Shown in pieces: positions 1-24,046 of a stretch of 24,046 nucleotides of DNA; the first letter of the stretch is position 1; every line of letters begins with the position of its first letter. A model generated the notes under the pieces. That model did not search any database. It was not told where the DNA came from and saw nothing but the letters and a program-made list of their open reading frames with translations. Source of the DNA: Candidatus Thorarchaeota archaeon SMTZ1-45 (lineage in GTDB: Archaea > Asgardarchaeota > Thorarchaeia > Thorarchaeales > Thorarchaeaceae); the NCBI GenBank assembly GCA_001563335.1, contig LRSL01000026.1:1-24046 (forward strand), written 5' to 3'. Position numbers and translations under genes: made by a program.

Positions 1-667
1 TCCTCGCATAGACCGATTTCAAGAACCAGATAAAAGTGAGTTGAACAGGATGCTCGCATCATGTTTTACTCGTTTTGAGGTATATGCCAAGTATTCAATA
101 AAATATCTTGACCTTCTTAAACCTGTTAGAGATGTATACGCTCACAACTACCGGTTCATCTTCTATGACGTATCTGCTCCACCTAAAAGACCACAATTCG
201 ATGAATCAGCAGTTGGACTTCTCCCACGAGTAATTGACAAATTCTTGTCAAAAGATAACATCTCTGCATCAGCACTAATGAAGAACATTAAGTATGTCGG
301 ATTCCTACAGCGCCTTGCTACAGGAAAATTGGTTTCAGAACTGACCATGTTCGAACGGTGGATCTATGTAAACATGAGAAATAGACTTTGGAATAATGAT
401 GTTCCAGTACTATCTGAAAAAATACCATATCTTTCTGTAGATGATATGAAGAGATATGGTGAAATCAGAGAATCACAGGGGTACAATTTCACCATACCAA
501 AAAGAAATGATTATGCAAAATACAGCAAGAAGAAGCAAGAGCAACTTCACAAGCGCTTCCTCTTCGAGCTACAATCACAAGGTGATAAGTTTCAACTAAT
601 AGATCTACAAAATAGAAAAATTCCTCTGAAATTTCTTGATGCGGAGGAACGGTTTTCTGAAGATTAA
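1..667 (+). CDS. Hypothetical protein, 5'-truncated by the window edge
   Basis: Frame is open from position 2 (PRIDRFQEPDKSELNR...) to TAA at 665-667, so the listed TTG at 41 is probably not the true start. No recognisable motif. Confidence 0.7.
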   Translation, partial: PRIDRFQEPDKSELNRMLASCFTRFEVYAKYSIKYLDLLKPVRDVYAHNYRFIFYDVSAPPKRPQFDESAVGLLPRVIDKFLSKDNISASALMKNIKYVGFLQRLATGKLVSELTMFERWIYVNMRNRLWNNDVPVLSEKIPYLSVDDMKRYGEIRESQGYNFTIPKRNDYAKYSKKKQEQLHKRFLFELQSQGDKFQLIDLQNRKIPLKFLDAEERFSED

Positions 668-670
668 GTA

Positions 671-713
671 TCATCAGCCTTAGGTTCTTTGGTTACCCAA
701 AAAAACCTGATGA
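671..713. terminator. Imperfect hairpin downstream of the first ORF, possible terminator
   Basis: AGGTT-C-TTTGG-TTAC-CCAAA-AA-AACCT (682-708), with alternative outer arms TCATCAG (671-677) and CTGATGA (707-713). Lies between convergent ORFs. Confidence 0.3.
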
Positions 714-927
714 CTCCAATCTTGTTGTCTTTACCTCTGCTCCAAAGATTCGTCTGTCAGGTGTTGAAAACAAGATGCCTTAGTTCTTTGCGGTTCCAGA
801 AACAGGAGTCATGGCACAGCCACGTTTAGACAACTCTTAGGCTATATAATACTCGCCAGCATTCTGCGTACTAAACCTCGTTCTTATTGTCATTCTCGAT
901 TTCCACCTTCGTTTTCCAATAGCTTCA

Positions 928-1125
928 TTATCGGATCTTAGAAACCTCTTGTACCAACAACCCTAGTATCACCATAAGCAAGAATCCCTTAATCTCGTTT
1001 AATGCCATAAAACTACTCAATGTTTCATCTATGCGGGTAATTAGGGTCATCACGTTCACAAAATCCAATATCCAGATTACGAACAGAAGGAGAAACGCAC
1101 GCTGTAAGATTCTTTTGGCATTCAT
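928..1125 (-). CDS. Small membrane protein with two predicted TM helices (65 aa)
   Basis: GGAGG 9 nt before the ATG at 1125 (MNAKRILQRAFLLLFVIWILDFV...). Two hydrophobic segments and a basic N-terminus. Confidence 0.55.
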   Translation of the reverse strand: MNAKRILQRAFLLLFVIWILDFVNVMTLITRIDETLSSFMALNEIKGFLLMVILGLLVQEVSKIR

Positions 1126-1325
1126 GTATCTCATCCTCCACTTCTTCCTAATAGTGAACAAAGATCGATATCAATCATATTGGTTCTAGAAATGGGAATT
1201 GTGTGGTCGAAGGACTAGTAGAGCACTAAAATGTGGTAGGAGGGGGGGAGTTATGTAATGAGGGCATGTTATGAAAACTAAGCCCAACCAGTCCACTCGA
1301 CCGTCATAATAATGCGACCCTCTCT

Positions 1326-1342
1326 CAATATAAATTAATATC
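1326..1342. promoter_or_regulatory. AT-rich TATA-like element, possibly bidirectional
   Basis: CAATATAAATTAATATC reads TATAAA on + and TTTATAT on -. ATGs lie ~26-27 nt away on each side (1356 +, 1307 -). Confidence 0.35.
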
Positions 1343-1355
1343 TTAGAAATAGTCA

Positions 1356-1529
1356 ATGAACTCTGTCACATTCTTCCTACTCATTCTCTCTCAGGACTTT
1401 CTACAGATTTCTGATGAAACCATAGACTTGGTCCTTTTGAAACTTGATTTAGAGTCTGATGAGTGTGTCTGGAGCAGAGAGGCATGGTCTTCAATAACTG
1501 AGGAGAAGTTTCCAAAAATCAGGGGATAG
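1356..1529 (+). CDS. Possible small leaderless ORF (57 aa, MNSVTFFLLILSQDFLQISDETIDLVLLKLDLESDECVWSREAWSSITEEKFPKIRG)
   Basis: Below the ORF-track cutoff. ATG is ~26 nt after TATAAA. No homology recognised. Confidence 0.25.
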   Translation: MNSVTFFLLILSQDFLQISDETIDLVLLKLDLESDECVWSREAWSSITEEKFPKIRG

Positions 1530-1641
1530 TGCATATCTCTAACCCGACTTTTTCGCTTCTCTGAAAACGAACTAACGAAAGAAGTCTAATAGGCTGTAAG
1601 AATGACTATCGATGCTGAGTTATGTTCGAGGTAGTAAATCT

Positions 1642-2955
1642 CTATTTGACTGCAATCCTGTATGTTTCATCAATCATATTGAGATTTTCCAGTTCCCGAA
1701 GGTCCGCCATTGTGACACACAAGACGTTCTTTATTGATTCCCTTTTCACCAAGGGATACGTTGTTATTAGTACTGGTATAGTCCATTGATATCTATGAGC
1801 AGACTCTAGAAACTCTTGTGGATGTGAGCTCACATACTCGGCTTTTTTCGCAATCTTTGTGGCAAATTCAAGACCTTGCTCCTTTCGTTTCGTTATAAAA
1901 CCTCTTCCATTGACATCTGGATGATACGCCTTACATTCGAAGACCAAAAGATATGGAGGTGATCCAGCAATAATATCGTATTCTGCCTTCATTTCACCCT
2001 TCACAATTTCCTCCATTACCACTCTGTTCCGTTCAATTATTTCAAATCCCAGATTCTCTAAGATCTCGCAAACCTGGTTTTCAAATAGATGCCCCTTCCC
2101 TTTGACAAATGCTCCATGACGTTTCCTGAACATGTAAACATATCTCTCAAAGGAATCCTCTAGAACTTGAGGCATTACGAAGTAGTTCTCATCTATCTTG
2201 ACTACAGGCGACCAAAAGAGTGCTCGTTCTGATAATTGATTCAAGCGCCAGAGGGGTTTCGCTAAATACGCTTCTGCCTTTTCTCTGTCAAATTCCAGAA
2301 GGTTCAGGATTTCTTCTCTATTTTCAATCTCCTTCAGACTCTCCAGAACAACATTCTTGTTGACAAAGAGTCCGTGGTAAAAGGAGTGTTTCAAGAGAAT
2401 ATTGATTGTGTCTATAAAATCATTCCATCCGACATTGAGGTCCCTCCTAAAAACTTCATCAAGATATTGATACTTATCCTTGACATGAAGATATTTTTCA
2501 TCCAAAGCTGATGGACTGTTAATTAGATGAAACTGGCTATCACCAACATGATGTGTAATTGCCTGTTCATAATCTTCTGAAATATCACCCAAGATGTGCT
2601 TGATACTCAGACTTCCCCTATCCTGAGCAGATACCAGCATCGAATGAGCTGACTCAATGAGTGCGCTCAGAATTTTGGGTGTGGAGATAGCTGCACCATT
2701 GCAGTTTGTCATGGCTAAGGCTATGAGGTATTCAGATGCCAGAACTCGACTTCCGACTTGTGCAATATCCTGCCATCTAGGATGTTCTGCAAAAGAAACA
2801 GATCCTTCTGAAGACTCTTTTGAAATCCTTACAAGTTCCATCTGAAATCTTTGGCGACTGTAATTCAAGTCTTTCATGAGGTCAGCAATTAGAAGTTCCT
2901 TATGAAAGACTGAAACCGTACGCGTCAACTGAGAAAGGGCGTCTTCGTCTAGCAT
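1642..2955 (-). CDS. Protein with C-terminal PD-(D/E)xK nuclease domain (NERD / restriction-endonuclease-like)
   Basis: KGHLFENQVCEILENLGF...AEYDIIAG...LLVFECKAY gives the E...D...ExK catalytic pattern. The N-terminal ~280 aa look helical and are unrecognised. Confidence 0.7.
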   Translation of the reverse strand: MLDEDALSQLTRTVSVFHKELLIADLMKDLNYSRQRFQMELVRISKESSEGSVSFAEHPRWQDIAQVGSRVLASEYLIALAMTNCNGAAISTPKILSALIESAHSMLVSAQDRGSLSIKHILGDISEDYEQAITHHVGDSQFHLINSPSALDEKYLHVKDKYQYLDEVFRRDLNVGWNDFIDTINILLKHSFYHGLFVNKNVVLESLKEIENREEILNLLEFDREKAEAYLAKPLWRLNQLSERALFWSPVVKIDENYFVMPQVLEDSFERYVYMFRKRHGAFVKGKGHLFENQVCEILENLGFEIIERNRVVMEEIVKGEMKAEYDIIAGSPPYLLVFECKAYHPDVNGRGFITKRKEQGLEFATKIAKKAEYVSSHPQEFLESAHRYQWTIPVLITTYPLVKRESIKNVLCVTMADLRELENLNMIDETYRIAVK

Positions 2956-3264
2956 TTAAACATCTATCCGACTCAATCATTTCCTCATGAGTTCTAAAAT
3001 GGTAATTAATTCATATCAAAGTTCTTTCCAACTGTACGTCGGAGCCTTATGAAGTACTGTCAGATTGTATATTAATTACGCACCTTCTCCACTTGTCTAG
3101 GAAAAAAGTACAAACAGTTTCATTCTCACTTAAGGCATTATGAGCTCTGTTGATGGATATAGTGCCTGTCATAGGTTTGGTAGCTCCAAGTTTTCATCAC
3201 ATGATAAGCGGGATTGTACCTGAGGATCTATTGAAGCGTTCAGACAGATGAGTGCTAAGCTACA

Positions 3265-3456
3265 TGTAAAGATAGAGAAGTAGTACGAATTGACATAGTT
3301 CTAATTACTGGCACTTGGGGTTATCTATGTAACGGGATTATTCAAGAAACTCGAATGGAGTTTTCCCATTTACAAGCCTCCTTAGAATATCCCGAGGTTG
3401 GTTGCAACCTCTGCAGCACTGTACTCAGGTGCTAATCTCACTAATGTCTTCTTTTG
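3265..3456. repeat. Direct repeat copy 1 (att-like): rpl23 3' end, SD/ATG hairpin and conserved block
   Basis: Aligns without gaps to 6874-7065 at offset 3609, with 23 mismatches in 192 nt by manual count. Confidence 0.95.
3382..3456 (-). pseudogene. Duplicated 3' fragment of rpl23 (QKKTLVRLAPEYSAAEVATNLGIF*)
   Basis: 73/75 nt identical to 6991-7065 (one synonymous change, one Ala>Thr). No in-frame start upstream before an in-frame TGA. Confidence 0.9.
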
Positions 3457-3511
3457 GGTTTTATTGTGTTGCAATAGGCCAGCTGGGAAGACATGAAGAT
3501 GTCATTGAGTG

Positions 3512-4189
3512 TCATCCGGATATCAGAGTCACCCTGATTGAGTAGGAGAACCATGTGCTCCCATAGAACTGGCTCGCCCAGACAGTGGCTTGGAATGGGA
3601 CACCTGTGCTCATATTCAATGTAGCATTCCACCCATGTCCTGCATCAATGTTGTAAGTCCTGTAACCGATTGAGAATGTTGACAAGCCACTGGAGGACAG
3701 ATAGGTGTCACATTGATACATATCTGTCGTGTCGGGATAGAATCCATCAATGCTGGTCCATCCTCCAACAGGCAAGATGGAATGGGATATCAGATCGTTG
3801 AGAAACAGATAGTCTTCACTTGGCAATTCGGTATTATTTACCAACTCAATAGGAGATATCAGACTCGTTTTGGTGTGCTCAATCACCCGGTCCACGAATG
3901 TATCAGATGTGAAGTCGGATGCCAAAGCAGGTAAATCATTGATTTTGACTGTGAATGAAGAACCATTGAGGTACCAATACGGTGCTTCAGAATCATTCCA
4001 GATAGAACCATTCGAAGGATCAAACACTCTCACAAACCCCTCAACCTCAACTGCGAATGACAGCGTGTCACCTTCACTGACCTGCCACTGCATAGTCGTG
4101 GACGACATGACCATTAATGCAACACTCCCAGCGGCAACGATTGTAATCACGAGTAAAGCCGATATTCTCTTGAAACTAGTCTTCATCAT
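3512..4189 (-). CDS. Membrane-anchored or secreted hypothetical protein
   Basis: N-terminal KR followed by a hydrophobic helix (ISALLVITIVAAGSVALMVM), then a beta-rich, Ser/Thr/aromatic-rich domain. Start probably ATG 4189 or 4186 rather than GTG 4198. Confidence 0.8.
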   Translation of the reverse strand: MMKTSFKRISALLVITIVAAGSVALMVMSSTTMQWQVSEGDTLSFAVEVEGFVRVFDPSNGSIWNDSEAPYWYLNGSSFTVKINDLPALASDFTSDTFVDRVIEHTKTSLISPIELVNNTELPSEDYLFLNDLISHSILPVGGWTSIDGFYPDTTDMYQCDTYLSSSGLSTFSIGYRTYNIDAGHGWNATLNMSTGVPFQATVWASQFYGSTWFSYSIRVTLISG

Positions 4190-4199
4190 ACTACACACC

Positions 4200-6626
4200 C
4201 TACCCTGGATTAATTCTAGACATGGTTTCTTTTGAAGACAACAGAAGCGGTAGGGCGTTCGGTATTTTGATCGTTGTCACCACAGGAAGAAACATTGCGT
4301 AGCTGGTCTGAATTGATTCACCAGTAAGAGTTTCCAATTCCATACCGCTTGATGCTGTCATCATCGGATTTGTTACAGTGTCAAAATGATACCAAAGCCT
4401 AAGGTTGAGAACGCGCAGATCGCTGCTGTGAAAGGTATACGTAGAGGCTCGTGCGAACTGTAGTCCAATGTACTTAATTAAACGGTTTCTCTCTCCTGCT
4501 GGAGTTGTAAAATGTGTATGACTCTGAGGCGTATCATCATCAAGCTCACTTTTTAGACTCCAAGCAGTGTGTGGATGAGGATCGAACCAGAACCTCCACT
4601 TCGCTATCCAGCTGTTTGAATGGGAACCCTCATACCACTCGTCATGTGTTGTACCTATACGCCAATAATCTAAGTAAGCCCTAGAAGTACTAGAATACCA
4701 AGAATCATACAGACAAAAGACCATTGACAACTCCTTATTCTCATCGTATAGAATTACAACCAAGTCGCCCATTCTATTTGGAGTGTCAGACAGTTCCAGA
4801 ATGGCCTCAAGAGCACGGAGGTCGCAGAGTGGGATAGAAGTCGGAAGGGTCTTGATAAACAAGGGACCATGTTTCCACTCAGATGAGGACTGTATTCCTG
4901 AACAATAAAGATATCCTGATTGACTGTAGAGGTTTCCTGATATGTCTAGAGTCCTATAAGTTTCAAAGCCATCAGCGGGATAAACGCGAGTCCATGTTGA
5001 TGTTGATGAGCAAGGATCATGCCACACGGTTTCGTAGTATGCTCCACGCAGCCAGTGCCACAAGCAGTATGTAGGTGCTTCGACAGGAGCTCCTGCAGAG
5101 AAAACACAGGGGTAATTCGGACAGGTTGTTTCTCCAATATAGTGAGGCATACCCAAATAGTGACCAAACTCGTGCATTAAGACTGCGCGTCTTTGCCAGC
5201 TAATTGAATATCCATATTGATTACACCAATCTATCCATGCCTGGTCCGCAACAGCAATAGTGTCACCGCCATAGAATCCTGCATTACCCTCGATGTAATG
5301 AACGAAGACACACCATAACCAATCGACATCACCTGCAGCTTCTGTCCAATGACCTAAATGACTAAAATACTGTGACTTGACCGACCACCAGTCGAAGTTT
5401 TGTGTAATAGTATCAGGGATGACTGAAGAAGACAAGCTTTGATCTAGAACGCAATCGACCCTATGATATGAGTGGGTTTTAAAAAAAGTTTCCAGATATT
5501 CTAATGCCTCGGAATCGGGTTGATGGTCATAACGATAGTCGATTTCGAGTGACGCTCCATCATGGTGAACCAGCATAACCGTGATTTTTTTGGCATATTC
5601 AGTACTTGAACATGAGAAGATATCAATAGTAATTTGATGAATTTCGCCATCGGGAAAATCACCCAGAGATATTTCATAATTCCCAGGAGAACTCCCCATG
5701 AAGACCAATCGGGAATCTAGATATACAAAGCATGAACGTGTTATACCATCCCATCCATTTTCAGTTTTTAGATTCAGGATTGTATTTGGTCCTGTTTCAA
5801 CTAGATACTCCATCTTGGAATGTTCTGATTGATGAGTGTACTCGCATTTCACATCGAGAGGTATATCTGCTGTATTATAGACCCAGAAGTACTCCAGTTT
5901 CCATGCTTTCTCAACATATGCTCCCCAATTAATTTGGATTCTAATGGTATGCACACCTCCCCACCATATTATTGGAGTCCATATGTCATCATGGAATCCT
6001 GTTGAACCGATAATGCATGAATAGAACTGACTTCCGTCCAAGCTCACCGTAAGAGTTCGAGCATATGTATCAGCAGCACGTGCTATCTCAAGATGAATTC
6101 GATATTGTGCACCCCACCAGCTGTCAGCCTCGAAATCAAAGTACATTTTTGAGTATCCAGTAAATGGAAAATAGTGTCCTTTCTTCGCAAAAGTCAAAGG
6201 AGTCATAAGATTGCCAGATTGCTGCGGCTCAGACTCAATCTGAGCGGCAGGAGGAGGTATTTCTTGGATTATATACTCGCAGTTGTTATCAACAGTGTAG
6301 TTCAAATCTTGATGGTCTGATGGTTCATCTTCCAGTAGGACAACAGCCCAAGATGGAATTGCAACAGCAGTCGTTATATTTTGATCCTTTTTTTCGTTTT
6401 CCCAGTCTGTTTCCATAAACCTCGTAATACACGGAATTGACCAGTCCTCAATTTCTTGCATTGGTTCATCAGAGAGAACGGACGGTAGATCGATATACTG
6501 CCGCTCTAATACTTCACTCTCTGATACTCTATCGTTTCTCGATACGGCTGCTACGGGATCTCCCATGGATAATGTTAAAATTAGCATTATAATGGCTAAT
6601 ATACTCGAAACTAGCTTCTTATTCAT
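4200..6626 (-). CDS. Secreted multidomain zinc metalloprotease (metzincin-like)
   Basis: Signal peptide MNKKLVSSILAIIMLILTLSMG. HExxHxxGxxH motif HEFGHYLGMPH at 5142-5174. Flanked by beta-rich domains. GGAG upstream of the start. Confidence 0.8.
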   Translation of the reverse strand: MNKKLVSSILAIIMLILTLSMGDPVAAVSRNDRVSESEVLERQYIDLPSVLSDEPMQEIEDWSIPCITRFMETDWENEKKDQNITTAVAIPSWAVVLLEDEPSDHQDLNYTVDNNCEYIIQEIPPPAAQIESEPQQSGNLMTPLTFAKKGHYFPFTGYSKMYFDFEADSWWGAQYRIHLEIARAADTYARTLTVSLDGSQFYSCIIGSTGFHDDIWTPIIWWGGVHTIRIQINWGAYVEKAWKLEYFWVYNTADIPLDVKCEYTHQSEHSKMEYLVETGPNTILNLKTENGWDGITRSCFVYLDSRLVFMGSSPGNYEISLGDFPDGEIHQITIDIFSCSSTEYAKKITVMLVHHDGASLEIDYRYDHQPDSEALEYLETFFKTHSYHRVDCVLDQSLSSSVIPDTITQNFDWWSVKSQYFSHLGHWTEAAGDVDWLWCVFVHYIEGNAGFYGGDTIAVADQAWIDWCNQYGYSISWQRRAVLMHEFGHYLGMPHYIGETTCPNYPCVFSAGAPVEAPTYCLWHWLRGAYYETVWHDPCSSTSTWTRVYPADGFETYRTLDISGNLYSQSGYLYCSGIQSSSEWKHGPLFIKTLPTSIPLCDLRALEAILELSDTPNRMGDLVVILYDENKELSMVFCLYDSWYSSTSRAYLDYWRIGTTHDEWYEGSHSNSWIAKWRFWFDPHPHTAWSLKSELDDDTPQSHTHFTTPAGERNRLIKYIGLQFARASTYTFHSSDLRVLNLRLWYHFDTVTNPMMTASSGMELETLTGESIQTSYAMFLPVVTTIKIPNALPLLLSSKETMSRINPG

Positions 6627-6873
6627 TCATACTCAAACTCCCAACAACTACGATTTATGCAGTAGCTACACGACGCTATTACTATTGTGCATCATCTTAA
6701 ATCCTCTTCGCTTCTGAGGGTTCTGTCACAAAACTCATGAGTTTCGTAACGCGAGAAAGTTTGCATCCCTGCATCATACCTGACCACCTTGGACAAGGTT
6801 TCCACGTTTCTTCTGTTGTCACATCTTAATCTCGGGTTTCTCCGAATAAGTCTGAGGTTCTTCTTCAACTGGG

Positions 6874-7065
6874 TGTAAAGATGGATGAGCAGTACGAATT
6901 GACACATTTCTAATTACTGGCACTTGGTGTCATCTGCGGAACTAAATCATTCAGGAGGCTCGAATAGAGTTTACCCATTCACAAGCCTCCTTAAAATATC
7001 CCGAGGTTGGTTGCAACCTCTGCAGCACTGTACTCAGGTGCTAATCTCACTAATGCCTTCTTTTG
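6874..7065. repeat. Direct repeat copy 2 (att-like), overlapping the functional rpl23 3' end
   Basis: Partner of 3265-3456. Confidence 0.95.
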
Positions 7066-7254
7066 TCCGTTGGGCATTATGAGCGTGTTGACTTTCTCGA
7101 CCACAACTTCATAGAGGGTTTCAACAGCCCACTTGATTGTGTTCTTGTTTGCGGATCGAACAACATAGAAGATGAGCTTGTTCTCTGCATCTACAGCCTC
7201 GAGACTGGCCTCTGTCACAACAGGGCGAATGATGATTTCATTTGGATCTCTCAT
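6991..7254 (-). CDS. rpl23: 50S ribosomal protein uL23
   Basis: IIIRPVVTE...NKLIFYV...KKALVRL...EVATNLGIF. GAGGTGA SD before ATG 7254. Follows rpl4. Confidence 0.97.
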   Translation of the reverse strand: MRDPNEIIIRPVVTEASLEAVDAENKLIFYVVRSANKNTIKWAVETLYEVVVEKVNTLIMPNGQKKALVRLAPEYSAAEVATNLGIF

Positions 7255-7264
7255 TTTGGTCACC

Positions 7265-8056
7265 TCAAGCGAACAGATTCTCCTTCTCAAGCCTATCAAT
7301 GGCAGACTTTGTCCAGACCACTAGGCGTCCTGGATGTGTCCCAGGAGCGAGAAGTTCTGCGTTTAGCCCATGAACCTCTGTAATGTCAACTCCCGGGAGA
7401 TTTCTAACAGCTCTTGTGATGCCCAAGTCTTCACCAACAACAATGAGCAGTGACTTGGGAGTCTTCATTTTACGACCACGCATCTTGCCCTTACCAGCTC
7501 TGACACTACGGCCATCTCTTGCTCTGTCAAGATCATCAGCTAGACCTAAGAAGACCAATGCCTCAAAGGCATCCTTTGTTGTGGACAAAGACTCAAGCTT
7601 ACTATCAACAACCAATGGTATCTCAGGAACATTATCTATATTGTGACCCCGTGCCTTAACGAAGGTGGGATTTGCAGAAGCTGATATTGCTGATCGGATA
7701 GCCAGTCGGTTTTCTTTTGCATTAATCCGCTCAACGATAACCTTCCTAGATTCCGGAGGATGTGCGACTCTCCCTCCAACAGTGCCAGGAGCAAACCCTC
7801 CTTTGTTGGCTGCACTTGTTCCACTTCCTTTGATTCTAGGCACCCTTGATTTCCCGTGTCCAGTCTGCCAACTCTGAGCTGTATTTCGCTTGCCAGCTAG
7901 TTCATCAACTCCATGAGGTTGATACCTTCGTGATTGGATTGCTAAAACAGCCCTCTTAATCACATCTGGACGATATGGTGTGTCAAACTGTGACGGTAGT
8001 TTTACTGTTTCCTTTGTTGCCTTACCCTTCAATGAATATGTCTTTACGCTTGCCAT
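7265..8056 (-). CDS. rpl4: 50S ribosomal protein uL4
   Basis: RPDVIKRAV, GHGKSRVPR, RAGKGKMRGR and LLAPGTHPGRLVVWT are archaeal/eukaryotic uL4 motifs. Start ATG 8056 (alternatives 8062/8065). Confidence 0.97.
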   Translation of the reverse strand: MASVKTYSLKGKATKETVKLPSQFDTPYRPDVIKRAVLAIQSRRYQPHGVDELAGKRNTAQSWQTGHGKSRVPRIKGSGTSAANKGGFAPGTVGGRVAHPPESRKVIVERINAKENRLAIRSAISASANPTFVKARGHNIDNVPEIPLVVDSKLESLSTTKDAFEALVFLGLADDLDRARDGRSVRAGKGKMRGRKMKTPKSLLIVVGEDLGITRAVRNLPGVDITEVHGLNAELLAPGTHPGRLVVWTKSAIDRLEKENLFA

Positions 8057-8071
8057 AACCATCAACCTCTC

Positions 8072-9079
8072 CTATTGTTTTGATGTGGTGCTAATGTAGC
8101 TCACCTGAGTAGGTGCATCTACATGTCCCTTCTTGGGACGAATAGCGAATCTAAATCGCACAGGTCGCTTTACCGTACCAGGGATAGATCCATGAAGCAT
8201 TATGTAGTCGCCACGAATCACACCGTAGTTGACGAACCCTCCAGAGGGTGTAATTTCCTCACCACGCTCTCCCATCTTCAGAACTTTATTATTGAAACTG
8301 GTTCGAGTGTGAAAACCGGTCTGTCCAGGACGAGGTACGGTATATCTAATGTTTGTTGGAGTCCACGGACCAATGCAACCCACACCTCGTTTTGTCTTTC
8401 TTGATTTGTGTTGAAGAATTCGTATTCCCCAGCGACGTACAGGACCCTGAAAACCATGACCCTTGGTCACAGCGATGCTGTCAACGAGAATTCCTTCATT
8501 GAGAATATCTGCTACTCTCACATCGGTGCCAAGAATACTCTGAGCGTAGTCATAGGCTTTCTTGACACTTGGAGCACCTACTTTGTACTCAGTAATGTCA
8601 GGTTTCTTCTTCGGTATTCCTGCAAGTCTTGGTTGAGTGTGAACTAGCATTCGAATCTCAGCCAGAGTGTCGAGCTTCTCCTCGAACTCTTTCACTTTGG
8701 CTCCATGGTCATAATCTTTTGGAAAAGGCATGGCTTTTCTAAGGTCCTCTGATAGACCTTCAGCAAGAACCTCAACAACCAGTTTTAATCCATATGGAGT
8801 CGTTTTGTAGCCACGAATCGAGAATGGTCTGATTGGCGGTGTATCAATGACTGTAACTGGAATCACGGTTTCCTGTCCCTTAAAAGGACTATTGGGGCTT
8901 TCAATTGTCATGACCGCATGTGTCATACCTGCCTTGTAACCAACAAAACCAAGAAGTTTTGCAGAACTGCCTTTATAAGAGGGCCAATTTTTGATCCGAG
9001 GTACGAATTTGGATGCTCTTCCTCGAGGAAGGTATGCAAGGCTACCTCGTCTGGGGGCATGTTTTTTCCTATGTGCCAT
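8072..9079 (-). CDS. rpl3: 50S ribosomal protein uL3
   Basis: HAPRRGSLAYLPRGRA, GYKAGMTH, TKGHGFQGPVRRWG, GQTGFHTRT. GGTGA SD. Confidence 0.98.
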   Translation of the reverse strand: MAHRKKHAPRRGSLAYLPRGRASKFVPRIKNWPSYKGSSAKLLGFVGYKAGMTHAVMTIESPNSPFKGQETVIPVTVIDTPPIRPFSIRGYKTTPYGLKLVVEVLAEGLSEDLRKAMPFPKDYDHGAKVKEFEEKLDTLAEIRMLVHTQPRLAGIPKKKPDITEYKVGAPSVKKAYDYAQSILGTDVRVADILNEGILVDSIAVTKGHGFQGPVRRWGIRILQHKSRKTKRGVGCIGPWTPTNIRYTVPRPGQTGFHTRTSFNNKVLKMGERGEEITPSGGFVNYGVIRGDYIMLHGSIPGTVKRPVRFRFAIRPKKGHVDAPTQVSYISTTSKQ

Positions 9080-9090
9080 TTTATGTCACC

Positions 9091-9168
9091 TTGTAGTTTT
9101 GCAGCCTTCGTGGTACCAAAATCATAATGAAGTCGAATAATCACACCACTAGGCTATTCATACTACAA
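9091..9168 (-). ncRNA. Candidate structured 5' leader (ribosomal leader) of the rpl3 operon
   Basis: Three nested helices TTGTAGT/ACTACAA, AGCCT/AGGCT and GTGGT/ACCAC, ending right at the SD. Confidence 0.55.
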
Positions 9169-9189
9169 TGCGAGTCGATTCAGAGTGTG

Positions 9190-9197
9190 TTTTTAAG
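9190..9197 (-). promoter_or_regulatory. TATA box of the rpl3-rpl4-rpl23 operon
   Basis: CTTAAAAA on the - strand, ~25 nt upstream of the leader hairpin. Confidence 0.5.
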
Positions 9198-9277
9198 ATT
9201 TACCCCATGACCAAAGACGCTTGTTGGGTGACAATAAGACATATGGGTCAGACTAGTTTGTACGGACCATAGCGACT

Positions 9278-11644
9278 CTAGATATGCTGCTGTTCAGTTC
9301 GGGCAATGATTTCATTCTGTAGATCTTTGCCAATATTGACAAAGTAGTCACTATAGCCTGCGACTCTTACAATCAGGTCTTGATAGAGCTCGGGACTCTT
9401 CTGTGCAGATTTGAGTGTATCAGCATGTACTACATTGAACTGGATATGATGTCCACCAAGTTTGAAGTAAGTCCGTACAAGGTTTCCAAGCTTTTTCCGG
9501 CCTTCTTCGTCAGCCAATACTTCAGGCATGAATTTCTGGTTGAGGAGAGTTCCACCGGTCTTCCAATGATCAATCTTGGCAACAGATTTAATGACAGCTG
9601 TGGGTCCATTTGTGTCAGCACCATGACTCGGGGAAATACCGTCAGAAAGAGGAGCACCAGCGTTCCTGCCATTGGGAGTAGCACCGGTCATCTCTCCGAA
9701 GTAGATGTGTACGGTGGTGGGGAGAAGGTTGACTCGATATTCACCACCTTTTGTGTTGGGACGACCATCTATCAAATCGAAGTAGGTGTTAAACACATCT
9801 TTTGCTAGCGTATCGACATAATCATCATCATTACCATACTTCGGAGTCTTGTTTAAGAGAGTCATTCTCATGACCTCGTTATCCTTAAAGTCCATTGCGA
9901 GTCCGTCAAGTAATTCCTTCATGGTAAACCGTTTTTGTTCGAAGACATGAATCTTGATAGCTGAAAGTGAGTCAGTCATTGTACCCATTCCCACACCTTG
10001 GATGTAGGTTGAGTTATACCTAGGACCACCATCGTGGTAATCCTTCCCGCGAGAAATACAGTCATCAAATAAAAGCGACATGAATGGAGCAGGCATATAT
10101 TCCGCGTAAAGGCGTTCAATGATGTTGTTGCCTTTGATTTTCAGATTAATGAAGTATTCAAGCTGTTTCTTATATGCCGCGAATAACTTTTCAAATGACT
10201 TGAAACTGGTTGGGTCACCAGTTTCAATGCCCACCTTTTCTCCAGTTCGAGGGTCAGTACCATTGTTAAGGGTGATTTCCAATATCTTTGGCCAGTTACA
10301 GTATCCTGTCAGGATGCAACTTTCTTTTCCAAAGGCACTAATAGTCACACATCCACTGGGACCTCCTACGCGTGCATCCTCTACGGACTTTCCAGCACGC
10401 AGAAACTCCTTGATTATCACATCAGTGTTGAACATGGAGGGCTGGCCAAATCCTTCCTTCACAATATCTACTGCATGTTTGAGAAATTGATCAGGATTTT
10501 TTGTACTCAACTGAATACAGACGCTAGGTTGAATCAGCCGCATCTCATTGCATACATCCAGAATGAGGTGTGATAACTCATTTACACCATCTTTTCCTTC
10601 ACTGGTCAATCCGCCAGTGTTGATCAAAGCAAAGTCTTGGTAGGTCCCGCTTTGTTCTTCTGTAATTGAAACCTTGAGTGGGGCAGGTTGATTGTTGAAC
10701 TTCACCCAGATACATTGAAGGAGTTCCTTGGCAAATTCTCTTGTCAGAGTCCCTTCCTCAACTTCTTTGGAAAAGAATGGGTAAAGATTTTGGTCAAGTC
10801 TGCCTGGATTAAAACTGTCCCAGACATTGAGTTCGATGATTACTCCCAAGTGAACAAACCAGTAGGATTGTAGTGCCTCCCAGAAGTTTCGTGGGGCATT
10901 TGCTGGAACATGATGACAGATGTCAGCGATTCGCAAGAGTTCTTTCTTTCGCTCCTTATCAGGTTCACTCTCTGCAAGGTCACGTGCCATCTCTGCATGT
11001 CTCTCAGCGAACGAGATCACTGCATTTGCAGCAATCTCCATTGCTTTCAGTTCCTGTTCTTTGCTATATGCTTCCGAGTCATTATAGTAGTCAATGTCAT
11101 TCAGATGTTTCCTGATGTCATCAATAAGGTCTAAGAAACCTCTGTGGTATATCTTATCATCAAGAATGGCATGTCCTGGTGCTCGTTGTTCCATGAACTC
11201 TGTGAAGGCACCAGCGTTGAATGCTTTCATCCAGTCCTCTGACATGGCATCAAACACACGGTCACGCATGGTCCGACCAGACCAGAAGGGGATAATCTCA
11301 TCACGGTATGTGACCATTGTGTCCTCAGTAGAAGCAAACGGGGCTCGTTCCCGAGAGTTTGCAATCTCAAAGTCCTCAAGAGTGTGACAGCACAGTTCAG
11401 GATAAGTTGGTGTGGCTAGTGGTGCAGGACCTCGTTCACCAACAATCAGCTCTCCATCATTAATACAGATTGTCTTGCTCTCCAGTATATGCTTGAAAGC
11501 CAAAGCTCGAGCAACAGGTGTGGAAACCAAGTCTGCGCCTCCACTCTGATAGAAATCAGTAAGAAGCTCCGCCCGCTCGGTAGATATGTAGGGCTTTGAA
11601 CCCACACTCTGTTTTCGAAGACGTTTTACTCTCTCGGACTGCAT
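9278..11644 (-). CDS. Glycyl radical enzyme, trans-4-hydroxy-L-proline dehydratase (HypD)-like variant
   Basis: Gly loop IVRVAGYS, Cys loop SGCVT, and HypD-type segments TYPELCCH, EFMEQRAPGH, KFNNQPAP and LPTTVHIYFG. Start probably ATG 11644 (GAGG upstream); the ORF track gives GTG 11695. Confidence 0.85.
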   Translation of the reverse strand: MQSERVKRLRKQSVGSKPYISTERAELLTDFYQSGGADLVSTPVARALAFKHILESKTICINDGELIVGERGPAPLATPTYPELCCHTLEDFEIANSRERAPFASTEDTMVTYRDEIIPFWSGRTMRDRVFDAMSEDWMKAFNAGAFTEFMEQRAPGHAILDDKIYHRGFLDLIDDIRKHLNDIDYYNDSEAYSKEQELKAMEIAANAVISFAERHAEMARDLAESEPDKERKKELLRIADICHHVPANAPRNFWEALQSYWFVHLGVIIELNVWDSFNPGRLDQNLYPFFSKEVEEGTLTREFAKELLQCIWVKFNNQPAPLKVSITEEQSGTYQDFALINTGGLTSEGKDGVNELSHLILDVCNEMRLIQPSVCIQLSTKNPDQFLKHAVDIVKEGFGQPSMFNTDVIIKEFLRAGKSVEDARVGGPSGCVTISAFGKESCILTGYCNWPKILEITLNNGTDPRTGEKVGIETGDPTSFKSFEKLFAAYKKQLEYFINLKIKGNNIIERLYAEYMPAPFMSLLFDDCISRGKDYHDGGPRYNSTYIQGVGMGTMTDSLSAIKIHVFEQKRFTMKELLDGLAMDFKDNEVMRMTLLNKTPKYGNDDDYVDTLAKDVFNTYFDLIDGRPNTKGGEYRVNLLPTTVHIYFGEMTGATPNGRNAGAPLSDGISPSHGADTNGPTAVIKSVAKIDHWKTGGTLLNQKFMPEVLADEEGRKKLGNLVRTYFKLGGHHIQFNVVHADTLKSAQKSPELYQDLIVRVAGYSDYFVNIGKDLQNEIIARTEQQHI

Positions 11645-11710
11645 TAAGTCATCCTCGTTATTGATTGTCTGGTGGAATTCTTCTATAAAGCTCACGCATG
11701 TCCGGATCCA

Positions 11711-12574
11711 TCACATATGAAAGCCTGGTTTTGTTATTATCGTGCCCACAGAGGAATTCAATAGACCGAGGCTTACAAACAAAGCCTCCTCAAGTCGGAC
11801 AGTTTCTGTTCCCTGATCAGGAATAGTATTTGCCCAGAAATCAATGTGAGACTTCACAATCTCTCGCTCATTCTCGAAAAACTCGAGAATCCCATGACTT
11901 GGACCACCAAATACTGCAAGGACTGACTGTGTGCCCGCAATTGTTGATTTCAAGTCTTTCTCAATCTGATTAAAAAATGGGGCTTTCCGTGAGAACCCGA
12001 TTCTAGTTGAGTCATCAGATTCTTCAAGGAATTTTGCTAGATTGTACACTCGTTCGACTCTAAATCCCCAATAGTCGCTGACATCCTCTCGTTCAATAAT
12101 TTCCAGCACTATCTGTGGTTTGATTTTTTTTACTCTGAAAAGGGTAGGGTCTCGTTCGCTCACAGTCTTTGGATAATTGACCAACTTATCGAAGCCTAAA
12201 TCAATCTGTCCAGGTCGAGCCTGTAAGCCCCACCTCACACTGCCCTCTTGAAGTTCATTGATCTTGGTTTCTAATGGATGGCTTCTTGTTCTGAGAGGCG
12301 GAAGAAGACCTGCGAACTTTAGTGACTGTGACTTGGGAAAACTCTGTTTCCGTAAATATTGCGGGGTGTCCATATATCTGAGAATCTTGCTAAGAAGACT
12401 TACATCCCGTTTCATTTCATTGCTTAGTTTTCCTGTGTCATAGATATACACAGTTTCAACACGAAAAACTGCTAATGCTCGAGCTAATGACCCAACTTTT
12501 TCTGTCTTTTGTCGTAGATCTGTACAATCTGTAAGTGAAGTGTCAGGAATTGCAACTCTCAGAGTCATGCTCAT
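11711..12574 (-). CDS. SPOUT-family RNA methyltransferase (DUF171 / SPOUT1-like)
   Basis: LRYMDTPQYLRK, GLLPPLRT, FGGP and NTIPDQGTETVRLEEA. This family usually sits just upstream of rpl3 in archaea. Confidence 0.9.
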   Translation of the reverse strand: MSMTLRVAIPDTSLTDCTDLRQKTEKVGSLARALAVFRVETVYIYDTGKLSNEMKRDVSLLSKILRYMDTPQYLRKQSFPKSQSLKFAGLLPPLRTRSHPLETKINELQEGSVRWGLQARPGQIDLGFDKLVNYPKTVSERDPTLFRVKKIKPQIVLEIIEREDVSDYWGFRVERVYNLAKFLEESDDSTRIGFSRKAPFFNQIEKDLKSTIAGTQSVLAVFGGPSHGILEFFENEREIVKSHIDFWANTIPDQGTETVRLEEALFVSLGLLNSSVGTIITKPGFHM

Positions 12575-12580
12575 TTTCTC

Positions 12581-13012
12581 CTAGAGATCAAGGGTGAACC
12601 ACAATGTTGTACGATTGGGCTCTTGAATGATTTTCATGTCAGCATAGGTCATTGCTTTGACCTCAGTCCTTGTGTCATGTTTCTCGTGGTCAATCTTCTC
12701 GCCCAGAGCACGAGCCTCTAATAGATAGCCATCTAGAGTGGCTTCAATGTGGTCAACCTGAAACTTGGAGTAAAACTGGCTATTGATGTCAATCAGTGCG
12801 ATTAGTTCTCCAATCCACTCTACTAGGAGCTCCTCAAGGTCTATCCCTGTGACTGAGATATCAACAGTATCCTTTGGTGCCACAGTGGATGTATCAAGAA
12901 TGACCTCGAATGTGGCAATGGCAGCCTGTTCAAACGCCTCAATCAGGTCTGGAGCCCAGCATTCAATGGTGATGTCAGCAGTATGTTCGTGAAATTTGAA
13001 ACCGCGCTCCAA
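12581..13012 (-). CDS. Archease (RtcB tRNA-ligase cofactor)
   Basis: EHTADI at the N-terminus and EVKAMTY...LDL at the C-terminus. TTG start with GGTGA SD. Confidence 0.93.
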   Translation of the reverse strand: MERGFKFHEHTADITIECWAPDLIEAFEQAAIATFEVILDTSTVAPKDTVDISVTGIDLEELLVEWIGELIALIDINSQFYSKFQVDHIEATLDGYLLEARALGEKIDHEKHDTRTEVKAMTYADMKIIQEPNRTTLWFTLDL

Positions 13013-13083
13013 GGGTCTAGTTCACCTTCCCATTCAACCACGACAAGAAGCTTAAAAGGCATTTCCAACGGTGGCAATGCTAA

Positions 13084-13201
13084 GCCGAGGTAGCCAAGCC
13101 CGGATTAAGGCGCCGGTCTTGAAAACCAGCTTCTTCTGAAGCAGAAAACAAGCTAACCGGTGTGTTCGCACTCATGAGTTCAAATCTCATCCTCGGCGCC
13201 A
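13084..13201 (+). tRNA. tRNA-Ser(TGA) with a 31-nt intron at 37/38 (13124-13154), CCA encoded
   Basis: Acceptor GCCGAGG/CCTCGGC, G73, CCA. Anticodon stem CCGGT/ACCGG with TGA at 13120-13122. Variable arm GTG-TTCG-CAC. T-loop TTCAAAT. Splice helix CTTG/CAAG. Confidence 0.95.
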
Positions 13202-13209
13202 ATTTCTCT

Positions 13210-13818
13210 TCAGTTTGTCAAGAACACCATCAAGGCTAGAACGAAGTAGTAGATTTGATATGAGCTGACCATGAGTCTTTCGACCAAACCAACATAATTG
13301 GTGTTAACTGCTGCTGATGTAGCTACAACAAGAATCAATGATACAATTGCTGTGATCAATGAAAATGTGGCAAAACCACTCCATTCCACTTCGGATTCTA
13401 ATCGGAACCATAAAGCAACCATTCCTGCAGTTGCTAGTATTCCAGATATAGCAATAAGAACTAGATGCAATTTCCCTCGTATGGTTAAGAGTTCCCCACC
13501 AGCATCAAGGGGGAAGAATAAAGCAACAAGGACCCCTAAGAGCCCGCTAATCACGAACAGAATGGGACCAGTGATAGATCCTGCTCCATTGTTTATTCCC
13601 CAATGTAATCCAGTATAAAAGACGAACAGGAGAATGCTTGACGAGATGATGAACTTGTCAAACAGTTTCTTGTTTGGAGCATCAACAGCAACAAGCGTAC
13701 TGACATCATCTCGAATATGACTATACTCTGGTTGCAGGATTCCCCCAAGAATCCACATGAGTGTGTAGATGATTGGGCTGAGCATTCCACAGAGAGCTAG
13801 AAGATGGAATAGATTCAT
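13210..13818 (-). CDS. DUF998-family membrane protein
   Basis: YSHIRDDVSTL, FPLD, LH and GLVERL motifs with multiple TM helices. Start probably ATG 13818. Confidence 0.8.
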   Translation of the reverse strand: MNLFHLLALCGMLSPIIYTLMWILGGILQPEYSHIRDDVSTLVAVDAPNKKLFDKFIISSSILLFVFYTGLHWGINNGAGSITGPILFVISGLLGVLVALFFPLDAGGELLTIRGKLHLVLIAISGILATAGMVALWFRLESEVEWSGFATFSLITAIVSLILVVATSAAVNTNYVGLVERLMVSSYQIYYFVLALMVFLTN

Positions 13819-13846
13819 GAAGCCACCCAAATTCTTTTTCTCAATG

Positions 13847-15118
13847 CTATGCATCTAGATTCTCAATTACAGTTGCGACTCCCTGTCCGCCTCCAACGCA
13901 GGCATTGGCGACCCCATACTTCGCCTTTTTATCTTTGAGAATTCTTGCCAGGGTTCCTGTTAGCCTAATCATGGTTGAACCCAGAGGGTGTCCAATAGCA
14001 GTTGATCCACCCATTATGTTCACCTTCTCCTCGGGGATGTTCAGTTTGTCCATACAATTGAGTGTTACAATGCAGAAAGCCTCATTTATCTCCCAGTAGT
14101 CAATTTCCTCAGCACTTAGCCCAGCATGCTTGAGAGCTTTGATGGTAGCAGGGACAGGTCCACGACCCATGACAGTGGGATCAACTCCTGCCCATCCCAT
14201 GGAAACAATTCGGGCCATAGGCTCTATACCTCTTTTTTCAGCCTCCTTTGCCTCCATTATAACTGCAGCAGTTGCACCTGCGTTGAGTGGTGAAGCATTA
14301 CCAGGAGTGATTACTCCCTCATCAGTCCCCTCTCGCTTGATATACCCATCTTTCCCCCCATTCTTCTCAAGAAAGAAAGGCGTCGATACTCTTGGTAGGG
14401 TTGAAACCTTCTCAAGAGTTGAAGGTCGGGCACTCAGATCCCTGTCCACTAGCATGGGTTCATCAACATTACCCGGTGTATGTCCTTGGAGGGGTATGAT
14501 TTCACCTTTGAACCATCCACTCTCCTGATTCTTAACGGTCAGATTATGACTCCTCACGCCAAATTTGTCCATGTCCTCCTTGGTGAAGGTGGGAACCTCC
14601 TCCTCGTACAATTTCTGGGCGGTCTGTAACATATTGAATACAGTATTGACATCCAAGTCGGGCCTATAGAACTCAGAGGCTTTATCCGCAATGGAGAAAT
14701 TAGGCTCAACTCCCTTTCCCCTCACTCTAGTCATATGCTCAAATCCAGTTGAGAGCACAATTTTACTGAACCCAGTCATAATTTCCATTATGCCAATGTG
14801 CATACCCGACCCTGCAGACCCACATTGACGATCGACAAAGATGCAGGGTACATGATGTGGAAATCCAGACAAGAATGCCGGTGTTTTTCCTCCATAAGTC
14901 CAGTTCTCAAGGACTCCTGAAGCCACACCGACTGTGAGCTCGTCAATGTCTTTCTTCTCAATCCCTTTGTCTGCCAATGATCCGTCAAAGAATTTCATGA
15001 GCAAACGGGATAATAGCTCATCTCCTCTAATCTCACCGAACGCATCGTTCTCTGGATCTTGAGTACGTGATCGTGAGAATGGAGTACGTGCATAGTCAAC
15101 CAACCACACTTCGTTCAT
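13847..15118 (-). CDS. Thiolase (acetyl-CoA C-acyltransferase)
   Basis: ARTPF, catalytic DRQCGS, EINEAF, GHPLG and ACVGGGQG. Start probably ATG 15118. Confidence 0.95.
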   Translation of the reverse strand: MNEVWLVDYARTPFSRSRTQDPENDAFGEIRGDELLSRLLMKFFDGSLADKGIEKKDIDELTVGVASGVLENWTYGGKTPAFLSGFPHHVPCIFVDRQCGSAGSGMHIGIMEIMTGFSKIVLSTGFEHMTRVRGKGVEPNFSIADKASEFYRPDLDVNTVFNMLQTAQKLYEEEVPTFTKEDMDKFGVRSHNLTVKNQESGWFKGEIIPLQGHTPGNVDEPMLVDRDLSARPSTLEKVSTLPRVSTPFFLEKNGGKDGYIKREGTDEGVITPGNASPLNAGATAAVIMEAKEAEKRGIEPMARIVSMGWAGVDPTVMGRGPVPATIKALKHAGLSAEEIDYWEINEAFCIVTLNCMDKLNIPEEKVNIMGGSTAIGHPLGSTMIRLTGTLARILKDKKAKYGVANACVGGGQGVATVIENLDA

Positions 15119-15267
15119 AGATTGTTCTACGAGATTACCCAATTTTAATTCTTTATGCAAGAACAGAGATAGACTGCAAAATCTGGAATCAACAAAATTT
15201 CATAAATCGAGTGAACATACGATAGGATGTAGTTACGTTTTTCACTCAATCGAATGAACTGATAGGT

Positions 15268-16071
15268 ATGCCATTTATTCAAACTGGAAACATCCAGACT
15301 TACTATGAACAACATGGAGAGTCGGGATCACCACTGGTGTTCATCCATGGGGCTGGAGCATCCCATGATATGTGGAAACCTCAAGTCGAGCACTTCTCAA
15401 ATACATACAATGTGATTACTTACGATCTTAGAGGGCATCAGCAGTCTGAGGGATCTGATGACAAATACACCTGTGAGCTATTTGCTGATGATCTTCATCA
15501 ATTAATTGACCGACTCGGTATACAAGAGCCTGTAATTATTGGGCTCTCTCTCGGTGGAATGGTTGCTCAGGAGTATGCTGTGAAATATCGTTCGAATCTG
15601 AAGGGGTTAGTTCTTGCTGATACTGCAGTGGCATCAGCTCTCACTCTGTCTGATAAGATGTTGAAAGCTGTGTATCCTAAATTCATGGTCAAATGGACCA
15701 TAAGACGAATGAGTGATGAGAGATATGCAGATTGGTCCTTCAAATACTTCGAAATGGACAATGAGATTAGAGAGTATCTCAAGAAGGAACAACTCAAGCT
15801 AGGTAAGGAGGAACTCCTAAAGGTTACTGATGCGATTTACTCATTCAAACTCCTGCCTCTGGAAACTATCGAGGTTCCAACACTTGTTATTCTGGGAGAG
15901 AACGAGAGAAAGGCTGTATTTCCCCACGCTGACAAGATTGTCGAACTGATCAAGACCTCTCGAAAAGTGATTATTCCGGGTGCGGGACATGCATCAAATC
16001 TTGAGAATCCTGAGGTCTTCAACAGAGAACTTGAAGACTTCTTGAGAGAGCTAGAGGTATTGCCGGCTTAG
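15268..16071 (+). CDS. Alpha/beta-fold hydrolase
   Basis: HGAG oxyanion motif, DLRGH, nucleophile elbow GLSLGG, catalytic His in AGHASNLENP. Confidence 0.93.
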   Translation: MPFIQTGNIQTYYEQHGESGSPLVFIHGAGASHDMWKPQVEHFSNTYNVITYDLRGHQQSEGSDDKYTCELFADDLHQLIDRLGIQEPVIIGLSLGGMVAQEYAVKYRSNLKGLVLADTAVASALTLSDKMLKAVYPKFMVKWTIRRMSDERYADWSFKYFEMDNEIREYLKKEQLKLGKEELLKVTDAIYSFKLLPLETIEVPTLVILGENERKAVFPHADKIVELIKTSRKVIIPGAGHASNLENPEVFNRELEDFLRELEVLPA

Positions 16072-17672
16072 CGAAGGTCCTTTGCAAGATATGGACCCTT
16101 GTCATTGAAACCAAGAGACCGATAGTATTCTTTGACTCCAATGCCGCTATTTACGAGAAGGCATGTGGCATCGAAATCTGCACGTCCTATATCTTCAGAT
16201 TCTGACATCATCCTTTCTCCTAGACCTAGATGTTGCCAAGCATCACGGTCTCGTTTTCCAATCTCCACAACAGGACCGTACACTCTCAGCTCACGGATAA
16301 TAACAGAGGGATTCTCAGTCAGTTCGACTCTATGCGCATCTGAACTTGGAACCCTTAAGCGAAGAAAACCAAAGAGTACATCCAAGTCTGGGTCTTCAAG
16401 TGAGAGAAACACCTCAGTTCCATTAGATGCGTCATAGTCGCGACGAACAAGTTGTATGTTATCGGGATTGACCTTCTCTCCAGACCTCATCTGGAAGTGG
16501 CCAACCTCCCTGAACCGAATTGTTGGATTTCTTTGACCACTGGCCTTCATTCTTTGATGGACTAGTTCGCGGAGGTTTCCTGTGTTCAGACCTGCCTCAA
16601 TTTGATGTAATGGGATGTCCCGTTGCATTCTTTGTATTCTAACGTACTCAGGCATTTTACTGACCGCAGATGCAACCAAGGACACTACCTGTTCAGTCGT
16701 GAGTGGAGTGTATTCGCCTGATTTCCACCATTCATAGAGTTTCGTGTTTTTGACCACAATTGTTGGGTAGATCTTCATCATATCAGGACGAAACCTTGGA
16801 TCATTGAATAATTGTTTGAAGGTCCGTAAGTCATCTTCAACAGTTGCACCAGGAAGACCTGGCATGATATGATAACATACCTTCAATCCACTGTCACGAA
16901 GAATTTTCGTGGCTCTCACAGTTTCCTCAACACCGTGACCACGTTCAACAATCCTAAGAATTTCATCAGAGAGAGTTTGTACACCAATTTCAACCCTTGT
17001 AGCTCCCATGGCAAGCATGTTGTCTACACTCTCTCGAGTGACCCAATCGGGACGGGTTTCAAAAGTAAGACCGACATTACGGACCTCTGCAGTTTCGTTC
17101 ACCTTTTTTGCTTGGTCAATGTTGCTGCTGACTGATTGATTCATAGCATCTAAACAACCTTTGACGAAAAATTCTTGATACTCGTGGGGTTTTGAGCACC
17201 AATCCCCTCCCATAACAATCAGTTCAACTTTGTTTATACTATGTCCAATCGTTGATAGCTGGGCGAGCCTGCTCTCGACCTGCCTATAGGGATCATAATT
17301 ATTCTGGAGGCCTCTCATCGTGGCAGGTTCGTGCCCGGTATAGCTCTGAGGAACTCCAAGTTCAGGACCTCCTGGACAATAGGCACATTTTCCATGAGGA
17401 CATTCATGGGGAGTTGTCATAGTGGCTACAACAGCTACTCCTGACACAGTGCGAACTGGTCTCTTCTGGAGGAATGGTCGGAGTATCTCTGCCTCCTCAG
17501 GTATCGTGACTTTTAGTATGTCAGCGTTTCTGGGGGTGCTTGTAAGCTTGTATTTCGCTGAGATCTTGTTCTTGATTCGGTTAATCACCTGTTTGCTAAG
17601 AGGCTCGGGAGAACCAAGTAGCATATCGACTATCTCTCTGTGAATATGATAGTCATCTACAGGTGCTTTCAT
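16068..17672 (-). CDS. elp3: Elp3 tRNA U34 carboxymethyltransferase (radical SAM plus GNAT)
   Basis: RTVSGVAVV, CPHGKCAYCPGG, ETRPD, KIYPT, RELRVYG and QHLGLG. Start probably ATG 17672. Confidence 0.96.
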   Translation of the reverse strand: MKAPVDDYHIHREIVDMLLGSPEPLSKQVINRIKNKISAKYKLTSTPRNADILKVTIPEEAEILRPFLQKRPVRTVSGVAVVATMTTPHECPHGKCAYCPGGPELGVPQSYTGHEPATMRGLQNNYDPYRQVESRLAQLSTIGHSINKVELIVMGGDWCSKPHEYQEFFVKGCLDAMNQSVSSNIDQAKKVNETAEVRNVGLTFETRPDWVTRESVDNMLAMGATRVEIGVQTLSDEILRIVERGHGVEETVRATKILRDSGLKVCYHIMPGLPGATVEDDLRTFKQLFNDPRFRPDMMKIYPTIVVKNTKLYEWWKSGEYTPLTTEQVVSLVASAVSKMPEYVRIQRMQRDIPLHQIEAGLNTGNLRELVHQRMKASGQRNPTIRFREVGHFQMRSGEKVNPDNIQLVRRDYDASNGTEVFLSLEDPDLDVLFGFLRLRVPSSDAHRVELTENPSVIIRELRVYGPVVEIGKRDRDAWQHLGLGERMMSESEDIGRADFDATCLLVNSGIGVKEYYRSLGFNDKGPYLAKDLR

Positions 17673-17769
17673 ACCTACGAGTATCACAATATCCGGTTTA
17701 ATAGACTACGGTGTGGCTCTGATTGACGAAAAGTTCATAACCGGTTCTAAGGTCGTGCTTCTTTGCAAA

Positions 17770-17907
17770 GGGGTGGTGGCCTAGTCCGGTATGGCGACGG
17801 GCTCCAGATCTAAGTGCACTTTGCACCTGAAATGGACGGGGTCAATAAAAGACCGTCGTCATGAAGACACTCGTCGATCGGGAGTTCAAATCTCCCTCAC
17901 CCCACCA
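17770..17907 (+). tRNA. tRNA-Trp(CCA) with a 61-nt intron at 37/38 (17808-17868), CCA encoded
   Basis: Acceptor GGGGTGG/TCACCCC, A73, CCA. Anticodon stem ACGGG/CTCGT with CCA at 17804-17806. T-arm GGGAG-TTCAAAT-CTCCC. Confidence 0.93.
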
Positions 17908-17982
17908 TTCACATTTGTTGACTCCTTCTTCTATTGAACTACAATCCGAGATGATAATAAGTCGCAAGTTGTGGTATAGACT

Positions 17983-18648
17983 ATGGTCAAAACAAAGACT
18001 CAACTCTATGGCATATGTGGAGTCGATGAGGCTGGCCGAGGTCCAATGATTGGACCGATGGTCATCTGCGGAGTCTTGATTGATCCTGACTCTATTTATG
18101 AACTTGAAAAAATAGGTATCCGCGACTCAAAGATGCTATCACCCACGCGCCGCTCTAATCTTGGTAAGAGAATCGAAAAGATTGCAGTCAAGACTTCTTT
18201 CAGGTCTATATCTGCTAAAGACATTGACAAAAGAAGAAAACACACTACTATGAATGAGATAGAAGTCGATGAGTTTGTTTCGATTCTAAAAGAACTAAGG
18301 CCAAAGACGATTTACTTGGATGCTGCAGATGTGAAGGCAGACAGATTTGGCAAAAAAATCGGAGAGAGAAGTGGTCTGGCCGCTCAAGGTGCAGAGATTG
18401 TGTCAGAACATAAGGCAGACGCGAGATATCCAATAGTATCTGCAGCCTCAATCCTAGCCAAGGTTGAAAGAGACCGGGTGATTTCTAGACTTCATGAGAA
18501 ATATGGAAACTTTGGGTCTGGATATCCATCTGACCCAAAAACAGTCGATTTTGTGAGAGATTTGGTCAAAAAGAACAAAAAAATGCCGTCTATTGTCCGA
18601 AAAAGCTGGGACTCTGTCAGAAAAATTATTGATGATGAATCTGCCTAA
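17983..18648 (+). CDS. rnhB: Ribonuclease HII
   Basis: GVDEAGRGP, RDSK, HKAD, VSAASILAKV and GSGYPSDP. Confidence 0.97.
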   Translation: MVKTKTQLYGICGVDEAGRGPMIGPMVICGVLIDPDSIYELEKIGIRDSKMLSPTRRSNLGKRIEKIAVKTSFRSISAKDIDKRRKHTTMNEIEVDEFVSILKELRPKTIYLDAADVKADRFGKKIGERSGLAAQGAEIVSEHKADARYPIVSAASILAKVERDRVISRLHEKYGNFGSGYPSDPKTVDFVRDLVKKNKKMPSIVRKSWDSVRKIIDDESA

Positions 18649-18673
18649 CAGGTCACACTGGACTCACTATGAT

Positions 18674-19639
18674 TCACTGACTTGATCGTTCATCAATTAT
18701 CTTCTTGAGCTCGCCCGGTTTCTCAATACCGTCAAGCTCAAGCTGTCTTATCACTGGAAGGTCTGAAACACTTTCCTCAGCCTTTCCCTCTTCAACTATT
18801 ATAATAGCATTTGAATCAGTCACTTTTGAAACGCTTTTGAGAATCCCCATCCTTTTCTTCAAGGTCCAGCTCGTGATTGAGCCAACGCCGGACATCAGTG
18901 GGGGTCCGTCCTCTTTTGCTGCAACATTGAATGGTGCCCGGTCTGTCCAAAGAACAGTCATCCCCAGTCGCTCGAAGAACTCGTTCACACGTTTCTCTAG
19001 TTCTGGTATATCATGCGGGGGCATATCCAACTGCTGAACAGATTGCGTGATAGGTTTCTCTCGCAGCAAGTCAACAGGTATCATTAGGTCTGTTTCCAGT
19101 ATTTTCTCAAGCCGCTCTGCAACATCAGTACTGATATCCATCTCATCTTTTTCGTATGCAAGGATTGCTCTTGCAGAAACCTGAACACAGTCAGCAAGTT
19201 CTTCAGTTGTCATCTGTTGTGTAAGTCTTGCTTCTCTGAGTTTTGTGCCATCAATAGCGACGAAACGACCACCTCTCTGAATGAACTCTCTAGGAAGTTG
19301 TTTTTCTGCTATCATGCTCTGAAAACTGGGAGGAGCAATTGTGGAAACCCCATATCTCTTGTAGACTACGCCAGCGTCTAACTCTCCTCGTCTTGTCTTC
19401 GTTCCAACGACGAGAGGTGTTGCATTGAAGAAATGAGCCACTAATTGAAGGGCTATTGCATCTTCACTGGTGAGTGCATCAATATTCGCAAGCACCTTCA
19501 CCAAAATGAGCTGTTCATCCTTTCGTGCAACAAGATCAAAGCAACTTGGTCGAACATCGCATTGTGATGAAAGTCTGAACCCAGCATCCTCTAGATGCTT
19601 AATTACATCCTGCATTAGCTGGGTTCTTACTTTGGTCAA
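18674..19639 (-). CDS. Conserved archaeal HTH (XRE-type) transcriptional regulator
   Basis: SCFDLVAR...KVLANID N-terminal domain, and RGGRFVAIDG followed by an HTH (LREARL...EELADCVQVSARAILAYE). Confidence 0.85.
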   Translation of the reverse strand: MTKVRTQLMQDVIKHLEDAGFRLSSQCDVRPSCFDLVARKDEQLILVKVLANIDALTSEDAIALQLVAHFFNATPLVVGTKTRRGELDAGVVYKRYGVSTIAPPSFQSMIAEKQLPREFIQRGGRFVAIDGTKLREARLTQQMTTEELADCVQVSARAILAYEKDEMDISTDVAERLEKILETDLMIPVDLLREKPITQSVQQLDMPPHDIPELEKRVNEFFERLGMTVLWTDRAPFNVAAKEDGPPLMSGVGSITSWTLKKRMGILKSVSKVTDSNAIIIVEEGKAEESVSDLPVIRQLELDGIEKPGELKKIIDERSSQ

Positions 19640-19720
19640 CTTTCTTTACCACTGTTTTCTCTATTCCGAACCTTTTTCAGCGTATCTAAAAGTGAAAATA
19701 TGTTTCTCTATTGTAGATAA

Positions 19721-20182
19721 TTAGTCAGATTTGAAACCAGGCTTATCTTTTGAGGTTGTGCCGATTCCGATGGTTGTTGTAGATGGTAGTCTTCTTCTTA
19801 GTAGTTGGACTTGTGGCCTAGCAAGTTTTTCAACTGGTTTCCATTTTGTAAAATCTTTCCATCCTAGGTCAACATATCCTATAAGTTTGTGGACCATGAA
19901 TAACTCGGCTTTATTGCCTGCAACGGTATAGATACCTGGACCATAGTCCAACCTTCTTAGGACAACTATTGGAAGTCTGATTTCCCCATGGAATTTCTTA
20001 GGCACTTCAAGTGATAGTTCTTCAATCTCTTCTACTTGGAATACTGAAATTTCTCCAATTCGCGTTCGAAAATGTGGTGAATTCATACCGATTAATTCAC
20101 TCAAAGGTACTCTTGACTCGGGAAGATGGTCGTTGAGTGTGTCAATATCGTGTTCAATCATCTTGTCAATGAATCTGCTCAC
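19721..20182 (-). CDS. DUF61-family protein
   Basis: LNDHLP...LSEL, IRLPIVV and LRRRLPSTT. GTG start overlaps the fibrillarin stop (GTGA), with a GGAGG SD. Confidence 0.75.
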   Translation of the reverse strand: MSRFIDKMIEHDIDTLNDHLPESRVPLSELIGMNSPHFRTRIGEISVFQVEEIEELSLEVPKKFHGEIRLPIVVLRRLDYGPGIYTVAGNKAELFMVHKLIGYVDLGWKDFTKWKPVEKLARPQVQLLRRRLPSTTTIGIGTTSKDKPGFKSD

Positions 20183-20877
20183 GTTAGTTCCTCCGTGACA
20201 CGGCAAACAATGAACCGGTGGTCCTTTTCTAAGGGGCTCAAGTCAATATTTTCCACAATCTGAAGACCAAGATTGTCCAGCATCGCAATCTCTTTGCTAT
20301 ATATCTCATCAAGCTCTGAAACGGAATCAATGCTTCTTGCTTTGATTGCCAACATACCCCATGCTCCAAACGAACAGAATGTCTTGAGATTTTCATAGAG
20401 AATTGTGGCTTGATTTGGTTGTGCTACATCTTGATACACCACGTCAATCGGTCCTGCAACTATTGAGGTATATCTCGTTGGATGTCTTGCGTCTTCAACG
20501 ATTGGTATGATATTATTACGAGATGCTGCAAGATGGACCAACTCTCTTGCGGTTCGTTCTGAGAACTCGACTGCATATACCGTACCATTAAATCCCAAGA
20601 TGTCAGAGCAATGACTAACCGTCGTTCCAGATGCGGCACCAAGATAGAGCACCTTAGAACCAGGCTGAATTGGCATCTCTGAGAGTCCATTCTTTATTGC
20701 TGCTGATAGTTTGGACCTTCGCGGAGACCAAATTCGATATTCATTATTTTCGTGGATGACAATCTTTTCTCCGTAAACACTTAATCCGGGTGCAAGAGAT
20801 TCTGTACAGAGGGCCATACGATCTTTGTCCTGAATCATGTAGACCCCAGGAAACTTATAGGGTGCCAATGTAGTCAT
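20179..20877 (-). CDS. flpA: Fibrillarin-like rRNA/tRNA 2'-O-methyltransferase
   Basis: VYGEK, WSPRRSKL, VLYLGAASGTTVSH, DVAQPNQ and IKARSID. GGAGGT SD before ATG 20877. Confidence 0.97.
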   Translation of the reverse strand: MTTLAPYKFPGVYMIQDKDRMALCTESLAPGLSVYGEKIVIHENNEYRIWSPRRSKLSAAIKNGLSEMPIQPGSKVLYLGAASGTTVSHCSDILGFNGTVYAVEFSERTARELVHLAASRNNIIPIVEDARHPTRYTSIVAGPIDVVYQDVAQPNQATILYENLKTFCSFGAWGMLAIKARSIDSVSELDEIYSKEIAMLDNLGLQIVENIDLSPLEKDHRFIVCRVTEELT

Positions 20878-20878
20878 T

Positions 20879-22105
20879 TTATCGACCTCCACGTTTTCTC
20901 TTTGGACGCCCTTTCTTCTCTCGTTTCTTCTGTTGGGGTTTGGGCTTTGGTGGCTTGGGTGGGGGTGGTTCAGGATTTTGTTTTCGAATCTCCTCTACCC
21001 TCGAGATGAATTGTTCCCTTAGATTGCTTCTAGCATCTCTGTCAGAGTATGCATCAATTCTTGCTGCAATTGAGAGTTTCCCGGCCAATGATCTTGCTAT
21101 CTTTCCTCTCTGCCAAAACGGGGCATTGTTAACCTCTGGAACACGATAGATGATGCCATGCTTTGGTGGATCAGTACCGGTCTTCAGACTTCTAAATAGG
21201 GCTTTTTCAGCACCAAAAACCTGAATTGTACTAGATGGTTTTCTGGCGAGCTCTTTCAATGAGCCTGCAAGACTGATTAGTCTAGCCCCAATCATTGGTC
21301 CTGCAAGTGCTCCAAGATTTGGTGCTACTTCCTCCATCAGGATGGAGATGTATCCCTCAAGCTCGTTTCTCATCTGGTATAGATTACTGACGCTTTTTGC
21401 AAGACTAGAAATGACACCAAGATCCGAGTCTTGCAGTTCCGCACCAATGTCACCTGTCAAGGCCTTGAGTACCTGCTCAGTCATCACGTCAGAGAGGGCA
21501 ACAGTTTCAAGACAGTCTTTGTTGATGTTAGCCTTTCCGGCACAAGCGGTCAGAACCTTGGTAAATATCTCTTGGTCCTCAATCAGTCTGTTTAATGATG
21601 GGTGATGTAACGAATACCACTCACGTAGACGCATGACAAGTACATTAATCGATTTGTCTATCTCATCAACGGCGTCTATTGCGTTCTTAATAAGAAGGTC
21701 TTTCTCCTCACTTGCAGCACTGACCTTACTTTTTGCTAGTAAGATAGATACCTCTCGTCTGAATGAAGTGATTTCTTCAGGCGATTGTACGATCTTTTGC
21801 TCGATTAGGAGTGCATCCTGACGATCTCTAAACCATCTTAGAGCACTGCCTTCTTCTATTCTCACAGTGAAATTCCCCCTCTTCGAGAGAACTCGAGCAA
21901 GCAGGGCATCTTCCACAATGATTTCTTTTCCATCTAATCCTTTCAAACTATTTTCAAGTGTGTCAGTCATAGTTTCATCACTGACTGCCATCAAATTATG
22001 GGCTGCTGCATTTGCATCGGGATAGTACAAATGTTTCGAAGTCACCTCCCCTTTTTCATCAAGGATAAATATACCGAATACAGTGAGTGAAAGATAGATT
22101 GACAC
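20879..22105 (-). CDS. nop5: Nop5 (Nop56/58) box C/D RNP protein
   Basis: RLREWY, APNL, PSSTIQVFGAEKALF, PKHGIIY and RGKIAR, with a Lys/Pro-rich tail. Confidence 0.96.
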   Translation of the reverse strand: MSIYLSLTVFGIFILDEKGEVTSKHLYYPDANAAAHNLMAVSDETMTDTLENSLKGLDGKEIIVEDALLARVLSKRGNFTVRIEEGSALRWFRDRQDALLIEQKIVQSPEEITSFRREVSILLAKSKVSAASEEKDLLIKNAIDAVDEIDKSINVLVMRLREWYSLHHPSLNRLIEDQEIFTKVLTACAGKANINKDCLETVALSDVMTEQVLKALTGDIGAELQDSDLGVISSLAKSVSNLYQMRNELEGYISILMEEVAPNLGALAGPMIGARLISLAGSLKELARKPSSTIQVFGAEKALFRSLKTGTDPPKHGIIYRVPEVNNAPFWQRGKIARSLAGKLSIAARIDAYSDRDARSNLREQFISRVEEIRKQNPEPPPPKPPKPKPQQKKREKKGRPKRKRGGR

Positions 22106-22208
22106 CTAAGACCCATCCTATGGAAATCTGAGTGTTTTGAATAGTGGACTCCGGATAAGTTTGTTGTATTGACGCCACTTAGCTTATTACAGACCATTAG
22201 TTAGTTCA

Positions 22209-23099
22209 GTGCAGGGTGTTAGATTGAAGATTCAGGGGTACTGGTTAGCATCTGGAATTCTAGGGGTTACAGCTGCTTCCATGGGCAGGGTGATAGACTC
22301 AGGTGCTGATGCTATTGTGACAAAATCAATTGGGTTGACTCCACGAGAAGGCTATCCTGGTCCAGTATTGACCACTTCACATGGAGGACTCGTAAACGCT
22401 GTTGGTCTCACTAATCCCGGCATTGACGCTTTTAGGGATGAAATGGAAATCCTGAGAGATAGGAGTGTGCCTATAGTGCTTAGCATCTTTGGAAACTCTG
22501 TTGAGGAAATCAAAGAATTAGCAGGGAGAAGTATGCAGTTGAAGCCAGCAGCTATTGAACTTAATCTCTCTTGTCCTCATGCAGAGATTGGGCAGATTGC
22601 ACAAAGTCCAGATCTGACTCACACATATGTTTCTACTGTCAAAGACGAGGTAAAATGCCAGGTGTTTGCCAAACTAACACCAAATACAGCTGATATTATA
22701 GCAGTTGGAAGAGCAGCTGAAGAGGCTGGTGCTGATGCTGTAGTTGCTATAAACACACTCCGAGCAATGAAGATTGATATACATCAGAAACTACCAGTGT
22801 TGGGTCACAAGATTGGAGGGTTGTCTGGACCACCAATATTTCCAGTTGCAGTAAGATGTGTCTATGATCTGAGGCAAGCCCTTAGTATTCCAATAATAGG
22901 TGTTGGAGGTGTTTCTTCATGGGAGGATGCAATAGAGATGCATCTTGCAGGTGCAAGTGCAATCCAGATTGGAACAGCTCTCATTGAGGGTCTTGATGTG
23001 TTCTCAAGAATAAAGGAGGGAGTCACGAAGTATCTCGAAAAATCGCACATTTCAGACATAGCTGAGATTATTGGTGCGGCGTGGAGGGCTGAAACTTGA
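22209..23099 (+). CDS. pyrD: Dihydroorotate dehydrogenase B, catalytic subunit
   Basis: LASG, NAVGLTNPG, ELNLSCPH, KLTPN, GGLSG and IIGVGG. Start codon uncertain. Confidence 0.93.
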   Translation: MQGVRLKIQGYWLASGILGVTAASMGRVIDSGADAIVTKSIGLTPREGYPGPVLTTSHGGLVNAVGLTNPGIDAFRDEMEILRDRSVPIVLSIFGNSVEEIKELAGRSMQLKPAAIELNLSCPHAEIGQIAQSPDLTHTYVSTVKDEVKCQVFAKLTPNTADIIAVGRAAEEAGADAVVAINTLRAMKIDIHQKLPVLGHKIGGLSGPPIFPVAVRCVYDLRQALSIPIIGVGGVSSWEDAIEMHLAGASAIQIGTALIEGLDVFSRIKEGVTKYLEKSHISDIAEIIGAAWRAET

Positions 23100-23920
23100 A
23101 CATGGACAATCTTGTGGGAAATCCACAATCTGTGAAGGTATCTGAAGTGGTCCATGAAACTTTGAGCGCGCGTACAATTATTTTCAATATCAAGAGACCC
23201 AGTTTCACCTTTATGCCCGGTCAATTTCTAATGATATGGATTCCTGAGATTGATGAGATTCCCATGAGCATTTCCTTGTGGGAACCACCCAAAGTGGGAG
23301 TCACTGTCCTTCCAATTGGTGAGGCAACTGAGGCACTATCTTCACTTCATCAAAATGATTGGGTTGGTATTAGAGGTCCGTTTGGATCATCATTCACTCT
23401 TGATTCAAAGAGTGCATTGGTAGTAGGTGGTGGAGTTGGAATGGCACCTCTTAGACCTCTAGTCTATAGTCTTCTCAGCAATGATGTCAATGTGACCCTG
23501 TTGATTGCAGCTAAAACGAGAGATGACCTCATGTTTTTTGCTGAATTCTCACAAGTAAAAAATAGCAGGTTTACATTAAAGACATCTACAGATGATGGTT
23601 CAGAGGGGATCAAGGGACTAGCAACTGATGTAGTGAAAGAATTGTTGAAAGAAAGCAAGTATGATACATTGTATACCTGTGGACCTGAGTTGATGATTTA
23701 TGGTTTCTACAATACAGTAAAAGAAAGTAAGATTTCTTTTCAAGCGTCACTTGAAAGATACATGAAGTGTGGATGCGGTCTTTGTGGGACTTGCGCTCTT
23801 GATCCAACAGGATCTTTAGTCTGTGTGGAGGGGCCGATATACACAGGAAAACATCTAACGAAAATATCAGAATTTGGTAAATATCATCGCGATGCTGTCG
23901 GTGTAAAGAAGAAGTTTTGA
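23096..23920 (+). CDS. pyrK: Dihydroorotate dehydrogenase electron transfer subunit
   Basis: PGQF, IRGPFG, GGGVG, CGPE and the [2Fe-2S] motif MKCGCGLCGTC...CVEGP. Overlaps the pyrD stop. Confidence 0.94.
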   Translation: MNMDNLVGNPQSVKVSEVVHETLSARTIIFNIKRPSFTFMPGQFLMIWIPEIDEIPMSISLWEPPKVGVTVLPIGEATEALSSLHQNDWVGIRGPFGSSFTLDSKSALVVGGGVGMAPLRPLVYSLLSNDVNVTLLIAAKTRDDLMFFAEFSQVKNSRFTLKTSTDDGSEGIKGLATDVVKELLKESKYDTLYTCGPELMIYGFYNTVKESKISFQASLERYMKCGCGLCGTCALDPTGSLVCVEGPIYTGKHLTKISEFGKYHRDAVGVKKKF

Positions 23921-24046
23921 GTCTGAAAAAAGGATCTGATGCAACCGGTTCTTAAAGTGAGTGAGTTATTTTCTAACTCCGACTACTTGGCCTTTCACAT
24001 ATCTCTTAATATAGTTCCTTTTGTTGCGTATTCGAGGAATAGGTGT

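Follow-up and report, generated by a model that had tools for sequence, protein, structure and literature searches.

What is the hairpin that lies directly behind the rpl23 stop codon on the minus strand of this Thorarchaeota DNA, and that recurs in the second copy of a direct repeat? The window, i. e. the whole stretch that was analysed, comprises 24,046 nt; its genome is called G000 here, other genomes carry G0xx numbers, and L072 and L073 are metagenome contigs. The first-pass annotation had seen in the hairpin a captured rpl23-rpl2 junction whose antisense arm silences an orphan ribosome-binding site (RBS) or, alternatively, an attC-like recombination substrate. The hairpin strings it gave match the minus strand exactly (copy 2, 6990-6954; copy 1, 3381-3345), and the observation as a whole, a real hairpin in both repeat copies, was confirmed. 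When both strands of both copies were folded as RNA, the minus strand gave a stable hairpin (copy 2, -18.2 kcal/mol, z -5.70; copy 1, -12.8 kcal/mol, z -3.81; 0/200 dinucleotide shuffles as good in either case) and the plus strand a weaker one (copy 2, -12.3 kcal/mol, 3/200 shuffles; copy 1, -6.7 kcal/mol, 24/200). An Rfam scan of the window had no match at the hairpin and found two tRNAs only. A terminator scan of 6600-7300 did not list the hairpin either; the tail behind the stem is TGAATGATTTAG. An intrinsic terminator, i. e. a G+C-rich stem followed directly by a T-run, was rejected, since there is no T-run.

The two hairpin copies differ at six positions, placed as the first reading had them: one in the bulge (6980), one in the loop (6973) and four C/U differences in the 3' arm (6966, 6958, 6957, 6954). 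That all of them preserve the fold is true across the 37 nt. Yet this carries little weight, since transitions in the 3' arm mostly keep a pair (11 of 15 possible, 73%) because the 5' arm is rich in G and U. All four stem differences are transitions and all lie in the 3' arm. The probability that four of four keep a pair is 0.29 for 3'-arm transitions and 0.13 for transitions anywhere in the stem; it drops to 0.002 only if all substitutions are equally likely, and transitions make up 17 of the 23 differences across the direct repeat. The strand-specific GC/GU swaps are weak evidence, the G-U bias being explained by composition. For RNA-structure scans this is a caution: beside a purine-rich Shine-Dalgarno (SD) sequence, base composition alone gives G-U 'covariation'.

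The 5' arm had been taken for a uL2 start, and comparison with the genuine rpl23-rpl2 region bore this out. In the closest relatives, G026 and G010, the intact operon reads TAAGGAGGCTTGTGAATGGGTAAAC and continues into uL2 (MGKRVLVQRKGRG); arm and loop of copy 2 are identical to this junction. Homology to the relatives stops in the loop, after ATGGGTAAAC. The copy 2 junction is orphaned because DNA was inserted into rpl2 codons 2-4. Hence copy 2 was not captured by an element but is the junction in place, and only copy 1 is a displaced duplicate. The features are listed in Table 1; the likely start of rpl23 is the ATG at 7254.

Table 1. Features of the window around the hairpin
Feature	Position	Strand	Basis or content
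rpl3 (uL3), first gene of the operon	8072..9079	-	Pfam Ribosomal_L3, 1e-88
Leader upstream of rpl3, source of the copy at the insert's far end	~9080-9170	-	Leader alignment with the DNA upstream of rpl2
rpl4 (uL4)	7265..8065	-	Pfam Ribosomal_L4, 3.1e-39
rpl23 (uL23) ORF	6991..7299	-	Pfam Ribosomal_L23, 1.2e-15; stop TAA 6993-6991
Hairpin 5' arm and loop, orphan host rpl23-rpl2 junction	6969..6990	-	Identical in G026 and G010
Orphan signals in 5' arm and loop	SD GGAGG 6990-6986, 7-nt spacer, ATG 6978-6976, then GGT AAA C of uL2	-	
Hairpin 3' arm, the insert's initial 15 nt; inverted, imperfect repeat of the 5' arm	6954..6968	-	Fold; inverted alignment; missing from intact relatives
Direct repeat copy 2	6874..7065	-	Last 75 nt of rpl23, junction, 3' arm, ~80 nt of insert
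Direct repeat copy 1, displaced duplicate of the whole left boundary	3265..3456	-	Repeat search; position-by-position alignment
Inter-repeat segment	3457..6873	-	808-aa ORF 4200-6626 and 228-aa ORF 3512-4198, no Pfam family in either
Further inserted DNA to the contig end	1..3264	-	437-aa ORF 1642-2955; no rpl2 after it

The direct repeat is 192 nt long with 88% identity between its copies, which are the only two in the 119-contig genome. Divergence is uneven: 4/97 nt differ in the host-derived part and 19/95 nt in the insert-derived part (Fisher p = 7e-4). The inverted repeat is longer than first noted. In copy 1 it extends ~13 nt further, into the last rpl23 codons, and reaches CCCG, the complement of CGGG within rpl23; in copy 2 four changes at 6948-6943, including one transversion, have removed part of this extension. 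When the inverted alignment beyond the 15-nt arm was compared with shuffles, 950/1000 reached the score of copy 2 and 61/1000 that of copy 1, which is borderline. The idea that the whole 192-nt repeat is a decayed palindrome (97 + 95 nt) was rejected except for the ~13-nt extension. Nor did insert DNA beyond the arm turn out to be a copy of host DNA: in either orientation, its comparison with the rpl3 leader, the end of rpl23 and the 5' part of rpl2 gave no z above 3.2.

Within the genus, 25 of 27 genomes matched the repeat, and in all of these the match ends at query position 107-112, i. e. in the loop. The rpl23 end was found at 27 of 30 loci examined; in 24 of them rpl23 runs intact into rpl2, and three are broken (G000, G007, G011). 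The insert is thus patchy within the genus (3/26 matched genomes). Order-wide, 81/87 genomes matched and 7/81 are split at rpl2 codons 2-4, with rpl23 half and rpl2 half matched separately (G000, G007, G011, G069, G077, G072, G074). A search of metagenome contigs added two loci; further searches of genome contigs (single-protein query) and viral contigs (alignment query) added none. The break recurs at this site in G007, G011, G069, G077 and on L073, and the rpl2 side of L072, the seventh locus, is like that of the other disrupted loci. G072 and G074 carry 66-nt 'scar' alleles at the site, where the first ATG still serves as the start of an upstream ORF (uORF). The insertion thus occupies one site in genomes that are otherwise syntenic, and close relatives have this site empty. 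Both flanks were compared with eight relatives in 90-nt bins for a co-conversion tract; identity showed no step, the nearest relative being only ~83% identical overall.

The rpl2 gene of G000 is found on contig C42, behind a gene for a HerA/TraG-like ATPase and an HTH-LAGLIDADG gene; it is followed, as in relatives, by an RHH gene and an FtsZ-like gene (the latter named by eye). We infer that contigs C26 and C42 are the two sides of one insert, which in G000 comprises at least 13 kb with genes on both strands. At its far end lies a copy of the host rpl3 leader that feeds an ATG-less rpl2, with a short uORF and a second SD between the two; uL2 lacks the ATG in 8/9 disrupted loci. Splicing (group I or BHB) and ribosome bypass of the insert were dropped in view of its size and its genes on both strands; for group I splicing, moreover, the exon ends are unlike the U/G junction of these introns.

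A gene of 750-800 aa with three HTH repeats and a double-LAGLIDADG part adjoins rpl2 in 5/7 loci (G000, G007, G011, L072, L073); G069 has lost it and kept the palindrome. Pfam and PDB-sequence profiles hit only HTH families in this protein and left the LAGLIDADG domain undetected; the fold was settled by structure search. With an AlphaFold model (mean pLDDT 77), the best Foldseek matches were PI-SceI, the TliVMA intein endonuclease, I-Tsp061I and I-DmoI. VIA-align gave Z 16.5 for 7qsu, 14.9 for I-Tsp061I and 13.8 for I-DmoI, the last superimposing with an rmsd of 2.9 A over about 170 of 183-191 residues (model residues 477-757); WhiA, a non-cutting relative, scored as high as the endonucleases (Z 15.6). 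The motifs are FFGLGLSDG and NMWPEDG, and D494, G495, E590, D591 and G592 are invariant among 21 sequences; 19 further homologues were found (P0002-P0020). The modelled protein thus has a LAGLIDADG fold with the catalytic, metal-binding acidic residue kept in each motif (D494 and D591), and its endonuclease activity is a prediction.

At the left junctions of other disrupted loci, an inverted copy of the own host flank is present in G007, G069 and L073, and there is none in G011 and G077. In G007, 25/32 columns match the complement of the flank, into TTCTAA of rpl23 (8/500 shuffles as high). G069 also matches at 25/32 columns, including its own species-specific spacer CGTTACT (1/500), and in L073 the inverted copy lies 26-28 nt from the break (22/500). 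In a manual register, the G000/G007 hairpins and the G069 hairpin are unlike each other at spacer positions 7, 9, 10, 11 and 12 on both sides; hairpin pairs were read by hand, as MAFFT did not register the four hairpins. In both hosts that bear ACGT at the break (G007, G069) the palindrome is centred there, on GAC|GTC, whereas the three hosts without ACGT at this place (G011, L073, G077) have no palindrome at the break. The spacing between the arms varies from a 5-nt loop in G000 and 4-10 nt in G007 to ~28 nt in L073. Among the left ends at least four (about five) are unrelated and broken at slightly different bases; the right ends are all homologous.

The effect of these stems on the orphan RBS was estimated as the predicted cost of opening SD and AUG. 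In G000 copy 2 it is 16.0 kcal/mol, reached by 0/200 shuffles, and SD and AUG have P(unpaired) values of 0.00 and 0.03, respectively; in the predicted transcript fold both are paired, as expected of an RBS-occluding stem. G007 and G069 cost 13.7 and 17.5 kcal/mol (0/200 shuffles each) and L073 11.1 kcal/mol (13/200). The cost is insignificant in G011 (4.5 kcal/mol, 172/200), G077 (6.1 kcal/mol, 64/200) and G000 copy 1 (8.2 kcal/mol, 39/200). Six of seven intact junctions used as controls cost 1.6-6.7 kcal/mol and one reaches 12.5 kcal/mol; the scar alleles of G072 and G074, which have no occluding stem, cost 1.3 and 3.5 kcal/mol. Occlusion is thus clearly significant at only 3/6 independent junctions. 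In three comparisons the sense strand folded at -20.8, -23.8 and -26.1 kcal/mol and the antisense strand at -14.4, -14.1 and -20.6 kcal/mol, respectively.

We are confident that mobile DNA entered uL2 codons 2-4 and that the hairpin represents its left junction. The inverted copy of the flank was probably made at the DNA level; that the stem has no selected RNA role is about evenly balanced. The reading we favour, with little more than even confidence, is a DNA-level junction palindrome lacking a selected role. Of the earlier interpretation the identity of the junction is kept, and capture for copy 2 and the attC reading are given up.

The following course of events would lead to such a junction. 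The endonuclease would cut the empty site near rpl2 codons 3-4. On its right the cassette would be inherited or joined by homology, all right ends being homologous; on its left it would be joined illegitimately, the left ends being unrelated and broken at slightly different bases. As the left ends are not all homologous, plain two-sided homing fails to explain every junction. The inverted flank copy would be produced during left joining, for which fold-back or templated repair is a candidate; another is that ends were joined head to head at ACGT, which is self-complementary and forms the centre of the G007 and G069 palindromes. In a read-through transcript the stem would then form and cover the orphan SD and AUG, as a consequence and not as the reason for the stem. 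The complementarity that continues past the SD into rpl23 is best read as inverted flank duplication, for which selection on an RNA fold is unneeded. The 3' arm differs between the copies at 4/15 positions and the remaining insert-derived part at 15/80, so that the arm diverges like the rest of the insert and gives no sign of purifying selection.

Several findings count against this junction palindrome without a selected role. The stem of G069 is the most perfect (21 pairs, -27.3 kcal/mol) despite the lost endonuclease gene, a loss which should make this an old insert; in G011 the gene is intact and there is almost no stem (-5.6 kcal/mol). Hence there is no simple decay clock. The contrast would fit a stem that is maintained, be it by selection or through quasipalindrome template switching. 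An inverted copy in three of about five left ends is also many for a rare by-product of repair, and folding junctions could have survived preferentially. Moreover, the mismatched pairs of G000 and G007 are all G-U on the transcribed strand and never A-C, and the scar alleles, in which the first ATG is the start of a uORF, have no occluding stem.

In another interpretation, less probable in our view, the stem, however it arose, is kept because it is useful on the operon transcript: by burying the orphan SD and AUG it would prevent ribosomes from loading and entering the cassette, and it might give the truncated rpl3-rpl4-rpl23 mRNA a protected 3' end. Silencing of the orphan RBS by an antisense arm, as first proposed, is possible inasmuch as SD and AUG are buried in the predicted fold. 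In the predicted ensembles of G000 copy 2, G007, G069 and L073 they are almost never unpaired, and the high opening costs at the folding junctions stand against low ones in most intact controls and in the scars. Folding is better for the sense than for the antisense strand, the complementarity follows the species-specific spacer, and the best stem belongs to the oldest-looking insert, that of G069. However, the stem is absent or insignificant in G011, G077 and G000 copy 1, one intact control reaches 12.5 kcal/mol, and no double compensatory change was seen within one junction lineage. The complementarity also runs beyond the SD into rpl23 codons, where occlusion does not need it, and with no T-run behind it the stem is not a terminator of the kind scanned for. 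Reading from the orphan ATG yields junk ORFs of only 12-34 codons, so the gain from silencing them should be small.

Binding of the cassette's HTH-LAGLIDADG protein to the DNA of the junction is an unlikely explanation. By analogy with I-TevI of phage T4, which represses its own gene via an operator resembling its homing site, the mirrored half-site could be the protein's operator or else serve as decoy or immunity site. The mirrored sequence is indeed the left half of the presumed target with the palindrome centre at the break, L073 has two direct copies of CTTCCCATTC..TACC 30 nt apart, and the protein carries three HTH repeats beside its nuclease fold. Yet the spacing of the arms varies among G000, G007 and L073, the palindrome is kept in G069 where the gene is gone, and the gene is present in G011 where there is no palindrome.

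Very improbable is an attC-like or other single-strand recombination substrate for cassette insertion. Some resemblance lies in the imperfect pairing, in the 2-nt bulge and in the way the hairpins flank a 3.4-kb segment with two genes. A search for tyrosine recombinases (PF00589) in the G000 genome (87.7% complete) gave 0 matches, whereas the control search was positive in 14/14 genomes. The hairpin occurs only twice in the genome and not in an array of sequence-diverse cassette hairpins, the repeated unit includes 75 nt of rpl23, and the 5' arm is host sequence. The core motif of attC sites is of the GTTRRRY type, and no such core was seen at the stem ends. An att core site of a tyrosine recombinase was likewise rejected, as the spacing between the arms is not fixed and PF00589 had no match. 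A chance hairpin or an assembly artefact hardly comes into consideration: the genome was binned from a metagenome and has 5.8% contamination, and unitigs end at a 61-nt stretch common to both repeat copies, but none of the shuffles folded equally well, the same kind of junction exists in other genomes, copy 2 is covered without difference by DNA contigs of 4/4 public runs (4 studies; one may be the source sample), one of these contigs (6672-7210) spans insert, hairpin and rpl23 body, and the depth of the inter-repeat segment equals that of the flanks in three runs (about 10 in X1). Of the public runs listed as containing 3200-7400, none is recorded as RNA.

On its own the hairpin is modest, but the locus it flags is out of the ordinary, with a selfish endonuclease cassette lodged in an essential ribosomal protein gene of several Thorarchaeota and a conserved operon split by it. 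A joint reading of the locus, which we put forward tentatively, is a family of archaeal HTH-LAGLIDADG cassettes that invades the uL2 start codon, compensates the host at both ends and leaves scars giving immunity. At the right end, the copied rpl3 promoter and leader with a uORF ending on rpl2 codon 1-2 would allow AUG-less uL2 to be made by termination-reinitiation. At the left end, the mirrored copy of the target would fold on the operon transcript as an insulator that shuts the orphan RBS. Imprecise loss of the cassette would leave the 66-nt scars and thereby make the site immune to the endonuclease. Duplication of the operon's own leader before the cut-off gene may be how an Asgard genome tolerates such an insertion. 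The loci form a natural series from fresh palindrome through decayed stems to the 66-nt scar, which would allow selection to be tested against upkeep by repair, and AUG-less starts by archaeal ribosomes to be tested as well. A full-text literature search, as far as the texts were accessible, returned no description of an endonuclease cassette in the first codons of uL2.

Compared with known systems, the junction resembles integron attC sites in that a gene cassette ends in imperfectly paired hairpins with extrahelical bases; unlike in integrons, no integrase, core sites or array were found, and one of the arms consists of coding and junction sequence of the host. Endonuclease genes of phage T4 have RBS-sequestering hairpins. 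As in these, a stem-loop formed on read-through from a highly expressed upstream gene is predicted to bury SD and start codon, but here the buried site is the orphan RBS of the host and not that of the endonuclease. Palindromic or templated insertions are found at junctions of double-strand-break repair, where they arise by snap-back synthesis or as P nucleotides after hairpin opening. The inverted flank copies resemble them in starting at or near the break, in matching the local sequence of each genome and in a geometry that differs between independent junctions. In contrast to such insertions, the arms are long (15-32 aligned positions) and the best example is in the oldest-looking insert.

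The endonuclease itself shares with I-DmoI, I-Tsp061I, PI-SceI and TliVMA the two-domain fold (Z 13.8-16.5, ~170-190 residues) and both acidic motif residues. Unlike these intron- and intein-borne LAGLIDADG proteins, it sits in neither an intron nor an intein and, at 750-800 aa, also contains three HTH repeats at its N-terminus as well as another domain. T-even phages contain free-standing homing endonuclease genes (seg/mob) that spread by 'intronless homing'. The cassette is like them in placing an endonuclease gene at one fixed position between conserved syntenic genes, with a patchy distribution among close relatives and with degenerate or lost stages, here G069 without the gene and the 66-nt scars of G072 and G074. 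It differs in that the protein is of the LAGLIDADG and not of the GIY-YIG or HNH type and resides in an archaeal chromosome, and in that the insert interrupts an essential gene in its first codons and divides an operon. Furthermore, it brings along a copy of the operon leader that would re-express the cut-off gene, and it can carry a cargo of at least 13 kb.

Both hairpins described in the first-pass annotation were recovered as given, copy 2 reading GGAGGCTTGTGAATGGGTAAACTCTATTCGAGCCTCC and copy 1 reading GGAGGCTTGTAAATGGGAAAACTCCATTCGAGTTTCT, each directly 3' of a TAA that ends an L23 gene or L23 gene fragment. Folded as RNA of the minus strand, copy 2 reached -18.2 kcal/mol (z -5.7) and copy 1 -12.8 kcal/mol (z -3.8), values that none of 200 shuffles equalled in either case. 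The plus strand gave -12.3 and -6.7 kcal/mol, respectively. The hairpins lie inside a direct repeat of 192 nt (88% identity), of which no third copy was found in the whole genome (3.54 Mb, 119 contigs). In four public DNA runs, each from a different study, contigs cover copy 2 without difference; one of the runs may be the source sample. A single run contig bridges insert, hairpin and rpl23, and read depth is similar for the flanks and the middle segment (about 10 in X1, one public run). That the hairpin is an artefact is therefore hardly credible.

Coordinates of the features in the window and on related sequences
Feature	Sequence	Positions	Strand
rpl3	window	9079-8072	-
rpl4	window	8065-7265	-
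rpl23	window	to 6991	-
Hairpin copy 2	window	6990-6954	-
Hairpin copy 1	window	3381-3345	-
192-nt direct repeat	window	3265-3456 and 6874-7065	
Bridging run contig	window	6672-7210	
Synonymous change in rpl23	window	6994	
Small stem in rpl23	window	7020-7003	
808-aa ORF	window	4200-6626	-
tRNA gene (115 nt)	window	13084-13198	+
tRNA gene (135 nt)	window	17770-17904	+
Native rpl3 upstream DNA	window	9080-9170	
Copied rpl3 upstream DNA	L032 (G000:C42)	5840-5960	
rpl2 without ATG, with uORF	L032 (G000:C42)	5930-5990	
Endonuclease C-terminus remnant (110 aa)	L072	3819-4151	
Endonuclease C-terminus remnant	L051 (G007)	~3250-3330	
Second ATPase and HTH-LAGLIDADG-like gene pair	G011:C215	25455-30435	

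The ribosomal protein operon of the window ends with rpl23 and has no rpl2 behind it; the sole uL2 gene of the source genome (G000) lies on contig C42. In relatives the order is rpl3-rpl4-rpl23-rpl2, with genes for an RHH protein and an FtsZ-like protein (the latter named by eye) coming next. Related proteins are labelled Thorarchaeota in their sources. The intact junction in the relatives G026 and G010 reads TAAGGAGGCTTGTGAATGGGTAAAC, then GAGTTCTGG... (MGKRVLVQRKGRG), and copy 2 repeats it letter for letter in its 5' arm and loop, as the proposal that this arm is an rpl2 start region had predicted. Matches to the repeat from 25 of 27 same-genus genomes end at query position 107-112, i.e. within the loop. 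For both reasons the 5' arm is host sequence. Judged from these alignments, the break is in codons 2-4 of rpl2, and inserted DNA begins with the 15 nt of the 3' arm. On C42, rpl2 picks up at codon 2 (GGG AAA AGA GTC...), and the RHH and FtsZ-like genes come after it as in the relatives; upstream of it are foreign genes, whose products are a membrane protein, a HerA/TraG-like ATPase of 909 aa (DUF87, 1e-10) and a protein of 794 aa. We infer that a single insert, at least 13 kb long, has one side on the contig of the window (C26) and the other on C42.

Several other features of the window were recorded. In the functional rpl23, a TTC codon has become TTT (C to T, synonymous), a change absent from copy 1 and from all 26 other loci with a readable rpl23 end; it creates TATTTTAA at the stop codon, right behind a small stem listed by the terminator scan. 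The 808-aa ORF has a hydrophobic N-terminus and, by eye, an HEFGH motif, and no Pfam family was found for it; a 228-aa membrane-anchored ORF comes next. Both tRNA genes match the full 71-position model, and given their lengths each probably holds an intron.

The same site is broken in other loci as well. The rpl23 end was found in 27 of 30 loci, 24 of them intact into rpl2 and three broken (G000, G007, G011). An order-wide search with the intact junction gave matches in 81 of 87 genomes; in seven (the same three and G069, G077, G072, G074) the two halves matched separately. Two metagenomic contigs can be added, L073 with both sides of the break and L072 with just that of rpl2. The gap between rpl23 and rpl2 is about 3 kb in L073, where its sole content is the gene for a large protein (788 aa), about 3.6 kb in G011, with this gene and one ORF, and about 2.5 kb in G069, without it. 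In G072 and G074 it is 66 nt only. These short inserts (L110, G072:C231; L111, G074:C63) separate SD-ATG-GGN-ARR from a second SD and rpl2, and their right part is homologous to the cassette right end. Their appearance is that of scars left by cassettes since lost, with the target site still split.

Between G000, G011 and G007 the large cassette protein shows 63-67% identity. Pfam and PDB-sequence profiles detected only HTH repeats in it. With its AlphaFold model (pLDDT 77), the best hits were LAGLIDADG endonucleases throughout in both fold searches (7qsu, Z 16.5; I-Tsp061I, Z 14.9; I-DmoI, Z 13.8, rmsd 2.9 A; model residues 477-757 in each case), and the acidic residues of the motifs FFGLGLSDG and NMWPEDG are kept in 21 of 21 aligned sequences. 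WhiA, a non-cutting relative, scores equally high (Z 15.6), so the cutting activity of the protein is putative. Paralogues with 25-40% identity are numerous in this archaeal family, frequently right downstream of a HerA-like ATPase gene. A second such ATPase and HTH-LAGLIDADG-like pair, with one in-frame TAG per gene, lies 12 kb past rpl2 on the same G011 contig.

All cassette right ends are mutually homologous. They are a diverged copy of the DNA upstream of host rpl3, including SD (AGGTGA) and ATG (native ...TGTAGTAAGAATAGCC...GGCTGCAAAACTACAGGTGAAAATTAATG, cassette ...TTTGTAGTAAGAATAGG...GACCTGCAAAACTACAGGTGAATCATATG), found before rpl2 also in G011, G007, L072, L073, G069 and G077. The copied ATG starts a uORF, 19-31 codons long, within whose end lies a second SD (GGAGGGG); the uORF stop (TAG/TGA) lies 2-7 nt before, or overlaps, the GGN codon 2 of rpl2, in the +1 frame. 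Such a uORF is present in eight of the nine disrupted loci, and rpl2 is without ATG in eight of nine (L032, and also L050, L051, L072, L073, L106, L078, L111); four have no in-frame ATG, GTG or TTG. G072 retains TGA-G-ATG, which looks like the older state, and G074 has ATA. The leader copy and uORF thus probably feed the cut-off rpl2, and the arrangement suggests translation by termination-reinitiation on a non-AUG codon.

Copy 1, 3.6 kb deeper in the insert, duplicates the entire left boundary together with 75 nt of rpl23. The two copies differ at 4 of 97 positions in the host part versus 19 of 95 in the insert part (Fisher p = 7e-4), and this abrupt change at the loop means that the two parts of copy 1 differ in history. 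It fits a second, related left end that would have arrived by recombination in the rpl23 flank. The opposite side shows a counterpart: in L072 and G007, remnants of an endonuclease C-terminus adjoin rpl2 downstream of a full-length copy, which points to nested or repeated insertion at one site; with such older remnants, the site appears to have been overwritten repeatedly.

The 3' arm is best taken as an inverted copy of the adjacent flank. At the left junctions, the complement of the 79-85 nt ending at the break was aligned with the first 90 nt of the insert. In G007, 25 of 32 columns match, through CCTCC into TTAGAAT, i.e. the rpl23 stop and last codons (8/500 shuffles as high); in G069 it is also 25 of 32, and its own spacer, CGTTACT, is among what is matched as complement (1/500). 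The match runs on to ATCCCG in copy 1 (24/500), and in L073 the inverted copy is displaced by 26-28 nt (22/500). Copy 2 (92/500), G077 (54/500) and G011 (379/500) were not significant. Fold energies were -21.4 (G007, 45 nt), -27.3 (G069, 50 nt), -19.8 (L073, 70 nt) and -5.6 kcal/mol (G011). The G069 core (CTATGGGTAGAC followed by GTCTACCCATAG) is a perfect palindrome with its centre at the break. The G007 palindrome has the same centre, where both hosts have ACGT; in the three hosts that lack ACGT the break carries no palindrome. Read by hand, the G069 stem differs from the G000/G007 stems on both sides at positions 7 and 9-12 of the spacer. Beyond the arm, some sequence is common to G000 and G007, and none is shared for G011, L073, G069 and G077.

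We lean towards a DNA-level junction palindrome without a selected role. A new inverted copy of the flank would be made at every illegitimate left joining, and this would explain the match to the host spacer, the varied geometry and the ACGT centre without selection. Quasipalindrome template switching, described in bacteria, could likewise keep the arms alike.

A selected RNA stem that buries SD and AUG is a possibility to which we give less credence. Opening SD and AUG costs 16.0 (copy 2), 13.7 (G007) and 17.5 kcal/mol (G069), with 0/200 shuffles each, and 11.1 kcal/mol in L073 (13/200), as against 1.3 and 3.5 in the scar alleles and 1.6-6.7 kcal/mol in six of seven intact controls. Pairing is consistently better on the sense than on the antisense strand, and the best stem is that of the oldest-looking insert (G069). 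However, the cost is not significant for G011, G077 and copy 1, one intact control reaches 12.5 kcal/mol, the inverted complementarity extends beyond SD and AUG, and no T-run was found behind the stem. The 3' arm differs at 4 of 15 positions between the copies, a divergence no slower than that of the remaining insert part (15/80). The strand-specific G-C/G-U swaps emphasized by the first-pass annotation do exist, but they are the default outcome of a G/U-rich 5' arm: 11 of 15 3'-arm transitions keep the pair, so that P(4/4) = 0.29 and the swaps say little about an RNA role.

A protein-binding site is improbable, and an attC-like site extremely so; a tyrosine recombinase, Xer-type included, was not found (PF00589) in the whole source genome, which is 87.7% complete. 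We class the hairpin itself as a junction palindrome.

In the part of the full-text literature covered, no description of such a cassette was found. T-even phages, with their free-standing endonuclease genes, offer an analogy for how it may work, and according to the model-based matches its protein shares the fold of the LAGLIDADG enzymes of archaeal introns and inteins. Unlike both, the cassette resides in an archaeal chromosome, where it interrupts an essential gene at its start, brings a copy of the operon leader and leaves a palindromic left junction.
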